Source: Candidatus Doudnabacteria bacterium
Lineage (GTDB): Bacteria; Patescibacteriota; JAQUNI01
DNA length: 64,000 bases
Direction of reading: 5' to 3'
Assembly (NCBI GenBank): GCA_041644975.1
Contig: JBAZQX010000007.1
Location: forward strand, 1,906 to 65,905
Below the pieces are notes generated by a model. It ran no database searches. It was not told the origin of the DNA and was given only the letters and a program-made list of their open reading frames with translations. Position numbers and translations under genes: made by a program. Position 1 is the first letter of the stretch. Each line of letters starts with the position of its first letter. Positions 1 to 64,000 of this stretch are shown here, one piece after another.

Positions 1-1
1 G

Positions 2-658
2 AAGGCTGGCTGTTTCCAGCCTTATTCCGCCGCTACGCTCAACCATCTGCTCATTAAAATCAAAAAGAGCGTGCCACCCTATGTTCGCATTATCCGTTTG
101 ATCCGCGATATTCCGAGCAACTCAATCATCGCGGGCAATAAAATCACGAATCTGCGCCAGATTTTAAAACAGAATAACGCGCAATGCCGTTGCATCCGCT
201 GCCGTGAAGCCAAAGACGCGCCCTTGGGCAAAATCTATCTGCACATATTAAAATATCCCGCCTCTTCCGGCACTGAATATTATTTAAGCTATGAAAATAA
301 AGACCAAACCACGCTTTACGCGCACCTCCGCTTGCGTTTTCCATCGCTCAAATCAACATTCCAAAACTGCGCCATTATCCGCGAGGTGCATACTTACGGT
401 CAAGTGGCGTCGCTTAAAACTCAAAATCAGTCTGCCACGCAACACCATGGTTTGGGCAAAAAATTAATCCAAAAAGCGGAAAATCTAGCCTCTCAAAATG
501 GGTATAAAAAAATAATGGTGATTTCAGGAGTCGGCGTGAGGGAATATTATTGGAAACTAGGGTATGGAATTGTTGGCTATGGGTATATGATGAAAAAATT
601 ACATCCCGATCGTCATTGCTTCGTCGTCCCTCGACAAGCTCGGGACTCCTCGCAATGA
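2..658 (+). CDS. ELP3-like radical SAM/GNAT protein (tRNA wobble-uridine modification family), 5'-truncated by the window edge; the last ~20 codons run into a palindromic repeat
   Basis: The frame is open from position 2. The C-terminal motif ISGVGVREYYWKLGYGIVGYGYMMKKL matches the conserved ELP3 GNAT C-terminus (ISGVGTRNYYRKIGY..PYMVKML). The extra tail overlaps repeat 611-660. Confidence 0.6.
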   Translation, partial: KAGCFQPYSAATLNHLLIKIKKSVPPYVRIIRLIRDIPSNSIIAGNKITNLRQILKQNNAQCRCIRCREAKDAPLGKIYLHILKYPASSGTEYYLSYENKDQTTLYAHLRLRFPSLKSTFQNCAIIREVHTYGQVASLKTQNQSATQHHGLGKKLIQKAENLASQNGYKKIMVISGVGVREYYWKLGYGIVGYGYMMKKLHPDRHCFVVPRQARDSSQ

Positions 659-663
659 CGGGA

Positions 664-1533
664 TTATCCGGATTTTTGAGTTTCTAACAACTTAATCCAA
701 TCCTTAACCGAAAGCTCCTGCGCCCTCGCCGTCCTTTTGACTCCCACGGCTTTAAGCCAAGAGGTTACCTCTTCATCCGTTAAAAGATAACCGTTTTTTA
801 AATTATTATGGATTTGCTTTCTGGGACTCGCGAAGCCAATTTTAATTAAACGAAAAAACTCCGCTTCTTTATTATCCATCTCCTCGGCAGTAACGCGCAA
901 AAACCCGCGGCGGTTATACCAGCGAAGCTCGCTGGCAAGCTCGGAGTGCGGATACATCCGAATCCTTAAAATCGCTGAATCTACCGCCGGCGGAGGCGAA
1001 AACTTATCGCGGCTTACATAATCCACGATTTCCGGGCTGCCAAAAGTCTGCACCGCGACCGTTAAAACACTCATTTTACCGGGGCGGGCGCAAACCCGTT
1101 TCGCCACTTCCTTTTGCACCAACAAGACCATCATTTTAGGTCTTTTTTTACTGGCGGTAAATTTTCTTAAAATCTTCCCCGTGATGTAAAAAGGGATATT
1201 GCCAATAACTTTATAATCGTTGGCAAACTTAAAATTGAAAATAGAAAACTTGATGATGTCATCCGGAATGATTACCACGGCGCGGAAAGGCTTGAATTTG
1301 CGTTCTAACTCGCGAGCCAAATCTCTATCTAATTCCACGGCGACAACTTTGCGCGCCCGCATCGCCAATTTTTGGGTAAGGTCGCCCTTGCCCGGACCAA
1401 TTTCCAAGATGACATCGCTCCGCCGCACTTCCCCCGCGTCCACGATTTTATTTAAAATCGTCTCGTCAAACAAAAAATGCTGACCGAGTTTTGGTTTGAT
1501 TGTTTTCTGTTTTCTAGACTGAAAATTTTTCAT
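664..1533 (-). CDS. rsmA: 16S rRNA (adenine1518/1519-N6)-dimethyltransferase RsmA/KsgA
   Basis: GQHFL, the EIGPGKGDLT SAM motif and the NIPFYIT motif. Length 289 aa. Confidence 0.9.
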   Translation of the reverse strand: MKNFQSRKQKTIKPKLGQHFLFDETILNKIVDAGEVRRSDVILEIGPGKGDLTQKLAMRARKVVAVELDRDLARELERKFKPFRAVVIIPDDIIKFSIFNFKFANDYKVIGNIPFYITGKILRKFTASKKRPKMMVLLVQKEVAKRVCARPGKMSVLTVAVQTFGSPEIVDYVSRDKFSPPPAVDSAILRIRMYPHSELASELRWYNRRGFLRVTAEEMDNKEAEFFRLIKIGFASPRKQIHNNLKNGYLLTDEEVTSWLKAVGVKRTARAQELSVKDWIKLLETQKSG

Positions 1534-1741
1534 AAAAATAATAATAAATTATCTATGTTTATACTAACAAAATCAGCTATTTCAAGCAAATAAAAAAGGT
1601 TTCAATGGATTAAATATTGAAACCTCCCAGTCCGGGGAAAGCCTTTTAAACATCTAATTTTTAAAAATCAAACATTTTTGTAATTTGGGTAAGTGATTGT
1701 AGCTTAGGCAGAAACTTTCTTGCGTTGTAAAACAAGGTTTT

Positions 1742-2347
1742 TCATTGTATTTTGTAGGCGCAAAAATAACCTTCCCCGCAAGGAACAGAGCCGCAACAAG
1801 CATAAAATCCCAAACCCTTGCAATCAGCATCATCATAAACTTCTGTTTTAGCATCCGGTAACCATAATAAATACGGACCCTTAGGATAAGAAGCGCCTGT
1901 GCAATGCCAGGCTACGCCATTCCATGTGCCGCTACTTGCGTCAAGATACAGATAAGCATTGCCCTTAGTGCGGCTTCCGGATAAAGGATCTAGCGGGATT
2001 TTTGATATATAAGGCGCCAGCGCGGAGTTCAGGCTGTCGCTGCCGGATACGCCGCCGTTCCAGCAAGTTGCCGCGCTTCCCATCCCTAAACATTTAGCCG
2101 CTCCTCCAGTAGAAAAAAAATCTCCGCCTTGTGAATCTGCCAACATATTTAAAGCAGTCGCGATTTGCTTTAAATCAGAAACTCTCCTCGCATCCCGCGC
2201 TTTTTGACGCGCGCTATTCACGCTCACCGCGACAATAGTTGCTAAAAGTCCAATTACCGCGATCACCACTAAAAGCTCAATTAAAGTAAACCCCATTAGA
2301 GAATCTCGTTCTCTAACCCCATTTAGAAATTTATGTTTCTTAAACAC
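1742..2347 (-). CDS. Type IV pilin / pseudopilin with prepilin N-terminal cleavage-methylation domain and a Cys-rich C-terminus
   Basis: G|FTLIELLVVIAVIGLLA signature after a basic leader. The C-terminus is CKGLGFYACCGSVPCGEGYFC. Confidence 0.8.
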   Translation of the reverse strand: MFKKHKFLNGVRERDSLMGFTLIELLVVIAVIGLLATIVAVSVNSARQKARDARRVSDLKQIATALNMLADSQGGDFFSTGGAAKCLGMGSAATCWNGGVSGSDSLNSALAPYISKIPLDPLSGSRTKGNAYLYLDASSGTWNGVAWHCTGASYPKGPYLLWLPDAKTEVYDDADCKGLGFYACCGSVPCGEGYFCAYKIQ

Positions 2348-2510
2348 GGTACTCCTTACTCCCCGTTATTTCTAAAGGGGGTAAATCCTTTATTTTTGAA
2401 ACGAATCATTTTTCGAAACTACAAATTACCAATTACTGAAATTTTTGCTAAAAAATTTCTGGTGCTCTATTCTAAAAATAGTTCGAACCCCAGTAGTAAA
2501 GCAGAGCTTA

Positions 2511-2849
2511 CTACGGGGCACGGCGCATTTCGCTCGCCTCGCTGAAGCTCCGGCGAAGCGGGCCGCCTGCTTGCCCGCTCACAAGCCTTGGCGACGGAGG
2601 GTGGTGGTGGCGAGAAGCCCCCAAAATTTGAGCGGCTTCCCCGCGATTCCAATATTCCTTTATGTATTCAGCGAGCACAGATATATTATCATCTACACCA
2701 TAAACTTTTCGCAGATGCTCTTTTTCCAACTTATGGTGACAAACATCATAAGCAGTATAATCAAAGCCAGATTCTCTTAGCTTATCAGCTATCATTGGAA
2801 ACATATCCAAATATCCATCTCTGGTATACCATGTAGTCTTATACATCAT
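2511..2849 (-). CDS. Hypothetical protein; C-terminal ~35 aa are translated from a GC-rich repeat
   Basis: The N-terminal 75 aa look protein-like. The tail ASRHHHPPSPRLVSGQAGGPLRR derives from repeat 2515-2625. Confidence 0.35.
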   Translation of the reverse strand: MMYKTTWYTRDGYLDMFPMIADKLRESGFDYTAYDVCHHKLEKEHLRKVYGVDDNISVLAEYIKEYWNRGEAAQILGASRHHHPPSPRLVSGQAGGPLRRSFSEASEMRRAP

Positions 2850-2986
2850 TAATCCTTTCCATAGGTTATTTTCGCCTACCTCTGATATACACTAACAATA
2901 ATTGCAATAGTTTTTTTCAACTCCGTAATGGCAGAAACAGTATTACTGACTTCTTGCCTTACTTGCATTATAAAAATATAATCATA

Positions 2987-3967
2987 TCAACATTTTTTTG
3001 TTGCAATAACAATTAGCCCATGACCTCTACTGAAAATACGACCCATCCAGTATATAATCGTTAAAATTAAATCGATCAAAAATCCATGCCGGCATTCGGC
3101 GTATTTAAAACGTTTCCATAAAAGGGAGTCGGGGAAAAAATTCAGAGCCTTAAAACCAGAGCTATCTAACATTTTAGTTAATGATTTTTTATTAAAAAAG
3201 AATCTATGATCCGCATGGTATAAATAAAACAGAGGAAATCGGAGCCTGCCAAACGATAATCTAAAAAGCAATATTGAAATCTTAAAAAATAAAGAGTCCG
3301 CATTTGGCGTGCGTATGATCATAACTTTCCCATATCCAACTGCAGAATTGAGCCGTTTTAAATCACTTAAAGGATCTTTGCAATGTTCAATAACATCCCA
3401 TGCTGTAATAATGTCGTATTTGCAGTCAGTTAGAACTTTCGAATCTGCAATTGAAGCATTTTCAATAAAGTCTGCTCCTAAATTCAATCTTTGCCTTGCA
3501 ATGCTACATGCATAGCTTGAGACATCTAATCCACTAACTTCATATCCCTCTTTTCTTGCTATCTCCATAAATATACCTGTCGAACAACCAACATCCAAAA
3601 GCCTTCCATGAGAAATATATTTTTTCACCATACGAATCCGTTTGTAAGACTGCTCTTCAACGCCGCTCTTTGCATCATTGCCTAATTTACCTGCCATCAT
3701 ATCGTGATATGTTTTACTATACAGCATATCATTTGTATTTATATTCGTTTCTCCTGAATCAACAAATTGTAATTCACAATGTTGGCACTTAAATATTTTT
3801 CGGCTTTCGAATGTTACACCCCAACTTGATTTAACATCGGCTTGGGGTTTTAAATCTAAAAACGAATTCACAGGCCCTTTACCACAGGCAAGGCATATAC
3901 GCCCCTGCCTGTCCCTTATTAACTCTGTGCGTTGTCTCTTTGGTTTATTGGTAGTCATAATATCCAC
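2987..3967 (-). CDS. Class I SAM-dependent methyltransferase with N-terminal Cys4 zinc ribbon
   Basis: LLDVGCSTGIF motif I. CLACG...CQHCE zinc ribbon. Confidence 0.75.
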   Translation of the reverse strand: MDIMTTNKPKRQRTELIRDRQGRICLACGKGPVNSFLDLKPQADVKSSWGVTFESRKIFKCQHCELQFVDSGETNINTNDMLYSKTYHDMMAGKLGNDAKSGVEEQSYKRIRMVKKYISHGRLLDVGCSTGIFMEIARKEGYEVSGLDVSSYACSIARQRLNLGADFIENASIADSKVLTDCKYDIITAWDVIEHCKDPLSDLKRLNSAVGYGKVMIIRTPNADSLFFKISILLFRLSFGRLRFPLFYLYHADHRFFFNKKSLTKMLDSSGFKALNFFPDSLLWKRFKYAECRHGFLIDLILTIIYWMGRIFSRGHGLIVIATKKC

Positions 3968-4279
3968 TATGAATCCAATTTCTGGGCAATTATATCAATA
4001 GACCCGTTAGAAATGGGAATTAAAATTTGTATTTTTTCAAAGCCAAAAGAAAAGGTTGATAACCACTTTGTCCAGGGATAAACATACGCCAGGCGGTCGA
4101 TGAGAAACGAGAGTGTTACCCAATTTCTGCTAATGACATCTCCTTTTCTTTATTTGCTTTTTGCCATACTCCGCACATCTTACATCTAAGGTTGCATCTT
4201 TCAGTCACATAAAAAATGTACATAGAATTGGGTTAAAAATAACCTTGACATTAGCAGACCTTTAGCAATTTTAAAAAAT

Positions 4280-5701
4280 TCATTTTTTGCCTTCCGGAAG
4301 TATGAAGTTTTTAATTATATTGAACATAAATTTAAGTTGATTTGAACGTATATGCCGCACGAAGTTGAAAAAATTAATGGGATTTAAATAGTAATAGATT
4401 AAAGCAAGTCTCTGTAAATTCTTTAAATCCTTGGCACTTAAATCCCCGGTTTCATACATTCCAGTATGGACTGTAAACCTGCTCCATTCCTTAATTGCTG
4501 AATTTGTTTTAATCCATTCATCATAGACTTCGCTTCCCGGAAATGGGCAAAGAATGTTAAATTGGGCAGTATGCAGCCCTGAGTTCCCAGCAAATTTTAT
4601 TGTTTGCATGACTGTTTTTTTTGTGTCTCCTGGAAAACCGATCATAAAGAAACCATGTGTGATTATGCCATGTTTTTTTATCATGGCTATCTTTTCCTTA
4701 ACTATTGAAAGATCGAGATTTTTTTTAGCTCTATTGAGGATATCTTGATTGCCTGATTCGATACCCAATGCTAAAAGATAGCAGCCCGATGCTTTCATTT
4801 TTGCTAAAAGCTCGTCATCAAGTTTGTCTATTCTCACCCCATTAGGACACTTCCAATCAATTTTTAATTTTCTTCTTATTATCTCATTACAAACCTCTAT
4901 TGTTTTTTCTTTTAACAATGTGAAATTATCGTCTTCAAAATGTATTTCTTTACAGCCATATTTTTTAACAAGAAGCTCGATTTCATCAACAATATTCTTA
5001 GCGCTTCTCTGTCTAAATTTATGGCGCCAGATTGCATTGGATGCACAAAAAGTGCAGAAATATGGGCAGCCTCTGGAACTCATTATCGGACCTACTGGAT
5101 GTGATTTTGTATAAATTCCATGAGGAGCAGGAGGATAAAAATTAGGGTTTATCTCTTCCCAATCTGGAAATGGCAGATAATCCAGGTTTTTTATTAATTC
5201 TCTTTTTTCGGTTAAGATTGTTTTTCCTTTCTTGTCTTTAAAACAAATGCCCTTAACTCTTTTAAAGTCAGTTTCGCCTTTTTCTAGTTTTTTAACAAGC
5301 TCTAGCACTGTTTCTTCCCCCTCCCCAACTATTATGAAGTCTACCCCTAACTCTGAAAGGGTTTCTTCCGGAATTGAGGTTGAGTGAGGTCCGCCAAGGC
5401 AAATTTTAGCTCTAGGAATAACTTTCCTAAGCATTCTTACAAGATTCTTAGCCTCTGGAATAAAGTCTGTTGTAGCATGAATTCCCACAAGATCTGGATT
5501 AAAACTTGAAATTTTTTTAACTGTTCCAGCCATTGAGAGGCGAGATTTCTGCAATGGGTCTACAATATGTGCGTTATAGCCCTCTTTTTTCATGTATGCA
5601 TTTAAATATCCTAAGCCTAGCAGCGGGGTTATAATGTAAGCATCATATGGCGGCCTACAGAACACTATGTTAAAATTATGCTGTGCATTATTTAAAGCCA
5701 T
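4280..5701 (-). CDS. B12-binding (class B) radical SAM protein
   Basis: An N-terminal cobalamin-binding-like domain followed by the SSRGCPYFCTFCAS radical SAM CxxxCxxC motif. Length 473 aa. Confidence 0.85.
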   Translation of the reverse strand: MALNNAQHNFNIVFCRPPYDAYIITPLLGLGYLNAYMKKEGYNAHIVDPLQKSRLSMAGTVKKISSFNPDLVGIHATTDFIPEAKNLVRMLRKVIPRAKICLGGPHSTSIPEETLSELGVDFIIVGEGEETVLELVKKLEKGETDFKRVKGICFKDKKGKTILTEKRELIKNLDYLPFPDWEEINPNFYPPAPHGIYTKSHPVGPIMSSRGCPYFCTFCASNAIWRHKFRQRSAKNIVDEIELLVKKYGCKEIHFEDDNFTLLKEKTIEVCNEIIRRKLKIDWKCPNGVRIDKLDDELLAKMKASGCYLLALGIESGNQDILNRAKKNLDLSIVKEKIAMIKKHGIITHGFFMIGFPGDTKKTVMQTIKFAGNSGLHTAQFNILCPFPGSEVYDEWIKTNSAIKEWSRFTVHTGMYETGDLSAKDLKNLQRLALIYYYLNPINFFNFVRHIRSNQLKFMFNIIKNFILPEGKK

Positions 5702-5758
5702 AGATTAAATGAAAAACTTGTGTTTATTAACATTATTGTCATAAAGCAGATATTAAAA

Positions 5759-6031
5759 TTATCTCACGAGCGAAGAGATATAAAACACGATTGGTTTTGA
5801 ACCCATTTCTGAAATTCTTTTTTTTCTTACGCCAAATATATAGTAAATTCTTTCTATTCTTGCTGAGTTTGGAAATTGTTTTAGAATATCAAATAAGACC
5901 TTATATCCACGCATTTCGAATTTACCCTCATTTTTCAAAAAATTTTTTGCAAAATTTGTTTTTCCTCCAAAAAATCCTGACATTAAATCTTCATGCTTAA
6001 ATCTGCTCAAAAGCAGGCGAATTTTTCCCAT
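5759..6031 (-). CDS. Hypothetical protein (possibly a gene remnant)
   Basis: ORF only; no recognisable motif. Confidence 0.3.
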   Translation of the reverse strand: MGKIRLLLSRFKHEDLMSGFFGGKTNFAKNFLKNEGKFEMRGYKVLFDILKQFPNSARIERIYYIFGVRKKRISEMGSKPIVFYISSLVR

Positions 6032-6123
6032 GTAAATTGCTATTTCAGAAATTATTCTTCAGTATATTGGCCAATCTGAAACAACACCTTACCTTGTTGC
6101 TATAACAAAGTCTGCCCCACCCC

Positions 6124-6273
6124 TCATTTTTGTCGCATAATATCTTTTAACAGAAGTATATGTGCGGGTTCTTGGGCGGCAAATTCTTTTAGCTCAACGA
6201 GTTGAGCTTCAATCGAAAGCACTTGTTGATCATCTTCCTCTGTAGATTTTCTTGCATAGATTAAGTATTTCAT
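6124..6273 (-). pseudogene. Truncated serine recombinase (resolvase/invertase N-terminal catalytic domain only, ~49 aa)
   Basis: MKYLIYARKSTEEDDQQVLSIEAQ matches the resolvase catalytic-serine motif (YxRxST..Q..SLxxQ). The ORF stops after ~49 aa. Confidence 0.5.
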
Positions 6274-6446
6274 ATTAATTTGATTAAAAAAATTCCTTTT
6301 CCCAGGACGAAACCGCTCATGGCTACGCCAGATCTTCAGACAACTGATTTTTTCGCCCAAAATCCCTTACAATTTAATCGCCGAGTCCGCCAATTCGGCG
6401 GATAAACTCCGCGAGGCGAACCCAAACTGCTTGCAAATTCCTTACT

Positions 6447-6466
6447 GGTGCCCGGGGCGGGACTCG
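6447..6466 (-). repeat. Partial duplicate of the tRNA-Leu 3' end (17 nt identical, followed by CCA): att-site-like direct repeat
   Basis: gtgcccggggcgggactcg here matches the tRNA-Leu 3' end at 6623-6640. In this copy the reverse complement ends ...CGAGTCCCGCCCCGGGCACCA. Confidence 0.55.
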
Positions 6467-6622
6467 CCCCGTCGCTAAAGCTCCTTGAAACCTTGCGGTT
6501 TCAATGCTTCCACATCGGGGAAACTACCGTTTCCCCGACCCCTTTCCCGGGTTCTCGTCCCTATTACTTTAAACCTTGTATTTTTGAAAAAAACAAACAG
6601 ACACAAAGCGATATCTTCTTTG

Positions 6623-6707
6623 TGCCCGGGGCGGGACTCGAACCCGCAAGGTCTCGCGACCACAAGATTTTAAGTCTTGCGTGTATACCAGTTCCACCAC
6701 CCGGGCA
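6623..6707 (-). tRNA. tRNA-Leu(TAA), class II with long variable arm
   Basis: The reverse complement folds as GCCCGGG acceptor, anticodon loop CTTAAAA, variable arm tggtcgcgagacc and T-arm GGGTTCGAGTCCC. CCA is not encoded. Confidence 0.85.
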
Positions 6708-6714
6708 AACCCTC

Positions 6715-6830
6715 CGTCGTTGCGAGGAGCGACCAAAAGGAGCGACGAAGCCCGCCCGCTCACAAGCTTCGCTTCAGGCGAGGCGGGCGGGCTTCGCTCG
6801 GGCTTTAAGGCCCGAGCTCGCAACGACAAA
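6715..6830. repeat. GC-rich palindromic repeat element (family B core CGCTTCAGGCGAGGCGGGCGGG inside a cgtcgttgcgagg...cctcgcaacgac inverted repeat)
   Basis: Inverted termini and a shared GC-rich core that recurs at six other sites in the window. Confidence 0.7.
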
Positions 6831-6867
6831 ATCATTTTGAGGCCAGGACGGGAATTGTCATGGCTTC

Positions 6868-6950
6868 GCCAGATCTGGCAGAGCCAGACACCCACGAATC
6901 ACGGTTTTGTCCCGCTACGCGGGATCTCGCGCAGCGAGACAGACCGTTAA
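6868..6950. repeat. Hairpin repeat (family D, TCCCGCTACGCGGGATCTCG) embedded in a partial duplicate of the tRNA-Cys anticodon/T-arm
   Basis: The minus strand reads ACGGTCTG[tctcgctgcgcgagatcccgcgtagcgggac]AAAACCGTGATTCGTGGGTG. This equals tRNA-Cys positions 27-53 with the hairpin inside the anticodon loop. Confidence 0.6.
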
Positions 6951-6957
6951 TCTTTTG

Positions 6958-7030
6958 AGGCCTAGGTGGGATTTGCACCCACGAATCACGGTTTTGCAGA
7001 CCGTTGCGTTAACTACTTCGCCACTAGGCC
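6958..7030 (-). tRNA. tRNA-Cys(GCA)
   Basis: GGCCTAG acceptor, anticodon loop CTGCAAA, T-arm GTGGGTGCAAATCCCAC. Length 73 nt. Confidence 0.85.
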
Positions 7031-7273
7031 ATATTCAATTTTCAGCAAATCCTTCTGTTGGTGAGTTTTATAGAATTTCTCCATTTCAATTGCCTCACTA
7101 CGGGTCGGAAATTCCTTATAACCTAACAACCGCCACGGACAATATGCTTTAGTTGATTTTACCTTACCGCTGTTATGTCGTTTAAATCTAACTTTCACAT
7201 TTTCCGTACTGCCTACATACAAATTATTATTTTTTAGGCTAAGTAAAAAATATACATAATACATAGAAATCAT
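7013..7273 (-). CDS. GIY-YIG nuclease family protein (small UPF0213/YhbQ-like)
   Basis: YYVYFLLSLKNNNLYVGST...RFKRHNSGKVKSTKAY...EAIEMEKFYK matches the GIY-YIG motifs. The 3' end overlaps the tRNA-Cys 5' end by 18 nt on the same strand. Confidence 0.8.
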   Translation of the reverse strand: MISMYYVYFLLSLKNNNLYVGSTENVKVRFKRHNSGKVKSTKAYCPWRLLGYKEFPTRSEAIEMEKFYKTHQQKDLLKIEYGLVAK

Positions 7274-7345
7274 GGTTTTATCCCGCTACGCGGGATCTCG
7301 TCATCAAGATCTGGCAAAGCCAGACAGAGCGAGACAGACTGTTGC
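7274..7345. repeat. Family D hairpin repeat, rearranged copy of the 6868-6950 modules
   Basis: Shares tcatgg, cccgctacgcgggatctcg, gatctggcaaagccagaca and gagcgagacagac with copy D1, in a different module order. Confidence 0.6.
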
Positions 7346-7486
7346 CTTACTACTTGCCTACCCGCCGAATAAAAAATAAAAGATGTCTCAAAGACATCTC
7401 CATTTTAGCATTTATACGGTTTTGGTCAAACGCGAAAATAGAATCATGAATCAAATTAAGAAGAATTAAGAATTCATTTCCCCTAA

Positions 7487-7547
7487 TTCTTAATTCCTGC
7501 CTGCCCGCCGAAGTCCGCCAAAGGCGGACGTAGGTGGGATTCCTAAT
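7487..7547. repeat. Family H palindromic element (ATTCCTGCCTGCCCGCCGAAG...CGTAGGTGGGATTC) flanked by gaattaagaatt-type AT-rich inverted arms
   Basis: Copies at 28150-28212 (inverted) and 49005-49090. Confidence 0.6.
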
Positions 7548-8124
7548 TCACATTTTCCAAGACCTCCACTTCCAATTTACGCGCTCCGAAAAATTTTGCC
7601 CTCAAATAACTGGAAAACCAAATATCAATGCGACCCCAATGTCTTCCCGCCATCCGATCCTGGACTTCAAAAACCTGATCACCGAAAAGGGATGGAATCT
7701 TAAACTTAGTGCCAAAGGGTAAAAAGTTCGCCGCCGCGATCCCTTCACGCACTCTTTCGCCGGAAGCGGTAATAAAAGGCGTGGCGTCGCATTGAGCCAC
7801 ACTAGACGAATAGCCAGTGACCACAATCGGATAGACGCCGGGACTAACGAGAGATTCTTTACTGTAAAAACGCCCTTTAATAATACTGTCTACTGTCTCT
7901 TTGTCAAAATAAAACCTGCCTTCCACGTCAATCGGCGTTAAAGGCTGGCGCTTTTGCGGTCTTAGAATTTCTCCTATTCGCGCCGCGTCTCTCCCGACCC
8001 ATCCTTGAACCATTCTGTCTATCTTTCGCGAAGATAAAAAAACCTTTTGGATATCTTGCTTGGGTATCCCTAAGAACAGTGTAAAAGCCAAAAAAACCAA
8101 AAGTGAAATGGCGTAATATTTCAT
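7543..8124 (-). CDS. 3D domain-containing protein (MltA-like/YabE-like cell-wall-binding or lytic fold), membrane-anchored
   Basis: N-terminal TM segment. C-terminal VTGYSSSVAQCDATPFITASG...FGTKFKIP...FEVQDRMAGRHWGRIDIWF 3D-domain signature. Confidence 0.7.
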   Translation of the reverse strand: MKYYAISLLVFLAFTLFLGIPKQDIQKVFLSSRKIDRMVQGWVGRDAARIGEILRPQKRQPLTPIDVEGRFYFDKETVDSIIKGRFYSKESLVSPGVYPIVVTGYSSSVAQCDATPFITASGERVREGIAAANFLPFGTKFKIPSLFGDQVFEVQDRMAGRHWGRIDIWFSSYLRAKFFGARKLEVEVLENVN

Positions 8125-8204
8125 TGATTTTTAAAGATTTTTGTTTTTATTTTAGGTTGCGCCCTTATCTTTGAAACCTATTTTTATTTTATCATATTTA
8201 ACAC

Positions 8205-8242
8205 AAAAAGTCAAAAAGAAAAACCCCAGTCAGTTGGGGCTT
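8205..8242 (-). terminator. Rho-independent terminator after the second 3D-domain gene
   Basis: Minus strand: gccccaactgactggggt hairpin followed by tttttctttttg, immediately after the stop at 8246. Confidence 0.55.
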
Positions 8243-8245
8243 TTC

Positions 8246-8767
8246 TTATAGAACTTCAATTTTTATCTGTTTTAAGCCGAACTTTATAGCTTCTCCGCGG
8301 CTCGGCATCCAGAAGTCAACGCGAGTGCTATACCGCGCGTTCATTCGGTCTTGCACCTCAAAGACCTTGTCGCCGTAAAGCTCCGGAACCTTCACTTTGG
8401 TCCCAAAAGGCAAGAAGTTAGTAGCGATAATACCATCGCGAACATACTGACCCGACGCCGTAATAAACGGGGTGGAGTCGCACTGATCCACGGTGGAAGA
8501 ATAAGCCGTGGCGGAAACAATATACGCGCCGGGCTTTGCTTCTCTCCTTGTTCGTTGCGGCGACTTGATAGAAATTATGTTTTTTGACTGATATTCGGCT
8601 AATTTCTGGTCCAATTCCTCTTTAGATAAATACGTCTTATCCTCTAAAGAAATATGGGTTAACGCGCCAGACGCAGGCTCTTCCTTATTCCAATCAAAAG
8701 GACCAAAACCGGCAGTGACTAAAAAGACTGGTAAAATGATGATGAGTCTTTTAAGAATAAACCTCAT
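8246..8767 (-). CDS. 3D domain-containing protein, tandem paralog of 7543-8124
   Basis: VSATAYSSTVDQCDSTPFITASGQYVRDG...FGTKVKVP...FEVQDRMNARYSTRVDFWM. Signal/TM N-terminus. Confidence 0.7.
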   Translation of the reverse strand: MRFILKRLIIILPVFLVTAGFGPFDWNKEEPASGALTHISLEDKTYLSKEELDQKLAEYQSKNIISIKSPQRTRREAKPGAYIVSATAYSSTVDQCDSTPFITASGQYVRDGIIATNFLPFGTKVKVPELYGDKVFEVQDRMNARYSTRVDFWMPSRGEAIKFGLKQIKIEVL

Positions 8768-9110
8768 TAGGCTTAAATTAATGAATCAACTCCCGCCTTA
8801 TAGCCGTAAAAAAGGCCTAGCAAAGCGAGATTTTAGCTAATCTTAGGCAATCCCAAGGAACCGATCCCTTAAGCGCCTAATTTCGCTAAAATAAGGTTAA
8901 ATCTTGTCTTGGATCTGATTAAATTTGGCTTAGATAAGCCAAAATAAAAAAATCCTTGACAGATTTAAGAAATTATTGTAGCATATCTTTTCTTAAAAGT
9001 CAAGGATTGAGCCCCATACAACAAGTTGCCGATTCCGAGGACAAAGTTCCAAGGGTCCAAAAGATCCAAGAAACAAAGTCTAAGAGCTAACCCTTCCTCC
9101 ATCAGGACTT

Positions 9111-9575
9111 TCAGCTTGCGAGCAACGCCGCGGGGTGGTCGTCGCCCCAGCCGCGGCCAAGCCAGCGGTAGCGCCAGGACCACTCGCCGCCAAAGAAATA
9201 GAGGCAACGGACACAGAGGTCGCCATCGGAGTAGCGGTAGATGGTTCCCCAAAAAAAGATATAAAGGATATTGCCATTATCATCTTTTTTCCACTCCTCG
9301 GGAATGAGATGGGGGTGAGTAAGGAGATAATCAAGGACATTAGCGTTCAGAACAGGCATATCCGCCAGTTCTTCGCGGAGTTTGTTGCCCTCAACATACT
9401 TGCCGTCTATCTGGTTTTCGGAAAGATAGAGCTTAACATTGGCAGAATCCCACGCAAACTGTCCACTACTTCCTTTGTCAGTGTAATGTTTCTCAACTTT
9501 CCAACCTGTGGGGAGGAAAGGATCGGCGTCGCAGTCAATAATGTGCTGATTCACATCGAGTATTAAATCACTCAT
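9111..9575 (-). CDS. Hypothetical protein (C-terminal region Trp/Gly/Arg-rich and encoded by a locally GC-rich stretch)
   Basis: ORF of 154 aa. No recognised motif. Confidence 0.45.
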   Translation of the reverse strand: MSDLILDVNQHIIDCDADPFLPTGWKVEKHYTDKGSSGQFAWDSANVKLYLSENQIDGKYVEGNKLREELADMPVLNANVLDYLLTHPHLIPEEWKKDDNGNILYIFFWGTIYRYSDGDLCVRCLYFFGGEWSWRYRWLGRGWGDDHPAALLAS

Positions 9576-9820
9576 TGTTCACTCCTTCTGATTGCAACAA
9601 TGTTCTTGCGAACGATGTTACGGGTTTTTGAACGCTGTTTCTCACCATAAGCAAGCTCAACCACATTGGTTTTGCCACAGTAGGAAAAAGCTCAAAAATG
9701 AGCTACTTTCTGCTATGGCAAATCGCAAATTCGTAAAATCAAGAAAAATACTTCAACCGCCAATTATACATCCAAAGCGACTTTTTGTCAAACACGATTG
9801 CTTAGCCTTCTGTTATCTGT

Positions 9821-10000
9821 TGGCTCCATACTCCCCAAGCGAAGCGAGGGGCTTTGGAGCCTTAAATGCGAAATAGGATTAAAGTTAAATAATATTTTGT
9901 TTTCACGGCTTGCATTATGGCCTGCCCGCCATTGGCTTCGCCAGCAGGCGATGGCAGGCGGGCTCCATAGTCCGCTCTTAGGGCGGAACTATGGAGCCAA
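9821..10000. repeat. Two family F palindromic hairpins (GGCTCCATAGT...ACTATGGAGCC) with an intervening GCCTGCCCGCCAT...GATGGCAGGCGGGC palindrome
   Basis: Copies at 9821-9861 and 9958-10000. A third copy lies at 19315-19350. Confidence 0.6.
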
Positions 10001-10079
10001 TAAACTTAAATAGCGTATTTTGCAAAGTAAAACCGCAAAGTTCCAAAACACGCCCCATTTAGGAGCGTGTTTTTAGTTG

Positions 10080-10151
10080 AGCGGGTGAGCGGAATTGAAC
10101 CGCCTTCTCATCCTTGGCAAGGATGTATAATAACCGTTATACGACACCCGC
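10080..10151 (-). tRNA. tRNA-Gly(GCC)
   Basis: GCGGGTG acceptor, anticodon loop TTGCCAA, T-arm GGCGGTTCAATTCCGCT, discriminator U. Confidence 0.85.
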
Positions 10152-10154
10152 AGG

Positions 10155-10823
10155 TTAGATTAATTTTTCTAATCCTAATATCCAACCTTTGATTTTATTA
10201 ATTAACTCCATGTGAGACACCGAGACCCTCAATGTGCCATAAGGCAGACGATTGATAGTGCGTTTCCCTTTACTAGATGGAGTAACGCGAGAATAAGTTT
10301 TTAAAAATTGATTCTTGGGAATACGAGTTATTTTGGACCAATAATTAACCGCTCCCTCTGCGGTAACATTCGGATGAATCTGCACTGCAGCGAAAAATCT
10401 ATCTTCTCGAACATGGCAAATCTCTCGAAAAAACCTCATCATTAACTTGATCATACCGGGATCAGCATTAGAGAAATCCACGCGCCATCTTGATCGTTTA
10501 TGCCCTTCTGCCCAGTATAAAGCCACGCCTACTAAAAATAGTTCTCTTTTGGACAACTTATGAATATCTTGAGAGGCTAGATATTGTATCTTTTCCGCTC
10601 TCTCCTGCGCAAGCATGGCCCTTTTCTTATTAAATTGCGTTATATTATATGCCCATTTTCTGCGCGTTTTATGCCAAAACTTCTTTTTAATCCCAACAGG
10701 CATCTCAACATCCTTTAACCAATAAGAAAGGGTGCTCTTGGGGACTCCCAAAATTTGATTTATTTCATTATAACTCTTACCCTGTTTTCGCAACAAAGTT
10801 GCGGAATATTGCTTTGCCTTCAT
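10155..10823 (-). CDS. HTH domain-containing protein of unknown function; stop codon 4 nt from the tRNA-Gly 5' end
   Basis: N-terminal SYNEINQILGVPKSTLSYWLK helix-turn-helix. The rest is unassigned. Confidence 0.55.
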   Translation of the reverse strand: MKAKQYSATLLRKQGKSYNEINQILGVPKSTLSYWLKDVEMPVGIKKKFWHKTRRKWAYNITQFNKKRAMLAQERAEKIQYLASQDIHKLSKRELFLVGVALYWAEGHKRSRWRVDFSNADPGMIKLMMRFFREICHVREDRFFAAVQIHPNVTAEGAVNYWSKITRIPKNQFLKTYSRVTPSSKGKRTINRLPYGTLRVSVSHMELINKIKGWILGLEKLI

Positions 10824-10895
10824 TATATTGAACCAATGACAATATAACTTTATTGTATCCCATTAGTTCAATACTGTAAAAAAACATATTGACGG

Positions 10896-11231
10896 TGCCG
10901 GGGGAGAGAATCGGACTCTCGACACGATGATTTTCCATTGCTCTCTCGGATTTCTCCGAGGATTGGACTATCTCTTCTCCTCACCTAGAAATAACAAATT
11001 CTCTTTAGGTGAGGGGCTGGGCGCTTAATGCAGGATTATTATTGGGATTCACCCGCTAGTCTCTACACCTTCTCCTCTAATTAAACCCATAAAGGAGCTT
11101 GGCTCGGGATTACCATATCCCTTTGAATAAAAGGATTTAGGCTTCCCCGAATTCACCCAGTTTGCGCTTCCATATCGCTATGAAAGGGACCGAAAATTCA
11201 GTCATCTGCTCTACCACTGAGCTACCCCGGC
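10896..11231 (-). tRNA. tRNA-Phe(GAA) interrupted in the anticodon loop by a ~264-nt group I intron
   Basis: 5' exon GCCGGGGTAGCTCAGTGGTAGAGCAGATGACT; 3' exon GAAAATCATCGTGTCGAGAGTCCGATTCTCTCCCCCGGCA. Joined, they give a canonical Phe tRNA with GATGA/TCATC anticodon stem, loop CTGAAAA and A73. Confidence 0.7.
10936..11199 (-). ncRNA. Group I intron within tRNA-Phe (boundaries +/-3 nt because of GAA repeats at both junctions)
   Basis: Contains an R-like element (gtagAGACTAgcgg) and an S-like element (aagAGATAGTCCaatcc) that can pair as P7. The 5' exon ends in U and the intron ends in G. Confidence 0.6.
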
Positions 11232-11236
11232 AAGTT

Positions 11237-11365
11237 GGTAATCAGTAATTAGTAATTGGTAATTAGGGTAAACCCCGCACCGTCCGCCTTTGGCGGACTG
11301 GTGCGTGGGTAAACTCGCCCTTTGGGCGAGAAATTCCTGATTACTAGTTACTGATTACCGATTAC
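11237..11365. repeat. Family G element: inverted arms of degenerate taat-cag/tag/tgg heptamer-like repeats around a GC hairpin (ccgcaccgtccgcctttggcggactggtgcg)
   Basis: ggtaatcagtaattagtaattggtaattag ... ctgattactagttactgattaccgattactaattac. The second copy is at 60340-60442. Confidence 0.65.
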
Positions 11366-13104
11366 TAATTACTATTTCCTAACCCATTAACATAAACATA
11401 ATATCCTAAACTACCCAGGTTGTAAACCTTTAAATTGTAGTATGCCCCTCCTTTTCCCCAATCTTTCATAAACCCCCAGCCATTCCAAGAAAGAACATTT
11501 AAATTTTGGGAGATTTTACTTTCAGGATGCTCGTATGTTCCTTCCAAAGCGACCAGTTCCGATTTCTGATCCTTATTGAAATCTCCCGCCTCAATCTCTA
11601 AAAGAGGTTTGTCTAAAATTGACGAGCCCCAGATTAAATCAAGCTTTTCTTTTTTCAAATTATATAAAAACAAGTGGCTTCCCCAATGCTCTTTGTTTTC
11701 CGCATTCGCGAGGGGCGAGTTCTCCGCGTAATCCCCCTTTTTCCATAGGGCTAAAGCAAGGTCGGGTTTAGCGTCGCCGTTAAAATCGCCAACCGTATAA
11801 TCATTAACCACCCAAGCGGGATCGCTTTCCCAAATCTTTGTTTCATTTTGAAAAACTTTAACCAAGCCTTGATCCAAAATAATCTTTTCTTCTTTAGTGT
11901 CCTGATCTAAATCTTGATTAAGGAGAGAAGGAATCCCCGCAAAGACGACCCCGCTTTTCAAGCCCAAACTTGTTTCTTCTTGGTACGCTCCATTTTGAAA
12001 AGAAAAGGAAGGCTGTTCGTCTAAAGCAATGCCCAACATTTTAAGGAGCCTATTCTGTTCGCTTGGAGAAACAAACTGGGGCTGACTGTAATCAAAAATT
12101 TTGACGGGTAAAAAATTCAGCTCTACTACGCCATCGCGGTCCAGATAGATGTCCGCGACCATCCCCTCCCGCGTCTCCTCGCTCCACATCTGGTCAAAAA
12201 CAAAATTGCCTAAAGAATAGATAATATACTTGCCTTTATATTTTTCCACGGTCTGAAACCAATGCGGATGATGGCCGATCACTAAATCCGCGCCCGCGTC
12301 AATCGCTTGGCGGGCAAAAGCGATTTGCCCCGCGTTGGGAGCGCGCTTATACTCTGTGCCCGCGTGCATAGAAATAATTACCAAATCCGCTTCTTTTTTC
12401 GCCTTTCCTAAATCACTTTTTAAATCCTCTGTGTTCATTATCGCCGCGCCGGCGTTATTCTCCTTGGCTTCGGTGTTGCCAGCGTAAGTATAAGCTAAGA
12501 AGGCAATTTTAAGATTATTTCTTTCCACTATTGCCGCTTGATGCGCCGTTTCGCGATTTAATCCAGCGCCAACGCCTTGAATGCCCTCTTGCTCCAATAA
12601 TTCCAAAGTTTTTTTAAGACCTTTATCCCCTTGGTTCATAATATGGTTATTGGCTAGGGATAAAACATCAAAACCGACCTTGGTCAGCGCTCCCGCGCAT
12701 TCCGGATCCGCGCGAAAAACCATACTGGGAGTACGCACGGGCTCACCAGCAAGGAGGGGCGACTCTAAATTGCCGAAAGTGATATCGGCATTTTGCAAAA
12801 ATTGCCCCATTTTCCGGAAAGGATATTGATAATCATTATATTCCACCATCTTTTGGCCTACATTGCGCGAAAGCATCATATCGCCCACTGCCACGAGATG
12901 GACCAAAGGCTTCGCGGGAACAGGAAGACTCGGCTTTTCTAACACTGCTTCACTTTCCTCTTTGACTTCCGCGGACAGAGGCAATCTTTTTCGGCTCTCT
13001 TTAAAGTAAGTGAACGGCTCGTTAATAGGCAAAATTCTAAAAAGCGCCACCCCAATGATGACAATAAGCGGAACTATAAACCAGAATAAAATTTTGGAAA
13101 ACAT
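11365..13104 (-). CDS. CapA family protein (poly-gamma-glutamate/capsule biosynthesis metallophosphatase domain) with C-terminal repeat domain
   Basis: N-terminal TM segment. VAVGDMM...LVIGHHPHWFQ metallophosphatase motifs. C-terminal FG-GAP-like GDFNGD repeats. Confidence 0.8.
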   Translation of the reverse strand: MFSKILFWFIVPLIVIIGVALFRILPINEPFTYFKESRKRLPLSAEVKEESEAVLEKPSLPVPAKPLVHLVAVGDMMLSRNVGQKMVEYNDYQYPFRKMGQFLQNADITFGNLESPLLAGEPVRTPSMVFRADPECAGALTKVGFDVLSLANNHIMNQGDKGLKKTLELLEQEGIQGVGAGLNRETAHQAAIVERNNLKIAFLAYTYAGNTEAKENNAGAAIMNTEDLKSDLGKAKKEADLVIISMHAGTEYKRAPNAGQIAFARQAIDAGADLVIGHHPHWFQTVEKYKGKYIIYSLGNFVFDQMWSEETREGMVADIYLDRDGVVELNFLPVKIFDYSQPQFVSPSEQNRLLKMLGIALDEQPSFSFQNGAYQEETSLGLKSGVVFAGIPSLLNQDLDQDTKEEKIILDQGLVKVFQNETKIWESDPAWVVNDYTVGDFNGDAKPDLALALWKKGDYAENSPLANAENKEHWGSHLFLYNLKKEKLDLIWGSSILDKPLLEIEAGDFNKDQKSELVALEGTYEHPESKISQNLNVLSWNGWGFMKDWGKGGAYYNLKVYNLGSLGYYVYVNGLGNSN

Positions 13105-13354
13105 AAAAAATAAATCAAAAATCAGATATCCCCGGCCCGCCCCGTAGTAGAGAATCTCACTACAGGGCCCGCCTCGCGTTAAATATAGTCTATCAATAAT
13201 TACTCATTTATATCTCTTGAAATAACATCAATTGGCAGACAAGTTAAAGGCGAGCGGGGCAGGCAAAATGCAAAATGACGGATTAAAATTCAAAAAGAAT
13301 TAAAATTTTTACATTTTACATTTTCATTTTGATTTTTGATTTTTACATTTTGAT

Positions 13355-15694
13355 TTATTCGGCAATAAAACTCTCCGTCCATTTCGGCAAACTCGGCATC
13401 TTCTGACTACTTTCGCCGGATAAAATCTTCCACCATTCTTCGTCTGTTAAACGATTAGATAAAGGCTGTAGAAATTCATAATGAGAATAAATCCCTCCCT
13501 TCGCGATTTTCAGTTTACCTTCCACGGGCGCCACCACATAGATAGGAAAAATATTACCCGTGGCTTCTTCCAGCACGACGCCGTTCGGGTCAGTGGCAAC
13601 ATCGGCGACAAGCGCTCCAGGATGATCATCTACCTCGCTCGCGCTTTGGACATTCATATCCTTCATCACAGAGAGCCAAAGATGCTCCAGCTCCCCGCCG
13701 TAAAAACGGATAAAATTATACTCTTCCTCGGACAAACCCTTGCCTTCCAATTCTTTTTCCGCGATAATTTTGAGTTGATCCGCGATTTCTTTTAACTTAT
13801 TAATACTCTCCCCCTGTTCCTCTGATAAAATCCCGCGCGTTTCCAGACCATCCGAAAGCATCTTGGCTAGACCAGCTAACCTTGCGTAGACCTCTGGTTC
13901 GGGCTCCACATAGCCGCGGTCGTCATACTCTTCCGGGGGCCCTGCGCCCATTTCGGCATAAACCTGCTTGGCATAAAGAATCGTATCATGCTTTAATTCT
14001 GTCCAAGACCCAAGATAGCCGTTCAAATTCTTCCTTGTCCAAGCTTCATTTTGCATAAACTTAGGGTACCCTTCTCCCTTAGCAAGTAATATTGGATTTA
14101 AGGAATAAAGCCAGCCCCAATAAAGATTCTGGGTCCAAATTTTTTGGTCAAGACCTGCTAAATATTCACGCATCTTGCGCATATTTTCAGGATAATTCTG
14201 GTAATCATCCGCTCCACCTGCTTTTAAAATGCTGTATGCCTCCTCGCTACCCAAAGCCGCTGGAATATCCAACCCCTCCGGCAGCATCCTTCGCTGACCC
14301 TTTTTGTTTTCCTTAACCTCGCGGTAAATCAGTCTTTGGAAAATAGAGGCGTCAATCGTAAATCGCTGACCCATCACACGGAAACCCTTAATCTCTTCCT
14401 CGCGATCCGGATTAATTGATTCATCAAAAATAGGCATTGAGTTAATCTGTGGCGGCGCTAGCTCCTTGGCTTGTCCCATAAAAATAATGAAGTTGTCTTG
14501 CGAGAGCAATTTATCCAGATTAATATCATCGCCATAAACCCGCTTTAAAATCTCTAAATATTGGTAAAAAGTGATGTCGTCCGATTTACCGACAAAGAAG
14601 TTAGTCGGCTCGTAAATCTTCTCCCAATTCGTGAAATTCGCTTCTTTTTGACCTAAGGCTAAACTTGCCAAAATCGCGGAGCGGGTTTCATCCTCGCTTT
14701 TTTGCCTGAAGGTCATCCGACCATACCACATCATTGTTTTAAAATATCTTTGCAAATCTTCGGACTTGGAGTAATGACCGCGCGGAATATATTGCGAATA
14801 ATCTTCCCTATAATCAGCGCTATCCTGACCCTTATTCATTAAGGGCGACTCTGTAATACCCTCGCGCTTCTCTATGAGATTTAGCTCCTCCCCCACCACA
14901 TCCGCAACCTCTCCCCCCACCGGCGCCGCGGGTTCTAATAGTTTCGTGGCAATCGTGAAAAAGGCAACGTTGCGCAAAGCCGCGCTTTCCCAAGCCGTCC
15001 CGCGCAAAGCCTCTAATTGCGTTTCCGAAGCAGCGAGCATTCCGGCATCAAGTTCCCGCAGGGCTTGAATCAGCTTCTCCTCCTCTAATTTTTTCAAACT
15101 ATAGTCAAAGAGAAGGTGAAAATTGTGCAAAACCGAATCCACGGTAATGAAATTGGGCACAGAATCGTAGCGGTTGTTTTCATAAATCTGAAAGAACTCC
15201 TTATAGCTCCCTTCTGTGACCGCAAAAGCATTCTTTTCCAATAAATTCTGCGCCGCCGCGGTTAATTCGCTAAACTGCTCTTTATTTTCCACATTTTCTA
15301 AATCCTTTTCTATTTTGTAAGAAGCCACTTTCGGCGTTACGCTTACTTTTTCCGCCTCAAAGCTCGCGAAATTCTGCGCCGCCGCGCCTTTCACCTGCAC
15401 CAAACTCCCAATATTACTCTTAAAATCAAGGGCAGTGGCTGGCTTTTTTTCTTCTCCTTTGGCTTTAAAATAGCGATTATAGGCAACATAGCCCCCAGCC
15501 GAAACCGCAGCTAAAAATACCACAGCCGCCGCAGCGATTGCCCACCAGAACCATCTTTTTTTCGGAGAAGGCTCTGCTGGCAAAAGAGAGCTTATCTTAA
15601 GAGGGCTCTCCGACTCATTCGGGCTATCGCTTGTGGATTCTTGCTTGATCAATTCTTCTTTAGGTTGTTCTAAGGGAGTTTTTGTTTGTTTCAT
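13355..15694 (-). CDS. Large membrane-anchored hypothetical protein (779 aa)
   Basis: N-terminal TM helix (WFWWAIAAAAVVFLAAV) followed by a large extracytoplasmic domain. Family unassigned. Confidence 0.6.
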   Translation of the reverse strand: MKQTKTPLEQPKEELIKQESTSDSPNESESPLKISSLLPAEPSPKKRWFWWAIAAAAVVFLAAVSAGGYVAYNRYFKAKGEEKKPATALDFKSNIGSLVQVKGAAAQNFASFEAEKVSVTPKVASYKIEKDLENVENKEQFSELTAAAQNLLEKNAFAVTEGSYKEFFQIYENNRYDSVPNFITVDSVLHNFHLLFDYSLKKLEEEKLIQALRELDAGMLAASETQLEALRGTAWESAALRNVAFFTIATKLLEPAAPVGGEVADVVGEELNLIEKREGITESPLMNKGQDSADYREDYSQYIPRGHYSKSEDLQRYFKTMMWYGRMTFRQKSEDETRSAILASLALGQKEANFTNWEKIYEPTNFFVGKSDDITFYQYLEILKRVYGDDINLDKLLSQDNFIIFMGQAKELAPPQINSMPIFDESINPDREEEIKGFRVMGQRFTIDASIFQRLIYREVKENKKGQRRMLPEGLDIPAALGSEEAYSILKAGGADDYQNYPENMRKMREYLAGLDQKIWTQNLYWGWLYSLNPILLAKGEGYPKFMQNEAWTRKNLNGYLGSWTELKHDTILYAKQVYAEMGAGPPEEYDDRGYVEPEPEVYARLAGLAKMLSDGLETRGILSEEQGESINKLKEIADQLKIIAEKELEGKGLSEEEYNFIRFYGGELEHLWLSVMKDMNVQSASEVDDHPGALVADVATDPNGVVLEEATGNIFPIYVVAPVEGKLKIAKGGIYSHYEFLQPLSNRLTDEEWWKILSGESSQKMPSLPKWTESFIAE

Positions 15695-15876
15695 ATTTTT
15701 TTTATTTTATTTAAAACATTTAATGCCGCGAAGCGTTGCAATGTAGAGACGTTGCGATGCAACGTCTCTACAATCATTATAATCTCTCTACCATTTAAAG
15801 GCAACGAAAAAGGGATTATTTAAAATTTTGATTTCCTCTCCCTTAAGAATTATGGTAGAATAATAATATCTTTACC

Positions 15877-16038
15877 TTGAATTACGAAATTAGAGCACAA
15901 GTAACCCACCCCCGCCCGCCTCGCCTGAAGCGAAGCTTGTGAGCGGGCAGGCCTTCCCTCCTCTTCAAGAGGCGAGGGGGCATTAATTCCCCCCTGACAA
16001 AGTGATTACATAATCTAATCGCACATTTCGTAATTCAA
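15877..16038. repeat. MITE-like element with GAATTACGAAAT / ATTTCGTAATTC terminal inverted repeats and a family B GC-rich core
   Basis: Termini at 15877-15890 and 16025-16038. The core is cccgcccgcctcgcctgaagcg. Confidence 0.7.
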
Positions 16039-16071
16039 GAATCTTTATATTATTTAAAGACAACAAAACAA

Positions 16072-16596
16072 ATGAAGTACAATCTCAAAACCATCTTGTT
16101 CTTTCTTTTGATGTCATCCGCTGTCATTTTAGTCTCCTCCCCTGTCGCCCAAGCCGTCTGCCCAGTCTGCACGATCGCGGTTTGCAGCGCCGTGGGCTTG
16201 TCGCGCTGGCTCAAAATTGATGATTCCATTACCGGCTTATGGATAGGCGGCTTAACCGTTTCTTTAATCGTTTGGACCGTAACTTGGCTCCGTAAAAAAA
16301 ATTGGCGATTTCCGGGTATGCCCATTGCGGTCGCTCTCATATATTATTTAACTGTTTGCTTGACCCTCTACTTTGCGAAATTTTTAGGTCAGCCCGCCAA
16401 TTGTTTCTGGGGCGTAGATAAGTTGTTATGGGGCATCATGATCGGCAGTATCTTTTTTTCTGCCGGCGCTTATTTTTATTCTTATCTGAAGAAAAAAAAT
16501 GGCGGCAAAGCCTATTTTCCTTTCCAGAAAGTGGTGATGCCGATTATTCCGCTTTTAATTTTAAGCGTAATTTTTTATCTTTTAACCAAAAAATAG
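16072..16596 (+). CDS. Hypothetical integral membrane protein with N-terminal CxxC pair
   Basis: Signal peptide, CPVCTIAVC and four predicted TM helices. Confidence 0.55.
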   Translation: MKYNLKTILFFLLMSSAVILVSSPVAQAVCPVCTIAVCSAVGLSRWLKIDDSITGLWIGGLTVSLIVWTVTWLRKKNWRFPGMPIAVALIYYLTVCLTLYFAKFLGQPANCFWGVDKLLWGIMIGSIFFSAGAYFYSYLKKKNGGKAYFPFQKVVMPIIPLLILSVIFYLLTKK

Positions 16597-16604
16597 GGTT
16601 TATT

Positions 16605-16747
16605 TGTCATTGCGAGCAGTTCCTTGCACTCCTCCTGCACTGAGCGGGAAGGCAAGAGGGGAAGGGAGTGGCCCTCCCCCTGCCCGAGAGGGAGATGGAG
16701 GGGGAGGGAGAAGAAAGACCCCGCCCCGCTTTGCTCGCAACGACGGT
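16605..16747. repeat. Family A-type palindromic element (GTCATTGCGAG...CTCGCAACGAC) with G/C-rich interior
   Basis: Inverted termini. The interior is ggaagggagtggccctccccc. Confidence 0.65.
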
Positions 16748-16754
16748 CATATCT

Positions 16755-17288
16755 ATGCCTACACCCGATATTGAAAAATTAAACCAATTTATTCAAAAAG
16801 TGGACCAGATGAAAAAACAGGAAAAGATGGATCTCTCATCGGATCAGGATTTAAGTTTGGCGATTATGAACTTGGTGAGTATTGAGGAGCATTTCTTCTT
16901 CACAGGCGCGAAAACAGGCAGAACCGAATATTATGACTTGATTTCCGAGGTAAGGGAAATGCGCAAGGAACTTTTAAAAAAAATCATCAAGGAATACGAG
17001 GGTGAAATCTGGTGCATTTCCAAGCATCTCCTCGCCGCTTCCATGCGTTTAATGGAGGTGGGAACAAAACAGCTCGGGATAGGACGCAAGGAAGAAGCTT
17101 ATGATTTATTTGATAAGGCTTACAAACTTTATTCCCTCTTTTGGGGCTTAAATATGAAATTGATGAAAACCGAGGATTTAAAAAAAATTGACGCGAACGC
17201 GCTCAACAAGCACGACAAAGAGAAAAAAGGATTCTTGGGCAAACTCGGAGATTTAGTTAAAAAAGTGGTTGATTGCTGTATTGAATAA
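16755..17288 (+). CDS. Hypothetical protein; the annotated ORF start at 16668 lies inside the repeat, so the real start is probably the Met at 16755
   Basis: The first 29 codons (MALPLPEREMEGEGEERPRP...) are repeat-derived. Confidence 0.5.
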   Translation: MPTPDIEKLNQFIQKVDQMKKQEKMDLSSDQDLSLAIMNLVSIEEHFFFTGAKTGRTEYYDLISEVREMRKELLKKIIKEYEGEIWCISKHLLAASMRLMEVGTKQLGIGRKEEAYDLFDKAYKLYSLFWGLNMKLMKTEDLKKIDANALNKHDKEKKGFLGKLGDLVKKVVDCCIE

Positions 17289-17318
17289 AAAAAACATCAT
17301 AAAGATTAACTAAAATCT

Positions 17319-17447
17319 ATGCCGAACACCCCAACCGAACCAACACCGCCAGGAAAATCACATCCTCGCTTTACTTACATTTTTTGGCGGTTAATTGTGC
17401 CAATCGTTGTCCTCGGTACCCTAGCCTTGATCTTTTGGTTGAAATAA
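17319..17447 (+). CDS. Possible small membrane protein (42 aa)
   Basis: MPNTPTEPTPPGKSHPRFTYIFWRLIVPIVVLGTLALIFWLK, followed by a terminator. Confidence 0.25.
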   Translation: MPNTPTEPTPPGKSHPRFTYIFWRLIVPIVVLGTLALIFWLK

Positions 17448-17469
17448 AGACTAAAATAGATCAAATAAA

Positions 17470-17507
17470 AACAGATTACTTATTTTCAAAGTAATCTGTT
17501 TTTTTGT
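17470..17507 (+). terminator. Rho-independent terminator
   Basis: cagattactt...aagtaatctg hairpin followed by ttttttt. Confidence 0.55.
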
Positions 17508-17735
17508 TGTCTTGCCCGTCTTTGGCAGTAAATTCTCTTCAGCTTCATCTAGATTTAGAAAAAAAGAAGGGCGGTTTTTAGATTTCTCTCGCCGCCCCCA
17601 GTATTGGAATGAACAAAGTCATTCTTCTATTTACCTTTCCTCTGAAATAGGAGGAAATTTTGGCTTGACTTCCAGCTTGTTCTATGGTACTCTACACAGT
17701 TGTTCTTTACTAACTATACGAAAGGGGTGTGCACC

Positions 17736-18263
17736 ATGTTTATCCATCTTCTGGCTGGCAGTTTGGTATTTTTGTTTCTCGGAAAAGTTCTTGGGCTTGA
17801 GATTACCAGAACGTATCTGGTAGTCGGAGCTTTTTGGGGTATTGTTCCTGACCCAATCAGCTACATTCTGTCATGGGCGGTGAAATTTAACAAATGGGCT
17901 CATACGCACAGGGATAATTTTTCCCACTCGGTTTTTATGCCTATCATTGTGTTGGCACTTGCAATTCTTTTTGATTCCAAAATGGCAATCGTTGCGAGCA
18001 TAGCCATACTAATACATCCATTTCTTGATCTCTTCGGAATTGGATGGGGCGTCAAACTGTTCTATCCGCTTAGTAAAAAGACTTTCAAAATGTTTTACAA
18101 AAGGCGGATTCTAACAGTTTGGAATCAAAAAGAAGTCGATACCGAGGCGGAAAAATTCGGAGACAATGATTGGGTCAGGAACATATATTTTAGACCTAAT
18201 ATTGTCGGGGCGTCAGAATGGCTATCACTCGCAGGATTTTTGCTTTTGGTAGTAGCGAACTAA
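17736..18263 (+). CDS. Membrane-bound metal-dependent hydrolase-like protein (DUF457/YdjM-like)
   Basis: Multi-TM protein with HTHRDNFSHS and HPFLD His-rich motifs. Start chosen at the internal Met. Confidence 0.5.
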   Translation: MFIHLLAGSLVFLFLGKVLGLEITRTYLVVGAFWGIVPDPISYILSWAVKFNKWAHTHRDNFSHSVFMPIIVLALAILFDSKMAIVASIAILIHPFLDLFGIGWGVKLFYPLSKKTFKMFYKRRILTVWNQKEVDTEAEKFGDNDWVRNIYFRPNIVGASEWLSLAGFLLLVVAN

Positions 18264-18424
18264 ACTCAAGTCGTCAGTGGACTCAACGAGCACCACGGGC
18301 TTTTTTTGAAAAAATTAAAAAGGACCCAAATTTAAAATAAAAAAATTATAAAAAATTTCTTTCTGGCGGAGCCAGATACGCCTTGCTAGACGATATTGCG
18401 ACCTAAGAAGCAATTTCTCCTGTT

Positions 18425-18525
18425 GGTTCAATTCTCCCTGCCCACTCAAGCGCTTCGCCCGCCCGCAACGACTGCGTCTTGCGCTGTCGGGCGAGGCTTC
18501 AGGCGAGGCGGGCGGGTTGAATTGA
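18425..18525. repeat. Family B GC-rich repeat copy
   Basis: gcttcgcccgcccgcaacg...gcttcaggcgaggcgggcggg. Confidence 0.6.
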
Positions 18526-18583
18526 ACTAGATATTTCTGCAAAAAATTTTGGTTCAGGTTAGGAGACCTGAATCAACGAAAGG

Positions 18584-18931
18584 CTAAATCTTAATTTCTT
18601 CACCACAGCCTACCAATTTAGCCTCTCCATTTCTGACAAGAATTGCCTGTTCATCTGTAAGTATTTTAACCGGATACTTTGAAGTTGAAATTTTCCGCTT
18701 AAGAACTGGGGCATATTCTGGCTTAAAATGTACTGACAGCAGAAAGGGCACTAAGTTTAAAGCTCTCAAATCGGTTAATCCGAATGTATTTCTATCTGGA
18801 TGTTTCCAATACGCCATTTCTATGGTGGGGCAAGCGATACAACTTCCCGCGCTGGCGCCAATATAAATAACACCTTTTAAAATAAGCTCCTTCACAACCT
18901 TATCAAAGCCGCTCTCTCTAACGCATTTCAA
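18584..18931 (-). pseudogene. Peptidase E (S51 dipeptidase) C-terminal portion, separated from its N-terminal part by a palindromic element insertion
   Basis: In the upstream frame, DIIYVQGGNTFYLLK...VIYIGASAGSCIACPT matches PepE IVGGGNTFQLLK...GWSAGANLACPT. Confidence 0.6.
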
Positions 18932-18987
18932 TAAATAAAAAGTATTTCCGCCTTGGACATAAATAATATCCTTATCGCCAAGCAGCC

Positions 18988-19022
18988 TCCTTAAGGATGT
19001 CGTTCGCGAACGACATCCTTAA
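18988..19022. repeat. 35-bp perfect palindrome TCCTTAAGGATGTCGTTCGCGAACGACATCCTTAA (family E), copy 1, inside the peptidase E gene
   Basis: Exact palindrome; identical copy at 19195-19229. Confidence 0.85.
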
Positions 19023-19194
19023 TTCATCCTCGTTCTTGCCCTCAATATCAATTTCTTGCACATGGAATCCAACATCAGCCATTATTTGGCTGTCTTTTTT
19101 AACATAAGAAATGTCATCCTCGGCTTTTGAAGCAGTAGTAATATGGGCGAGTTTTATTTGATTAGCTGGTCTAGGGAGAAGTTTCAAAATTTCT

Positions 19195-19229
19195 TCCTTA
19201 AGGATGTCGTTCGCGAACGACATCCTTAA
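19195..19229. repeat. 35-bp perfect palindrome (family E), copy 2, read through in frame
   Basis: Identical to copy 1. Confidence 0.85.
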
Positions 19230-19381
19230 CATTTTCATACCAGCAGAGGTTAACAGTAGTGTTTTCATAATCTAATGCGAAACTATTTTTCAAAATATTA
19301 ATTGGCTTGCATTGAGGCTCCACAGGGCTATCGCCACTATGGAGCCAACAAATTTAGCTAAGTATGAAGCTGGTGCGCCGG

Positions 19382-20803
19382 CTAATACTTTGTATTTACA
19401 TAATATCCATGTCTACCTCCGCACCTATAGCCATTTTTATCTTTGTGTTCTCGAATACTACTATCGTGTTTAGTCTTGGTAAATTTTCTTCCACAATAAC
19501 TACATTGATAAATATATTTTGGCCCAAACGACGAAGCTCGCGAAATTCGACTAGACGATCTCATTATACCAGAATTTCTTCGGGAACGTGGGGCGGGTGT
19601 TGGTCTATTCGGGTCAAAAAGATAAGGATTCTCAGGTGTTTCTCCTGCTTTTGATAATTCTATCGGATATTGTGGTGCAAATTTTTCTTCTGTATTTTCT
19701 ATAGATTCAATTCTTTCCGCAATAAAACATCTAACGCCGGGCTTATTTTCTCCACCGCTTCGGTTATAAACATAAAAATATTCTCGCTCTACTCCGTCTT
19801 TGCGTTGAAGATATTTCAAGGAATATGGCTCAACTATTCTATCTGCCCCTTTGTAACGAATTTTTAAGAGCGTCTGTTTTCTGCCAGCTTCCATAATAGG
19901 CACTCTCAGTTCTGGACCAAAATATGCAAACTGCATAAATCCATTATCAGGATAAATTCCAAATAAACTTTCAATATCAGAAAGAAAAATAGTTATAGCT
20001 TCATCTACTCCAAATATAAACTCTTTAGCGCAAACAACTGTCTTATCCCAATATTTTTTAAAATAATCGAATGGTGTCTTGTGTAAAATATTTTTTAGTA
20101 CATGGGGATTTCTCCCGAAAATTGTCTTTTGTACAAAAGCTTTAACGACTTCCTCTTTGTTTAGCTCTCCACCTAAAAGCTTAACGGAATAGACATAATC
20201 AAATAAATCGGGCGGGTGTTGTCGCTGTAAAAGGCATTTGAGTTTTGTGGCGATAATTTCTTCAAGTTTCATACATCGTATTTCGCACGCTACTTCATTA
20301 GCGTCCGAATACGGATGAATTAACCTAACTGTTTGTAACGGTAATAGGACTTTATCAAAACGGGTGATGTCCATTGAAATTCTGATTTTTATATAATCAG
20401 ATCTTCCATAAAAGTCTTTGAAATAAATTCGAGCTTCATAAACACGCAAGTCAGGTATCGGGGCTTCAGAAGCTAAAAATTTTTCTTCAATTTTATTATC
20501 GTCTTTTACAAAAGACACACCCGCTTTTTCTTGAATAAAATCACAAACTTTGTTGATTTCATCAAGTAAAACATTTTTTTCTATATCATTGGGAATACCA
20601 AAGTCTAAGTCAGATGAGAAGCGAGTATTTTTGAAATACCCCTTACGTAACGCATTCCCGCCTTTCAAAAAAATGGTTTCCTTGAGGTTGCTTGTTGTAA
20701 AAATTCCAAAAATTAGCCAACCAAAAACATAATCACGCTCGACATTGGCTTCGTGGATTTCAAATTCTTTTGCTTTTGATTCAATTTCATCTTTTTGAAT
20801 CAT
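19382..20803 (-). CDS. AbiEii/AbiGii-type nucleotidyltransferase (DUF1814-like) fused to a WYL-like domain and a C-terminal Cys/His zinc-finger-like tail
   Basis: N-terminal FLKGGNALRKGY...SSDLDF nucleotidyltransferase motifs. LLKIRYKGADRIVEPYSLKY...EYFYVYNRSG...GVRCFIAERIES has a WYL-like pattern. The tail is YQCSYCGRKFTKTKHDSSIREH. The start overlaps the upstream gene's stop (ATGA). Confidence 0.7.
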   Translation of the reverse strand: MIQKDEIESKAKEFEIHEANVERDYVFGWLIFGIFTTSNLKETIFLKGGNALRKGYFKNTRFSSDLDFGIPNDIEKNVLLDEINKVCDFIQEKAGVSFVKDDNKIEEKFLASEAPIPDLRVYEARIYFKDFYGRSDYIKIRISMDITRFDKVLLPLQTVRLIHPYSDANEVACEIRCMKLEEIIATKLKCLLQRQHPPDLFDYVYSVKLLGGELNKEEVVKAFVQKTIFGRNPHVLKNILHKTPFDYFKKYWDKTVVCAKEFIFGVDEAITIFLSDIESLFGIYPDNGFMQFAYFGPELRVPIMEAGRKQTLLKIRYKGADRIVEPYSLKYLQRKDGVEREYFYVYNRSGGENKPGVRCFIAERIESIENTEEKFAPQYPIELSKAGETPENPYLFDPNRPTPAPRSRRNSGIMRSSSRISRASSFGPKYIYQCSYCGRKFTKTKHDSSIREHKDKNGYRCGGRHGYYVNTKY

Positions 20804-22200
20804 TGACTTTGCTGATTAGCTTCATTGGCTTTGGCTATGGCCTGTATGTAATATAAAAGACGTAAGTTATACAACTCGGCTGCTTTTTCATTGATTTCAC
20901 CCCAATTATCAAATAAATCACCGACTGGCCTTTGGTCTTTTCCTGGATTATCTTCAAATTTTTTCGAATAATCAATTCTAATCTTTAAGGCTGGATGAGA
21001 ATCATAAACGTTGTGTATTTGACTCCTTGAAAGAATATTATTTTGAAATTCTTCAATATCTTTTTTATTTAAACTCTTGAAAACGACCTCCATGAATTTC
21101 GAAAAATTTGAAATAGTTTTTTCTTCTTTCAATAATCCTGGTACATATTTTGACTGAATTATTTCACTAAATATTGTATCGTTCATAGCAATTTTTAATA
21201 ATCCATTTCCGAATGCTTTACCGCCATACATTTGCATCGCCATTATATCAGCCATAACTTCTCTAATTCTTGAAAAACCATTTGTTATTTTAAAATATAG
21301 CTTTACGTACAAAAGTAAAAGCCAATAGGCAGGATTAAGCATCATCATAAAGCGAACCAAGCCGCCCTTTTCTTTTTCATCTTGTGATGGACCGGGCATA
21401 GAATGCAAAGTATTTATTAAGGAATTGCCCATCAAATATGTATAAGAACTCCACGAGGTATCACGGTTACTAAAATGTCCATATTCATGGGCAAGTATCG
21501 CTCTAAATTCATCAACTGTTAAATCATATAAAGAAGATAAGCCGATTTCTAAAACCCTTTCACCACCACCGAAAATTGTTGAAAACAAATTACCCTGCAA
21601 ATAAACACCTATTCCAGGGTCAGGAGTAATGATTATTTTATCAATCGGCTTTGCCTTAATTTCTTTGGCAATTTCTTTTGTTAAATTCCAAAGCTCTTTC
21701 TGTTCATTTTCGATAATAGTAATCCCGGAGGTTTTTCGTTTGGGTGGAAAAAATAAATAATAAAAACCGATTAAAATAGCGATACCCGTTCCAATTGCTA
21801 CAACGGCAAGACCAATTAAAATCCCTATGGGTACACGCTCCAAATTAGAAATAAGCATCAAACCATAAAGCGCGAAATCAATTGCGGCAAAAAGTGCTAA
21901 AACTAAAAGATAAAAAAGAAAAGGAAGTAAAGTGATTAGCAAAAGACCAAAGGTTCGAAGTAGCCCTTTGTCGTCAAATAACTCTTTCTTTTTCCCGTCC
22001 AGAAAATTTTGTACAGAATTATTAAATTTTTTATCTAAAGAGCCACCGACCGCTCTGACAATAAGATAAATAATTAAGGCAACAACAATATAGAGTAAAA
22101 GGTCTTGATAATTAAAAGATATGGAGGTGAAATTAGAAAGTATCAAAAATCCAAATACAATGGTTAGAAATAGTGAAAATAATAAGGCGATGGTTTTCAT
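20800..22200 (-). CDS. Membrane-anchored M48 family zinc metalloprotease (HExxH)
   Basis: Four to five N-terminal TM helices and the AHEYGHF zinc-binding motif. Translationally coupled to the downstream nucleotidyltransferase gene. Confidence 0.8.
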   Translation of the reverse strand: MKTIALLFSLFLTIVFGFLILSNFTSISFNYQDLLLYIVVALIIYLIVRAVGGSLDKKFNNSVQNFLDGKKKELFDDKGLLRTFGLLLITLLPFLFYLLVLALFAAIDFALYGLMLISNLERVPIGILIGLAVVAIGTGIAILIGFYYLFFPPKRKTSGITIIENEQKELWNLTKEIAKEIKAKPIDKIIITPDPGIGVYLQGNLFSTIFGGGERVLEIGLSSLYDLTVDEFRAILAHEYGHFSNRDTSWSSYTYLMGNSLINTLHSMPGPSQDEKEKGGLVRFMMMLNPAYWLLLLYVKLYFKITNGFSRIREVMADIMAMQMYGGKAFGNGLLKIAMNDTIFSEIIQSKYVPGLLKEEKTISNFSKFMEVVFKSLNKKDIEEFQNNILSRSQIHNVYDSHPALKIRIDYSKKFEDNPGKDQRPVGDLFDNWGEINEKAAELYNLRLLYYIQAIAKANEANQQSQ

Positions 22201-22240
22201 AAATTATTTTCGGTTATGTAATTTTTATTACACATTAATA

Positions 22241-22654
22241 CTATTTGAATGGATCTGGCATCCCAGATTCATCTACAAAGAGTTTGTGAACTTGTTTTTG
22301 TAGCTTCCGATGAATGTCTGCCTTAATAGTGGGGTCATTATAACCCTTAACCACTACACTCATCTTTTCTGCAACCTCATCCATGTTTTTGCAAGGTAAA
22401 ATATAGCGTACAACAGCTTCTAGAAGAGAACCGTTAATACCAATTTGTTCAATACGCACACAGAAAAAATCAAGAAACTCACTCATATCGTGTTTGAAAA
22501 TATTTCCCGTAGGTATCATTCCTCCAAAAGTAAGTTTAAGAATAGCTATCTCGGTTTGCGTAAAGGAAACGAGGATGCGCTTGCCGTCATCCAATCGGAT
22601 TTGAGAAAATGTTCCGCTCGGTTTTCTATCTGAAAAATTGATTATCTTGCTCAT
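22241..22654 (-). CDS. Hypothetical protein (137 aa), first gene of the M48 / NTase-WYL operon
   Basis: ORF on the same strand, 40 nt upstream of the M48 gene. Confidence 0.5.
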   Translation of the reverse strand: MSKIINFSDRKPSGTFSQIRLDDGKRILVSFTQTEIAILKLTFGGMIPTGNIFKHDMSEFLDFFCVRIEQIGINGSLLEAVVRYILPCKNMDEVAEKMSVVVKGYNDPTIKADIHRKLQKQVHKLFVDESGMPDPFK

Positions 22655-22810
22655 AGTTTTATTTAATTAAATCATCAACCTTAACATCTAACGCTTTGGC
22701 GATTTTGTAAAATTCCTGCTGGTCCACCCCGTTAGAAAATTTATAAAATCTTCAACGGGTTTTTATAATATCAAAAAATAAAAATTATTCTTATGCCTTT
22801 ATTTGATTTT

Positions 22811-22882
22811 TCTAACGGGGTGGACCGAGTGGGAATTGAACCCACGACCTCCTCATTGCAAATGAGGCGTTCTACCACTGAA
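22811..22882 (-). tRNA. tRNA-Ala(TGC)
   Basis: GGGCCGG acceptor with the G3:U70 identity pair, anticodon loop TTTGCAA and T-arm GTGGGTTCAATTCCCAC. Confidence 0.85.
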
Positions 22883-22916
22883 CTACCGGCCCTTGGGATT
22901 TATTCTTGATAATTTT

Positions 22917-22985
22917 ATTAAAATCATTGTCTCGCTTTGCGAGATCCCGCGTAGCGGGACAAATGCGGCACTCTAGCCAACTGAG
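22917..22985 (-). pseudogene. tRNA-Ala-like 5' half (acceptor, D-arm, anticodon 5' stem and TTTG) fused to a family D hairpin element; no 3' half
   Basis: GGGCCGTTAGCTCAGTTGGCTAGAGTGCCGCATTTG, then tcccgctacgcgggatctcgcaaagcgaga, then CAATGA. Confidence 0.4.
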
Positions 22986-23039
22986 CTAACGGCCCAAATG
23001 TAAATTACAAATGTAGATACAAAAGAAAATAACAAATTT

Positions 23040-23089
23040 TGGTGAGGGGTTGCACGCCTGTGGCGCTCTACCAGCTAAGCTACGGGCCC
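23040..23089 (-). other. Atypical 50-nt tRNA-like sequence at the position expected for tRNA-Ile in a 16S-Ile-Ala arrangement (5' acceptor and D-arm, then a non-canonical remainder ending CCCTCACCA)
   Basis: GGGCCCGTAGCTTAGCTGGTAGAGCGCC, then ACAGGCGTGCAACCCCTCACCA. Acceptor halves do not pair. Confidence 0.3.
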
Positions 23090-23477
23090 GTTTATAAAAT
23101 TAAACACTCTGTCGCGCTCTCGCACGACCTCCTTGTGTCAAGCTTTCGCTTGACCTCCTTAATTCATTTCAAAATTCTTTGCTGTTATTATAACTAAAAA
23201 AGACCCTTTAAACAAGGTTCTTTTTTTATCCGCAAAGGAGCTTTCCTTTGGCAATTAAACAGTGATAGGAAACATCTTAGAATTTAAAACACATTTTGTT
23301 TTAAAACGCCGTGTTTTAAGTTAACCACTACCGTGTGGCTTTTTTAGCGTTTGTTTGATAACAGTATCCCTTGCGAGATACCGCGACAATATTTTTCTCC
23401 CTAGAAAGGAGGTGATCCATCGACAGCTTCCGCTACCGATGCCTTGTTACGACTTCGTCCTAATTACCGATCCTACC

Positions 23478-23945
23478 GTGGATCCACCAAAAGGCGGAAC
23501 TTCGGGTATTACCGGCTCTTCTGACGTGACGGGCGATTATCTTCTTATAAACGTAAGAATTGATGTTCCCACCCAGCGAGCGGATTTCCCGCACTAGGCG
23601 AGTTCTAATGCATTTTCTTCTTCATTAGAATGGCTCCTTTCCCCATACTCGGGGTATTATGAGCCAGCTGACTTCTGACGCTGCGTTAGTTTTATTATAT
23701 AACTCGATTGAGTTAAACCGCAACATCAGATCTCCCGGGGTCAGTTTAAAAACTTTTCCTAACATCCCAAAGAAGCTTTTATATAATTTTCCCTATGCTC
23801 ACCACCCTACCATAGGTCAATTAACTTCTTTAATTTTTGGGCTGCTATTTGTTTCCGGATCCTCTGCTAACATCCTCGCGGATGTTAACTATCCTTCAAC
23901 TACGCTCTAAACGAGATTAGAGGGACGGATTTTAACCGTCTGGTT
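23478..23945 (-). other. ~430-470-nt insertion in the 16S rRNA between the GTAC(A)C 1395 block and the CGCCCGTCA 1400 block
   Basis: The conserved blocks are ~490 nt apart here versus fewer than 100 in canonical 16S. No sense-strand ORF of 60 aa or more. Confidence 0.6.
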
Positions 23946-24443
23946 TTTAAACCTGCCCGGCGCAGATTTTGTGAGTACAAGACCTGGGAACGTATTCACC
24001 GCGACATGGCTGATTCGCGGTTACTAGCGATTCCGGCTTCATGAGGTCGAGTTGCAGACCTCAATCCGAACTGGGGGTGCTTTTGATGGGATTAGCTATA
24101 GCGTTACCGCGTCGCGTCCCATTGTTACACCCATTGTAGCACGTGTGTCGCCCAGGGCATCAAAGGCCATGCTGACTTGACGTCGTCCCCACCTTCCTCC
24201 GACTATCTGCCGGCAGTCTCGCGTGACATAGTAACACGCGACAGGGGTTGCGTTCATTCCCGGACTTAACCGAACATCTCACGACATGAACTGACGACAG
24301 CCATGCAGCACCTGATCCCAAGGTTCCCCCCATAAAAAATCCAATTTTTAATTTTAAATTTTTAATTGAATTCCTTATGGGGGCACATCTCAGTTTCCTA
24401 AGATCTCCTTGAGCGTCTTGCCCTGGTAAGGTTCCTCGCTTAC

Positions 24444-24477
<34 letters not shown>

Positions 24478-24489
24478 AGGTCCCCGTCT

Positions 24490-24521
<32 letters not shown>

Positions 24522-24954
24522 TCCCAGGCGGGGCACTTAACGCGTTAGCTTACGACACTGAAGGGGTCGAGCCTCCAATGCCTAGTGCCCATCGTTTACA
24601 GCGTGGACTACTGGGATATCTAACCCCATTCGCTCCCCACGCTTTCGTCCTATGAGCGTCAGAATCGTTCTAGTAAGCTGCCTTCGCTATTGGTGTTCCT
24701 GCCGATATTAACGCATATCACTACTACACCGGCAGTTCCGCTTACTTCTCCCGACCTCTAGTCTTGAAAGTATCCAACCCTTTCCCTTGGTTAAGCCAAG
24801 GTCTTTAAGGTTAGACTTTTCAGACCGCCTAGGGACGCTTTACGCCCAATAAATCCGGATAACGCTTGGACCACTCGAATTACCGCGACTGCTGGCACGA
24901 GTTTAGTCGGTCCTTATTCGTAGGGTACCTTCAAACGTGCCTCGCTACCGCTCG

Positions 24955-25200
24955 GCACTAAATATAAATTTACAATTTTTAATTTTAAATTTTAATTCAA
25001 ATCCAAATTTTAAAATTGATTAAAAATTTCCGCCTGAAGAGCGGATCGGCTCTTCGACTCTGAAGACTCATTAGAGTTCGTTCAGAGCCTGAACAACCTA
25101 AACGACCTAGGGCTGAAAAAATTTAGAATTAAAAATTTACAGAGTGCTGAACGTAAGTGAAGCACGTCTTATTCCCCTATAAAAGCAGTTTACACTGAAG
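24955..25200 (-). other. ~240-nt AT-rich insertion in the 16S rRNA between the 357 and 515 conserved blocks (V3 region)
   Basis: Spacing of ~400 nt versus ~160 nt in canonical 16S. Confidence 0.5.
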
Positions 25201-25743
25201 AACAGCTTCTTCCTGCACGCGGCGTCGCTCCTTCACCCTTTTGGGGCATTGAGGAAGATTCTCGACTGCAGCCTCCCGTAGGAGTCAGGGCAGTGTTTCA
25301 GTCCCCGTGTGCGAGGGCATCCTCTTAGACCTCGTAACCGTCATAGCCTTGGTGAGCCTTTACCCCACCAACTAGCTGATAGTCCGCAGGCCCTTCTTGA
25401 AGCGATAAATCATTTACCATAACTAATGAATAGCTATGGCACATCGGGAATTAGTCCGCCTTTCGGCGAATTATGCCCGTCTTCAAGGTAGGTTACCAAC
25501 GTGTTACTCACCCGTTTGCCACTGTCCGCCTAACTTTTCTTGCGAAAAGTTTGGCGGACCGTTGACTTGCATGCCTTATCCACGCCGCCAGCGTTCATCC
25601 TGAGCTAGGATCAAACTCTCAAAAAAGATAATCAGCAATTAGCTCATAAAAGCTAGATTACTAATTATATAAATAGACGTTCCTATCACTATTTAATTGT
25701 CAAAGTTCAAAAATATTTTTGCTCTTAAACTAGAGCATAATTT

Positions 25744-25772
25744 ATATTAGTCTATGGATAATGGTTTGTCAA
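25744..25772 (-). promoter_or_regulatory. Candidate sigma70-type promoter for the 16S rRNA (TTGACA-17-TAATAT)
   Basis: Minus strand reads ttgacaaaccattatccatagacTAATAT. It lies ~125 nt upstream of the 16S 5' end. Confidence 0.4.
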
Positions 25773-25880
25773 GTTTTGGAACAGGGCTCATTTTAGCCCA
25801 AAATCCAAGCCTTAAATTTAGTCTTAAAAACATTGACAAAAATATTAAAATGTGCTAAGATTGAAGTATCAAAATTTGAT

Positions 25881-25936
25881 GTCATTACGAGGGATCCCCC
25901 GCCTTTTATAAAAGGTAAGGGGCTCCTCGCAATGAC
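25881..25936. repeat. Short family A palindromic element (GTCATTACGAGGG...CCTCGCAATGAC)
   Basis: Inverted termini around ccttttataaaagg. Confidence 0.6.
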
Positions 25937-25984
25937 GGAATGTTCTTTGTTTGCAATTTTTAGAATAACAAGGAGGGATTAAGG

Positions 25985-26248
25985 ATGAATTTGCCGGATT
26001 ACCGCAAACTTCAGAAATCACAGTGGAAAACCGAGAAGCCGATGGTTTGGCCTATTGTGCTTCTTATAGTTTGCTTGATGATTTTTTTCGCGATTGGGGC
26101 AGGAGTCTGGGTCCATAGCGGCGCGAAAGACGCAGGGCTCGGAAAGGATATCCTCATTTCCGAAGCCATTGGCTTTGTCCTGTGGCTTATAATCTTCCGC
26201 ATCAAAAGAGGAGCGGAGAAAGCGGAATTTTACAAAAAATTCCGTTAA
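25985..26248 (+). CDS. Hypothetical small membrane protein
   Basis: ORF of 87 aa with two hydrophobic segments. Confidence 0.3.
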   Translation: MNLPDYRKLQKSQWKTEKPMVWPIVLLIVCLMIFFAIGAGVWVHSGAKDAGLGKDILISEAIGFVLWLIIFRIKRGAEKAEFYKKFR

Positions 26249-26305
26249 ATCTTTTCTCCTCAATCAGCCGTGTTCTCACAAACGGCTGTTTTTTTCTATT
26301 TAACC

Positions 26306-27295
26306 TTACACTCGTGGTGTTTGAATATCACGATTCTCTATACCCTTCCTCCTTGCTTTTTTGACAATTTTAACAATAATCCAAACAATAATACCGATAG
26401 GTAAGAAAAAGCCAACTAAAAAGACTAAAATCCAAATTAAACGATCAACAGTCTTTTGACCAACACCAATTAAGGTTTTAAAAGCTTGCTTTAAAGTTTC
26501 ATAGGGTTTCCATTTCTCCACGCCGCTTCCTACCCGCGTTTCTTCAGACAATTCCAAGGTCAGCGTGGACATATCCGTCATATTCACAAGATACTGCAAC
26601 TGGCCTTGCAGTCTTTCAATCTTTTCCCGCACTATAGAAAGCGCGGAAGCCACTTTTAAAATATCCTCCACTTCTGTCGCCTTTTTCATAATTTCCAAGT
26701 ACTGCTGTTCTTCGGCTTGGGCGTTTTTAAGCTGCGCCTGCAAATCCACATATTCTTCGGTTACATCTTGGCCCGAGACTTGCTCGCGACTGACCACTCT
26801 GGCTAAATCCTTAACTTCATCCAGAATAGTGTCAAATTTAGCCGCTGGCACTTTAATCACTACGGTGCCGCTTTTCATGCCTGTCTCGCTCTCATAAACG
26901 TAAGAGCTTTGGACAAAGCCTTGCGAGCGCGAGGCAATACTCGTTAAATCGGCTACGGCGCTGTCCACACTGCCCACTGTTATTTCAAGATTGCCTGTTT
27001 TAATAATTTTCTTCTCGGTAAGATTGGCTGCGTCACCGGCGCTGCCGCTTTCCGTAGGAGCAGCGCTTGGGGGCATTGCGTTTTCCGCCAACTCGGAATC
27101 GCTTGATCTTCCAGACTTAGAAAGCCCACTCGCGCTTGGTAGCGCGCTAACACTGGAGAAGCGCGTATCCGCGCTTTCCTCGTTTTGTGTTCCGCCCATA
27201 AGCAGAGAGAATGCAACGCCGCCAACAATCAGAATGATTAACAAACCGACAAAGCCCAAGCTAATACCTAGAATAATTTTTGCTTTTCGCGACAT
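26306..27295 (-). CDS. DUF4349-like membrane-anchored protein
   Basis: N-terminal TM segment, low-complexity linker, coiled-coil region and C-terminal TM segment. Confidence 0.55.
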   Translation of the reverse strand: MSRKAKIILGISLGFVGLLIILIVGGVAFSLLMGGTQNEESADTRFSSVSALPSASGLSKSGRSSDSELAENAMPPSAAPTESGSAGDAANLTEKKIIKTGNLEITVGSVDSAVADLTSIASRSQGFVQSSYVYESETGMKSGTVVIKVPAAKFDTILDEVKDLARVVSREQVSGQDVTEEYVDLQAQLKNAQAEEQQYLEIMKKATEVEDILKVASALSIVREKIERLQGQLQYLVNMTDMSTLTLELSEETRVGSGVEKWKPYETLKQAFKTLIGVGQKTVDRLIWILVFLVGFFLPIGIIVWIIVKIVKKARRKGIENRDIQTPRV

Positions 27296-27460
27296 AAATT
27301 TTGTTTTTGTTAATTTTATATTTGTTAATTTTATAAAAGAAAACGCCCCGCAGAAGATGTTCTCCTTTGCAGATTCACTACTTCTATTTTACTTCTTTCT
27401 TATTTTTTTACCAATCATCAAGAATGACCTCGCATAATATAATTCCAGGACGGCTGTTTT

Positions 27461-28135
27461 TTATTTTTTATTTTTCTCCCTCCACTCTTTTATCTTCTGA
27501 TGATTACCGGACAAAAGCACCTTTGGAACTTTCAAGCCTTGAAAATTATCGGGGCGGGTGTAATGAGGGTATTCAATATTATTTTCGGGCAGAGAAAATG
27601 ATTCCTCATTTAAGGATTCCTCGTTGCCTAAAACTCCTGGAATGAGCCGGCTCACCGCGTCCACAATCACCATAGCGGGAAGCTCGCCGCCGGTTAAAAC
27701 AAAGTTGCCAATGGATATCTCTTCATCCGCAAAATAATCCGCCACTCTTTGATCCACGCCTTCATAATGCCCGCAAATTAAAACCAATTTTTTAAAATGG
27801 CTAAGATCGCGAGCCATTTTCTGATCAAAAGTCTTGCCGCGCGCGGAAAGCAAAATTACGCGCGCGGAAGAATTATCGCGGGAGATGCCCTCGGAACTAA
27901 TTCTCGAGGGGAGAATTTTTTTTAAAGCACGATGGATAGGCTCAATTTTCATCACCATCCCAGCGCCGCCTCCATAGGGCACATCATCCGTGGTTTTATG
28001 TTTGTCGCGCGTGTAATCCCGCAAATTATGAATATTGATTTTGACCAATCCTTTATTTTGGGCGCGGCCTAAAATACTCCCGCTAAAATAGGAGTCAAAA
28101 ATTTTGGGGAAGATTGTGAGAATATCAAAAAACAT
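27461..28135 (-). CDS. trmD: tRNA (guanine37-N1)-methyltransferase TrmD
   Basis: MFFDILTIFP...YGGGAGMVMK...LICGHYEGVDQRV...GNFVLTGGELPAMV. Confidence 0.95.
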   Translation of the reverse strand: MFFDILTIFPKIFDSYFSGSILGRAQNKGLVKINIHNLRDYTRDKHKTTDDVPYGGGAGMVMKIEPIHRALKKILPSRISSEGISRDNSSARVILLSARGKTFDQKMARDLSHFKKLVLICGHYEGVDQRVADYFADEEISIGNFVLTGGELPAMVIVDAVSRLIPGVLGNEESLNEESFSLPENNIEYPHYTRPDNFQGLKVPKVLLSGNHQKIKEWREKNKK

Positions 28136-28149
28136 ATAAAAATGGAATA

Positions 28150-28212
28150 ATGAATTTTGAATCCCACCTACGCCCTTCGGGCTTCGGCGGGCAGGCAGGA
28201 ATCAGGAAGTTT
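28150..28212. repeat. Family H palindromic element, inverted copy
   Basis: gaatcccacctacgcccttcgggcttcggcgggcaggcaggaat. Confidence 0.6.
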
Positions 28213-28319
28213 TATTAAAAGATTCTTCCTTATTCCTGATTCAGTTCTATTTTAACCAAAACCGCCTCTTTAATCAAGGCGGTCTCGGTGTATTGAAAGC
28301 TTGAATTAAAAGCTTATCT

Positions 28320-28646
28320 TTACAGTTTCAGATCATCAACTACGTCAGTAGCTTGATCTTTCGGAGCTTCACTTCTGCCACGGCCTCGGGTAGAACCCTC
28401 GGGCTCAATAATCTTGAGGTTTACACGGGCATTGTTTTTTGCTCCGACCACTCTTAAAAGAGTTCGGATTGAAGATGCAGTCTGGCCGTTGCGTCCGATA
28501 ACTTGACCCATATCCGCGGGGTCAACCTCTAAAGTGATTAGCACTCCCATTTCATCAACGGTGCGATTAGCTTTCACTTTATCCGGATTATCAACTAGCA
28601 TCTGCACTACATACTCCAGGAACTCTAAATCCTTTTCTTTAGCCAT
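28320..28646 (-). CDS. KH domain RNA-binding protein (YlqC/UPF0109 family)
   Basis: VIGRNGQTASSIRTLL KH motif. Typical neighbour of trmD. Confidence 0.85.
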   Translation of the reverse strand: MAKEKDLEFLEYVVQMLVDNPDKVKANRTVDEMGVLITLEVDPADMGQVIGRNGQTASSIRTLLRVVGAKNNARVNLKIIEPEGSTRGRGRSEAPKDQATDVVDDLKL

Positions 28647-28767
28647 ACTTCTTTTTGGACTTACTTAACTTATTATTTCAATAAATAAAGTGAAGGTCGA
28701 CCTAAAAAGCTTTCACTTTATTCACTGTTAATAAAATACACTATTTTTTCAATTTTGTCAAGGAAAA

Positions 28768-30177
28768 CTACCTCATCACATTTAAAGGATTAACTGCTCC
28801 TTTACTCGTTCTAATCTCAAAATGTAAATGAGGACCTGTGGACCAGCCGGTAGAACCTACATAACCGATTAGTTCTCCAGCCTGAACTTTTCCGACCGTC
28901 CTTTTGTAACTGGATAAATGGGCATAAACTGTCTCACTGCCACTGGGATGAGAAATTACGATGCTTTTACCATAACCGCCCCGCCAACCGGAAAAAATAA
29001 TAGAACCGCCGGCAGCGGCATAAATGGGCGAACCTGTGTCCCCGTCAATATCCACCCCATGATGACGATAACTGTAATACTGGTTGATTTTATGTGAACT
29101 CGTAGGCCAAATCCAACCCCCTTTACCTTTCGCGGGAATGGAAGGAGATTCCTCTTCCTCATTTTGAGGCTCATAAACCAAAGCGCGGGAAGATTCCTCA
29201 CTCGGTGCATACTTCGGAGGAAGCGGGATCTTCCCGCCCGGAATCATTAAACTTTGACCAATCTGAATATTCGCCTCACTCCCTAAATTATTATATTCAA
29301 TAATCTTCTGGATATCTCCCTCGTAAACCTTGGCGATTTCAGAAAGAGTGTCGCCGGCTTTGACCGTATACAAAACACCAGAAACGGGGGGAATCTTCAG
29401 AATATCGCCTGGGCGGATGTAAGACGTTTCCGAAAGGTTGTTCGCAGAGAGAATAGTGACTACACTCAACCCATATTGCAGAGCAATGGAACTTACTGAT
29501 TCTCCGGGGGTCACGGTGTGCTGCACCACCTCTGTGCGCGCTTCTTCTACGGGTCCGGCTTTCACCTCTTGTTCCAAAAGAGGCAAAGGAATCAGGGCAT
29601 TACCTTGCACTGTCGGGAGAGCCATAGGATCGGATGTGAATCCTCCTCTCTCCTCGTTGTTATCCGCCGCAGCCAAAACGGTAGCTGACATTTCCGAGGT
29701 AAAACCGCCTATGCCATGAGGGAGAGCTTCTGGATCATTGCGACTTTCCACCAAACGTTCCTCATCACTTTTTAAAATACCGCTAAATAAAATACTCGTG
29801 CCCTGTCTTTCCTCGCCTTGGTTTTGATCCTTGCGACCCTCTATATTATTCCAAACCACCAATAAAGCAATCAGAATGACCATTAAATGCACAGTGTAAG
29901 AAGGCGCAAAAGGGGAAAAATTTTTAGGAGACCTTTGTAAAGAGCTCCATTTAATATGATTTTTGAAAAAAATAAAAGACCTTTCTGCTTTCTTTACTAA
30001 ACTACCTGAAAGATGAACCTTATTTATCGTGAGATCGGCCTGCGCCCGAGAAAGGGTTTTGTCTAATTTTTGATTAAATTGTTTGCCTGTTTCCTCTATT
30101 TCTTCTGGATTTGTCTGATATCGTTTCCTTCTTTCCCTTGCCGTCCAATTCAAGAAAGAAATTATATTTTGAGACAA
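28768..30177 (-). CDS. M23 family peptidase with LysM domains
   Basis: Two LysM repeats (GDTLSEIAKVY). C-terminal HHGVDIDGDTGSPIYAAAGG...GPHLHFEIR M23 signature. Confidence 0.85.
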   Translation of the reverse strand: MSQNIISFLNWTARERRKRYQTNPEEIEETGKQFNQKLDKTLSRAQADLTINKVHLSGSLVKKAERSFIFFKNHIKWSSLQRSPKNFSPFAPSYTVHLMVILIALLVVWNNIEGRKDQNQGEERQGTSILFSGILKSDEERLVESRNDPEALPHGIGGFTSEMSATVLAAADNNEERGGFTSDPMALPTVQGNALIPLPLLEQEVKAGPVEEARTEVVQHTVTPGESVSSIALQYGLSVVTILSANNLSETSYIRPGDILKIPPVSGVLYTVKAGDTLSEIAKVYEGDIQKIIEYNNLGSEANIQIGQSLMIPGGKIPLPPKYAPSEESSRALVYEPQNEEEESPSIPAKGKGGWIWPTSSHKINQYYSYRHHGVDIDGDTGSPIYAAAGGSIIFSGWRGGYGKSIVISHPSGSETVYAHLSSYKRTVGKVQAGELIGYVGSTGWSTGPHLHFEIRTSKGAVNPLNVMR

Positions 30178-30448
30178 TATAACTCACTCCTCTTTAAGCG
30201 AATTAGATATCCTTAAAAATGCATCCGAAACTGCTAATTTATAGCTTAGCATAGGGATTAAACACTGTCAAAAGATTTATCCCCACTCTTTTGATGGCCA
30301 TTGTTCGACTGTTCTATTGCTCAATTGTTAATAGGATAACCATGGCAAATCCACGAACGATAACAATCGAACAATTGAATAATGAACCCCGTTAGACCCC
30401 GTTTAGAAATTTATTTCTAACGGGATGAACTTTCTCTAACGGGGTAAA

Positions 30449-31741
30449 TTATTCAGGACACAACATCTTGATTACCTTTTTATTCCGAATTAGACTCTGA
30501 ATGTAGTCGCGATAGACGGGACTCTCAAACTTATCTTTCATCTCTGTGTTGTTTGGATAAAGCTTCAATATTTGATCTATTTCCGCTTCCGTCTCTTTTT
30601 CCGCGACCTGGACTTTCTCGCGCCGCGCGATTTCCCGCAGTACCAAGCTTGTTTTAATCCTTTTCTCCGCAGCCTTGTCCCAAGCCTGTAACAGATCGGC
30701 GCGGCTTTTTTTGATGCTTTTTAAATAATCCTCAAGCCTGCCCCCTTGACTCTCTATATCTTTCTTTAGTTCCTGCATCATCCTTTCTTTTTCCGCATCT
30801 AATAAAACCGGGGGGATTTCTACTTTTACCGAAGCGCATACCTTGTCTAAAACTTTGAGTTCATATTTTTCCCGCATCCTCGTTTCTGCCTCGGTTTGAA
30901 GGTTTGCTCGCAGTTTCTTTTTTAAGACCATTAAAGAAGTAAAACGCGGGCTTAAACTCTGCGCAAATTCGTCGCTCACTTCAGGTATTTTTACCTCTTG
31001 CACCAGATTCATTTTGACCTGAAAGCGCGCCAAACGACCGGCAAGATGCTGATGCAAATATTCTCGCGGAAATCTTAAATTAAACGCCTTTTCATCACCC
31101 TTCTTCATCCCTAGAATTTGATCCTCAAAGCCTGGCACAAATTGTCCTTGCCCTAAAATTAAGGGGTGGTTTTGGCTTACTCCCCCCTCAATAAGGTTGT
31201 TTTTAAGATAACATTTGAAATCAATTTCTACCCTGTCTCTCTTTCGCGCTTCGCGAGAAACAGTAATATACGCGGCGCGCGTCTCCTGTAACTTCTTCAC
31301 CAAGGCCTCTGTGTCTTTTATTGTCACTTTTTTTACTTTCGGCTTAGCAACTTTTACGTTCTTGTAACTGCCCAAAATTACTTCTGGCATCACGGCCGCT
31401 ACTACTTTAAAAAGTAAAGGATTGTCCGGCGCTATTTTTAAAATACTTATTTGGGGTTTACCCAAAACATCCATCTTCTTTTCGATAAATACCCTCTTCA
31501 GAAAAGAAGGTAAGCCTAGCTTCACGGCTTCTTCCCAAAGCTGCGCCCTGCCCACCTGTCTTTCCACTAATTCTCTAGGGGCAGCGCCGGGCCGAAATCC
31601 GTTGATTTTGATTCCCCGCGCAATCTCCCGTGCGGCAGATTCTAAAAAAGGCTTAATTTCCTCCGTGTCCACTTCCACATTTAATTCCACTTGCGATTGG
31701 GGTAATTTTTTGAATTCAATTTTCATTCTGTTTAATTTCAA
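30449..31741 (-). CDS. tig: Trigger factor
   Basis: N-terminal MKIEFKKLPQSQVELNVEVD and domain layout. Length 430 aa. Confidence 0.9.
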   Translation of the reverse strand: MKLNRMKIEFKKLPQSQVELNVEVDTEEIKPFLESAAREIARGIKINGFRPGAAPRELVERQVGRAQLWEEAVKLGLPSFLKRVFIEKKMDVLGKPQISILKIAPDNPLLFKVVAAVMPEVILGSYKNVKVAKPKVKKVTIKDTEALVKKLQETRAAYITVSREARKRDRVEIDFKCYLKNNLIEGGVSQNHPLILGQGQFVPGFEDQILGMKKGDEKAFNLRFPREYLHQHLAGRLARFQVKMNLVQEVKIPEVSDEFAQSLSPRFTSLMVLKKKLRANLQTEAETRMREKYELKVLDKVCASVKVEIPPVLLDAEKERMMQELKKDIESQGGRLEDYLKSIKKSRADLLQAWDKAAEKRIKTSLVLREIARREKVQVAEKETEAEIDQILKLYPNNTEMKDKFESPVYRDYIQSLIRNKKVIKMLCPE

Positions 31742-31841
31742 TCCCCTCTACTTGATCTGAAAAAATAAAAAAGGAGTGAAAGCCCCTTTTTTACTCGAGG
31801 GCGGGGTTCCCTCCAAAAAAAGCTTTTTGGGGGGGGATTAT

Positions 31842-33830
31842 TTAATGAATCATTTTAACAAGTAAGGGAGCAATAAGTAAAGAAACAATAGCCAGCAGTT
31901 TAATTAAAATATTTAAGGCGGGACCGGAAGTGTCCTTAAAGGGATCGCCAACCGTATCACCCACCACGGCTGCTTTATGACTATCAGAACCCTTGCCGCC
32001 TAAATGGCCTTTTTCAATGTATTTCTTGGCATTATCCCAAGCCCCGCCGGCGTTAGCCATCATCACGGCTAACAAAAATCCAGTCACTGTCGCGCCCGCC
32101 AGAAGACCGCCTAAGGCGGCAGGTCCCATCACAAAACCCACCAAAAGCGGCGCGCCAATAGTGACAATGCTGGGTAAAACCATCTTTTTGAGAGCCGCGC
32201 TGGTGGATATAGAGACACAACGACTGTAATCTGGTTTTGCTTTGCCTTCCATTAAGCCCTCAATCTCCCGAAATTGGCGGCGCACCTCTGTCACCATTTC
32301 CATTGCCGCGTCACCGACTGCCCGCATGCTCAAAGCCGAAAAAAAGAAAGGAAGCGCCCCCCCAATAAACATTCCTGCCATCACTCTGGGATCGCTAATA
32401 TCAATAAATTGAAGACCAATGCTTTCAGTATAGCTTGCGAATAAAGCTAGAGCGGTTAAAGCAGCGGATCCAATGGCGAATCCTTTACCCATAGCGGCGG
32501 TAGTGTTGCCCACAGCGTCTAAACTCTCGGTGCGCTCTCTTACCTCCCCGCCCATCCCTGCCATTTCCGCAATGCCGGCGGCATTATCCGCGACGGGACC
32601 ATAGGTATCCGCCGCGAGCGTAATCCCTAAAGTAGAAAGCATACCCACAGCGGCAATGGCAACGCCATACAGGCCAAACAAGGCATAGCTTGCCCAGATG
32701 CCTAAAGCGACCACCAAAACTGGAATAATCGTGCTTAACATCCCTAAAGAAAGTCCTTGAATAATGTTTGTAGCCGCTCCCGTCTCCGAACTCTCTGCGA
32801 TTTTTTGGGTGGGCTTATTATTATCCGAAGTGTAATATTCGGTCACATAACCAATAATTACGCCCGCCATCACCCCCACTAAAGTGGCGTAAAAAATTTT
32901 GATGTCGTCAACAATGTGAAAAACCTCTACCACCAAATAAGATCCGACAATCATCAAGAGAGCGGCGCCATAAATGCCGCGATTTAAAATACTGCTCACT
33001 TTTTTGGCTCCGCGGGAGACCTGAACAATAATGTTTCCAAAAAGGGAAGCTAAAATACCTACTGCGGACAAAAGCAAAGGCAAAGCTACGGCATCACCCT
33101 GTAAAGTCGCCGGAAAGACCAAAACGCCGATCGCCATCGCCGCAATGATAGAGTCCACATAAGATTCAAAAAGATCAGCGCCCATACCCGCCACATCACC
33201 CACATTATCACCCACATTATCTGCGATCACGGCGGGATTGCGCGGATCATCCTCGGGAATGCCTTTTTCTATTTTACCGACCAAATCCGCTCCCACATCC
33301 GCGGCCTTGGTGTAAATTCCGCCTCCTACTCTCGCAAACAAGGCGATGGAAGAAGCGCCAAAGCCAAAACCATAAATAATCCTAGGGTCGCGCACGAGCC
33401 AGTATAGTAAAGCTACGCCCAAAAGCCCCACAGAAACCACGGATAGTCCCATCACCGAACCCGAGGAAAAAGCAAGCAACAGGCCTTTTTGCACGCTTTG
33501 CGCTGCAGCCTGGGCAGTCCGCACATTGGCGCGCGTCGCAATCCGCATGCCAATATTACCTACCAGCGCCGAAAAAATCGCTCCCAATAAAAAAGCTCCG
33601 GCGGTTTTGTAACCCAACACGATATACAGCACAAAACCAAAAACTAAAACAAAAACGGCGAGGATTTTATACTCTTTATGCAAAAAAGCCATCGCTCCCT
33701 CATGAATTGCCGCAGAGATCTCGCGCATTTTTTCCGTGCCTGCATCCTGACGCAAAATTTTCACAGCCAAAAAGAGAGCAAACAAAAGACCCAAAAAAGC
33801 AATAATAACGGAGAAGATAATAGCAGACAT
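31842..33830 (-). CDS. hppA: Membrane-bound proton/sodium-translocating pyrophosphatase
   Basis: [40 protein letters not shown]. Multi-TM protein of 662 aa. Confidence 0.95.
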
Positions 33831-33980
33831 AATTTTTACCAGTAAACCCCGTTAGCCCAGTTAGAAATAAATTTCTAAACGGGATCAGAGAACCTCGTTC
33901 TTTAATGGGGTAAATTTTAATTGATATTTGATTAAAAATTATAGTTTCTCGTTAGAAAAAAGTCAACCCAAAAAAATATA

Positions 33981-35168
33981 TTACTCATCCTTAGCACTTT
34001 TCTTCTTTTTATCGTCTCCCTCCTTGCCCTGTTTCTTTTTGGATTTCACTTTTTCTTCACCTTTCTTCTCTGCCTCCTTTTCTGGTTCTTTTGCCTTTGT
34101 TTCTTCCACACTTTCCTTCTCTACGGCTTTCACGTCTATCTTCCAATCTGTGAGTTTGGCGGCGAGGCGCACATTTTGTCCTTCTTTGCCAATTGCCAAA
34201 GATAATTGATCAGATGCGACAAAAACGCGAGCCAGCCTTTCTCTTTCATTTAATTGGACATGAGACACCTTAGCCGGAGCAAGGGCATTGGTCACAAAAC
34301 GCGCCGGATCTTCGCTCCATTCAATAATATCAATTTTTTCACCATTAATTTCATTAATCACGGCTTGCACCCTGGACCCGCGCTGGCCTACGCAAGCGCC
34401 GATAGGATCCACCTCTCTGTCGCTACTTACGACCGCAACTTTACTGCGCAAACCCGCTTCTCTAGCCACGATTTTAATCTTCACTACTCCCGAATTCACC
34501 TCTGGCACTTCCAAACCAAAAAGGATCTTAATAATTTCCGGACTGGTGCGCGATAGAATAATCTCTGGCCCCTTCGCTCCCTCCCGCACTTCGGTAATAT
34601 AGACTTTAAGCCTCTGGTTCACCTGGTAACGCTCGTTACGCACCTGCTCCGAAGGCGGAACAAAACCGGTAGTCTGCCCTAAATCCACAAAAATCGTGCT
34701 CCCTTCCACTCTTTGGATCACTCCATTCATAAGCTCGCCCTCCCGCCCCTTGAAGGCGCAAAACAGCGCTTCGCGCTCGGCTTCGCGAATCCTTTGAATA
34801 ATTACCTGTTTCGCGGTCTGGGCTGCCACCCGACCATAATCGCCAGGAGGTTCTATGGGAGTGACAAGCTCATCGCCCACTTTTATTTTTTTCTTCTTTT
34901 GCTTGGCCTCCGAAAGAATAATCTCTTTCCGCGGATCTTTGATTTCGGCATCGTCTGCCACCACCTCTTTCACGTCAAAAAGGTCAAAATTGCCGGTTTT
35001 AGGATTATATTTGGCTCTGGTATTTTCATTGGGTTTTCCATAATCCTTGCGGTAAGCCGCGGCGAGCGCCGCCTCCACGGTTCCAAAAACAACATCGCGG
35101 CTAATCCCCTTTTCATCACAGATTTGATTAATTGCCGCATCAAATTCTTTGTTGATAAAATTGTTCAT
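33981..35168 (-). CDS. nusA: Transcription termination/antitermination factor NusA with Lys/Glu-rich C-terminal tail
   Basis: N-terminal domain, S1 and two KH domains. Confidence 0.95.
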   Translation of the reverse strand: MNNFINKEFDAAINQICDEKGISRDVVFGTVEAALAAAYRKDYGKPNENTRAKYNPKTGNFDLFDVKEVVADDAEIKDPRKEIILSEAKQKKKKIKVGDELVTPIEPPGDYGRVAAQTAKQVIIQRIREAEREALFCAFKGREGELMNGVIQRVEGSTIFVDLGQTTGFVPPSEQVRNERYQVNQRLKVYITEVREGAKGPEIILSRTSPEIIKILFGLEVPEVNSGVVKIKIVAREAGLRSKVAVVSSDREVDPIGACVGQRGSRVQAVINEINGEKIDIIEWSEDPARFVTNALAPAKVSHVQLNERERLARVFVASDQLSLAIGKEGQNVRLAAKLTDWKIDVKAVEKESVEETKAKEPEKEAEKKGEEKVKSKKKQGKEGDDKKKKSAKDE

Positions 35169-35304
35169 AAAGACATTTTAATTTTTAGAATGTTTTAAAA
35201 AATAATTTTATAAAAATATCCTGTCCGAAACAGGATTCACTGACCGTTCACAATCTCACTGTTTTAAGTATAGCATAGGGTTTTAAAAAGGCAACTATTC
35301 CGAT

Positions 35305-35673
35305 TTATTCTTCCACCGCATTCTTAAAATGCTCCAAGTGCGCCGACCTTCTCGGATAATCCAAAGTAATGCCGACCACATCAACGCGAAAATCCTGTTC
35401 TATACCTTTCTCATTTAGATAGGCGTAAGCGGTTCTTAATAATTTTCTTTGTTTAAAAAAATCAACCGCTTCCTGCGGTTCGCCAAAATCCCCGCTCGTT
35501 CTTGTCTTGACCTCCACAAAAACCAACATCTTGGCTTTCTTGTCTAAAGCTAAAATGTCAATCTCTCCCTCCCTCTTTTGAAAATTGCGCTCCAAAATTT
35601 TGTAACCCTTCTTCTTTAGATAACGACAAGCCAAATTCTCGCCTAGCCTCCCCACTCTTTGCTTCCTCATCAT
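35305..35673 (-). CDS. yraN: YraN family (UPF0102) endonuclease-like protein
   Basis: GRLGENLACRYLKKKGYKILERNFQKREGEIDILA...VFVEVKTR. Start chosen at the internal MMRKQ to avoid overlap. Confidence 0.8.
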   Translation of the reverse strand: MMRKQRVGRLGENLACRYLKKKGYKILERNFQKREGEIDILALDKKAKMLVFVEVKTRTSGDFGEPQEAVDFFKQRKLLRTAYAYLNEKGIEQDFRVDVVGITLDYPRRSAHLEHFKNAVEE

Positions 35674-35683
35674 AATCCTAAAA

Positions 35684-36226
35684 TTATTTTTTGTAGACCA
35701 ACGCGTAATGATAAGGGCTCGGATCCCAAGAATCAAGCAAATCTAAACCCAAATCTTGGGCAAGCTCCTTCACCTTGTGTTCTGAAATTCTATTGTCCGG
35801 CAAAGGCCCAAAAGGCAAATCCTGAAGTTTCCAATCAATAATTAAAATCTTGCCATCTCCCTTGGTGATCCGTTTCGCCTCTTTGAAAATTTCCTGCGGC
35901 TTATCGTTTTGGAACAAAACATCAACCAACATAGCCAAGTCCAAAGTGTTATCGGGCAATTTTGTGCTTTGATAAACCTCCAAGTCCGCCCAAACCATTT
36001 TTATAATATCATCCAAACCCTCCATATGCGCCTTATCTTCCACCCCCGATAAAGCAGACTGCTGAATATCAATAGCATAAGCCACCCCTTTCTCGCCCAC
36101 AATCTTTGCCGCCGGCAGGATGAAAAAACCCGCCCCGCAGCCTAAATCCGCGGTTTTCATTCCTTGTTTTAAACCCACGCGGTCTAAAACTTCTTCTGGT
36201 TTAATAAAACCTTCAATTCTAGGCAT
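35684..36226 (-). CDS. Small class I SAM-dependent methyltransferase
   Basis: ADLGCGAGFF motif I. Confidence 0.75.
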   Translation of the reverse strand: MPRIEGFIKPEEVLDRVGLKQGMKTADLGCGAGFFILPAAKIVGEKGVAYAIDIQQSALSGVEDKAHMEGLDDIIKMVWADLEVYQSTKLPDNTLDLAMLVDVLFQNDKPQEIFKEAKRITKGDGKILIIDWKLQDLPFGPLPDNRISEHKVKELAQDLGLDLLDSWDPSPYHYALVYKK

Positions 36227-36295
36227 AATATTAATGTAAAATGAAAAATGAAAAAATTAAAATGACAGTTTAAAATGTTAAAATGAAAAAATTTT

Positions 36296-36550
36296 AATTT
36301 TGAATTACCTTAACATATCGTCATTGCGAGGGAGGCACCTTAGTGCCGACCAAAGCCCGCCCGCCTCGCCTGAAGCCGCGCCCGCCATGCTAGCCGCAAG
36401 GCGTTGCGGGCGGGCGAAGCGATGGCGGGCAGGCAATCTCATAAATCTGTATAAATACAGCTCGATGAGATTGCGGAGCCTGTCCCGAGCGGAAGCGAGG
36501 GATCGGGCTTGACGCCCTCCTCGCAATGACAAAATGAATATCGAAAATTA
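36296..36550. repeat. Composite MITE-like element: family A termini (CGTCATTGCGAGG...CCTCGCAATGAC) enclosing a family B GC-rich module
   Basis: The ORFs called inside it on both strands (36300-36512 and 36305-36532) are repeat artefacts. Confidence 0.75.
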
Positions 36551-37183
36551 TTTTTTCAAAAATCCATACACTGGTCTAAAGCTCCGCCTATGAATCGCGC
36601 ACGGTCCGAACTGCGCCAACTTTTCTCTATGTTCTATTGTACCATAACCTTTATGAGAATCAAAGCCGTATTGGGGATATTTTTGGTGGAGGGCAAACAT
36701 AATCCGGTCCCGCGTCACCTTGGCAATAATTGAAGCGGCGGCGATTAAACGTTCTGAACCGTCTCCTTTCACAATCGGCTTTTGGGCATAAAGAAGAGCG
36801 GGAATTTTAAGATTGCCGTCCACTAAAACGCAATCAACTTTTTTGCGAAGCCCTAAAACCAAATTTTGCACTGCTATTCTCATTGCCCGAAAAGTGGCGC
36901 CCAAGATATTCAGTTCGTCAATTAAATATGGGCTCGCCGCCCCTAAGCCATATTGGCCTTCAGCCGCGATTAGTCTAAAAAGTTCCTCCCGCTTTTCCGG
37001 GTTGATTTTTTTAGAATCAGTAATTTCTTTCAAAAAAAGATTACCCTGCGCGTTATGAGGCAACCAGACCGCCGCCGCGATGACCGGCCCGGCCCAAGGA
37101 CCTCTGCCCGCTTCATCAACGCCAATGATGATTTTATGACCGTCATTGATTAATTTTTTTTCGATTTTGGAGAGTAAGGACAT
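36548..37183 (-). CDS. rnhB: Ribonuclease HII
   Basis: GVDEAGRGPWAGPVIAAAV catalytic motif. Confidence 0.95.
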   Translation of the reverse strand: MSLLSKIEKKLINDGHKIIIGVDEAGRGPWAGPVIAAAVWLPHNAQGNLFLKEITDSKKINPEKREELFRLIAAEGQYGLGAASPYLIDELNILGATFRAMRIAVQNLVLGLRKKVDCVLVDGNLKIPALLYAQKPIVKGDGSERLIAAASIIAKVTRDRIMFALHQKYPQYGFDSHKGYGTIEHREKLAQFGPCAIHRRSFRPVYGFLKK

Positions 37184-37193
37184 TTTATTACCC

Positions 37194-37400
37194 TGAATTA
37201 CGAAATGTGCGATTAGATTCTAACCCTTTTTTTTTATCAGGGGGGAAAATTTAACCCCTCTCTAATCTCCCCTTGTCCTCCTACTTCCGCCCGGGGCGGA
37301 CTTCGGCGGGACACGGTCCTCCTTCGCCCCTCACTTGCCAAACAAGTAAGGGGCTTCGGCAGGACACGGTCAGGGGAGGTTTATCTACACTAAATATACC
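37194..37400. repeat. MITE-like element with GAATTACGAAAT terminus carrying the family C module (AACCCCTCTCTAATCTCCCCTTGTC) and direct repeats of gggcggacttcggcgggacacggtcc / gggcttcggcaggacacggtc
   Basis: Terminus at 37194-37208 and the family C motif at 37250. Confidence 0.65.
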
Positions 37401-37425
37401 AATTTATTTTCATTTTGACCATTTT

Positions 37426-37458
37426 GGAAAATAAAAAAGAGCTGAATTTGTTCAGCTC
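37426..37458 (-). terminator. Rho-independent terminator downstream of purC
   Basis: Minus strand reads gagctgaacaaattcagctc followed by ttttttatttt. Confidence 0.5.
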
Positions 37459-37476
37459 CAATAATTAAAGTGCAAA

Positions 37477-38493
37477 CTAAGAAATCTCCATCATGTTTTT
37501 CTGAAAATCTTCTAAATTCATACCTATCAAACGTTTGAAAATTTCACGATAACGTCTTGTTGTATAGACAATGACTTCCTCTGGCACTTGGACATTGCCG
37601 ACAAAAGCAACGTGTTCGGAATTTTCAGGATCAAGATTGTTAATCCCCTGACCCCAAGGCGTCTCAATTGTCTTCCCCCACTGGCGCACGGGTTCTTTGT
37701 CATAACCCGATGGCGCTTCTCCTCTTTGAGCGGCATCCTGCCACTCTGTTTTATCCCAAAACCGGGAAGAGTCTGGAGTCAAAACCTCATCAGCGAGCGT
37801 TAAAGGATGGTCTTTACTTAATCTGCCAAATTCAAACTTGGTATCGGCGATGATAACGCTCTTCCCCCGGGTATAAGCCGCGCATTGCTCATAGATCTTC
37901 AAGGACAGATCTTCTAACTTGGGACCATATTTTTGACTTACATCTCTGGCAGTAAGGGGCTTATCGTGCCCTGATTCTGCTTTGGTAGTGGGCGTGAATA
38001 ATGGTTGCGGCAACATGGATCCATCATGAAGAAACGGGCCTGGCTTATAACCATAAACCGAGCCATCTTTTTGATAAGATTTCCAGGCTCCCCCCGTGAG
38101 GTATCCCCTTACCACACATTCCACTGGCTCCATATTCAGTCGCCGGACTATAATACTCCGCGCTTGTAACTCGGCATTATTACGCAATTCTCCTATGCGA
38201 GGGAGGTAATAATCAATACCTTTGCCATAAGCTACTAAATGATGTTTAATGCCTTTCAGTATTTGGGTTAACCAAAATACAGTCAACCCCGTCAGGATTG
38301 CGCCCTTTTGGGGAACCAGGCAATTAAGCACAAAATCGAAAATACTCACTCTATCAGTGGCGACCACCAAAAGATAATTGGGTAGTCTATATGTATCCCG
38401 CACTTTACCTTGATAGACCTCACTAAACCCTTCATCTTCTAAAAGACGACTCAAACCGGTTTCTCTAACCGCTTCCGGAATTTTTGCGCTCAT
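37477..38493 (-). CDS. purC: Phosphoribosylaminoimidazole-succinocarboxamide synthase (long form)
   Basis: KVRDTY..., DTKFEFG, SAICAR synthetase motifs. Confidence 0.9.
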   Translation of the reverse strand: MSAKIPEAVRETGLSRLLEDEGFSEVYQGKVRDTYRLPNYLLVVATDRVSIFDFVLNCLVPQKGAILTGLTVFWLTQILKGIKHHLVAYGKGIDYYLPRIGELRNNAELQARSIIVRRLNMEPVECVVRGYLTGGAWKSYQKDGSVYGYKPGPFLHDGSMLPQPLFTPTTKAESGHDKPLTARDVSQKYGPKLEDLSLKIYEQCAAYTRGKSVIIADTKFEFGRLSKDHPLTLADEVLTPDSSRFWDKTEWQDAAQRGEAPSGYDKEPVRQWGKTIETPWGQGINNLDPENSEHVAFVGNVQVPEEVIVYTTRRYREIFKRLIGMNLEDFQKNMMEIS

Positions 38494-38525
38494 TTTCTAC
38501 TCCTTTCCAAATTGCTTTCTATGTT

Positions 38526-39953
38526 TCACATTTCCTTAACTTTTTGCTCTGCGAGCAGAGCTATCTCCAATGCTTTTTCTTGAGCATCCCCAGTATATTC
38601 TTCCGGATAATGGAGAAGCTGCCAAATGTCGTCCGGAATCCTCTGCACCACTTCACCTAAAGTTTCGTCTTGTTCAGCGAGCTTTTCAAGCGCGTCAAGT
38701 AAACTAATCTTTTCTTCAGTAGCGAGCGGCACTAACTTTCTGTTCACAAGCTCGTGAGCATCCTCTATATAACCTGCCATTTGCAAGGCAATATAAAGGG
38801 GCTCGGCCAAGACAAGGTCAGCGCTTGCGTCAAAGTTGCGTTGACATGCTTCCTCGTCTATCCTTATCTTCTCTAAAAAAGAGATTGCGTTCTCGTCTTT
38901 TCTTAGTAGTGTATTAAGCTGGTGCATTACATTGATAAGGATAATGGGAAAATCTCTAGCCACTGAACTGCCAACTAAATCCCGCTGGTGCTCACTGATT
39001 AATGTGTCCAGCACCTTGCCGAATTCATTTTTAGTTCTGATCCACATTCCCACTAGGTTTTCAAAATTGATGGGATTTCTTTTTTGCGCCATTGTAGAAG
39101 AGCCAACCGCTCCTGCCGCATAAAACTCAATTACCTCTGCGATTTCGCTCCGCATCAGATTGCGGCAATCTTGACCGAACTGCGCTAGGCTAGCCGATAG
39201 CATACAGAGTGAGAATAGAAAATACCCCAGGGGTTCGGGCGGTAAAATCTGCGTGCTGATCGGCGCCGCCTTCAAGTCCAATTTTTCTAAAACCCTTTGT
39301 TCAAAGCTTCTGTCACCGCAAAGTTTGGCAAACCCTAAACCTATTTGAGCATTATGCGCACCAACCGCTCCACCAATCTTCCCGCATAATCCCTTTGAGT
39401 AAAGCTCCACTTGACTGGCATTATAAATAACGCGGTATAAAGTGGTAGCGAGCCAAAAACCCACCGTAATCGGTAAGGCATGTTGGCCATGAGTGCGGCC
39501 GATCTGGATCTGATCCGCGAATTGGCGCACCAGCTTCGCGAAGATACTCATCAACTCTTGAATGGACGGCTTAAGGGCAAAGCAATAGGCGCGGTGAAAC
39601 TGGAGCATACGCCCAGTGTCCAAAGGATCATAACTCGTGAGCGGAATATGCACCCATCTGGCTAAACGCTCTCCAATAATTTCTTGCGCTATTCTAACCC
39701 AAGCTCGGATGTCGTGATGCGTGATTTCCCTCTCCACCTTATCTACTTCAGTCGTTGGAATATTCAAAACCGCTTCAATGATTTCAGGAGTTAATTCCTC
39801 CATTTCTTCCGGAGGGATAACCCCAATCTCTCCTAAAACTTGTAGGGTCGCGAGTTCTACTTCAGCCACAGTTTTATAGAGATTATCATAACCAAAATAC
39901 GGTATAAGCTGTTTCGGCTGGTAACGCGGATTGCCTGGCATTATTAAATTCAT
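38526..39953 (-). CDS. purB: Adenylosuccinate lyase
   Basis: HGQHALPITVGFW and fumarate-lyase family signature. Length 475 aa. Confidence 0.9.
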   Translation of the reverse strand: MNLIMPGNPRYQPKQLIPYFGYDNLYKTVAEVELATLQVLGEIGVIPPEEMEELTPEIIEAVLNIPTTEVDKVEREITHHDIRAWVRIAQEIIGERLARWVHIPLTSYDPLDTGRMLQFHRAYCFALKPSIQELMSIFAKLVRQFADQIQIGRTHGQHALPITVGFWLATTLYRVIYNASQVELYSKGLCGKIGGAVGAHNAQIGLGFAKLCGDRSFEQRVLEKLDLKAAPISTQILPPEPLGYFLFSLCMLSASLAQFGQDCRNLMRSEIAEVIEFYAAGAVGSSTMAQKRNPINFENLVGMWIRTKNEFGKVLDTLISEHQRDLVGSSVARDFPIILINVMHQLNTLLRKDENAISFLEKIRIDEEACQRNFDASADLVLAEPLYIALQMAGYIEDAHELVNRKLVPLATEEKISLLDALEKLAEQDETLGEVVQRIPDDIWQLLHYPEEYTGDAQEKALEIALLAEQKVKEM

Positions 39954-40175
39954 ATCTCTTTCTCCTTCCTGACATTTCCTTAATGAGTCTGTTGTATTCT
40001 TATTGCAATGAACAAATCCAACTAAATTCTTTCACCTCCTATGATTTAGTTGCGGGATTTAATCTAACATAGACCTTAAACACGGCATAAAAAAGTATTA
40101 GTCTATTATAAAGGAAATTCATCTAAAAATCCATATTAGGCCAAACAAAAAATTATATAGGACTTTCACGTTTGA

Positions 40176-40247
40176 TGTCATCCCCGACCTGATCGGGGAT
40201 CCAGGTCGAATACACTAGTCCTGGATTCCCGCTTTCGCGGGAATGAC
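40176..40247. repeat. 71-nt palindromic element with GTCAT...ATGAC termini and three internal hairpins (cloverleaf-like)
   Basis: tccccga..cgggga, atccagg..cctggat and tcccgc..gcggga hairpins inside gtcat/atgac. Confidence 0.5.
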
Positions 40248-40332
40248 AATAAATATTTAAACTTAATTATTACAAAATGCGAAAGTCATTTTATAAAAAA
40301 CTCCTTGGATTTTTTCGCAAGGAGCAATAGGA

Positions 40333-40968
40333 TTAACGAACTCGGAGTTCGTTTTCCGCCTCTTCCCTAAAGAGCTTCATTTCGCCCGCGCCCAGACGGT
40401 TCACTTTAAAGATCAACTTCCTCCCTCCTCTTTGATCTTCACAAGTGAGCAGCCCCTCATATTTTTCGTTCGGCGTTTCAGAGGAAAGAATTTTAAGCTC
40501 ATTGCCTGTCTTGACAATGGCTAAGATTTTTACGATTTGCCAAGGATTATAAGCGGGCTGATCCGTATTCCATATCTGCTGGTCTATAATCATCCCATCG
40601 CCAGCCGTGATTTCCAGCCCTCTTCCCTTTGCATACAACACCACTAATAAATGGACTTTGGAATGCGACTTGAGATTAGGAGCGGTTAGAACTTTCTCCC
40701 CACCTTTCTGTTTTTTGAGATCAACATATCTGATCACATTTTTCACTGTTTTTTTTGAAAACCAAGGCACAATCGGCTTACGCACGACTTTTATTTCCAG
40801 AAGATCTTCTATGCAATCTTCTTTGATGGGAATGAATGTCTCCCCCACCTGAATTCCAGGCGGGTATCGGTCTAAGGGAATTTCAATCCCACCCATTATG
40901 TTGACTTCTTGCAGAGTTAGTTCATTAAAAGGCTGAAACCAATACACCGTGACGCAACGCAAATTCAT
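40333..40968 (-). CDS. Hypothetical protein
   Basis: ORF of 211 aa. No recognised motif. Confidence 0.5.
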   Translation of the reverse strand: MNLRCVTVYWFQPFNELTLQEVNIMGGIEIPLDRYPPGIQVGETFIPIKEDCIEDLLEIKVVRKPIVPWFSKKTVKNVIRYVDLKKQKGGEKVLTAPNLKSHSKVHLLVVLYAKGRGLEITAGDGMIIDQQIWNTDQPAYNPWQIVKILAIVKTGNELKILSSETPNEKYEGLLTCEDQRGGRKLIFKVNRLGAGEMKLFREEAENELRVR

Positions 40969-41207
40969 TATTGACCTCCTCTCATAAGATTATTTTCACT
41001 CAAAGGACAAAACAAAGTTGTAAGTCTTCAAGGAGCAAAGCTCTCTCTATAAAAACTTATCAGATTTTGTCTTTAACGGCAAATTTTTTGAGCTCTTTCA
41101 TAAAAAGAAAAAAGCGGCTTCGTTTTTTTTATGACGGGTGCCGCTAGACCTATTGTTGTTCATCTTGCTTTCTTGCGAGCCAGATACTCCCTGCCCTTGC
41201 CAACGTC

Positions 41208-41465
41208 TCAGTAGCCGGGAATTTCGGTGACAAAATCTTTTGCCAAAACTGCTAACCTAATGTCCCACAGAACGAACCGGCCTTGGGTGGCCAGGTAGCC
41301 GACCTGCTGGCGAGGTTGTGGTGGTTCTTCAAGATAGAAATCCACACCCCCGTCACATATCTTCTCACATGTTACCTTTTTGTTTGATGTGGAAAGCGAT
41401 GTGGAAAGCCGAGAAGCAATCTCGTCTACTTCCATAGATCCGCACTTAAAAACTGCTTGGCTCAT
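41208..41465 (-). CDS. Hypothetical small protein
   Basis: ORF of 85 aa in a locally GC-richer stretch. Confidence 0.3.
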   Translation of the reverse strand: MSQAVFKCGSMEVDEIASRLSTSLSTSNKKVTCEKICDGGVDFYLEEPPQPRQQVGYLATQGRFVLWDIRLAVLAKDFVTEIPGY

Positions 41466-41620
41466 TTTTTTACCCCCTTTCTACAGTGTTTGGTTTTCGA
41501 GGTACAAATTGAGTCAAGCACCAGCTTGACCCTCCTCTATCGTATGATACAACAAAACAAGGAAAAAGCAAGATTAAAAACAAAAAACAGTCCGCCTTTG
41601 GCGAGACTACAACGAATAGC

Positions 41621-41640
41621 ATGAAAAAATTTTCTTTTAC
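41621..41640 (+). repeat. 20-bp direct repeat ATGAAAAAATTTTCTTTTAC, left copy flanking purD
   Basis: Exact second copy at 43227-43246. Confidence 0.7.
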
Positions 41641-41840
41641 AAGATGTGATTTGAGCCGATATTTTTATCAGGTTCTTTGGCAGTTTTTTACCTCTTGAAA
41701 AGAGGCAATAATTTCAAGTTTTTTATGAGTTAATCATAACTCATTACAGTAAATTCCTCAAGAAAAATGAGCTTGAAAAATTCACTGCTTTGGCGGCAAA
41801 TTCTTTTCGGAAAATAAAGGGGGTTCAATCCCCGAAGGAA

Positions 41841-43169
41841 TTAGAACCCCATAGCAATGGCTTTAGCACCAATATCTTTTCGATACTGCATGCCCTTGAA
41901 CTTAATTTGGTGAACTGCTTCGTACGCCCGATCAAGAGCTTCTTGAAGAGTTTTACCGACTGCTGTGACTCCGAGAACGCGTCCGCCAGAAGTCCGAAGT
42001 TGGTCGCTACACATTGTGCCAGCGTGGAAAACGACAATGCCCGGGACTTTCTCTGCTTCGCTGATTCCAAATATCGGAATTCCCTTTTTGTACTTTCCCG
42101 GATATCCACCAGAAGCAAGAACAACGCAAACGGCGAAACCGAAATTCCATTCAACTGCAAGGTCGGCGAGTTTGCCGTCAACGCATGCGTCTAAAACATC
42201 AAGCAAATCTGTTTTTAGGAGTCGCATGTAGCTTTGCGTTTCGGGGTCGCCGAATCTTGCGTTGAATTCAAGCACTTTCGGCCCCTCGTCTGTCATCTTG
42301 AGTCCGGGGTACAAACAGCCAGTAAACGGCTTTCCTTTCTTCGCAAGCGCTTGCAAAGTCGGACGAACGATTTGCTCGTTTACTTCTCGCAAGGTCTGAT
42401 CCGTAACCCACGGCACAGGTGCGATTGTCCCCATACCGCCAGTATTCTTGCCCTTATCGCCGTCGAAAATCGGCTTGTGGTCTTGCGCGGTAGGTAATAG
42501 GATTGAGGTTTTGCCGTCACAGAGAGCGTGAATAGAAACCTCTTGTCCATTCAGAAACTCCTCGACGATAACTTCATTGCCTGCTTGTTTGTAAGCGTGC
42601 TCAAGCATGATTTCTGCCAGAGCTTTCACGGCTTTAGCAAGCGTCTTACAGGGATATGCGCCTTTGCCAAGAGCCAATCCGCTTGCTTTCACGACAATCG
42701 GCGCCCCATGTTTGCGGACATATTCTAAAGCACTTTCATACTTTCGAAATATCCGAAATGGCGCAGTCGGGATATCACTATCGTGCATAAGTCGTTTGGC
42801 AAACGCTTTAGACGCTTCAATCTGTGCTGCGGCACGAGTGGGTCCGAAAATGCGTAAGCCATGAGATTGAAAAACATCAACTATACCAAGCGCAAGCGGG
42901 TCGTCAGGACCGACTACTGTCAGATGAATTGAATTCTTTTCAGCAAAACGATCCAAACCTCTGGCGTCTGTGGCTTCAATCGCAATATTTTCAGCAATAT
43001 CACAAGTGCCGCCATTTCCAGGTGCAACATACAACTTGCCAATGCGTGATGATTGAGCGAGTTTCCATGCGAGCGCATGCTCTCTTCCGCCACCACCGAT
43101 AATTAAGACATTGCTGATCATAGTTTTCTCTCCTTTCTTGCTAATGTGCAGTTTATCTATTTTAGCCAT
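41841..43169 (-). CDS. purD: Phosphoribosylamine--glycine ligase; likely true start at the internal Met (MISNVLIIGGGGREHA, ~43121)
   Basis: GGGGREHA, ATP-grasp domain. By eye the GC content is higher than in neighbouring genes. Confidence 0.9.
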   Translation of the reverse strand: MAKIDKLHISKKGEKTMISNVLIIGGGGREHALAWKLAQSSRIGKLYVAPGNGGTCDIAENIAIEATDARGLDRFAEKNSIHLTVVGPDDPLALGIVDVFQSHGLRIFGPTRAAAQIEASKAFAKRLMHDSDIPTAPFRIFRKYESALEYVRKHGAPIVVKASGLALGKGAYPCKTLAKAVKALAEIMLEHAYKQAGNEVIVEEFLNGQEVSIHALCDGKTSILLPTAQDHKPIFDGDKGKNTGGMGTIAPVPWVTDQTLREVNEQIVRPTLQALAKKGKPFTGCLYPGLKMTDEGPKVLEFNARFGDPETQSYMRLLKTDLLDVLDACVDGKLADLAVEWNFGFAVCVVLASGGYPGKYKKGIPIFGISEAEKVPGIVVFHAGTMCSDQLRTSGGRVLGVTAVGKTLQEALDRAYEAVHQIKFKGMQYRKDIGAKAIAMGF

Positions 43170-43226
43170 ATCTATCTAAAATATAGCTCAAAAATAAAAA
43201 AACCGAAACTAAATTCGGAATCAGAT

Positions 43227-43246
43227 ATGAAAAAATTTTCTTTTAC
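43227..43246 (+). repeat. 20-bp direct repeat ATGAAAAAATTTTCTTTTAC, right copy flanking purD
   Basis: Identical to 41621-41640. Confidence 0.7.
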
Positions 43247-43319
43247 TTTGAATTCAATTCAAAAAACGAAACCGCCGATTGATTTTTTAGGCCAACCCGC
43301 CTGCTCACAAGCCTGTGCC

Positions 43320-43418
43320 CCTGAGAAGAATCGAACTTCTATCTAGGGCTTAGGCCCTGCACCAGAGCAAAGCTCGGTACAGGGTAAAAGTCCCTTGTTC
43401 CCCGCCCGCCTGACTCGT
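43320..43418 (-). pseudogene. Degenerate tRNA-like sequence, partial duplicate of tRNA-Arg
   Basis: The minus strand has CAGGGCCTAAGCCCTAGATAGAAGTTCGATTCTTCTCAGGGGCA with a shortened anticodon loop (relative to tRNA-Arg) and an unpaired 5' acceptor. Confidence 0.3.
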
Positions 43419-43419
43419 C

Positions 43420-43494
43420 TGGTGCCCTCATCTGGAATCGGACCAGAATCTAGGGCTTAGGAGTCCCTTGTTCTATCCATTGAACTATGAGGGC
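43420..43494 (-). tRNA. tRNA-Arg(CCT), CCA encoded
   Basis: GCCCTCA/TGAGGGC acceptor, A73, anticodon loop CTCCTAA, T-arm TCTGGTCCGATTCCAGA. Confidence 0.85.
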
Positions 43495-43652
43495 GTCAGG
43501 CGAGTCGGGCGGGTATCCGCTTAAGCTACAGGGGCAAAAACAAATTAAAAATAAAAAATTTAAAATTACAAATATATACAAATTATATTCTTTAATTCAT
43601 TGCTTGTAAATTTTTCTGATGCTAGAATGAGTGGAATTACTAAAAATAGAAA

Positions 43653-45149
43653 ATGAAAATTAAGATTAAAAATAGCATCACTTTTTTAAAATATTTTTTC
43701 TTTTTTCTTTTTGTCTTCTCTATCCCCTTTCAGAAACGGCATATTTTTTCTGATTACCCTATTGCGGGAGAATTTAATGAATGGACGGCAATCAGTATTT
43801 ATGTTTCAGATATTCTTTTATTCTTAAGTTTGATCTTTTGGCTTGGCGAACTTGTTATTTCTAGAAATCATTTAAGATTACGGAATATTATAACCCCTCT
43901 TAATCTCCCCTTGTCAGGGGAGAAATATACCCCCCTGATAAGGGGGGTTAGGGGGGTTTTAAATTATTTCCGTGAGGGCATACTAAATCTTAAAAAGAAA
44001 AATAAATTATTGATTATTGGTTACTGGCTGCTGGTTACCCTGCTCGCCATTGCTTTTTTTTCCTTAATTAATGCCCAAAATTTAAACATTGCCCTCTTCC
44101 GTCTATTAAAATTAGGGGAGGTAATTCTCTTATTTATTTTTGTTGTCTTCAACTTTGGCTCAAAAAAATTACGGCTACTTTTGTATTTATTTTTACTGAC
44201 TAGCGGAATAGTTCAAGGAATGATCGCAGTAGGACAGTATTTTCACCAGCATTCTCTGGGTCTCAAAATTTTAGGCGAGAATGATCTTGCCCCTAACATA
44301 ATTGGCGTGGCAAAGATAGTCGTCAACGGCGACAAAATCATCCGTGCTTACGGCGCCTTCCCCCACCCCAACATTTTAGGCGGCTTTTCAATCGCCGCTA
44401 TTTTATTTTGTTTTTACCTATGGACCAAAATACCAAAGGTAAAATGGGACAAATCTCTAAAAATCATCCTCCTTATCATTCTTTCTCTCTTTACCATCAC
44501 CATCACCATCACCTTTTCCCGCACGGCTTGGCTAGGACTCATCATCGCTTTATTGGGCTTGCTCATCATTAACCTCCACAAAATCAAAAACTACGTTCCC
44601 GTTTTCGGCGTGATTATTATCACCGCTTTGATTCTATTTTATTTCCTCCAGCCCCAAATTTTAACTCGCCAAACGATTAGTGATTCTTCAGGGGATTTCG
44701 CTCTCACAAACCGCGCGTTTTTAAACCAAATTGCCTTGCTCATAATTGCCAAACACCCTCTTTTAGGGGTCGGAATAGGTAATTTCGTGCCTAGCATCCC
44801 TGACTTTACCCCGTTAGATAGTAAACATCTAACGGGGTTTACTAAAATGAACCTTCCTGCTTGGCGCTATCAGCCAAGCCACAATCTCTATTTGGCTATG
44901 GCTTCAGAGACAGGTCTCCCTAGTTTATTGATCTTTCTAACCTTTTTATACTTAACCATTGCTCACGCTCTCGGGCAGATTCGGAACGACCCTGAAATCG
45001 GAATTCTGTTTTGGATTTTAATTGCTTACCTCTTTATTAGCTGCTTGGACCACTACTTTTATGATCTCCAACAAGGAATCCTATTATTTTGGCTTATCTT
45101 GGGGATAATTTGGGTAATTATTTTACAAAAATCTAAAAATGTTGCATAA
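43653..45149 (+). CDS. O-antigen ligase / O-antigen polymerase family membrane protein carrying an in-frame family C repeat insertion
   Basis: Multi-TM protein with the SHNLYLAMASETGLPSLLIF ligase motif. Codons for ITPLNLPLSGEKYTPLIRGVRGV are encoded by the repeat at 43890-43960. Confidence 0.75.
   Translation: MKIKIKNSITFLKYFFFFLFVFSIPFQKRHIFSDYPIAGEFNEWTAISIYVSDILLFLSLIFWLGELVISRNHLRLRNIITPLNLPLSGEKYTPLIRGVRGVLNYFREGILNLKKKNKLLIIGYWLLVTLLAIAFFSLINAQNLNIALFRLLKLGEVILLFIFVVFNFGSKKLRLLLYLFLLTSGIVQGMIAVGQYFHQHSLGLKILGENDLAPNIIGVAKIVVNGDKIIRAYGAFPHPNILGGFSIAAILFCFYLWTKIPKVKWDKSLKIILLIILSLFTITITITFSRTAWLGLIIALLGLLIINLHKIKNYVPVFGVIIITALILFYFLQPQILTRQTISDSSGDFALTNRAFLNQIALLIIAKHPLLGVGIGNFVPSIPDFTPLDSKHLTGFTKMNLPAWRYQPSHNLYLAMASETGLPSLLIFLTFLYLTIAHALGQIRNDPEIGILFWILIAYLFISCLDHYFYDLQQGILLFWLILGIIWVIILQKSKNVA
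43890..43960. repeat. Family C palindromic element (AACCCCTCTTAATCTCCCCTTGTCAGGGGAG...CCCCCCTGATAAGGGGGGTTAGGGGGG) inside the ligase CDS
   Basis: Near-identical motif at 37250, 45528 and 47398. Confidence 0.75.
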
Positions 45150-45305
45150 TCAGATTTTTTTCTGCATCTCATTTTTCTAATAGTTTGACCTGTGGATAAC
45201 TCCATCTACTTATTCACATACTACTTATTTTATTTAATACAAGCCAAAATATATAGATTGACAAATACATAGAAGATGTTACTATCCGATATGTAAAAAA
45301 ATATT

Positions 45306-45600
45306 AAAAATGTTCCACGTGGAACATTTTTAATTTCCTTAAATTACGAAACTCCCTCCCCTTGCCTCCCGCGGAGTAATCTAACTCCCTCCCTGACAAG
45401 GGAGGGGAAGGCCTGCCCGCCATCGCTTCGCCTGCCCGCAACGCCTTGCGGCTAGCATGGCGGGCGTGGCTTCAGGCGAGGCGGGCGGGGGAGGGTTAAA
45501 AGGATTTATTCTCTCTCTTACCTGAATTAAACCCCTCTCTAATCTCCCCTTGTCAGGGGAGAAGTTTACCCTCCTCTAGGTAAGGGGGAATATATTGGAA
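45306..45600. repeat. Left flanking composite repeat of the TrmB cassette: 16-bp palindrome TGTTCCACGTGGAACA, then a MITE-like element with ATTACGAAACTCCC terminus, CTCCCTCCCTGACAAGGGAGGG and family C modules, and a nested family B insertion (45415-45495)
   Basis: Direct-repeat partner at 47285-47551. The nested GC-rich segment is absent from the partner. Confidence 0.7.
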
Positions 45601-45611
45601 TGAATCCTTGC

Positions 45612-46346
45612 TTATTGTACACCCAAACTCCATAAAAGCTTAAATTTTTGTTCCTCCATCTTTGCCAGATCAGGACTCCGCGTGACCACACCTATTAATT
45701 CTTTAATTGAGGATATAAGGGCTATTTTATCCTGAAAAATAAACATAGAACTGGGGAAAAAATAACCATCAGGCAAGAATCTAGTCTCCCGTAAATTCTC
45801 CTTGGCTGTCTTTTTTAAAAGCAATGCGTCTTTATCAAAAAAAACTAAGGCTTTAAATTTGATATCTTTCTTTAAACGGGCCGGAATATAATACTCATAA
45901 TCATATTCTCGGCTAATAATCTTATAAATATCTTTCACAGAGCCAATATACATAATTTCGCTATGCGGCTTCTCTAATGTTTGTTCCAAAATGCTAAAGC
46001 ACCCCTCTCTGCCCTCATAAAAACGCACTTCCGGCCTTGGTTCTTCCAAATTTTTCGCTAATGCTTGCAATTGCGGCATTATCTGTCTTAAAGCGCTTTG
46101 TCTCTCTTTAAGAATAAAATTCAATTTTTGCGGTTCCTCCGCGATAAATTTCTTGGTATTCTTTGATTGATAATAACTCATCAGCCCTTTTTGGATTAAA
46201 GAATCAACCACTACGTAAACAGTGGTTCTTTTAATTTTGGACTTACGGGCAATATCGGGAATTTTTGAGGGACCGAGTTCTAGGTTCGCCAAATATATCC
46301 TGGCTTCTTTCTCGGACAAACCTATTTTTTGAAGATGCTTTAACAT
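45612..46346 (-). CDS. TrmB family transcriptional regulator
   Basis: N-terminal LKHLQKIGLSEKEARIYLANLELGPSKIPDIARKSKIKRTTVYVVVDSLIQKGL winged HTH of the TrmB type. Confidence 0.7.
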   Translation of the reverse strand: MLKHLQKIGLSEKEARIYLANLELGPSKIPDIARKSKIKRTTVYVVVDSLIQKGLMSYYQSKNTKKFIAEEPQKLNFILKERQSALRQIMPQLQALAKNLEEPRPEVRFYEGREGCFSILEQTLEKPHSEIMYIGSVKDIYKIISREYDYEYYIPARLKKDIKFKALVFFDKDALLLKKTAKENLRETRFLPDGYFFPSSMFIFQDKIALISSIKELIGVVTRSPDLAKMEEQKFKLLWSLGVQ

Positions 46347-46519
46347 TCTTATTTGTCAATAATGTTGTCAACTTAGTTTTATGTTATCATAAGCAAAATA
46401 TAGTGTCAATATATAAAACTTGACAAAAGTATTGACAAAACTTTTAAGGTCATATAAACTAACCAGTTACTAATATAGACCGTTCTTTTTACACAATCAA
46501 TACAAAAGGAGGTTGTATT

Positions 46520-47194
46520 ATGAAGCTTAATGTTGTTCTCTTAAGTATAGGTACGGTATCTTTTATTTTCTTTTTAGTAGTCAATTTGGGAGGTTTTGGT
46601 GTTATTACCCCTCTTCAGATGGCAATTCTGAATTCATCTTCCATTATTGCTATAATGCTTTGTTGCTTAATTTGGGGGGTCTGCCGCTCATTAGAATGGC
46701 TCAATACTAAATTACAACAGGATATAGATAAATATCCGATAAGGAAAATAACCATGAAAGACCAGGCAAAAAACGCTGAAAAGGATTCAGATAAGGATCC
46801 AGCAGGAGAAATTGGTGTGGGGCGAGAACCCAGCAATCAACAAATAGAAAAGCCTCAGATGGAGGAGGATCTGAAGGAAGAAATTCAAACGCAATCAATG
46901 AATGTGGCTAAGATTAGAGAAAAGTATCTTTCTGCTTATTGCCTTTTAACCTGGGATGTTGGTAACGGGGAAAGGGTTGTCCTCGGCTATGCAGGAAAGA
47001 TATATAAGGAACTGAATGATGCCTTTACTGAACTGGCTGAAATTATGGCAAAGGAAACAGGGCGCGACATAATGGAACTTTGGGAATGGCCAGATGATTT
47101 GACTTTTTCATCGCCTGAATTTTTGCCTTGTTTAGAAAGATGTTTGGAAATTGTCCAAAGAGTACCCCGATATGTATCAAGATCCGGTTCCTAA
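46520..47194 (+). CDS. Hypothetical membrane protein with acidic central region
   Basis: Two N-terminal TM helices. Divergent from the TrmB gene across an AT-rich ~170-bp region with TTGACA-like boxes. Confidence 0.5.
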   Translation: MKLNVVLLSIGTVSFIFFLVVNLGGFGVITPLQMAILNSSSIIAIMLCCLIWGVCRSLEWLNTKLQQDIDKYPIRKITMKDQAKNAEKDSDKDPAGEIGVGREPSNQQIEKPQMEEDLKEEIQTQSMNVAKIREKYLSAYCLLTWDVGNGERVVLGYAGKIYKELNDAFTELAEIMAKETGRDIMELWEWPDDLTFSSPEFLPCLERCLEIVQRVPRYVSRSGS

Positions 47195-47284
47195 TTTCTA
47201 GATAAAAAATTGCCTGAAAATGGGGTTTTAAAAAATATGACCATCATCAAAACTAGATGATGGTTTTTTATTGTAATAATGACC

Positions 47285-47551
47285 TTATATTACGAAACTC
47301 ACTCCCCCCGCCTCCCGCGGGGAAATCTAACTCCCTCCCTGACAAGGGAGGGAAGGGGAGGGTTAAAAGAATTTATTCTTTCTCTTACTTGAATTAAACC
47401 CCTCTCTAATCTCCCCTTGTCAGGGGAGAGGTTTTCCCCTCCCTTGGCGAAGTAATAATCCCAATAATACTTATAAAAAGAGTAGAGACAGGTTTTAAAC
47501 CTGTCTCTACTCTTTAAAAACGATTTAAATGTTCCACGTGGAACATTTTTT
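47285..47551. repeat. Right flanking composite repeat of the TrmB cassette (same modules as 45306-45600, lacking the nested family B insert; the 16-bp palindrome TGTTCCACGTGGAACA sits at the distal end)
   Basis: tattacgaaactcactcc...ctaactccctccctgacaagggaggg...aaacccctctctaatctccccttgtcaggggag...aaatgttccacgtggaacatttttt. Confidence 0.7.
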
Positions 47552-47732
47552 GTAAAAATTTATGTAATCGGATTATATAATACTTTTATACTTTCGTCAA
47601 TCTATCTTATTGAGGCATACTTTAGCCAAGAAATGGCGCAAGGATAAGAAATATAGAACAATCAAGCTATTTTTCCCCACGATGTTTTGTAAATAATTTC
47701 ATTTCTGATTGCACAATTAGCTTTTGGTTTTG

Positions 47733-48116
47733 TCAAAAACGCATTACGCGATATAAATAGTCCACTCCCAATGTAAAAAGATTGGTCTTCAATTTAAAAA
47801 CATACAAAACAATCAAAAAGACGGTAAATCCCAAGGAAAGATACATTGCTTGGCGCAAATCTTGAAGCGAGGAACGTAAAGAAACAGGGTTAGCGATTTT
47901 CTTCTCCGGCTCAGATTTTCCCCGCGGCTCTTGGTGAATCCCTGGTTGCCCTTCCTCTCCAGGCTTCAATAATTCGTCTATTCGCGTTTCCTCCCGCGCC
48001 TCCTCAATTTCAGGCTCAAAAATTTTTTCATTTTGGATCGCGGGCGCGCTAAGCAGATGATGCGCCTTGCGAAACTTGCGGCTTTTGTTTTTATGAAAAC
48101 GATTTTTATGGCTCAT
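47733..48116 (-). CDS. Hypothetical protein with basic N-terminus and C-terminal TM segment
   Basis: ORF of 127 aa. Confidence 0.4.
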   Translation of the reverse strand: MSHKNRFHKNKSRKFRKAHHLLSAPAIQNEKIFEPEIEEAREETRIDELLKPGEEGQPGIHQEPRGKSEPEKKIANPVSLRSSLQDLRQAMYLSLGFTVFLIVLYVFKLKTNLFTLGVDYLYRVMRF

Positions 48117-48215
48117 TTGATTACTTTTTTATTTCTGTATTTAAATATAGCATAATCAAGAAGCAAAAACAATAAAAAAAACGTTACCAAAGTTTTGGTA
48201 ACGCAAGAGAATGGA

Positions 48216-48617
48216 CTATGACCATCCATAATAGTCTGAAAGTGAGTATGGGCTCTCTAACTCAAATAGGTAGCCGCTGGGGTCAATGCAAATCTCCTCA
48301 TAATAATGGAGATCATAACTATAATTCCCCTTCTTAGCCTTCGCTAAGTAGGTGACATTGATATAGGTATCAGCCTTTGGCTCCACGGTCACGCTTTCAG
48401 TATAGCCAACCGTAAATTCCGCAGAACTATAATGCCGGCCATTGTAATAAAAGTCCCCCTGAATCCTGATGGTAATATTTTCCACACCATAAGTCTCATT
48501 CTTAACGTTCAGCTCAAACCCGGATTCATCCACGGGCGAGAGCCCAACGTAACAACCTGCCCATACACATATACTAACCAATATTACCAATATTAAAGCC
48601 ATCTTTTGCATTTCCAT
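48216..48617 (-). CDS. Hypothetical secreted/lipoprotein-like protein
   Basis: Signal peptide followed by a Cys. Tyr-rich beta-type composition. Confidence 0.5.
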   Translation of the reverse strand: MEMQKMALILVILVSICVWAGCYVGLSPVDESGFELNVKNETYGVENITIRIQGDFYYNGRHYSSAEFTVGYTESVTVEPKADTYINVTYLAKAKKGNYSYDLHYYEEICIDPSGYLFELESPYSLSDYYGWS

Positions 48618-48744
48618 TACCTCCTGATTGATTAAACACTATAATCAAAGTACCACTCTCAATTTTTAAAGAGAGAATTAAGTATAGCATAAATATCGTA
48701 AAATGTCAAATAAATGTAGCAACTCAATATCCTGAAAACACTTT

Positions 48745-48952
48745 GTACCTTAACATTTTGTCATTGCGAGGAGGGCTTATAGTCAGATCCCTCGCTTCCG
48801 CTCGGGACAGGCTCCGCAATCTCATCGAGCTGTTATTCATACAGATTTAGGAGATTGCCTGCCCGCCATCGCTTCGCTTCAGGCGAGGCGGGCGGGCTTC
48901 GGTCGGCATTAGATGCCTCCCTCGCAATGACGATACATTTCGTAATTCAAGG
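48745..48952. repeat. Composite family A element (GTCATTGCGAGGAGGGC...CCTCGCAATGACGATACATTTCGTAATTCAAGG) with a nested family B core
   Basis: More than 90% identical over ~100 nt to the copies at 55858-55990 and 63590-63730. Confidence 0.75.
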
Positions 48953-49004
48953 CTTTGTAAGTATTTCATAAGAAGTTTAAGATTCACCCTTACCTCTTGA
49001 TTCT

Positions 49005-49090
49005 TGCTTGCCCGCCGACTTGTCCTTCGTAGTCCGCCTCGGGCGGACGAAGTAGGAAGCCCAAAGGGGCGCAGGCGGGATTCCAGCTTC
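49005..49090. repeat. Family H-like palindromic element
   Basis: cttgcttgcccgccgac...gtccgcctcgggcggac...gcaggcgggattcc. Confidence 0.5.
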
Positions 49091-49179
49091 TATTCTTTAA
49101 ATTGACAAACAAGCCCAACTGAAGATATAATAAATGGGAAACCACGTGAGGTATCCCAATTATGAGCTAGAAATTAATC

Positions 49180-49644
49180 TTGAAATCAATGGTTTGGATT
49201 TTGATCCCGCTTATTTTAATTTTTTTATTGGCGATCTGGATTTTCTATCTGCATCACCATCTTTTTAAAATCCGCAACGCGAATAGAGAACTACTCAAAC
49301 AAGCCAAGGGGAGTAACCTGGAAGAGATCTTAAATCTGCAGAATCAGCATCTCAAGAAACATTCTGAAGAATTAAAGGATCTGCAGAATTTTACCAGCGA
49401 ACTGGAAAAAAATCTAGGCTTCACCATTCAAAAAGCCAATATCGTCCGATTTAACGCCTTTCCCGGCGAAGGCGGCGACCAAAGTTTCAGCGTCGCCCTC
49501 TTAGACCAACACCAAAACGGCGTGGTAATCTCTAATCTCCGAAACAGCAATAATGACCGCGCCTACGCCAAACCAGTCAAAAACGGCCAATCGCCATATC
49601 ATTTAACCAAAGAAGAATTAGAAGCTATTAACCCAAGGAAATAG
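49180..49644 (+). CDS. DUF4446-like protein with N-terminal TM helix
   Basis: TM helix plus coiled-coil; a conserved family layout of unknown function. Confidence 0.5.
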   Translation: MKSMVWILIPLILIFLLAIWIFYLHHHLFKIRNANRELLKQAKGSNLEEILNLQNQHLKKHSEELKDLQNFTSELEKNLGFTIQKANIVRFNAFPGEGGDQSFSVALLDQHQNGVVISNLRNSNNDRAYAKPVKNGQSPYHLTKEELEAINPRK

Positions 49645-49692
49645 GAAGACTCGCTTTTTTTAAAGTCTTCCGAAAATCCTTCTAAAATCTTT

Positions 49693-50079
49693 ATGAGTGA
49701 AAAAAATCACGAAGAAACTCAAGCGGAAACCATTGTGGGGCCTTCGGTTAAAGTAGAAGGGGAGTTGTCCTCCGAGGGCAATGTTCGGATCGACGGACAA
49801 GTGGCAGGCAATGTGCGAACCAGCCAAAATTTAGCTGTGGGGGAACAGGCTGTTATTTCCGCAAACGTGAAAGCCTTGAACGCGGTAATCGCGGGCAAAA
49901 TTAAAGGTAATATTACTGTAGAGGAAGCTTTGGAGATTACTGAAACTGGCCAAGTGGAAGGTGACATCACAGCCAAGATTATTTCCATTTCTCCGGGCGC
50001 TATCTTCCAAGGTCAATGCCAAATGCCTCTTCCCACCAACCAAGAAACGGAAATTGAAGTGGAAGAGGTAATGGAGTGA
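49693..50079 (+). CDS. Bactofilin (polymer-forming cytoskeletal protein)
   Basis: Repetitive beta-helix-type sequence EGNVRIDGQVAGNVRTSQNLAVGEQAVISANVKALNAVIAGKIKGNITV. Confidence 0.8.
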   Translation: MSEKNHEETQAETIVGPSVKVEGELSSEGNVRIDGQVAGNVRTSQNLAVGEQAVISANVKALNAVIAGKIKGNITVEEALEITETGQVEGDITAKIISISPGAIFQGQCQMPLPTNQETEIEVEEVME

Positions 50080-50246
50080 ATAATCTCAAATCTTAAAACT
50101 CAAAAGGCAAAACCACAACTCAAAACTCAAAACTAGAAAAATCGTCTTTAAAAAGAGAAACAACTAAAGGATCCTTTGGGGCAAGCCGCAAAATTCCTTG
50201 CTAACACGCGGGAGACAGTGGAATTATCAGTTTTGAATTTTGACAT

Positions 50247-51137
50247 TTGAGTTTTGAGTTTAATCCAATGTATTACTATATCTACGATTCCTTTCTAGAA
50301 AATCCAAAATATCGTAAAATCCTGGACCGGATTGAAATTAGACTGTCCGATCTTGCCATTGCGGGCGAAGCAAGCCATGTCCGTCCTTTAAGAAACCTAG
50401 AAGAAATTGTTTTAGAAGGACTCATACAAGGGAAACGCACGATTATCGCCGTAGGCAATGATTACACATTCAAAAAAATCGCGCATACTATTTTAAACCA
50501 GAGTGAAACCCCTCTCTCTGAAATCACGATTGGTATTATCCCAGTCGGGCAGCCAAACTTTATCAGTCAAGGACTTGGAGTGCCTATAAACGAGCTGGCT
50601 TGCGAAGTTATTTCCGGGCGGATTATTAAAATTATTGACGTCGGGAAGGTGAATTCCGAATATTTTCTCACCCAAGCGGTTTGCGGTTTCGGGGGAAGGA
50701 ATGAGGACCGCAATAAAAAAGGGAATCTATCTTATCTTCAATCCCTGCGTTATCGGTCCCAGGATGTCATTCTTAAAATTAACGATAAATTTCAAGTCCG
50801 CTTGGACTTATTTCACCTTGCCTTGGTAAATTTATCTTTAAAAAGAGAAGCCTTACCTCTTGCCAATCCTTGCGACGGAATTTTGAATGTGTTTGTGACC
50901 GCGAATCTTTCCCGCTTCTCTCTTTTAAAAAAACTAAAGCTCATGGAATCGGAAAGATATTCTCTGCTTCCCAAAACTTCTGTCTTTAAAGCGAGTAAAA
51001 TTGAAATCCTGTCGCCGCGCCAAGAGCAAATTGATATCTTGGGCGATTTGCAAAAAATAGGCCGCACGCCGGCGACCATTACAATTTTGCCCCGCAAATT
51101 AAGAGTGATTGTGGGGAAAGAAAGAGCATTTAATTAA
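50247..51137 (+). CDS. Diacylglycerol/lipid kinase catalytic domain (DAGK_cat/YegS-like) protein
   Basis: TIIAVGNDYTFKKIAH...IGIIPVGQPNFISQGLG matches the DAGK_cat nucleotide-binding pattern. Confidence 0.6.
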   Translation: MSFEFNPMYYYIYDSFLENPKYRKILDRIEIRLSDLAIAGEASHVRPLRNLEEIVLEGLIQGKRTIIAVGNDYTFKKIAHTILNQSETPLSEITIGIIPVGQPNFISQGLGVPINELACEVISGRIIKIIDVGKVNSEYFLTQAVCGFGGRNEDRNKKGNLSYLQSLRYRSQDVILKINDKFQVRLDLFHLALVNLSLKREALPLANPCDGILNVFVTANLSRFSLLKKLKLMESERYSLLPKTSVFKASKIEILSPRQEQIDILGDLQKIGRTPATITILPRKLRVIVGKERAFN

Positions 51138-51316
51138 TTTTCTATGCCTTATAGACCTTTTGCAAAATAACCTTTTCTACTGCAATTGCCAGATTTCGGC
51201 TGCAAATGTTTCAGGGCTCGTTGCCGTATTTTAGCCAAATACGGCTTCCTCGCCCTTCAACATTTTCGCTCGAAATCTGTCAATTTCGTAACGAAAAATT
51301 ATTTCACAAAAGGTCT

Positions 51317-51562
51317 ATGAGTAAACACCGCCAAAATATTAAAAAATATTTTAAAGAACCATTTTATAATATCTCGGGTATTTTTGCGGATTATCTGCCA
51401 GTGCCTGTGCGCTGGCTCATCGGTCTTGTAATCGCGGGATTAATCTTGGTTTTTACCGGCTTCTGGGGCTTGGTTAAATTTATTTTAGGCCTCTTTTGGA
51501 TCAGCGCTGTTTTTTTAATTGCGGCTTTGATTTATCAAATTATTAAGAATAAGAAGAAATAA
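51317..51562 (+). CDS. Hypothetical small membrane protein
   Basis: Two TM helices. The ORF start at 51206 lies in the AT-rich upstream region, so the internal Met was chosen. Confidence 0.35.
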   Translation: MSKHRQNIKKYFKEPFYNISGIFADYLPVPVRWLIGLVIAGLILVFTGFWGLVKFILGLFWISAVFLIAALIYQIIKNKKK

Positions 51563-51651
51563 ATTCCATTGTTCAATTGTTATAAAAAGCAAATTTTCCT
51601 TTATTTAACAATGGAATAATTGAACCGCAAAAAAAATTCACAGCGAAAATT

Positions 51652-53397
51652 ATGGATGCAAATAAAACTCCTAAGACAGTGGAAATTCCCAGTATGGTCA
51701 GGGTCAAAGACTTGGCTTCTGTTTTGAATTTGCCTGCCGCGCGGGTGATGCAAGAACTCATTAAAAACAATATTTACACCACCATCAACGAAGAGCTTGA
51801 TTATGAAACCGCCGCCATCATTGCCGAAGATTTAGGGTATCAAGTAGCGCCTCAAGGCAAAGCAGAGAAAAACCTCGAAGAGCCGGCCGGAGCAAAGGTT
51901 TCCAATAAAGAGACCCTAAAACTTTCGATACGGCCGCCAGTAGTAGCAGTGATGGGGCATGTAGACCACGGCAAAACCACTCTTTTGGATTACATTCGCA
52001 AAACTAATGTGGCAGAGGGAGAGGTAGGAGGGATTACCCAAAATATTGGCGCTTACCAAATTCAATATAAAAAACATCGGATCACCTTTATTGATACCCC
52101 CGGACACGAGGCCTTTCAAAGTATGCGGGCGCGAGGAGCGCGCCTCACTGATCTTGCTATTTTGGTTGTCGCCGCGGATGACGGGGTGAAGCCGCAAACC
52201 AAAGAAGCAATTACTCATATCCGAAACGCTAAAATCCCGATGATCGTAGCGATTAATAAAATAGATAAGCAAGATGCCAGGGTGGACAAGGTGAAACAAG
52301 AACTGGCTCAAGAAGGCGCGCAAATTGAAGAATGGGGAGGCAATGTGCCTCTTGTAGAAATCTCGGCGAAAACCGGTCAAGGCGTAGAGGAACTTCTAGA
52401 AACTATTATCGTCGTTGCGGAAATGGAGGAACTAAAAGCTCCTACTTCCGGCCCGGCTCTAGGCACAATCATTGAGTCTCATCTTTCTCCTCGGCAGGGA
52501 CCAGAAGCCTCGGTTCTGGTGCAATCCGGCACTTTTAAAATAGGGGATATAATCACTGCGGCGTCCGCGCAAGGAAAAATCAAAATGATGGAGGACTACC
52601 GCGGTCAAATAATCCAAAAAGCGGGACCTTCCGAGCCGGTCAAGATTGTTGGGTTTAAGGAAGTGCCAGAGGTCGGCAGTATCGTGCAGAACGGGGAGGA
52701 ATCCTTAAATAATCGCGAGAAATTCACCCCCCAAGAAAAGAAAATCCTGACGCTCATCAACCAAAAAGCATCGAACCCCAAAATCAAAAAATTAAATCTC
52801 ATTATCAAGGCCGGCAGCCAAGGATCTAAAGAGGCAATTCTGGAAAGTTTGGCTAAGGTGCAATCTTCCGAGGTCGCGCCCTATATCATTCAAGAAGGGG
52901 TGGGCAATATCACAGAATCAGATGTCTTGAAAAGCCACATCACCAACGCCAAACTCATTGGTTTCGAGGTGAAGACCACTACCGTGGCCAAAAAATTGGC
53001 TAGGCAACTCGAACTGAAAATTAATATTTATGAGATTATCTATGAACTCATTGACGCCGTAAAAGAAGGTCTGGAAGAAATACTTGAACCGGAGGAGGAG
53101 ACAATGGAATTGGGCAAGTTAGAGATACTCGCCATCTTTCACACCGAAAAGGGCAAGATGATCGTAGGCGGTAAAGTCACGCAAGGAACCATCCAGAGAG
53201 AGAGCCGTATCCGCGTTCAAAGAAAAGGTCAAATAATTGGAGAGGGAACTATAGTGGAGTTGCAAAGCAGCAAGCAAAAAGTAAAAGAGGTGAAAAATGG
53301 TCAAGAATGCGGCATTAAATTCCTAGGCGACGTGAAGATTGAAATTGGAGATATTTTGGAATTTTATAAAATAGAAAAGAAAAAGAAAACGTTATAA
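51652..53397 (+). CDS. infB: Translation initiation factor IF-2
   Basis: AVMGHVDHGKTTLLD G1 motif, DTPGHEAF and NKID. Length 581 aa. Confidence 0.95.
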   Translation: MDANKTPKTVEIPSMVRVKDLASVLNLPAARVMQELIKNNIYTTINEELDYETAAIIAEDLGYQVAPQGKAEKNLEEPAGAKVSNKETLKLSIRPPVVAVMGHVDHGKTTLLDYIRKTNVAEGEVGGITQNIGAYQIQYKKHRITFIDTPGHEAFQSMRARGARLTDLAILVVAADDGVKPQTKEAITHIRNAKIPMIVAINKIDKQDARVDKVKQELAQEGAQIEEWGGNVPLVEISAKTGQGVEELLETIIVVAEMEELKAPTSGPALGTIIESHLSPRQGPEASVLVQSGTFKIGDIITAASAQGKIKMMEDYRGQIIQKAGPSEPVKIVGFKEVPEVGSIVQNGEESLNNREKFTPQEKKILTLINQKASNPKIKKLNLIIKAGSQGSKEAILESLAKVQSSEVAPYIIQEGVGNITESDVLKSHITNAKLIGFEVKTTTVAKKLARQLELKINIYEIIYELIDAVKEGLEEILEPEEETMELGKLEILAIFHTEKGKMIVGGKVTQGTIQRESRIRVQRKGQIIGEGTIVELQSSKQKVKEVKNGQECGIKFLGDVKIEIGDILEFYKIEKKKKTL

Positions 53398-53642
53398 ATT
53401 CAAAAATTAAAATGTTAAAATTTTATTCTGGGAACCCGCCAAAATTTTCAGAGGAAACTTAGGCGGGGAATTCAGGATTCTCGCCCGCTAGCGCGCTTTT
53501 AGCGCAAGCGCGGGAAGCGAGCGTGTATCCTTTTCACTATTTTCCAGTGACCACCCGTTAGGGTGGCAAAACCCTATAAAAAACCTCGGTTTTAAAACCA
53601 TAAACGGTAAATTCCCAAAAATGTAATTCATTTTAAAATTTT

Positions 53643-53685
53643 ACACTGTCTCGCTTCGCGAGATCTCGTAAAGCGATGATCATTT
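53643..53685. repeat. Family D-like hairpin (tgtctcgcttcgcgagatctcg)
   Basis: Resembles tgtctcgctgcgcgagatcccg of copies D1-D3. Confidence 0.45.
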
Positions 53686-53817
53686 TGCATTTTGCCTGCC
53701 CCGCTCGCCTTTAACTTGTCTAGTAATTGATGTTATTTAATAGATATAAATAAGTAATTATTGGTAGACTATATTTAACGCGAGGCGGGCCGGGGATTTT
53801 TACATTTTACATTTTCT

Positions 53818-54162
53818 ATGTCCCACCGCGTTCTTCAATTGAATAGCTTAATCCAACAAGAACTGAGCCGCGCTTTTTTAACGGAAGTCTCTTTGAACCA
53901 TCACGCGTTAACCACTATTACCAAGGTGGAGACTTCTCGCGACTTAAATCACGCGAAAATCTGGGTCTCCGTCTTACCCCTTGAAAAAGGCCAAAGCATT
54001 CTCAAGACTTTACAAAAAAACGCGGGCAGGCTACAATCCTTTCTCAACGCAAGGTTAGTCTTGAGAAAAATACCCCGCCTTAAATTTGTCTTAGACGCGA
54101 CTGAACTAAAAGCAGACCGGATCAACAGACTTCTTGACGCGGAATTTCCCAAAGAGGCTTAA
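53818..54162 (+). CDS. rbfA: Ribosome-binding factor A
   Basis: RVLQLNSLIQQELSRAF...ITKVETSRDLNHAKIWVS. Separated from infB by ~420 bp of repeats. Confidence 0.9.
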   Translation: MSHRVLQLNSLIQQELSRAFLTEVSLNHHALTTITKVETSRDLNHAKIWVSVLPLEKGQSILKTLQKNAGRLQSFLNARLVLRKIPRLKFVLDATELKADRINRLLDAEFPKEA

Positions 54163-54218
54163 TTTATTAAATCTGAACAAGCGGGCTTCAAATAAGTCAC
54201 GCCCTCCATAAAAATATA

Positions 54219-55169
54219 ATGCACAGAAAAGATTTTAATTTAGTGATTAAAGCCTTAAAAAGATATAATACTTTTCTCGTTGCGAGTCATGAAAATCCCG
54301 ATGGAGATTCTGTGGGTTCAATTTTGGCTCTCTGTATGGCTTTAGAAAAGATGAAGAAGGAAGTTTTGCTCTTTACCCCAGACCCTATCCCGGAAAATTT
54401 ACAGTTTCTGCCCCAAAGCGCTAGAATCATCAGCTCTTCTCCAAAAAAAAACTTTGATGTCGTGATCGCTCTGGACGCGAGCGATGTTAAACGTCTACAT
54501 TTAAAATGGTCCGATATCAAGTATCAAATTCTTGTTGATATTGATCATCATCCGCAAAAAAAACCCTTTGGCGATCTGAATTTAATCGCCCCCCTTGCCT
54601 CCTCCACCTCGGAAATTGTTTATTTAATAATCAAAGCCCTCAAAAGCGTAGACGCTAAAATTGCCACTTGTCTTTTAACGGGAATATTTACGGATACGGG
54701 CAGCTTCCAACACGCCAATACCTCTCCTTATACCATGGAGATTGCCGCCCACCTAATGAAAAAAGGGGCAAACTTAAATAAAATCGCGCGCGCTACCTAT
54801 CAAAGCAAGTCTCTCTCCGCGCTCAAGGTGTGGGGGCTGGCTCTCGCCCGCATCAAACAGGATCGCAAAAAGGGCGTGACCCTTTCCGCGATTACCCAGA
54901 AAGACCTCAAAGAATTAGGCGCTAAACCAGAAGATCTGGAAGGCGTCGTAAATATAATTAATACGGCTCGAGGAACCAAATACGCCATGCTCTTAATGGA
55001 ACAGAAAGGGAATAAAATTCGCGCCAGTCTTCGCTCGGAACTAGGCAGGGGAGTGAACGTGGCGCGGATCGCGGAACGTTACGGCGGCGGCGGGCATCCC
55101 CTGGCTTCAGGGTTTACCATTAAAGGCAAGCTGATGAAAAGGAAGGGGAAGTGGGTGATTAAGAAATGA
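54219..55169 (+). CDS. nrnA: DHH family phosphoesterase NrnA (oligoribonuclease / pAp phosphatase)
   Basis: [12 protein letters not shown] and DIDHH motifs, C-terminal DHHA1 with GGGH. Confidence 0.85.
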
Positions 55170-55245
55170 ATTAGGAATAAGGAATAATATTATATCTATT
55201 TTCTCCATTCCCGATTCCTGCTTCCTAATTCCTAATTCCAAAATT

Positions 55246-55824
55246 ATGCAACTTATCCCTACTGTGATTGAAAAAACGCATTACGGCGAGCGGGCTTTTG
55301 ATATCTATTCGCGGCTTTTAAAGGAACGGATTATCTTTTTAGGAAGCTCAATTAACGACGCGGTCGCCAATACTGTGATTGCCCAGCTCTTGTTTTTGAA
55401 TTCTGAAGATCCAGATAAGGATATCCAGCTTTTTATTAATTCGCCCGGCGGTTCAGTCACGGCTGGCCTCGCAATCTACGACACAATGCAGTATGTGAAG
55501 CCTGAAATCTCCACAATTTGCATCGGTATGGCGGCGTCAATGGCAGCGACTCTGCTTGCCGCGGGCGAGAGGGGTAAACGTTTTACTCTGCCCAACAGCG
55601 AAATCTTGCTGCATCAAATTATGGGCGGGGCAGAGGGCCAAGCGAGCGATGTCGCCATTCGCGCGGGTCAAATCTTGAAAGTGAAAGACCGCTTGAATAA
55701 AATATTAGCCAAACACACCAGCCAACCCTTATCTAAAATTGAAAAAGACACGGACCGCGACTTCTATATGACTAGCGAGGAAGCGGTCAAATACGGGATT
55801 GCGGATAAGGTGATTCGGAAATAA
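55246..55824 (+). CDS. clpP: ATP-dependent Clp protease proteolytic subunit
   Basis: [20 protein letters not shown]...GMAASMAA catalytic Ser and His context. Confidence 0.95.
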
Positions 55825-55840
55825 TTTAAAAAGTATGATT

Positions 55841-56016
55841 TTGAATTACGAAATGCGTCGTCATTGCGAGGAGGGCTTTTAGTCAGATCCCTCGCTTCCG
55901 CTCGGGACAGGCTCCGCAATCTCATCGAGCTGTATTTATATAGATTTAGGAGATTGCTTCGGTCGGCATCAGATGCCTCCCTCGCTCATAGACAAAATGA
56001 ATTTCGTAATTCGAGG
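55841..56016. repeat. Complete family A MITE-like element with TGAATTACGAAAT / ATTTCGTAATTCGA terminal inverted repeats
   Basis: ttgaattacgaaatgcgtcgtcattgcgaggagggc...gcctccctcgctcatagacaaaatgaatttcgtaattcgagg. ORF 55864-56136 is a repeat artefact. Confidence 0.8.
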
Positions 56017-56535
56017 AAGAAAGAAGAGATTAAACGAAAGATTGGATTCAAGAATCTATTGCAACATTACAGTAAGATAGAAAGGAGGTTGATAATAGCA
56101 CTGGATAATAAGAGACAGAGATGGAAATCCGATTGACCCAGAACAATTTAAAAGAGATTGGGAAAATCTAAATATATCCAAAGGCGTTCTTTTTGAGCAG
56201 GACGGTTTCAATCCGATTACCGCAGTAAGAGTATATATTTACGAAGATAGAAAAAAGGACTTGATTCGTCAAGAAATCACGGAAGCTATACCCCTTCTAA
56301 CAGGGTATGGTTATAAAGTGGAAAGTATAGAATAAAAGGCAAACGGAGAAATTGATCTCCATTTTTTATTAAAAATAAGCAGAAGTAGAAATAATTTTCC
56401 TCTTGATGAGACCCACCACCACTTTTTACAAAAGGTGGGGGACTCCTCGCTAATAGACGGCACAATGATAAAACCCAAAAACAAGCCCTTACAATGGCTT
56501 GTTTTTTAATCCACACTTTTTACTTTTTACTTTTT

Positions 56536-58971
56536 TTAAACCCAAGTCACACTCGCGACCTTGTCCTCGTTTTTGAACCGCATCAGGGTTACGCCTTGGG
56601 TGGCGCGGGATTGTTTGGAAATGCTGTTAATCAGCATCCGAATGACCTGACCGCGCGCGGATATTAGAATCAAGTCCTGCTCTTCTTTGCCTAAAATCTT
56701 CATCGCCACTAAATTGCCGTTTTTCGCCGTAATCTTCGCGGTTTTAATCCCTTTACCGCCCCGCTTTTGGACTTTGTATAGATTCAAAGGCGTGCGTTTG
56801 CCATAGCCTTTTTCCGTCACCACTAACACTTGAAATCCCGTAATCGCGTATTGGCGCGGAATAATCTCCATAGCGATTACAGCGCCATCTTGTTCCAGAG
56901 TAATGCCTTTGACCCCTGCCGCGGTCCGACCCATCGGTCTAATATCCGCCTCGCGAAAACGAATAGATTGGCCTCGGCGGGTAGCAAGCATCACTTCATC
57001 CGAGCCGGTGGAGGCTTCCGCCCATTCCAGGATGTCGCCTTTGCGCAAATGAATCGCTACTAGACCGCTACGGCGGACATTGGCGTATTCAGAGAGTTTG
57101 GTCTTTTTCACCACTCCTTGCTGGGTCGCCATCATCAAATATTTAAATTTGTGTTCTTTGGGAATCGCGACCATCGCGGTAACTTTTTCCTCTGCCGCCA
57201 CTTGGATAAAATTCACAAGGAGCTGACCCTTAGCGGCGCGGCCTGATTCTGGAATCTCGTAAGCCTTGAGCTGAAAAACGCGGCCGCGATCCGTGAAAAA
57301 ATATAAATCCGAATGAGTGGTGGTTACAAAACAACAGCGCATCACGTCTTCTTCCTTAACCTTCTGGCCGGCGACGCCCTTGCCTCCTCGGCTCTGCGCC
57401 CGATAAACATCAGGCTTCATCCGCTTAATGTAGCCGCCGCGCGTCAGGCTAAGAATAGTTTCCTCATCGGCAATCAAATCTTCATCGGAAAATTCGCCTA
57501 CTTTTTTCTTTAAGACGCGCGTCCTGCGTTCATCGCCATATTTTTCTTTAAGCATCTTCAATTCTTCCTTGACCACGCCCCAAATCCTTTTCTCGGAAGC
57601 GAGCATACTTTCCAATTCAGCGATGAGTGTCTGCTTTTCCTTTAATTCATCTAGAATCTTCTTCCGCTCCAAACCCGCCAATGAGGACAAGCGCATTTCC
57701 AAAATCGCGCTCGTCTGCTCCTCTGTAAACTTAAATTTCATCATTAAATTGCGATGCGCCAATTCCTTGGTTTTGCTCTCCCGAATGGTGGTGATCACAA
57801 GGTCTAATTTATCCAAAGCCCTCTTTAAGCCTTCCAAGATATGCTCGCGCGCTTTCGCTTCCGTCAAATCAAAACGGGTGCGGCGGGTCACCACCTCCTT
57901 GCGATGATCCAAATAATATTCTAAAATATTTTCTAAGGGCAAAACCCGCGGTTGAATACCGTCCACGAGCGCGAGCATATTCACATGAAAAGTGGACTGC
58001 AGGGAGGTGAGAACAAAAAGACGATTCAAAACCTTCTGGGGATAGGCTTCTTTTTTCAAAAAAATCACGAGCCGTATCCCTTCGCGGTCTGATTCGTCGC
58101 GGATATCGCGGATGCCTTGGATCTTTTTGTTCTTCACAAGCTCCGCGATTTTTTCAATGAGTAAGGTTTTATTTACTTGGTAGGGAAGTTCAGTAATAAC
58201 AATATCAAAACCGCCCTTCTTGGTTTCCACAATCTGTGTTTTCGCGCGCATCACAATTGATCCTCGCCCCAGAGCGTATGCTTGACGAATAGCGCTATAA
58301 TCGTAAATCTGACCTCCTGTCGGAAAATCCGGACCTTTAATATATTGCATTAAATCCTCAACGGTGGCGCTTTCGCGGTGGTCAATTAAATAAGTAAGAG
58401 CGTCTATAACCTCGCCTAAATTATGCGGAGGGATATTAGTTGCCATCCCCACCGCGATCCCGATTGTTCCGTTTAAAATGAGTTCCGGAAAAAGGCCGGG
58501 CAAAACAGAGGGTTCTCTGCGCGTGCCATCATAGTTATCCCGCCAAGTAACCGTCGCTTTGTTTAAATCGCGCATCATCTCCTCGGCAAAAGTCTTCATC
58601 CGCGCCTCGGTATAGCGCATCGCCGCCGGAGGGTCGCCATCTATGGAGCCAAAATTTCCTTGGCTGTCAATTAAGGGATAACGCATCTTGAATTGCTGCG
58701 CCAGATGCACCATAGAAGGGTAAACAATCATTTCACCGTGGGGATGATAATTACCCGAAACGTCGCCGCAGATCTTAGCGCTCTTCCTAAAACGTCCGCG
58801 CGGGGAGAGCCCTAAGTCGTTCAAGGTCACTAGAATCCGCCGTTGGACCGGTTTTAAACCATCGCGCACATCAGGGAGCGCCCGATCAATAATGACGCTC
58901 ATTGCGTAATCCAAATAAGATTCCTCCATTTCTTCTGTAATCTGACGCGATTTAATATAGCCAAGTTCCAT
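56536..58971 (-). CDS. gyrA: DNA gyrase subunit A
   Basis: EESYLDYAMSVIIDRALPDVRDGLKPVQRRIL, an active-site Tyr region, and a C-terminal beta-pinwheel. Length 811 aa. Confidence 0.95.
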   Translation of the reverse strand: MELGYIKSRQITEEMEESYLDYAMSVIIDRALPDVRDGLKPVQRRILVTLNDLGLSPRGRFRKSAKICGDVSGNYHPHGEMIVYPSMVHLAQQFKMRYPLIDSQGNFGSIDGDPPAAMRYTEARMKTFAEEMMRDLNKATVTWRDNYDGTRREPSVLPGLFPELILNGTIGIAVGMATNIPPHNLGEVIDALTYLIDHRESATVEDLMQYIKGPDFPTGGQIYDYSAIRQAYALGRGSIVMRAKTQIVETKKGGFDIVITELPYQVNKTLLIEKIAELVKNKKIQGIRDIRDESDREGIRLVIFLKKEAYPQKVLNRLFVLTSLQSTFHVNMLALVDGIQPRVLPLENILEYYLDHRKEVVTRRTRFDLTEAKAREHILEGLKRALDKLDLVITTIRESKTKELAHRNLMMKFKFTEEQTSAILEMRLSSLAGLERKKILDELKEKQTLIAELESMLASEKRIWGVVKEELKMLKEKYGDERRTRVLKKKVGEFSDEDLIADEETILSLTRGGYIKRMKPDVYRAQSRGGKGVAGQKVKEEDVMRCCFVTTTHSDLYFFTDRGRVFQLKAYEIPESGRAAKGQLLVNFIQVAAEEKVTAMVAIPKEHKFKYLMMATQQGVVKKTKLSEYANVRRSGLVAIHLRKGDILEWAEASTGSDEVMLATRRGQSIRFREADIRPMGRTAAGVKGITLEQDGAVIAMEIIPRQYAITGFQVLVVTEKGYGKRTPLNLYKVQKRGGKGIKTAKITAKNGNLVAMKILGKEEQDLILISARGQVIRMLINSISKQSRATQGVTLMRFKNEDKVASVTWV

Positions 58972-59030
58972 AAATTTGGAATCAGGAATAAGGAATTATG
59001 AATTAAGAATAAAGAAATCTTTCCGTTTTA

Positions 59031-59681
59031 CTATTCCTGATTCATGATTCCCGATTCATTATTCCCACTGATTTTAAACACAAAATTAAACTGCTCTCTC
59101 GCTCCTTCACTTCGGACGCCCATAATGGATAAAGTGAAAGGCTTTTGAGGCTCTAGGGCTGGAAAATGCAAGGCGCCACTTACTTCGTTTTTAGCCGCGA
59201 CCAAATCCGGCAGAGGGTAATCTACTACTTTTTCTCTTTCTAATTCTGAAAATTCTTTTTCCTCCTGAATAATCTTGATTTTACTCTCTCCGGAAGGGCG
59301 CAATAAAACCCGCTCCTCCCCTGTATTACTAACAAATACATAGACCCAGGCTATCTTCTCCTTAAAAACTATATTCACAAGCGTAATTTCCACATTTCCC
59401 TTGTTCTGGGTTTGGTTTACCTCTTTGCGGAGCAAAACAGAGCCGCTGTCTTCGCTTTGAAACTGCTCCTTCGCGCTCCCCAGTCCTGAATCTAATTTCA
59501 TCCCTTCCTTGCCCTTCTCTAATATCTCTCTCAACCCTCCTAGGTTCTGGCTTACTTTCTGACTATTGATTCTGAAATTAAAAGTCTGCAACCAAAAGAC
59601 ACCAATACCGACCGCGCAAACAGCCACCAATAAAAAAACCACTTTTTGTTTGAAAGCAACTGATTTATTCTGCAAACTCAC
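59031..59681 (-). CDS. Hypothetical secreted/membrane-anchored protein
   Basis: N-terminal TM/signal segment. Overlaps the upstream gene's stop by 4 nt. Confidence 0.5.
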   Translation of the reverse strand: MSLQNKSVAFKQKVVFLLVAVCAVGIGVFWLQTFNFRINSQKVSQNLGGLREILEKGKEGMKLDSGLGSAKEQFQSEDSGSVLLRKEVNQTQNKGNVEITLVNIVFKEKIAWVYVFVSNTGEERVLLRPSGESKIKIIQEEKEFSELEREKVVDYPLPDLVAAKNEVSGALHFPALEPQKPFTLSIMGVRSEGAREQFNFVFKISGNNESGIMNQE

Positions 59682-60322
59682 TGTTTTTTTAATATTTTAA
59701 TCTCGGTTTCCTCGCTAGTAAGATCTTTTTTTCTAATCTTCAATTTATCCAGTTGCGACTCGGGCGATGTTCCCATTTCCTCGCAGAATTTACTCAAAGG
59801 TTCAAGATTTCTTTCTTTTTTTGCTCCAGGTATATCATAATGCATAGGAATCACCAAGCGCGGTTCAATCTGGCTGACGAGTTCGGGGATTTTGTCGCTA
59901 GACAGGGCATTTTTACTCCCCGCAGAAACAAAAAGAATATCCACATCACCCAAGGCGTCAACCATTTCCTCGGAAAGAAGATGCCCTAAATCACCAAGGT
60001 GCACCAGAACCATACCTTCCACAATATAGCGGTAGATAATATTACCGCCGCGCTCTTTACCCTCCTCACCGTCATGAAAGGCGGGTAAACCTATAATATA
60101 GACATCTTTCACCTCATATTCACCCGGGCTATCAATAATAAAAGGCTCGCCAATAATCCCTGAAACGTAATTATGGTCAGAATGATTATGGCTCACCGTC
60201 ACAATATCAGCCTTGATTTTTATGCCCCTTAAACCCGTTCCAGAACCAAAAGGATCTGTTAAAAGAATCAGGTCTTTGATTTGAATTTTGAAACAAGAAA
60301 ATCCAAGCCAAGAGATAATCAT
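59678..60322 (-). CDS. MBL-fold metal-dependent hydrolase (UPF0173-like)
   Basis: TDPFGSGTG...VTVSHNHSDHNYV metallo-beta-lactamase His motif. Confidence 0.8.
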   Translation of the reverse strand: MIISWLGFSCFKIQIKDLILLTDPFGSGTGLRGIKIKADIVTVSHNHSDHNYVSGIIGEPFIIDSPGEYEVKDVYIIGLPAFHDGEEGKERGGNIIYRYIVEGMVLVHLGDLGHLLSEEMVDALGDVDILFVSAGSKNALSSDKIPELVSQIEPRLVIPMHYDIPGAKKERNLEPLSKFCEEMGTSPESQLDKLKIRKKDLTSEETEIKILKKQ

Positions 60323-60339
60323 ATTTCTTTCAGTAATCA

Positions 60340-60442
60340 GTAATTAGTAATTGGTAATTGGTAATTTTGGCACCTCGAGCCAATAATTTCCTGATTACTG
60401 ATTACTGATTACCGATTACCGATTACTTACAGATTACTAATT
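60340..60442. repeat. Family G element (inverted taatcag/taattag/taattgg-type arms around ggcacctcgagcc), upstream of rpsA
   Basis: cagtaatcagtaattagtaattggtaattggtaatt...cctgattactgattactgattaccgattaccgattac. Confidence 0.65.
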
Positions 60443-60547
60443 TATTTTAGCATAATGTATTTGGTTTGACAACAATCATCTTTACGGATATAATGGGCAA
60501 TAGAATGAACATTTAAGAGGCGATATCCATTTTGCCTATCATTTTTT

Positions 60548-61801
60548 ATGAAAAAAATCGGGGATAAAAAATCCAAGAAAACTGAATTAAAATCACCAAG
60601 GAAAAATTCTTTAGGCGCTTTTTTAGCGAAAAAAGAAAAGAATAAAGAAGACTCAACAATGCACAAATTGCTCAAAGAGAAAACGAACCTCTTTAAGATA
60701 CCTCAAGTGGGAGAAATCATTAAGGGTAAAGTGATGCGCCAAGCGAAGAATGAGATAGAAGTAGACGTGGAAGGCATTGGCGTGGGTGTTATTCGCGGTC
60801 CCGAACTTTATCAAAATCCTGATCAAGAAATGAAAATCGGGGATCAAATCGCCGCCACTATTCTAGAGGTGGAAAATGAGGACGGCAGAATGGAGCTCTC
60901 TTCAAAAAGAGCCTACCGCGACGCCGCTTGGGAGGAAATTAATAAAATTATTGAAAATCACGAAACCATTGAGGTCAGAATCACCCAGGCGAATAAAGGC
61001 GGACTCTTAACCCAAGTGAAGGGGATCGCGGCCTTCCTGCCAGTTTCCCAACTGCATCACGAACACTACCCGAGGGTGGAAGACGCGGATCGCAATAAAA
61101 TCCTCACCAAATTGAACAAACTCGTAAATCAAACCTTGAAGGTCAAAATTATTGACGCCAACGCAGAGGAAGATCGTCTGATCATCTCGGAAAAACAAGC
61201 TACCTCCGAGGAGCAGAAGGATATTTTGGATAAACTCAAAGCCGGTGATATCGTAGAAGGGGAAATTACGGGCGTGGTTAACTTCGGCGCCTTTATGCGT
61301 TTTGATGATCTGGAAGGGTTGATCCACATCTCGGAATTAGCCTGGCAACGCATTGAGAATCCCGAAGACATTGTTAAAGTCGGTGACAAGGTCAAAGCTA
61401 AAATCATCAGCATTGACGCTAATCGCATATCTCTTTCCTTAAAATCCCTGCAAAAAGATCCTTGGGAGAAAAAAATTAAAAAATATAAAGTCGGCAATAC
61501 CGTAGAGGGAGAAATTACCAAATTATCTCCTTTCGGCGCCTTTGTGCAACTGGATGAGGATATTCATGGTCTCGCGCATATCTCCGAAATAACAGACGAT
61601 CCATCGCAGTTGGAGAATATGGTCAAGATAGGGGAAAAAAGAAAATTTAAAATTCTTTCCATTGAACCTCAAGAACACCGCCTGGGTTTATCTATGAAGG
61701 CTTTAACCGAGGAAAAACCCCAAAAGGAAACTAAAACTCCCAAAGCAGCAAAGAAAAAAACGGCTAAAAAAAAGAAGGTATCCGCTAAAGCTAAAAAATA
61801 A
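60548..61801 (+). CDS. rpsA: 30S ribosomal protein S1 (four S1 domains, Lys-rich N- and C-terminal tails)
   Basis: Repeated S1 OB-fold motifs (GEIIKGKV, GDIVEGEITGVVNFGAFMRF, GNTVEGEITKLSPFGAFVQL...HISE). Confidence 0.85.
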   Translation: MKKIGDKKSKKTELKSPRKNSLGAFLAKKEKNKEDSTMHKLLKEKTNLFKIPQVGEIIKGKVMRQAKNEIEVDVEGIGVGVIRGPELYQNPDQEMKIGDQIAATILEVENEDGRMELSSKRAYRDAAWEEINKIIENHETIEVRITQANKGGLLTQVKGIAAFLPVSQLHHEHYPRVEDADRNKILTKLNKLVNQTLKVKIIDANAEEDRLIISEKQATSEEQKDILDKLKAGDIVEGEITGVVNFGAFMRFDDLEGLIHISELAWQRIENPEDIVKVGDKVKAKIISIDANRISLSLKSLQKDPWEKKIKKYKVGNTVEGEITKLSPFGAFVQLDEDIHGLAHISEITDDPSQLENMVKIGEKRKFKILSIEPQEHRLGLSMKALTEEKPQKETKTPKAAKKKTAKKKKVSAKAKK

Positions 61802-62064
61802 TTTTCGCCGTATTTTTTCTTTTTTTTAAGAGTTATCTCCGAGCAGAATCAAGCTCGGATTTATAATAAACGTAAAATTTAAAAATCAAAATGCAAAATG
61901 ACCCGCCCGCCTTGACTTCGCCCCTAGTTAAAAATGTTAAATCTTACTAAAATGACTAGACTTTTATCAAGGAATTATCCTGAATGTTAGTCAAGGCGAA
62001 GTCGGGCGCGGCAAATCAAAATGTTAAAATGATTTCGGGAATTATACTTTCTCCTTTCACTTCT

Positions 62065-62215
62065 AAGAATTATTCTAATTGTTCTAATTGACCTAATTAA
62101 CCTAAGGAATGACCAATAACCAAATCCCAATGACTAAATTTCATTTTTAGGTATTGGTCATTAGGTATTGGGGTTTATTTAGAATAATTAGAACAATTAG
62201 GTTAAGTAGAATAAT
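62065..62215. repeat. ~150-bp AT-rich imperfect palindrome (ttctaattgttctaattgacctaattaacctaa ... ttagaataattagaacaattaggttaag) with a palindromic centre, upstream of tilS
   Basis: Inverted arms and a centre of aatgaccaataacc...ggtattggtcatt. Confidence 0.55.
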
Positions 62216-62314
62216 TTTAAATGAAATCTTACCGCGCCCCTTCACGAGCTACACTTGATGTGGCGGGCGGGAAAGGTAAATTCCCATTTTTAAATTTTAC
62301 ATTGCTCTAAAAAT

Positions 62315-63253
62315 ATGTTAGAAAAAGTTAACCAAATAATTAAACAAAATTGCCTTATTAAAGAAGGCGACACTGTAATCGTCGCTCTTTCCGGCGGTCC
62401 GGATTCGGTTTGCCTGACCCATATCTTATGGCAACTGCAAAAAAAGCTGGGATTCAAAATCATTCTGGCGCATTTAAACCACAACTTACGCGGAAAAGAA
62501 AGTGATAGCGATAGCCGTTTTGTCCAAAGATTAGCAAAAAAACTAAACCTGCCTTTGGAAAATAAAAAGTTGCGGAAAAAGCCGAAAAACGAAGCGACCG
62601 CAAGAGAAGCCCGTTATGCTTTTCTGGAACGAGTAAGAAAAAAACACGAGGGGCGGGGCATCGCGGCAGCGCACACGGCTGACGACCAAGTAGAAACTAT
62701 TCTTTTAAACTTCTTGCGCGGGGCGGGGCTCGCTGGACTCTCGGGTATGCAGCCTAAAAACAACTTCCTGATCCGTCCGCTTTTAGAATGCGGGCGCGGA
62801 GAAATTCTCGGCTATCTTAAAAAGAATCATCTCACTTATCGCAACGACTCGTCAAATTTTGATTTAAAATATACCCGCAATAAAATCCGACACAAGCTCT
62901 TGCCTCTTTTGGAAAAAGAATACAATCCGCAAATCAGGAAAAATCTCCTCAAACTCGGAGAAGTGAGCCACGCCGCAGAAGAGTATATTAGCGAGGAGGC
63001 TAAAAATTTTATCCGCCGCAATCCCCATCCTCTTCCCCTAAAATCTTGGCAAACCCTGCCTCCTATTTTAAAAACAGAAACCTTAAAGCAGATGATCGGC
63101 TCTATCTCGGGTGAAGTCAAAGATATTTACGCCGTCCATCTAAAAGAGATGGTAAAAATGCTGGAAAGCCCCCGCGGCAATAAAAAAAAGAACCTGCCGC
63201 ATGGGTTGCAGATTCTCAAGAAAGATGGTAGAATTTTGGTGTTCAAAGCTTAG
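62315..63253 (+). CDS. tilS: tRNA(Ile)-lysidine synthetase
   Basis: VIVALSGGPDSVCL PP-loop. Length 312 aa. Confidence 0.9.
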   Translation: MLEKVNQIIKQNCLIKEGDTVIVALSGGPDSVCLTHILWQLQKKLGFKIILAHLNHNLRGKESDSDSRFVQRLAKKLNLPLENKKLRKKPKNEATAREARYAFLERVRKKHEGRGIAAAHTADDQVETILLNFLRGAGLAGLSGMQPKNNFLIRPLLECGRGEILGYLKKNHLTYRNDSSNFDLKYTRNKIRHKLLPLLEKEYNPQIRKNLLKLGEVSHAAEEYISEEAKNFIRRNPHPLPLKSWQTLPPILKTETLKQMIGSISGEVKDIYAVHLKEMVKMLESPRGNKKKNLPHGLQILKKDGRILVFKA

Positions 63254-63515
63254 CAAGCGCTTTTATCCTTTTTAATAACTCATAAGACTTAACGGCATCT
63301 CCTATTAAGACCCATTCATTCGAAATGTCATCTAGCTTACCCCCTGATATAGGATCGGAATCGTGGCAGAGATCGGATTTTAGGTTTCCCACTCCTTCCC
63401 TCAAGTCACATTCCATTCGTGTCGCCTGCGGATCATTTTGAATCTCATCTAAACGATTAATCTCTCTTTCCGCTTGAACGATAAGTTCCCGCGCCTCTTT
63501 CATTGTAATACTCAT
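63243..63515 (-). CDS. Hypothetical protein
   Basis: ORF of 90 aa. Overlaps the tilS 3' end by 11 nt on the opposite strand. Confidence 0.35.
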   Translation of the reverse strand: MSITMKEARELIVQAEREINRLDEIQNDPQATRMECDLREGVGNLKSDLCHDSDPISGGKLDDISNEWVLIGDAVKSYELLKRIKALAKL

Positions 63516-63569
63516 GGGTTCCCTCCTTTGAAAACACGGTTAGTAAGAAAGAGCCATTTTATAACCTTA

Positions 63570-63743
63570 CCTCGAATTCGAAATTCGTTTTGTCATTGCG
63601 AGGAGGGCGTCAAGCCCGATCCCTCGCTTCCGCTCGGGACAGGCTCCGCAATCTCATCGAGCTGTTATTCATACAGATTTAGGAGATTGCTTCGGTCGGC
63701 ATCAAATGCCTCCCTCGCAATGACGATACATTCCGTAATTCAC
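63570..63743. repeat. Complete family A MITE-like element (CGAATTCGAAATTCG...TTCCGTAATTCAC termini, GTCATTGCGAGGAGGGC...CCTCGCAATGACG inner inverted repeat)
   Basis: Near-identical to 48745-48952 and 55841-56016. ORF 63474-63782 is partly an artefact. Confidence 0.8.
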
Positions 63744-63810
63744 AGAACCTTAAAATCCTGCGATGTGAATTATTTATCATAATAGACAATTTTATTTTTG
63801 TCAACAAAAT

Positions 63811-64000
63811 ATGAAAAATATGAAAAACGTTGTTAAAAATTTATTAATCGCCTTTGTGGTTTTTCTGTTTATTGCGGGCTTTTTTTCTCTCTATAACGCT
63901 CCCGGCTTTGAGCAACGCAAACAGGTCTCTTTAACCACTTTAGCCCAAGAGATTAAAGGTGGCGAGGTGAAAACCATTGAAATTCAAGAAGACAAATTAA
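63811..64000 (+). CDS. ftsH: ATP-dependent zinc metalloprotease FtsH, N-terminal fragment (3'-truncated by the window edge)
   Basis: MKNMKNVVKNLLIAFVVFLFIAGFFSLY TM helix, then ...QVSLTTLAQEIKGGEVKTIEIQ, which matches the FtsH N-terminal extracytoplasmic domain start. Confidence 0.55.
   Translation, partial: MKNMKNVVKNLLIAFVVFLFIAGFFSLYNAPGFEQRKQVSLTTLAQEIKGGEVKTIEIQEDKL

Follow-up and report, generated by a model that had tools for sequence, protein, structure and literature searches.

A long AbiEii-type nucleotidyltransferase with WYL and CCHC zinc-finger modules lies beside a probably independent P137-M48 unit in Candidatus Doudnabacteria

Layout of the locus

The window, a stretch of 64,000 nucleotides from Candidatus Doudnabacteria (GCA_041644975.1, JBAZQX010000007.1:1906-65905), carries three co-directional minus-strand genes beside a tRNA/16S cluster, as the earlier note had described and as the coordinates confirm. 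In the direction of transcription, the first encodes P137, an orphan protein of 137 residues (22241-22654, minus strand) and a conserved 'leader' gene whose downstream partners vary. It is followed after a gap of 40 nt by the gene for a polytopic HtpX-like metalloprotease of 466 residues, M48 (20800-22200, minus strand; identified by ORF and Pfam), a neighbour of the third gene rather than its conserved partner. The stop codon of M48 overlaps the start of the third gene in caATGAtt; the tight packing and ATGA overlap that had been reported are thus present in the sequence. The third gene (19382-20803, minus strand) encodes a long-form AbiEii/DUF1814 nucleotidyltransferase (NTase) of 473 residues with the architecture NTase-WYL-CCHC, recognized from the ORF, Pfam, PADLOC and homologs. 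All three ORFs are real genes rather than chance ones, since each has many full-length homologs: more than 1379 for the NTase (60-86% identity), 127 for M48 and 51 for P137.

A low-GC trough spans the three genes (0.33-0.38, against a window mean of 0.42), and we read the block as an accessory island of low GC content that adjoins tRNA-Ala(UGC) (22819-22892, minus strand), with the 16S at 23919-25626 (minus strand). Between P137 and the tRNA lies the 3' part of an XRE-type HTH gene (22659-22745, minus strand), a remnant truncated at its 5' end and ending ...EFYKIAKALDVKVDDLIK*, which was identified by nucleotide match, translation and BLASTP: 48 nt match the 3' end of an intact XRE gene of the metagenome locus L061 at 83% identity, and BLASTP gives 12 of 17 identical positions. 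At the edge of the low-GC block, the 3' end of the tRNA-Ala forms an imperfect inverted repeat of 28 nt with positions 22721-22748. Adjacency to a tRNA was considered as a general integration signature and rejected, as a tRNA lies within 2.5 kb in only about five of 45 loci. No integrase flanking the island was found in the window, and scans of the block for sigma-70 promoters and terminators performed no better than on shuffled sequence.

Domains of the nucleotidyltransferase

The NTase core (residues 1-256; 20036-20803, minus strand) was delimited by alignment and Foldseek, and its S-x-D-x-D motif matches that of MenT3. AbiEii (PF08843) is matched at residues 30-232 with 89.4 bits against a cutoff of 22.5 (E = 4.4e-25), the PADLOC AbiEii profile gives 2.4e-49 and the NCBI annotation already places the protein in the AbiEii/AbiGii family. 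Across 50 aligned NTase sequences GG48-49, S63, D65, D67, K179, K187, K189, R194, D199 and D202 are invariant, and the family-invariant motifs read GGNALRKG...S63.D65.D67. The earlier assignment of an AbiEii/DUF1814-type core with GG and S.DLD motifs is therefore borne out by Pfam, PADLOC and invariance together. Foldseek places the core closest to TglT (= MenT3; PDB entry 6j7o, 1.3e-8), with 6j7o, 6j7r and 6j7s all at about 1e-8 and a probability of 1.0, and it also matches MenT4 (6y56, 4e-7). The spacing S63-S-D65-L-D67 equals that of S78, D80 and D82 in MenT3; from the sequence, S63, two residues ahead of the first catalytic Asp, is a putative phosphoacceptor.

AbiE (AbiEi/AbiEii) and MenAT (MenA/MenT, TakA/TglT) thus belong to the same NTase family by Pfam, PADLOC and fold, and their toxins have the same catalytic GG...S-x-D-x-D, Lys and R...D..D motifs and the same phosphoacceptor position as the window protein. 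By analogy, the same chemistry would be expected, that is, nucleotide addition to the 3' end of tRNA (PMC7450476, PMC10435456). The window protein differs from these toxins in having about 190 additional C-terminal residues, which make up the WYL domain and the CCHC finger, and its clade (60-86% identity) differs in having no adjacent AbiEi or MenA antitoxin, the upstream gene in the window being M48.

The WYL domain (residues ~297-383; 19655-19915, minus strand) consists of one helix and a five-strand Sm-like barrel, a fold that resembles solved WYL domains. The window protein itself has no Pfam WYL match (PF13280) at E ≤ 1, but the PADLOC WYL profile covers residues 303-383 (1.6e-4) and 16 of 53 relatives of the C-terminal module match PF13280, the best with 41.7 bits against a cutoff of 21.8. 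The motifs R322.VEPY and GxRxF are invariant in the NTase family. The central WYL segment that had been read from the sequence is thus supported by PADLOC, by homologs above the Pfam cutoff and by fold. One relative, P0370, a single metagenomic sequence, joins the WYL module to TIR_2, which suggests that the module can serve other effectors.

A disordered, basic and variable linker follows (residues 397-424; 19532-19615, minus strand; pLDDT <50) and is the only poorly conserved stretch in the family alignment. The protein ends in a CCHC zinc finger or ribbon (residues 429-473; 19385-19519, minus strand; pLDDT ~90-95) with four invariant ligands spaced C434-x2-C437-x15-H453-x7-C461. The tail had been called C2H2-like; the zinc finger stands, but the C2H2 ligand set does not, as the last ligand is a Cys and H448 is not conserved. 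The ligands are kept in a Rhizobium homolog of only 27% overall identity. All named zinc-finger profiles fall below threshold (Zn_ribbon_SprT at 0.034; zf-BED at ~6e-4 in six of 53 relatives), as do the C2H2 fingers in the PDB (E of 0.08-1).

The metalloprotease and P137

M48 matches Peptidase_M48 with 44 bits against a cutoff of 20.3 (2.8e-11), so that of the three families proposed for checking in Pfam, AbiEii and Peptidase_M48 are above cutoff. HEYGH begins at residue 238, H238, E239, H242 and a downstream E314 are invariant and hydropathy indicates about five TM segments; Pfam, motif and topology agree with the polytopic HExxH protease that had been described. The HExxH motif, the invariant downstream Glu, the N-terminal TM helices and the Pfam match are shared with HtpX/M48 metalloproteases. 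M48 scores far below the NCBIfam HtpX equivalog cutoff, however (32 bits against 285), and forms its own family of ~466 residues with a patchy distribution (homologs at 45-88% identity) and with no functional link to the NTase found. We regard the domain identities given here (NTase, WYL, zinc finger and M48) as almost certain. For P137, Pfam, NCBIfam, PADLOC, PHROGs and a PDB profile search gave no match.

Neighbourhoods of the three genes

The earlier note had read the block as a co-transcribed, signal-activated system of M48, the NTase-WYL protein and the 137-residue protein. In such a defence or toxin system M48 would act as a sensor, activator or antitoxin-like partner, and the ATGA overlap (as translational coupling), the low-GC trough common to the three genes, the second neighbouring pair of M48 and NTase homologs in L061 and the succession of P137 and M48 in one further lineage (L057/L058), where a ThsB-like TIR gene follows two genes later, are all consistent with it. 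The neighbourhoods argue against it. A scan of one genome for each of 185,579 species with six 8-residue query peptides yielded 48 NTase loci, and tblastn found M48 or P137 homologs near none of them. Conversely, the NTase lies beside M48 in one of 80 M48 metagenome loci (L061) and is absent from the other 79. In L061 the two genes are convergent and therefore cannot form an operon, and M48 has an upstream partner of its own there. Three M48 lineages that were looked up individually have housekeeping or unrelated flanks with no AbiEii or P137 neighbour, and P137 is paired elsewhere with unrelated proteins. The conservation of the M48/NTase-WYL pair, on which the proposal had been staked, thus comes down to the convergent genes of L061. 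The neighbourhood analysis largely refutes a single three-gene system, which we consider highly improbable. We read the block as two independent units, in which the end of M48 and the start of the NTase share the ATGA because the genes are tightly packed at this locus. It is very probable that M48 has no functional link to the NTase.

M48 and the NTase are nevertheless adjacent both in the window and in L061, which are unrelated contigs. This is more than would be expected for two rare genes, and a loose linkage within a shared type of island is therefore possible.

The contexts of P137 (homologs at 62-83% identity) are varied. The gene that starts 2-40 nt after it encodes M48 in the window and in L057/L058, 10-TM proteins in L141 and L146 and soluble proteins in L056 and L142. 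Beyond a common start of 13 residues, M(R/E)Q.NIRQKL, in the partner proteins of L057, L141 and L146, the M48 and 10-TM proteins are unrelated. P137 and the gene after it might on this evidence be an independent two-gene cassette, in which a leader (a regulator, an adaptor or an immunity-like protein) is combined with exchangeable effector or membrane partners and M48 has nothing to do with the NTase; the conservation of the P137 family, the range of closely spaced partners and their common first residues all fit. P137 has no same-strand partner in L059/L060 and L144/L145, however, the Pfam, PADLOC, PHROG and PDB searches gave no functional clue and only about eight independent contexts were examined; we judge such a cassette rather unlikely.

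No partner of the NTase was detected. All-vs-all clustering of 1317 neighbouring ORFs gave no common partner, no downstream partner is shared among the loci, and the same-strand upstream neighbours (n = 34) are heterogeneous, including a Vut_1 transporter, a racemase, DUF6804 and RelA_SpoT among others. An AbiEi gene lies upstream in only one of the 34; by tblastn the AbiEi-bearing locus is L048, an outlier of 28% identity. The absence of an AbiEi partner noted earlier is confirmed for the 64-kb window, where tblastn with two AbiEi proteins found none. The flanks gave no sign of a hidden antitoxin or ncRNA: past the first 17 nt downstream of the stop codon, no conserved DNA is shared with the window. 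A conserved downstream element occurs in five to six other lineages only and has no Rfam match. A 'convergent downstream gene' cluster was rejected as translated non-coding DNA. A cluster of small proteins, presumed to be HTH proteins, in 17 loci prompted the idea of an operon running from XRE through cargo to the NTase, and about seven lineages do have a close XRE homolog upstream and on the same strand. As XRE genes are common in these regions (L061 by itself has three) and HTH proteins account for no more than one or two of the 34 immediate neighbours, we treat the idea as a lead and not as a finding. The NTase is thus a solitary, stand-alone gene with no conserved M48, P137 or AbiEi partner. 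It sits in variable regions with defence and mobile-element genes; 150 neighbours include integrases, resolvases, MTases, Mrr, SduA, DrmMII, AbiU2, HerA and Nhi.

With regard to a phage origin, the NTase has no matches in IMG/VR or INPHARED, M48 and P137 have none in INPHARED and PHROGs gave nothing useful. We take the absence of homologs from the phage and IMG/VR collections as neutral evidence.

Conservation and relatives of the fusion

The NTase family spans more than ten phyla at 60-86% identity over its full length. The GC content of the gene follows that of the host (r = 0.76), and strong purifying selection is indicated by the conservation of the protein over a GC3 range of 0.18-0.73. 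Typical TA toxins are far less conserved across phyla. Defence genes are not usually conserved to this degree, which may hint at a different role.

Such a role might be that of a conserved enzyme that is not a toxin but modifies or repairs nucleic-acid ends in response to ssDNA or RNA. Such a function would explain the purifying selection across phyla, WYL regulators often respond to DNA damage and the lack of an antitoxin also fits. However, the distribution is patchy (the 48 loci of the one-genome-per-species scan), the gene lies in variable regions, every catalytic motif matches the toxin clade and close architectural relatives are paired with AbiEi, and we consider such an enzyme very unlikely.

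These relatives are long AbiEii proteins with the identical NTase-WYL-CCHC architecture, found for example on plasmid pCB3171_2 of Rhizobium sp. CB3171 (the pair of AbiEi and long AbiEii, WP_283054705.1/WP_283054706.1) and in L048. They are 27-28% identical to the window protein, and the Rhizobium zinc tail is nearly superimposable in sequence on that of the window, but they keep the overlapping upstream AbiEi that the window clade has lost. The WYL domain is therefore no simple substitute for the antitoxin, as relatives at 27% identity keep AbiEi together with the WYL-CCHC tail.

Other WYL proteins of defence and stress systems are built differently: BrxR, CapW, PafBC and DriD (wHTH-WYL-WCX) and the Cas13d accessory protein WYL1 carry an HTH at the N-terminus and serve as transcription factors or accessory proteins, whereas here WYL is joined directly to a putative toxin enzyme, with a zinc finger at the C-terminus in place of the HTH. 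The type of WYL domain in DriD, PafBC, CapW and WYL1 binds ssDNA or ssRNA. Sensing of ssDNA by WYL domains has been described (PMC11662680, PMC11804915, PMC12041258).

The earlier note took the NTase-WYL arrangement to be undescribed, which it is not: Makarova, Anantharaman, Grishin, Koonin and Aravind listed an 'AbiGII-like nucleotidyltransferase (DUF1814)' among WYL-fused domains in 2014 and proposed ligand sensing for the regulation of Abi (PMC4012209). That catalogue entry describes neither the CCHC tail nor the clade that lacks an antitoxin, and gives nothing on the conservation of this clade or on its contexts (PMC4012209).

Proposed mechanism

We lean, somewhat better than evenly, towards an explanation in which the NTase is a WYL-gated toxin of an antitoxin-less long AbiEii clade and P137 and M48 form a separate unit. 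Judged by homology, the N-terminal core of the first unit would add nucleotides to the 3'-CCA of tRNA and so stop translation, the mechanism of the family being described in PMC7450476, PMC10435456, PMC11375011 and bioRxiv 10.64898/2026.01.19.700257. WYL and the CCHC finger would act in cis as a sensor and a nucleic-acid-binding module, and the enzyme would be held off until a nucleic-acid signal appears, for example from damaged DNA or a replicating phage. A possible means of control is an auto-phosphorylation switch at the conserved Ser63, which in MenT and AbiEii is operated by the antitoxin. In the second unit, P137 would be a conserved leader with a swappable downstream gene, of which M48 is one alternative. 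The tRNA target, the WYL gating and the defence role are all inferred. A ligand-gated abortive-infection mechanism of the NTase is a tentative proposal, with chances a little short of even; it is possible, though on balance doubtful, that the protein is a one-protein immune sensor-effector in which WYL, aided by the CCHC finger, gates a tRNA-modifying toxin in cis and replaces the lost AbiEi.

Control could instead be exerted in trans, either through an antitoxin that is not linked to the gene or through a host Ser/Thr phosphatase and kinase acting on Ser63. The NTase would then be an ordinary TA-type toxin that serves growth arrest under stress or stabilization of the island rather than phage defence, and WYL-CCHC would mainly autoregulate transcription in the manner of the AbiEi wHTH. 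Ser63 aligns with the S78 phosphoacceptor of MenT3, a host phosphatase reverses AbiEii phosphorylation, WYL proteins are mostly transcription factors, the CCHC/BED-like finger could bind DNA and distant relatives keep AbiEi alongside WYL. Against this stand the lack of a detectable AbiEi in the 64-kb window, the lack of a gene that recurs in the 48 loci and the defence and mobile-element functions among the neighbours, and we consider control in trans unlikely.

To our knowledge, every AbiE or MenT toxin studied relies on its cognate antitoxin, which inactivates it by inducing auto-phosphorylation, and work on WYL domains has so far dealt almost only with the regulation of transcription. In a widespread clade that has a fused WYL sensor and no antitoxin, such a toxin would be kept silent by another route. 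Homologs on plasmids of cultured Sinorhizobium and Sphingomonas hosts, namely those of Sinorhizobium mexicanum (pEmeITTGR7a, WP_180941829.1) and Sphingomonas parapaucimobilis (WP_347092308.1), and the AbiEi-paired Rhizobium cousin make a bench test possible. For annotation, the locus is a warning against calling a functional operon in a small CPR genome from close gene spacing and ATGA overlaps alone. WYL gating of the NTase, if true, would give WYL domains a direct enzymatic output and be the first demonstrated case of a toxin under the control of such a domain, exceptionally constrained from CPR bacteria to Proteobacteria, Bacteroidota and Acidobacteriota.

Domain structure of the NTase

The 473-aa protein encoded at 19382–20803 on the minus strand (here the NTase) belongs to the AbiEii/DUF1814 nucleotidyltransferases, as the earlier note had proposed (Pfam AbiEii/PF08843, 4.4e-25; PADLOC AbiEii, 2.4e-49). 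The AlphaFold model, built from 50 homologs (pLDDT 77), matches the Mycobacterium tuberculosis DUF1814 toxins TglT/MenT3 (6j7o and others, E about 1e-8) and MenT4 (6y56). Invariant throughout the 50-sequence alignment are GGNALRKG, S63-x-D65-x-D67, K179/K187/K189 and R194...D199..D202. The spacing of S63-x-D65-x-D67 is that of S78/D80/D82 in MenT3, where antitoxins drive S78 to auto-phosphorylate. [quoted passage not shown] The tail had been described as C2H2-like; its four invariant ligands (C434, C437, H453 and C461) form a CCHC arrangement, C-x2-C-x15-H-x7-C, and similarity to the C2H2, BED and SprT-ribbon families was below threshold throughout.

The earlier note did not recognise the arrangement as a described system. 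WYL fusion to AbiGII-like DUF1814 nucleotidyltransferases was already listed in 2014 (PMC4012209). The NCBI annotation of the identical protein is AbiEii/AbiGii family, and we found no literature characterising a WYL–DUF1814 protein.

Gene block and surroundings

The NTase gene is the last of three minus-strand genes, the others encoding a 466-aa membrane metalloprotease (M48; 20800–22200) and a 137-aa protein (P137; 22241–22654). Full-length relatives of each are numerous elsewhere, so all three are real genes. M48 ends and the NTase begins within caATGAtt, in which stop and start codons overlap, P137 and M48 are 40 nt apart, and the adjacent tRNA-Ala(UGC) (22819–22892) and 16S rRNA (23919–25626) genes are on the same strand. 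The GC content of the block (0.33–0.38, against a window mean of 0.42) is among the lowest in the window; in GC windows along the 64 kb, values below 0.35 are confined to this block and to 3–5 kb. Directly upstream of P137, the 3′ end of an XRE-type HTH gene survives as a remnant (22659–22745, minus strand). Its DNA is 83% identical to the end of an XRE gene that is intact in the metagenomic locus L061, where it comes first in the operon containing the NTase. The 5′ break of the remnant is the site of a 28-nt inverted copy (86%) of the tRNA-Ala 3′ end and trailer (arms 22721–22748 and 22799–22826), which suggests a past rearrangement or integration scar at the border of an island.

A perfect 32-nt palindrome, TTAAGGATGTCGTTCGCGAACGACATCCTTAA, is present in two identical copies (18991–19022 and 19198–19229) in the whole 64-kb window, against 0 expected by chance. 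Both copies lie inside a Peptidase_S51 gene split into two ORFs (18584–18931 and 18972–19268, minus strand) and resemble small palindromic insertion elements bounded by TTAA. At ∼18367–18530 on the plus strand, a GC-rich segment called by neither ARAGORN nor Rfam contains a strong hairpin, CGCCCGCCCGC...GCGGGCGGG, and a tRNA-like T-arm, GGTTCAATTCTCCC, in inverted orientation to the T-arm of tRNA-Ala, which is 4.4 kb away. The 16S gene is 1708 nt long (against a 1533-position model); the ∼1 kb spacer to tRNA-Ala has a weak SSU 3′-half-like match at 23405–23900. The window contains no 23S gene after the 16S gene. At 10944–11209 is a group I intron (92.9 bits) with no rRNA match around it.

Test of the three-gene arrangement

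The earlier note proposed that P137, M48 and the NTase form one novel co-transcribed defence/toxin operon. A GTDB scan with one genome per species gave 48 NTase-encoding loci, and tblastn with M48 and P137 found neither gene at any of them (0/48). Among 80 M48 metagenome loci, only L061 also has an NTase gene (84% identical at the amino-acid level, 81% at the nucleotide level); there, M48 and the NTase are convergent and about 320 bp apart, and M48 bears an extra N-terminal zinc ribbon and has its own upstream zinc-ribbon membrane protein gene. DNA homology between the window and L061 begins at the NTase ATG and stops 17 nt past the NTase stop. Looked up one by one, three M48 lineages are among ftsA, fpg, tRNA synthetases, L25, prmC/RF1 or unrelated genes. 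The pairing with M48 thus has essentially no recurrence in related genomes. The two adjacencies of M48 and the NTase, both rare genes, cannot reflect a shared operon and may instead arise because both genes inhabit one kind of variable island; a three-gene defence system is not supported.

M48 has HEYGH at 238, an invariant E314 and about five TM helices, and its relatives are a patchily distributed group of their own (∼466 aa, 45–88% identical). For P137, neither a related family nor a related structure was detectable in Pfam, NCBIfam, PADLOC, PHROGs or a PDB profile search; its own family is 62–83% identical across 51 metagenomic proteins. P137 typically opens a tightly spaced gene pair with a variable second member. 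This partner is M48 both in the window and in L057/L058 (where it is 38–46% identical to the window M48), a 10-TM protein in L141 and L146, and a soluble protein in L056 and L142. At the homolog loci L056, L057/L058, L141, L142/L143 and L146 the gap to the partner is 2–33 nt, and the partners in L057, L141 and L146 have their first 13 residues in common, M(R/E)Q.NIRQKL. P137 and its partner are best seen as a separate cassette. A ThsB-like TIR gene lies two genes on in L057, and an OLD-like AAA_15/TOPRIM gene lies upstream in L056.

Neighbourhoods of the NTase gene

Essentially no genes are conserved around the NTase. Its 34 same-strand upstream neighbours are mixed (Vut_1 transporter, Asp/Glu racemase, DUF6804 membrane proteins, RelA_SpoT, PD-(D/E)XK nucleases, ThiF and others) and include AbiEi once; the AbiEi-bearing locus found by tblastn is L048, a 28% identity outlier. 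Same-strand downstream genes have no common family. Two-gene blocks are common to a few loci, DUF6804–NTase to L007, L018 and L061, and a 217-aa TM protein–NTase to L001, L020, L028 and L047. A survey of 150 neighbours, two per side, includes phage-type integrases, resolvases and TrwB, together with type II methyltransferases, Mrr and type IV restriction enzymes, Shedu SduA, DISARM DrmMII, AbiU2, HerA, Nhi and RadC. The setting is variable-region, defence and mobile-element territory without a fixed partner.

In L061 (regions 3902–6419 and 8104–11252) the NTase is last in a tightly packed XRE–DnaJ–TPR–214aa–DUF6804–NTase array, with an N6/N4 methylase with a RAMA domain nearby. Conserved non-coding DNA of about 100–260 nt begins 33–60 nt past the NTase stop in five loci (L002 2485–2511, L003 3286–3312, L010 3477–3503, L017 3671–3697 and L018 4526–4552) and partly in L029. 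It has the core GCGCACAGGGCGGGCGGGGCAAGCACA followed by repeated ...TACCAC... motifs. Rfam has no matching family for this DNA, and the window lacks it; several of the contigs end shortly past it. In the Omnitrophota contig L014, two fluoride riboswitches (3907–3981 and 5914–5977) lie shortly past the NTase gene and are probably unrelated.

Distribution and conservation of the NTase

The GTDB-scan loci encode proteins 60–86% identical over their full length, with L048 the single outlier. The hosts include Saccharibacteria, Jorgensenbacteria, Parcubacteria, Gracilibacteria, Bdellovibrionales, Pirellulales, Bacteroidota, Ignavibacteria, Omnitrophota, Syntrophobacteraceae, Gamma- and Alphaproteobacteria, Verrucomicrobiota, Acidobacteriota, one Bifidobacteriaceae bin and one Methanosarcinales bin. 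Gene GC tracks host GC (r = 0.76), usually below the host value. GC3 spreads from 0.18 to 0.73, yet apart from the linker the protein keeps its 60–86% identity end to end, which indicates that the gene has long resided in widely differing genomes under very strong purifying selection, and not merely that it was recently transferred. Conservation of this kind is unusual among toxin and defence genes. No relatives were found in IMG/VR or deposited phage genomes.

Full-length homologs with the same three domains (38–41% identity) are on plasmids of Sinorhizobium mexicanum and Sphingomonas parapaucimobilis, with no AbiEi beside them. On Rhizobium plasmids, the gene for a 27%-identical protein of NTase–WYL–CCHC architecture overlaps an annotated upstream AbiEi. 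Such overlapping pairs of a canonical AbiEi and a long AbiEii, in the 27–28% identity class, are at 2223–4425 of L149 (Rhizobium sp. CB3171 plasmid) and at 7150–9413 of L048. Because these AbiEi-paired toxins have the same architecture, the fused sensor predates antitoxin loss. The long, three-domain form of AbiEii is thus old, and the window clade is one branch of it in which the antitoxin was lost. A 478-aa metagenomic protein, P0370, joins a TIR_2 domain (104–198) to a helical-plus-WYL module (270–434) that is 39% identical to NTase residues 214–377 and is followed by a basic tail with no zinc finger; this single fusion is a hint that effectors other than the NTase can come under the module's control.

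Proposed mechanism

DUF1814 toxins add nucleotides to tRNA 3′-CCA ends, blocking aminoacylation, and cognate antitoxins neutralise them by inducing auto-phosphorylation of an active-site Ser/Thr (PMC7450476, PMC10435456, PMC11375011, bioRxiv 10.64898/2026.01.19.700257). In CapW, PafBC and DriD, ssDNA bound by the WYL domain is the inducing signal (PMC11662680, PMC11804915, PMC12041258). From these two activities we propose that the window NTase may be a self-contained, ligand-gated tRNA nucleotidyltransferase. The WYL domain would keep the enzyme inactive, possibly through auto-phosphorylation of Ser63, and the basic linker and CCHC finger would add nucleic-acid contacts; build-up of ssDNA or RNA during phage replication or DNA damage would then release it. 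As the AbiEi-paired cousins also have the WYL–CCHC region, this would be an added sensing layer and not a simple antitoxin replacement. What remains is a hyper-conserved variant within a known toxin family that lacks an antitoxin and has a putative WYL sensor in cis.

Follow-up and report, generated by a model that had tools for sequence, protein, structure and literature searches.

Free-standing GIY-YIG homing endonucleases move together with flanking gene segments, as exemplified by SegB of phage T4, which lies in a tRNA gene cluster, and in the mitochondria of Allomyces an endonuclease ORF is found with a duplicated atp6 end. The double-hairpin elements and GC clusters of fungal mitochondria are short, GC-rich sequences composed of two adjacent hairpins and dispersed in AT-rich DNA; they insert into each other and into RNA genes, sometimes near mobile endonuclease genes. 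REP and REPIN sequences with RAYT transposases, and the IS200/IS605 elements, show target-specific insertion beside a short motif, hairpin ends, and miniature non-autonomous copies.

Integrated genetic elements have been described as leaving behind partial, non-canonical tRNA genes (van der Gulik et al. 2023, PMC9897764). GIY-YIG-encoding insertions that are not introns are known from rRNA genes of the CPR (PMC11270868), in a report whose main text makes no mention of tRNA; SegB is mentioned in PMC13096335. In the literature we found no description of GIY-YIG genes arranged with tRNA genes in CPR/Patescibacteria, nor of double-hairpin elements in bacteria, the term appearing only in mitochondrial papers.

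Here we describe a locus in Candidatus Doudnabacteria bacterium at which two tRNA-like fragments, F1 and F2, lie between a 16S rRNA gene and tRNA-Ala(TGC). The window, meaning the whole stretch of DNA that was analysed, is 64,000 nucleotides long. Both fragments are probably non-functional truncated copies of tRNA-Ala(TGC), orphaned by mobile-element invasion of the gene.

Results

Gene order at the 16S rRNA locus

The features of the locus are as follows, with L022 denoting the closest relative.

23403-25626, minus strand: 16S rRNA gene; the Rfam match spans 23919-25626 and the true 3′ end, GGATCACCTCCTTTCT, lies at about 23403
23196-23404, minus strand: 16S trailer and terminator-like hairpin, from identity to L022 and a T run
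23111-23160, minus strand: tandem pair of 26-nt units, both made up of AAGGAGGTC and a GNRA-tetraloop hairpin (folding z -5.9)
23059-23089, minus strand: tRNA part of F1, nt 1-31 of a tRNA-Ala-like gene, from similarity to tRNA-Ala
23050-23058, minus strand: F1 junction, GGCGTGCAA, from the sequence
22996-23049, minus strand: F1 tail, read as a collapsed cassette
22960-22995, minus strand: tRNA part of F2, tRNA-Ala nt 1-35, ending at G35 of the anticodon TGC
22930-22959: 30-nt double-hairpin element, in F2 on the minus strand with its motif reading on the plus strand; exact match to the family
22893-22929, minus strand: CAATGA (nt 36-41, the rest of the anticodon loop and stem) and a 31-nt AT-rich spacer
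22819-22892, minus strand: intact tRNA-Ala(TGC), 73.4 bits
22721-22826, minus strand: long inverted repeat (folding z -6.8)

The 16S rRNA gene is interrupted by an insertion of 435 nt at 23536-23970 (site GTACACAC/CGCCCGTCA) and by a second of 222 nt that lies further 5′. The first 164 nt of the trailer (23405-23242) share 82% identity with L022, and this conserved part is followed by the terminator-like hairpin with its T run at 23226-23196. When the spacer was compared by BLAST with 119 related 16S-downstream regions, L022 was the sole match, confined to the same 164 nt. The 16S rRNA gene looks like a stand-alone transcription unit.

A preliminary description of this DNA had assigned F1 to the tRNA-Ile position of a conserved 16S/Ile/Ala/23S order. 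The order in L022 is 16S, terminator, three ORFs and tRNA-Ala(TGC), with neither a tRNA-Ile nor fragments of the F1 or F2 type, and a tRNA-Ile is therefore not expected at the locus. Among 102 Patescibacteria loci with an identical 16S 3′ end, none has an Ile-Ala pair after the 16S, and 81 have no tRNA within 1 kb. With F1 also closest to tRNA-Ala (see below), the assignment does not hold, and the frame behind it is not applicable to this lineage. The reported lack of a 23S rRNA gene is confirmed for the window and the contig-end stretches, which together cover about 75 kb of 77.9 kb.

The hairpins of the two AAGGAGGTC units, upstream of F1, are TCAAGC-GAAA-GCTTGA and TCGTGC-GAGA-GCGCGA. The sequence AGGAGGTCGTG is common to the second unit and to nt 40-50 of the intact tRNA-Ala, and the units may be what remains of the 3′ portion of a tRNA-Ala that bore hairpin elements. 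The intact tRNA-Ala(TGC) itself, described from the outset as lying downstream of the fragments, is found at 22892-22819 and is the sole ARAGORN or Rfam call, even at E ≤ 10. It has the G3:U70 pair, and its CCA is incompletely encoded. Its last 8 nt, together with 11 nt of flank, form the 5′ arm of the long inverted repeat (GGTCCACCCCGTTAGAAAA / TTTTCTAACGGGGTGGACC). A gene for an AbiEii toxin is located 2 kb downstream.

Two truncated copies of tRNA-Ala

The two tRNA-like pieces are present on the minus strand as first described, GGGCCCGTAGCTTAGCTGGTAGAGCGCCACAGGCGTGCAACCCCTCACCA at 23089-23040 and GGGCCGTTAGCTCAGTTGGCTAGAGTGCCGCATTTG with two hairpins at 22995-22930. F1 comprises the acceptor strand GGGCCCG, a D arm and the anticodon-stem 5′ strand CCACA, the last as in the tRNA-Ala of L022. 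It is identical to the intact tRNA-Ala at 25 of 31 positions, up to nt 31, and its best scores against CPR tRNAs are with Ala (23/31), then Val (21), then Ile (19). A remnant of tRNA-Ile(GAT) was considered and rejected, as CPR tRNA-Ile genes have GCGCGTCAC versus GCGCCACA in F1, and Ala is closer. The 5′ part of F1 alone matches the Rfam tRNA model (RF00005) over positions 1-29 as a 3′-truncated hit of 15.6 bits (cut-off 29). F1 folds no better than its shuffles (z +0.92) and forms no cloverleaf. Within the junction GGCGTGCAA, TGCAA corresponds to positions 34-38 of the tRNA-Ala(TGC) anticodon loop.

F2 is tRNA-Ala nt 1-41, split between G35 and C36 by the 30-nt double hairpin. Alignment with the intact gene shows 29 identities in 36 positions, and the match resumes at CAATGA after the insert. 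This piece, read originally as a tRNA-Ala 5′ half fused to a hairpin element, consists of nt 1-35 followed by the element at 22959-22930. F2 alone gives no match to the Rfam tRNA model and its fold is not a cloverleaf; it folds better than shuffles (z -2.66) because of its two hairpins. In the spacer that follows, an ATG opens a frame of 14 codons, the stop of which is a TAG inside the D arm of the intact tRNA. This is weak evidence for the layout seen in contig L137, where a GIY-YIG ORF has collapsed to 8 codons in the same arrangement of F2-like copy, spacer and tRNA-Ala.

Neither piece folds as a tRNA, and the acceptor halves of F1 are unable to pair, as first described. Scoring with relaxed covariance models, which had been suggested as a check, returned no tRNA match for F1 or F2 (Rfam at E ≤ 10 over 22500-26000), and no 3′ acceptor strand complementary to GGGCCCG or GGGCCGT is present within 22600-23450. 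The locus is an array of alleles, with acceptor and anticodon-stem strands GGGCCCG/CCACA in F1, GGGCCGT/CCGCA in F2 and GGGCCGG/CCTCA in the intact gene. Divergence among the three, at about 20% of positions, points to old events, and the longest exact stretch common to the copies is at most 16 nt. As judged by colinear similarity and an abrupt breakpoint, F1 and F2 are partial tRNA genes, that is, pseudogene fragments.

GIY-YIG cassettes and the tail of F1

F1 consists of tRNA-Ala-like nt 1-31 followed by the left-repeat block of GIY-YIG cassettes that are found at tRNA-Ala and tRNA-Val genes elsewhere. The sequence CCCCTCACC, at 23049-23041 in the F1 tail, had been taken for a 3′ CCA end; it instead matches the conserved left inverted repeat of these cassettes, which flanks small GIY-YIG genes at tRNA-Ala/Val in four unrelated Patescibacteria contigs (L157, L243, L246 and L248). 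In L157, a GIY-YIG ORF lies between CCCCTCACCCAGAAATTT and AAATTTCTGGGTGA and is followed by four tandem 5′ partial copies of tRNA-Ala, each cut at CATTTG^ by a hairpin insert; the array ends with an intact tRNA-Ala(TGC) and then a 3′ partial copy starting at C36. This contig is a direct parallel to the tRNA-Ala locus of the window. The arrangement in L243 and L248 (tRNA-Ala GGC) and in L246 (tRNA-Val) is an orphan nt 1-10, CCCCTCACCTAG, the ORF, CTAGGTGAG and a full tRNA. Small GIY-YIG ORFs numbered 24 in the fetched loci. In 15 cases a tRNA gene on the same strand is no more than 50 nt away or has its 5′ end overlapped by the ORF; a further ORF overlaps a tRNA-Asn gene at its 3′ end, and three adjoin truncated copies. 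The L157-type GIY-YIG family comprises more than 430 protein clusters in public data.

From sequence comparison, the tail of F1 is read as a collapsed cassette of this type. The layout fits, with a tRNA 5′ piece, the left repeat (G)CCCCTCACC and an apparent ORF-start relic some 10-15 nt later, and CCCCTCACC is invariant across all six aligned sequences, the F1 tail included. The spacer retains AATTTGTTATTT, common to a hairpin in the group I intron of the window's tRNA-Phe, and TCTACATTT, common to the first codons ATGTTCTACATTT of the L157 ORF. Colinear alignment of the tail with the L157 repeat and ORF start scores 16, compared with 9.7 ± 1.75 in shuffles, a score matched by 13 of 2000 shuffles (p ~0.007). 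No GIY-YIG ORF was found at 22700-23200, so the locus can only be the relic of a cassette. What ties it to the cassette is a set of short relic blocks, namely an exact match of 9 nt, 13 nt that also occur in a hairpin located elsewhere in the window, and a single colinear alignment. Taken by itself, the 9-mer is no commoner in the fetched DNA than chance predicts (11 occurrences in 3.2 Mb of strand), and its position alone is telling. The right repeat, CTRGGTGAG, is absent upstream of both F2 and the intact tRNA-Ala, and we infer that it was lost by deletion.

The F1 tail could conceivably be a collapsed tRNA-Ala 3′ end (CCCC-TC-ACCA, compared with CCCCATCGGTCCACCA in L022), which needs two internal deletions. 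We place this below the cassette reading because it leaves unexplained the identical 9-mer and the colinear spacer in the cassettes. We likewise rejected the idea that mature tRNAs were reverse-copied into the CCA-ended fragments: no reverse transcriptase turned up among the window ORFs scanned or in the contig-end Pfam marks, and the CCA of F1 has another explanation.

A dispersed double-hairpin element

On the plus strand, the F2 element reads TCTCGC-TTT-GCGAGA followed by TCCCGC-GTA-GCGGGA and is inserted at TTG^CAA (G35^C36). It fits exactly the pattern of a family, TCTCGC-nnn-GCGAGA and TCCCGC-nnn-GCGGGA preceded by YTG, that was found in at least 119 contigs in a metagenome scan. In at least 50 non-redundant full copies, TG precedes the element in 41 (TTG in 28 and CTG in 9) and CA follows it in 20. 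In loci fetched through the element scan, and hence biased towards element-bearing sites, the double hairpin recurs in the anticodon, T and D loops of truncated tRNA copies with an intact gene next to them, and a GIY-YIG ORF is often present as well. Copies are found in either orientation and also at many sites outside tRNA genes.

Excision of the element in silico restored a tRNA at none of 54 sites, F2 among them, and the double hairpin is therefore not an intron in a working gene. Ten of these 54 sites, all in tRNA contexts, have an intact gene with the matching anticodon no more than 120 nt away. The element is thus a dispersed target-specific repeat, inserted after YTG and often at TG^CA in hairpin loops. 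Scans of viral contigs found neither the double hairpin nor the F1 junction and so lend no support to an origin as a phage attP. No Y1 (HUH) transposase, integrase or reverse transcriptase was detected among the approximately 55 window ORFs scanned against Pfam, or in the precomputed Pfam marks of the contig ends.

Parallel cases in the same window

Two further tRNA loci in the window have a comparable organization.

6838-7366, minus strand: tRNA-Cys module of 5′ partial copy, GIY-YIG ORF, intact tRNA-Cys and 3′ partial copy
43314-43535, minus strand: tRNA-Arg(CCT) case, the intact gene (43494-43420) being nested in the D loop of an older tRNA-Arg

The 5′ partial copy of tRNA-Cys (7366-7266) has a nested double hairpin in its anticodon loop (7334-7281). 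The GIY-YIG ORF, 7273-7013, is the only one found in the window (PF01541, E 1.7e-18), and it ends within the intact tRNA-Cys (7030-6957), which contains the stop and the codons just before it. Elements occupy both the anticodon loop (6939-6910) and the T loop (6888-6858) of the 3′ partial copy (6950-6838). The same module order, with elements in both partial copies, is present in L156, L178, L192, L196, L201, L219 and L241. In L219, the acceptor GGCCTGG of the 5′ partial pairs with CCAGGCC of the 3′ partial and not with the intact gene; the partial copies are therefore two halves of one old gene.

At tRNA-Arg, the intact gene is flanked by GC-rich inverted repeats, and the acceptor strands of the older gene, 5′ GCCCCTG and 3′ CAGGGGC, pair with each other. 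The anticodon loop of the older gene holds a 34-nt hairpin insert (43388-43355). A weaker case of related rearrangement is a detached 3′ fragment of tRNA-Leu that ends in CCA (6466-6448), downstream of tRNA-Leu and adjoining a weak resolvase-like ORF.

Discussion

A model for the tRNA-Ala array

We propose that a small cassette encoding a putative GIY-YIG homing endonuclease would cut the tRNA gene and be copied in by break repair. Along with the cassette, either as its cargo or by joint copying, would come an entire tRNA copy or a new 5′ segment to replace the old one, and the gene would thereby stay alive, the resident 5′ part being left upstream as an orphan. No longer under selection, such orphans could acquire hairpin elements where TG^CA is exposed in the anticodon loop, and deletion could remove the nuclease ORF. 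Repeated cycles would generate the array of F1, F2 and intact tRNA-Ala.

We further suggest, tentatively and at somewhat less than an even chance, that Patescibacteria carry a two-component mobile DNA that targets tRNA genes, continually overwriting them and leaving arrays of dead copies. One component may be cassettes of about 84 aa GIY-YIG proteins with a conserved inverted repeat, placed at a fixed point between nt 10 and 11 of tRNA-Ala/Val and perhaps also at other tRNA genes (Cys and, in weaker contexts, Ser, Glu, Pro and Trp). The other may be the 30-nt double hairpins, inserting into YTG^ (often TG^CA) in DNA hairpin loops. Such a system of tRNA-targeting cassettes and hairpins appears to be undescribed.

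Alternative explanations

Rearrangement or deletion by repeat activity had been one of two explanations offered originally. It holds in that truncated copies abut repeated or mobile sequences, but the copies are of the tRNA-Ala type and not a degenerate tRNA-Ile with an Ala half. Were the mobile DNA a phage or integrative element, the fragments would be attachment-site scars of integrase-mediated insertion and loss at tRNA-Ala. Integrated elements are documented as a source of partial tRNA genes (PMC9897764), the tRNA-Leu CCA fragment beside its resolvase-like ORF is compatible with an att scar, and the AbiEii gene downstream of tRNA-Ala could be counted in favour. However, the copies here are 5′ parts placed upstream, whereas integrase scars are typically 3′ parts downstream, and the spacers measure just 31-54 nt. 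The breakpoints consist of a hairpin element and a GIY-YIG repeat, not att-like direct repeats, and neither integrase genes (window ORFs and contig-end Pfam marks) nor viral copies of the F1 junction or the element (viral contigs scanned) came to light. We regard this origin as unlikely.

A similarly low probability is given to plain local duplication and decay, through unequal crossing-over or slippage, with the hairpin and CCCCTCACC as later, incidental additions. Three near-identical tandem units in L157 do resemble amplification by unequal recombination, and the divergence of the three alleles indicates that the events are old. Yet the truncation points fall exactly at element or cassette boundaries, both here and in independent contigs, and the copies are distinct alleles rather than decayed duplicates of one another, the CCACA stem of F1 being that of the L022 gene. 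Nor does duplication explain the nesting of tRNA within tRNA at tRNA-Arg.

It is more doubtful still that the orphans are retained as an expressed RNA, whether as a decoy or, for instance, as a stable 5′ leader or terminator serving the tRNA-Ala unit. Followed by CAATGATTTT, the second F2 hairpin scores as intrinsic-terminator-like, and in every tRNA-Cys module the 5′ part with its element lies ahead of the nuclease ORF, for which it could act as a leader. At tRNA-Ala, however, no ORF is left to lead, no promoter-like site is found on the minus strand of 22600-23450, evidence of covariation is absent, and the fragments are not conserved in L022.

The other explanation offered originally, functional unconventional tRNAs, is largely refuted and must be considered highly improbable. 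F1 would be a minimal tRNA with CCA, and F2 a half or intron-bearing tRNA that is processed or trans-spliced. In each, the acceptor 5′ strand and the D arm at the start are well formed, the truncated Rfam match of F1 and the stable fold of F2 could be cited in support, and the anticodon loop is the site of tRNA introns. These points are outweighed by the absence of any tRNA call at E ≤ 10, the unpaired acceptor halves and shuffle-like folding of F1, and the assignment of its CCA to the cassette repeat. F2 lacks a T arm and 3′ acceptor strand, with no 3′ half nearby to supply them, and its element, found in either orientation and at many non-tRNA sites, leaves no tRNA upon excision at any of 54 sites. 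Moreover, an intact tRNA-Ala(TGC) lies 31-37 nt downstream, and L022 has no such fragments.

A chimeric MEGAHIT join through tRNA-like repeats is equally remote. The contig does come from a short-read metagenome assembly (k141), and an independent Logan assembly from a different sample fails to span the region, being interrupted within tRNA-Ala (at 22876) and close to the 16S start. However, a tRNA is too short to supply the overlap required for a join at k=141, no exact match between the copies exceeds 16 nt, the same architecture recurs in many contigs from other projects and assemblers, and L022 likewise has 16S followed by tRNA-Ala(TGC).

Implications and comparison with known systems

For annotation, F1 and F2 should be marked as tRNA pseudogene fragments rather than as a missing tRNA-Ile or exotic tRNAs, and the 16S/Ile/Ala/23S operon expectation should not be applied to this clade. 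On the favoured reading as orphaned copies, the tRNA-Ala locus is a readable fossil of the repeated replacement of an essential tRNA by selfish DNA. Given more than 430 protein clusters of the L157 type and a double hairpin in over 100 contigs, tRNA genes may be a major arena for mobile elements in these ultra-small bacteria with reduced genomes; if true, this would provide a route for the horizontal replacement of tRNA alleles. Two minimal components could be of interest as tools as well: the 30-nt element, apparently loop-specific, and the putative nuclease, whose genomic target is defined.

The double hairpins resemble REP/REPIN and IS200/IS605 in their short-motif target and hairpin ends, and in having no terminal inverted repeats and no target duplication. 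They differ in their length of 30 nt, in their association with GIY-YIG genes, and in that no Y1 (HUH) transposase accompanies them in the window ORFs or contig-end marks. With the fungal mitochondrial elements they share a GC-rich, two-hairpin structure, nesting, and a location in RNA genes and near endonuclease genes. Here, in contrast, they reside in a bacterial chromosome, belong to another sequence family and have a clear YTG^ preference; common descent is not indicated.

As in the SegB and Allomyces cases, a nuclease gene is positioned beside or inside an essential gene; this gene stays whole thanks to sequence transferred along with the nuclease, and what was displaced persists as a fragment. 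The present predicted proteins are different in being only about 84 aa long, a catalytic domain with no recognisable DNA-binding domain; their hosts are cellular bacteria rather than phages or organelles, and the cassette is bracketed by an inverted repeat.

The partial tRNA genes of van der Gulik et al. (PMC9897764) are similar in that truncated copies adjoin an intact gene of the same type and are by-products of tRNA-targeting mobile DNA that restores the gene. At this locus, however, the 5′ parts lie upstream, no integrase was found among the window ORFs scanned or the contig-end marks, the breakpoints are a hairpin mini-element and a GIY-YIG repeat, and the scars span tens of bases, not kilobases. 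The rRNA gene insertions (PMC11270868) come from the same phylum-level group and likewise place a small GIY-YIG ORF in structured RNA genes. Our own set includes GIY-YIG ORFs inside 16S genes in L062 and L064, the ORF of L064 being flanked by an inverted repeat. Unlike those insertions, the tRNA cassettes described here are accompanied by duplicated tRNA segments and conserved boundary repeats.

The 16S rRNA-tRNA-Ala region

Two atypical tRNA-like fragments, F1 and F2, lie between the 16S rRNA gene and an intact tRNA-Ala(TGC) gene. The features noted earlier are real, but their reading has to change: both fragments are pseudogene relics of tRNA-Ala and represent neither degenerate tRNA-Ile nor unconventional tRNAs. 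The window belongs to ENA metagenome contig ERZ27249422 k141_699790 (77.9 kb), one of whose proteins is on deposit as Candidatus Doudnabacteria. The region comprises:

23919-25626, minus: 16S rRNA gene as matched by Rfam; true 3' end at about 23403 (GGATCACCTCCTTTCT)
~24940-25160, minus: second 16S insertion, 222 nt, in the 5' domain
23970-23536, minus: 16S insertion of 435 nt, splitting the GTACACAC/CGCCCGTCA region
23226-23196, minus: terminator-like hairpin with T run, 3' of the 16S trailer
23160-23111, minus: two tandem units, each AAGGAGGTC plus a GNRA hairpin
23089-23040, minus: F1, followed by an AT-rich spacer
22995-22924, minus: F2, followed by a 31-nt spacer
22892-22819, minus: intact tRNA-Ala(TGC) (ARAGORN, Rfam)
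22826-22721, minus: long inverted repeat, first arm taking in the tRNA-Ala 3' end

The Rfam 16S match ends 516 nt short of the true 3' end because of the 435-nt insertion, which is ORF-less, occupies a conserved 1391-type site and gives a weak match to group II D1-D4 (E 0.048). The inverted repeat (28 nt, 86% complementary; first arm formed by the final 8 nt of tRNA-Ala and adjoining flank) folds far better than shuffles (z -6.8). It may act as a terminator or represent a miniature element whose end lies in the tRNA. Only the intact tRNA-Ala(TGC) was recognised by ARAGORN and Rfam; F1 and F2 were left uncalled even at E<=10.

The preliminary description placed F1 at the tRNA-Ile position of a conserved 16S/Ile/Ala order. 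This frame does not hold among relatives, for which 119 genome loci with the same 16S 3' end were compared. The closest, L022, is 94% identical across 860 nt of 16S (about 80% for the remaining loci) and 82% across the 164-nt trailer. There, 16S and the same trailer are followed by a strong terminator, then three protein genes and tRNA-Ala(TGC), with neither tRNA-Ile nor F1/F2-like fragments downstream of 16S. In 102 related loci the sequence downstream of 16S is long enough to be assessed: 81 of them lack a tRNA in the first 1 kb, tRNA-Ile(GAT) comes first in 21, and an Ile-Ala pair occurs in none. The statement that no 23S follows is borne out: the window and both contig-end stretches (~75 kb of the 77.9-kb contig) contain neither 23S nor tRNA-Ile. 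Taken together, these observations indicate that nothing is missing at the F1 position.

F1 ends at a probable cassette boundary

When the first 31 nt of F1 were scored against CPR tRNAs, Ala was best (23/31), followed by Val (21) and Ile (19), and the reading as degenerate tRNA-Ile was rejected. The anticodon-stem strand, CCACA, is the same as in the tRNA-Ala of L022. After nt 31 come GGCG, TGCAA (anticodon-loop nt 34-38) and then CCCCTCACC, the block previously taken for a 3' CCA end.

A different origin for this block is suggested by L157, a comparison locus in which a GIY-YIG ORF lies between CCCCTCACCCAGAAATTT and AAATTTCTGGGTGA, with GGGCCCTTAG upstream. On the 3' side of the ORF, the 5' part of tRNA-Ala is repeated four times in tandem, with a hairpin insert cutting every copy at CATTTG^; next come the complete tRNA-Ala(TGC) and a 3' copy beginning at C36. 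Homologues of the encoded protein fall into more than 430 clusters, and the same boundary recurs in three further contigs encoding them, in the order orphan nt 1-10, CCCCTCACCTAG, ORF, CTAGGTGAG and complete tRNA-Ala(GGC) or tRNA-Val(CAC). CCCCTCACC is unchanged throughout the alignment of the F1 tail with these boundaries, and the colinear alignment of the tail with the repeat and the start of the ORF in L157 scores 16 versus 9.7 +/- 1.75 (13 of 2000 shuffles reach 16). As a bare 9-mer, CCCCTCACC has no overall enrichment in the DNA examined; with AATTTGTTATTT it also forms a hairpin within the tRNA-Phe group I intron of the window. Given its occurrence at cassette boundaries and the L157 alignment, the preferred reading of the supposed CCA end is the left boundary of a cassette that has since been lost.

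F2 carries a double-hairpin element

Up to anticodon G35, F2 and intact tRNA-Ala agree at 29 of 36 aligned positions; after a 30-nt insert, F2 resumes with CAATGA (tRNA-Ala nt 36-41). The insert reads, on the plus strand, TCTCGC-TTT-GCGAGA TCCCGC-GTA-GCGGGA, flanked by TTG and CAA. Further copies of this element lie at 6910-6939 and at 7281-7334; in the latter, the first loop holds a second, nested element. The window contains 18 perfect TC-N4-loop-N4-GA hairpins, versus 0.32 in dinucleotide shuffles.

A metagenome scan found GCGAGATCCCGCNNNGCGGGA in at least 119 contigs; among the matches listed, about half are chance occurrences in GC-rich coding DNA and the others are AT-rich CPR-like contigs with the full element. 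Non-redundant full copies (n=50) are preceded by TG in 41 (28 TTG, 9 CTG) and followed by CA in 20. Both orientations are seen at the same tRNA site, and copies also nest within loops of other copies. In-silico excision at 54 sites restored a tRNA at none, and all tRNA pieces bearing the element are truncated copies, which argues against split or minimal tRNAs.

GIY-YIG genes at tRNA loci

A complete tRNA-Cys module (6838-7366, minus) shares its order with seven comparison loci (L156, L178, L192, L196, L201, L219 and L241):

Part 1: 5' part of tRNA-Cys, element between G34 and C35
Part 2: GIY-YIG ORF, final codons and stop inside the next tRNA
Part 3: intact tRNA-Cys
Part 4: 3' partial copy, element at the same site
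Part 5: usually tRNA-Leu(TAA)

In the window, the ORF encodes 86 aa (7013-7273) and ends within intact tRNA-Cys; the 5' partial copy carries a nested double hairpin, and the 3' partial copy has elements in the anticodon and T loops. The TG^CA target is present in the T loop of the intact gene (TGCAAAT). The acceptor strands of the L219 partials pair mutually and not with intact tRNA-Cys; the partials are therefore the two halves of a single older gene, which the nuclease gene and a different tRNA-Cys allele have divided. In L137 the ORF has shrunk to 8 codons, and the layout is exactly that of F2, spacer and tRNA-Ala.

Across all loci retrieved there are 24 small GIY-YIG ORFs. Fifteen have a same-strand tRNA gene (Cys, Pro, Trp, Glu or Ser) at most 50 nt away or overlap its 5' end, one overlaps the 3' end of tRNA-Asn, three adjoin truncated tRNA copies and two are inside 16S genes. 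In other Patescibacteria, such ORFs lie within 16S at ~1700-2080 of L064 and 5859-6206 of L062; that of L064 is bracketed by an inverted repeat, CCCAGCCCTTTTC/GAAAAGGGCTGGG, a design shared with the tRNA cassettes.

Other tRNA loci and repeats

Three further tRNA loci in the window are listed here:

43314-43535, minus: tRNA-Arg(CCT) nested in the D loop of an older tRNA-Arg gene, between GC-rich repeats
6466-6448, minus: 19-nt exact copy of the tRNA-Leu(TAA) 3' end, then CCA, 156 nt downstream of the intact gene
10894-11231, minus: tRNA-Phe(GAA) with group I intron in the anticodon loop (Rfam 92.9 bits; gene missed by ARAGORN)

The acceptor strands of the older tRNA-Arg (GCCCCTG/CAGGGGC) still pair with each other, a 34-nt hairpin has been inserted into its anticodon loop between nt 33 and 34, and no ORF is involved at this locus. 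The tRNA-Leu fragment and an adjoining ORF of 78 aa, which weakly matches a resolvase N-terminus (E 0.0012; region 6124-6466, minus), look like an old integration scar. The tRNA-Phe intron hairpin, CCCCTCACC...GGTGAGG (11016-10979), resembles an ORF-less GIY-YIG cassette repeat. Between tRNA-Phe and tRNA-Gly, a 222-aa ORF (10155-10823, minus) with weak helix-turn-helix matches only is a possible free-standing gene of homing-endonuclease-like or transposase-like type within the tRNA cluster. Beyond the window on the same contig, a second group I intron (L250 13881-14345, 81.6 bits) has no obvious 5' exon and is followed by 3' tRNA exon-like sequence (CATAACCGG...GGACCCACCA) and tRNA-Ala(GGC).

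GC-rich hairpins of the types TCCGCC...GGCGGA, TCGCCC...GGGCGA and similar, nested in longer AT-rich or GC-rich palindromes (6720-6835, 9940-10000, 11283-11329, 37286, 49033 and others), are a genome-wide intergenic hairpin-repeat family. A different repeat, AACCCCTCTCTAATC-TCCCCTTGTCAGGGGA, has 3-4 intergenic copies (43890-43925, 45530-45565, 47395-47430, also 37250-37285) around O-antigen-ligase-like and TrmB-like genes. A Peptidase_S51 in two adjacent ORFs of 98 and 115 aa (18584-19268, minus) is probably one gene disrupted by a frameshift or an interruption; a hairpin TCTGGC...GCCAGA lies immediately downstream (18362-18376).

Proposed mechanism and comparison with known systems

For the observed truncations, element identity and target preference, GIY-YIG/tRNA association, conserved cassette boundaries and matched halves, we infer the following course. 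The nuclease would cut tRNA genes, and repair would copy the nuclease gene in with a replacement segment. Orphaned tRNA copies, no longer under selection, would then gather loop-targeted hairpin insertions; at the tRNA-Ala locus the ORF would have been deleted later. The earlier suggestion of rearrangement by repeat activity goes in the right direction: both fragments are truncated tRNA gene copies adjoining repeated or mobile sequences, but F1 is Ala-type and no tRNA-Ile remnant. Neither the window ORFs scanned nor the precomputed Pfam marks of the contig ends include a Y1 transposase, integrase or reverse transcriptase.

In the literature we found no match for this tRNA-gene arrangement, nor for double-hairpin elements outside mitochondria. 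Partial tRNA genes made by integrated elements are already documented (PMC9897764), as are CPR rRNA genes with non-intron insertions that carry GIY-YIG ORFs, in a paper whose main text does not mention tRNA (PMC11270868). F1 and F2 are ordinary in themselves; it is the cassette and hairpin system suggested by them that merits a dedicated survey. As working analogies, the closest are free-standing GIY-YIG homing genes moving together with gene segments (T4 SegB; Allomyces atp6), together with mitochondrial double-hairpin/GC-cluster elements and REP/IS200-type hairpin elements.

Follow-up and report, generated by a model that had tools for sequence, protein, structure and literature searches.

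The IS982 family of insertion sequences comprises elements of 845-1282 bp with inverted repeats of 11-32 bp and direct repeats of 2-10 bp; the ends of most members start with AC and those of 5 of the 69 catalogued members with CC, and IS1187 has 7-bp direct repeats (PMC7335449). The text of that review makes no mention of CPR or Patescibacteria. MITEs derived from the family are known, an example being MITECca01 of Cardinium, from ISCca4 (PMC9769881), and a literature search for MITEs in CPR found no description. The elements reported here resemble MITECca01 in that they are short, non-coding and multi-copy, have ends that match an IS982-family insertion sequence, and are presumed to be mobilised in trans (PMC9769881). 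They differ in that the host is a free-living CPR bacterium and the parental insertion sequence was not seen in the readable 78 kb of contig. Furthermore, whereas MITECca01 has one conserved interior, the terminal repeat described here is common to at least 20 unrelated interiors, and these interiors are other palindromic repeat families.

The second group of described elements relevant to this locus is the REPINs (Bertels and Rainey; PMC3116915, PMC3337134), which at least part of that literature describes as lineage-specific and vertically inherited. One component of our locus, the family A palindrome, is REPIN-like in being extragenic and multi-copy, in consisting of two inverted arms that form a long hairpin, and in showing no duplication. 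Unlike REPINs, it is found across phyla, lacks a GTAG-type 5' motif and carries variable branch hairpins in its arms (PMC3116915, PMC3337134), and no RAYT was found beside it in the 78-kb contig or in 120 listed loci, two short Y1 fragments in one locus (L231) aside.

The 64-kb stretch of DNA that was analysed (hereafter, the window) contains gyrA, clpP, the RNase HII gene, ksgA, tilS, nusA, a 16S rRNA gene and five tRNA genes. NCBI assigns the identical RNase HII to a Candidatus Doudnabacteria bacterium. On this basis, and given its housekeeping gene content, the window belongs to the chromosome of a member of the CPR (Patescibacteria). Contig sequence beyond the window was taken from ENA ERZ27249422 (k141_699790, 77.9 kb), of which the window represents positions 1920-65919. 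The sequence of interest, between the RNase HII gene and a methyltransferase gene, is probably a three-layer nested non-autonomous mobile element made up of an IS982-type MITE shell, the A palindrome and a GC-rich module, B (Table 1).

A first-pass annotation of the window had described at least eight interrelated, MITE-like repeat families filling most intergenic regions. The repeats are real, and both of the termini that it named are over-represented in the window, with 12 occurrences of GTCATTGCGAGG (≤1 mismatch) against 0.14 expected and 7 occurrences of GAATTACGAAAT against 1.04 expected. Their extent was overstated, since self-BLAST placed a within-window repeat in 19 of the 52 intergenic regions of at least 50 nt; by the same measure the repeats cover 2.1 kb of the ∼15.1 kb of spacer and 2.3 kb (3.6%) of the window. 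Nor do the eight families form a single related set: the outer terminal inverted repeat, A and B each behave as a layer of their own, and several of the remaining families are hairpins of 2-4 copies. Families C, E, F and H and the CCCCGTTAGA family do exist, in 2-4 copies each. All seven copies proposed for family A were recovered where they had been placed, although the right A terminus of the 55841 copy is degenerate and the termini at 16605 are variant; variant A termini were also found at 6715. Module B, searched for as CGCTTCAGGCGAGGCGGGCGGG with ≤3 mismatches, matched at 6770, 15911, 18495, 36356, 43492, 45468 and 48875, and the family B positions were likewise borne out, except that the supposed copy at 2515-2625 is merely loosely similar. 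ORFs inside the repeats had been regarded as artefacts, and none of them has a Pfam match.

Table 1. Coordinates of the composite element at the RNase HII-methyltransferase spacer and of related repeats in the window (TIR, terminal inverted repeat).
Feature	Position	Strand	Remarks
Composite MITE under study, 236 nt	36308-36543	-	Shell ends CCTTAACAT... and ...AATGAATATCG, a variant/degenerate form of CCTTGAATTACGAAAT
Putative target-site duplication, copy 1, TGAATTA	36301-36307	.	5/7 match to 36544-36550; tentative
Putative target-site duplication, copy 2, AAAATTA	36544-36550	.	RNase HII stop codon, on the minus strand at 36548-36550, falls within this copy
Family A palindrome GTCATTGCGAGG...CCTCGCAATGAC inside the shell	36320-36530	.	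Exact termini
Module B, GC-rich palindrome B1 with B2 (36376-36414) in its loop	36356-36432	-	
MITE with the same TIRs and a different interior (module B and other hairpins)	15875-16040	-	Ends CCTTGAATTACGAAAT and ATTTCGTAATTCAAGA
One-ended MITE remnant CCCTGAATTACGAAATGTGCGATTAGATT...	37191-37277	+	25 nt in common with the end of the 15875-16040 copy
A-type MITE, B inserted at 48859-48896	48748-48952	+	
A-type MITE without B	55839-56016	+	Right A terminus degenerate; no duplication left
A-type MITE without B	63570-63745	+	
Stand-alone short A-type hairpin	612-659	.	Between convergent genes; without outer terminal repeat or duplication
Stand-alone A-type hairpin GTCGTTGCGAGG...GCTCGCAACGAC, module B (6751-6791) central	6716-6827	.	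Adjoins tRNA-Leu
Stand-alone A-type hairpin, variant termini	16606-16744	.	
Minimal stand-alone A-type hairpin, 56 nt	25881-25936	.	Upstream of the 16S rRNA gene
Family C composite, one terminus-like end CCTTAAATTACGAAAC, B1[B2] at 45413-45489	45337-45580	+	
Sister family C composite without B	47283-47447	+	Shares 88% identity with the 45337 copy; clean gap at the B site

The outermost layer was delimited by alignment of the copies. The outer terminus of the first-pass annotation exists, but similarity among the aligned copies reaches 4 nt past it, so that the true end lies 4 nt further out and the terminal inverted repeat is the 16-bp sequence CCTTGAATTACGAAAT. This was matched 16/16 at 15875 and at 48952, the latter being the right terminal repeat of the 48748-48952 copy, which is 16/16 identical to the terminus of the insertion sequence described below. 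Target-site duplications, which had been suggested as a check, were found as perfect 7-bp direct repeats at a fixed offset from the terminal repeat in three of the five window copies: ATCTTTA (15868-15874 and 16041-16047), CTTTGTA (48741-48747 and 48953-48959) and AACCTTA (63563-63569 and 63746-63752). In window sequence, the chance of a 7-mer match is 1.6e-4 per such pair. A further 7-bp duplication, ATATATA, was found in the contig sequence shortly beyond the end of the window. The window MITE copies are 166-236 nt long, contain internal ORFs without a Pfam match, and occur in either orientation between divergent, convergent or co-directional genes.

No transposase gene was found in the readable 78-kb contig. 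A scan of metagenome contigs for CCTTGAATTACGAAAT returned at least 119 loci, and among the scan matches listed there were 56 elements with two inverted termini, most of them 33-400 nt long. Exact flanking repeats of 7, 8 and 6 bp were seen in 17, 3 and 4 of these 56 elements, respectively, at AT-rich targets. The same terminus is used with different interiors, as had been proposed, with 48 MITEs among the matches listed resolving into 20 unrelated interior clusters. The scan also recovered full-size copies with the CCTTGAATTACGAAAT terminus, of 965 bp (L063), 1024 bp (L062) and 1000 bp (L089, with the 7-bp duplication TTGTAGA), along with one of 994 bp that is cut by a contig end (L041). In Parcubacteria bacterium Athens1014_10 (L255), CCTTGAATTACGAAAT termini flank the gene of a 1014-bp element with a perfect 7-bp duplication, TCCTAAA. 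The autonomous partner that the first-pass annotation had called for is thus represented, in other genomes, by transposase-bearing elements of ∼1 kb with the same terminal inverted repeats.

The copies in L062 and L063 each contain one single ORF, of 267-283 aa. The encoded transposase matched Pfam DDE_Tnp_1_3 (PF13612) at 8.6e-32 and 110.7 bits (cut-off 27), and residues D107, D184 and E230 were invariant in 12 homologues. Its best NCBIfam model was IS982, at 126.6 bits, just under the cut-off of 130 bits. More than 2,000 relatives were found, mostly on contigs of ∼1 kb, as expected for a multi-copy repeat. Some close relatives, 63% identical, are named 'IS982 family transposase [Candidatus Kuenenbacteria]' by NCBI; others are placed by NCBI in Parcubacteria and Patescibacteria, and the NCBI-named relatives are all CPR. 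With lengths of 965-1024 bp, one DDE transposase, 16-bp inverted repeats, 7-bp direct repeats (as in IS1187) and CC ends, the full-size copies fall inside the ranges of the IS982 family, although CC ends occur in only 5 of its 69 catalogued members and the NCBIfam score is marginally below cut-off (PMC7335449). Because the terminus scan gave both short duplicated elements and full-size copies with a transposase, we take the shell to be a MITE derived from an insertion sequence that probably belongs to the IS982 family. An IS481-like rve gene in a relative (L007) was also considered as the partner and was rejected, as its ends are unrelated.

Orthologous loci were fetched via homologues of two proteins: RNase HII, with identities of 90%, 76% and 63%, and an MBL-fold hydrolase, with identities of 92%, 85% and 64%. 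The element under study was absent from the RNase HII-methyltransferase spacer in three lineages (L007, L008-L011 and L012), where the empty spacer is ∼100-136 nt and AT-rich. Similarly, the 63570 copy was absent from the tilS-ftsH spacer in L257, L258 and L259, and the 55839 copy from the clpP-gyrA spacer in L260. Empty orthologous sites in related genomes, a further check that had been proposed, were therefore seen at all three sites tested (36308, 55839 and 63570), with nearby proteins 63-92% identical. Over its 64 kb the window contains 14 A termini and has terminal-repeat cores at 7 places, versus 4 and 3, respectively, in 111 kb of the relatives. Given the three empty sites and these counts, the MITE expansion is lineage-specific. 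The first-pass annotation had taken the whole set of repeats for an active or recently active, non-autonomous MITE-like system; duplications, empty sites and an autonomous partner uphold this for the outer-terminus family, whereas what lies between the family A termini is a palindrome without a target-site duplication that recurs in many phyla.

At the RNase HII-methyltransferase spacer itself, the composite is 80-93% identical to the copies at 48748, 55839 and 63570. In the closest relative, the counterpart of the window's right-hand junction reads TAACTTA followed directly by AAATTAAAA, and in the empty site of L007 the counterpart of the TGAATTA repeat is TAACTTA, directly after the RNase HII stop codon. 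The exact boundaries of the composite are uncertain by a few bases because the duplication matches at 5 of 7 positions and the ends are degenerate or shortened. The last 4-6 residues of RNase HII are unlike those of relatives; for this reason the left boundary is possibly a few bases off, and the end of the element could lie slightly inside the RNase HII gene. The native AT-rich leader of the methyltransferase gene, along with its promoter-like site, lies downstream of the element. As single-stranded DNA it was predicted to fold at -67.6 kcal/mol (z = -6.8 versus shuffles), and as single-stranded DNA or RNA it would form a very stable branched hairpin. No sign of a function beyond its own propagation was seen for the element.

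An alternative, which we consider unlikely, is that only the IS982-type shell transposes and that the interiors differ through recombination or gene conversion, or through precise deletion or foldback duplication of palindromes during replication. Long palindromes are prone to deletion, which is in its favour. So is the lack of any 'empty shell' MITE, without the A core, in the fetched loci; because no such sister was found, we infer the entry of A into the shell rather than observe it. The distribution of A, however, argues for movement of its own. At four window sites (612, 6716, 16606 and 25881) A stands alone, with sharp, identical ends and without the outer termini, the first of these hairpins providing the stop codon of ORF 71-658. 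A genome scan, one per species, for GTCATTGCGAG-N30-60-CTCGCAATGAC returned at least 120 loci, and A occurs at hundreds of sites in phyla without a sighting of the shell's terminal repeat. Hosts among the matches listed included Alpha-, Gamma- and Deltaproteobacteria (among them Bradyrhizobium, Sphingomonas, Novosphingobium, Rickettsiales and Legionellales), Chloroflexota, Bacteroidota (Mucilaginibacter, Chitinophagaceae), Planctomycetota (Pirellulales), Cyanobacteria (Microcoleus) and CPR (Berkelbacteria, Saccharibacteria). A was also found inside 5 of the 56 listed metagenome MITEs, in three different shells (L016/L080, L032 and L129), so that with the window copies it occupies at least four unrelated shells. 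Finally, at an orthologous Bradyrhizobiaceae spacer the A hairpin is present in Tardiphaga and absent in Bradyrhizobium. In a second such spacer, a GC-rich palindrome of 36 nt has been added to the 3' arm of A in one genome, the same behaviour as that of module B in the window.

The 123 listed copies of A are 59-82 nt long and all different in sequence, with the consensus nCGTCATTGCGAG-variable-CGAAGCAATCC-loop-GGATTGCTTCG-variable-CTCGCAATGACGn; a small branch hairpin of unrelated sequence is often present in one arm. The A palindrome inside the composite under study has the four hairpin blocks found across phyla, GTCATTGCGAG, GCAATCTC, GAGATTGCTTyG and CTCGCAATGAC. A flanking direct repeat was missing in 119 of the 123 listed copies. 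The palindrome stops within 1-2 nt of its termini. Its outermost flanking bases covary, pairing either as C..G or as T..A; a 2-bp duplication ('CG') around A is thereby excluded, since the T..A variants preserve complementarity and not identity. RNAalifold analysis of 80 copies recovered the invariant outer stem only, with no useful covariation in the interior. Because A has no target-site duplication and is spread across bacterial phyla, GTCATTGCGAG...CTCGCAATGAC are not MITE ends, and A is a discrete REPIN-like element of a different class from the shell. Among recurrent gene neighbours of A, all-against-all BLASTP in the 120 listed loci gave generic families only. In PLSDB, A-type copies were found in Novosphingobium and Methylosinus with no annotation over them. 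A literature search using the A sequence and hairpin-encoded peptides found no description, although A may be known under other names.

Module B is 38-40 nt long with ∼80% G+C, in contrast to the AT-rich spacers of the genome. The nesting proposed earlier was confirmed: B is present in the 48748 and 36308 copies, where the 38-nt module sits between GAGATTGC and TTCGG, and absent from the sister copies at 63570 and 55839, just as, of the two sister family C elements, the one at 45300 has B and the one at 47270 does not. In the 36308 copy, the loop of B1 itself holds B2, a 39-nt palindrome, and this B1[B2] unit (36356-36432) is shared with the family C element (45413-45489). Such differences between sister copies could reflect insertion or precise deletion of a palindrome. 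The position of B is identical in the 36308 and 48748 copies, which a marker (GGGCGTCAAGCCC versus GGGCTTATAGTCA) otherwise assigns to separate sub-lineages, and this fits gene conversion, as it would if only the shell moved, as well as it fits site-specific insertion. On the other hand, the hosts of B are of three unrelated kinds, namely the A hairpin, the C element and the 15875 MITE, which is harder to explain by movement of the shell, and it also occurs solo at 18438-18516. B has no duplication, and is inserted or lost in the arms and loops of other hairpins, itself included. It was seen in this contig only, and the remaining 1.6 Mb of fetched DNA contained none. In the trmB-wzy spacer that holds the family C composite (45337-45580), a related lineage (L009/L010) carries an element of family A whose end reads ATTTCATAATTC. 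In cyanobacteria, nested very small palindromic repeats with no known mobilising enzyme were reportedly described by Elhai and colleagues in 2008; module B would resemble those small dispersed repeats in its nesting, with different sequences and a different host.

Far less probable is that the whole system is a REP/REPIN population moved by a single-copy RAYT (a Y1 HUH enzyme), with the outer termini representing another REP. The elements are extragenic and strongly hairpin-forming, the A core lacks a duplication, and a Y1_Tnp gene lies near a copy of the insertion sequence on a Parcubacteria contig, all of which would be in keeping with such a system. To our knowledge, however, HUH elements leave no duplication, and the outer termini have 7-bp duplications and flank a DDE transposase in the full-size copies, which refutes this explanation for the shell. 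For the interior, the 78-kb contig yielded no RAYT/Y1 gene, and a tblastn search of the 120 listed A-bearing loci for Y1 gave two short fragments only, both in the same locus; A is also common to many phyla, in contrast to the lineage-specific, vertical inheritance of REPINs. The explanation that survives least, and is already contradicted, is that the element serves the RNase HII-methyltransferase operon as a conserved RNA structure or in regulation, be it as terminator, attenuator or sRNA; behaviour as conserved structured RNAs had been named by the first-pass annotation itself as a refuting outcome. The predicted fold is very stable and the element lies between two co-directional genes, but it is missing from the same spacer in the three related lineages, copies occur either way round among divergent, convergent and co-directional genes, Rfam at gathering and E-value thresholds gave no match over the elements (sub-threshold generic hairpin hits only), and a terminator role was rejected because no terminator-like site is present.

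We therefore return to the three-layer nested element as the explanation best suited to the data, for which mobilisation in trans in this genome, the order of nesting and the movement of A and B are what we infer. The DDE transposase, supplied in trans, would bind both ends of the shell, and a staggered cut at an AT-rich site would give the 7-bp target-site duplication. The copy under study would have landed at the TAA that ends the RNase HII gene, and duplication of this stop codon would leave both flanking genes intact. Most likely, a minimal MITE, a palindrome of two terminal repeats with a few bases between them, gained a central A hairpin, and the composite of MITE and A then amplified in this lineage. 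B, and subsequently B2, would have entered some copies or been exchanged between them. For the movement of A and B we favour, with low confidence, a hairpin-dependent single-strand mechanism.

The shell MITE is an ordinary kind of element, and its cross-phylum A cargo is the more unusual part. We suggest, tentatively and as something short of an even prospect, that the A core is an undescribed mobile palindrome that makes no duplication, spreads horizontally across bacteria with no dedicated transposase nearby, accepts small palindromes in its arms (in CPR and Bradyrhizobium) and hitch-hikes in IS982-type MITEs in CPR. If this is true, the locus would be a three-layer 'Russian doll' with a different mechanism of movement for each layer.

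CPR genomes are small, and the MITE burst seen in this one is traceable to an IS982-family transposase, a 16-bp terminus and a 7-bp duplication. The repeats disrupt short-read assembly of the same organism, the contigs of an independent Logan assembly breaking exactly at TCATTGCGAG repeats, and they yield spurious ORFs. With the CCTTGAATTACGAAAT terminus as a simple probe, elements of this kind can be annotated in assemblies of CPR genomes. Should the A palindrome prove to be undescribed, it would be a tractable example of a very small element that passes between phyla with no evident enzyme of its own.

The inverted arms of family G in the first-pass annotation are present in the window, where heptamer-like units (TAATCAG, TAATTAG and TAATTGG) recur at two loci (table below). 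The list of repeat families drawn up in that annotation can be extended, as the 113-nt repeat, which has GC-rich ends (GGCCCGCCTCGCG... and ...GCGAGCGGGGCAGGC) and an AT-rich interior, is an additional small element family that was missing from it. A perfect palindrome, TTAAGGATGTCGTTCGCGAACGACATCCTTAA, occurs twice, and both copies lie within a 98-aa ORF (18972-19268).

Features of the window and of one fetched Parcubacteria locus (L255; Parcubacteria bacterium Athens1014_10). Positions are those of the window unless stated.
Feature	Position	Strand	Details
tRNA-Leu(TAA) 3'-end duplicate	6441-6466 and 6615-6640		88% identity; 174 nt apart; family D12
GIY-YIG ORF	7013-7273		86 aa; overlaps tRNA-Cys
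Group I intron in tRNA gene	10860-11290 region	minus	Rfam RF00028
Family G inverted arms	11234-11383 and 60330-60427		two loci; 27-nt cores 100% identical
113-nt repeat	13166-13278 and 53680-53791		two loci; opposite orientations
Perfect palindrome TTAAGGATGTCGTTCGCGAACGACATCCTTAA	18991-19022 and 19198-19229		32 nt; two copies, 207 nt apart
16S rRNA gene	23919-25626		span 1708 nt; model 1533 nt
tRNA-Arg(CCT)	43420-43494		within 43398-43513; inverted arms on both sides
Y1_Tnp (PF01797) gene	L255 1-828		adjoins degenerate IS982-type terminus copy

Nesting of small palindromes was also seen in the cross-phylum hairpin A of Bradyrhizobium. Comparison of an orthologous A-type hairpin between two loci (L163, 4480-4637; L220, 1332-1411) revealed an added GC-rich palindrome of 36 nt in the 3' arm in one genome; such nesting in A thus extends beyond CPR.

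The GC-rich inverted arms around tRNA-Arg(CCT), of ∼20 nt each (CCCGCCCGCCTGACTCG... and ...CGTCAGGCGAGTCGGGCGGG), are similar to those of the nested GC-rich palindrome, module B, and may represent either a leader-trailer stem or a B-like palindrome in which the tRNA gene is embedded. The 3' end of tRNA-Leu(TAA) is duplicated, which may point to an ancient integration event in this gene. An Rfam search of the window placed the group I intron match at 10944-11209 (92.9 bits), and the spliced flanking exons gave tRNA-Phe(GAA) with ARAGORN when ∼5 nt of freedom was allowed in the exon boundaries; the intron interrupts this tRNA gene. The GIY-YIG ORF has a counterpart of the same length in a relative (L257, 2852-3112) that adjoins ftsH, a locus unlike that in the window, and may be a mobile, homing-endonuclease-like gene. 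The excess span of the 16S rRNA gene over its model indicates ∼175 nt of inserted sequence in the gene.

The Y1_Tnp gene and an intact IS982-type IS were found in one Parcubacteria genome.

Three contigs from an independent short-read Logan assembly of the window organism (SRR8449827; L002, L004 and L006) all stop ∼20–45 nt past the start of a TCATTGCGAG repeat. The TCATTGCGAG repeats break up assemblies of this organism's genome.
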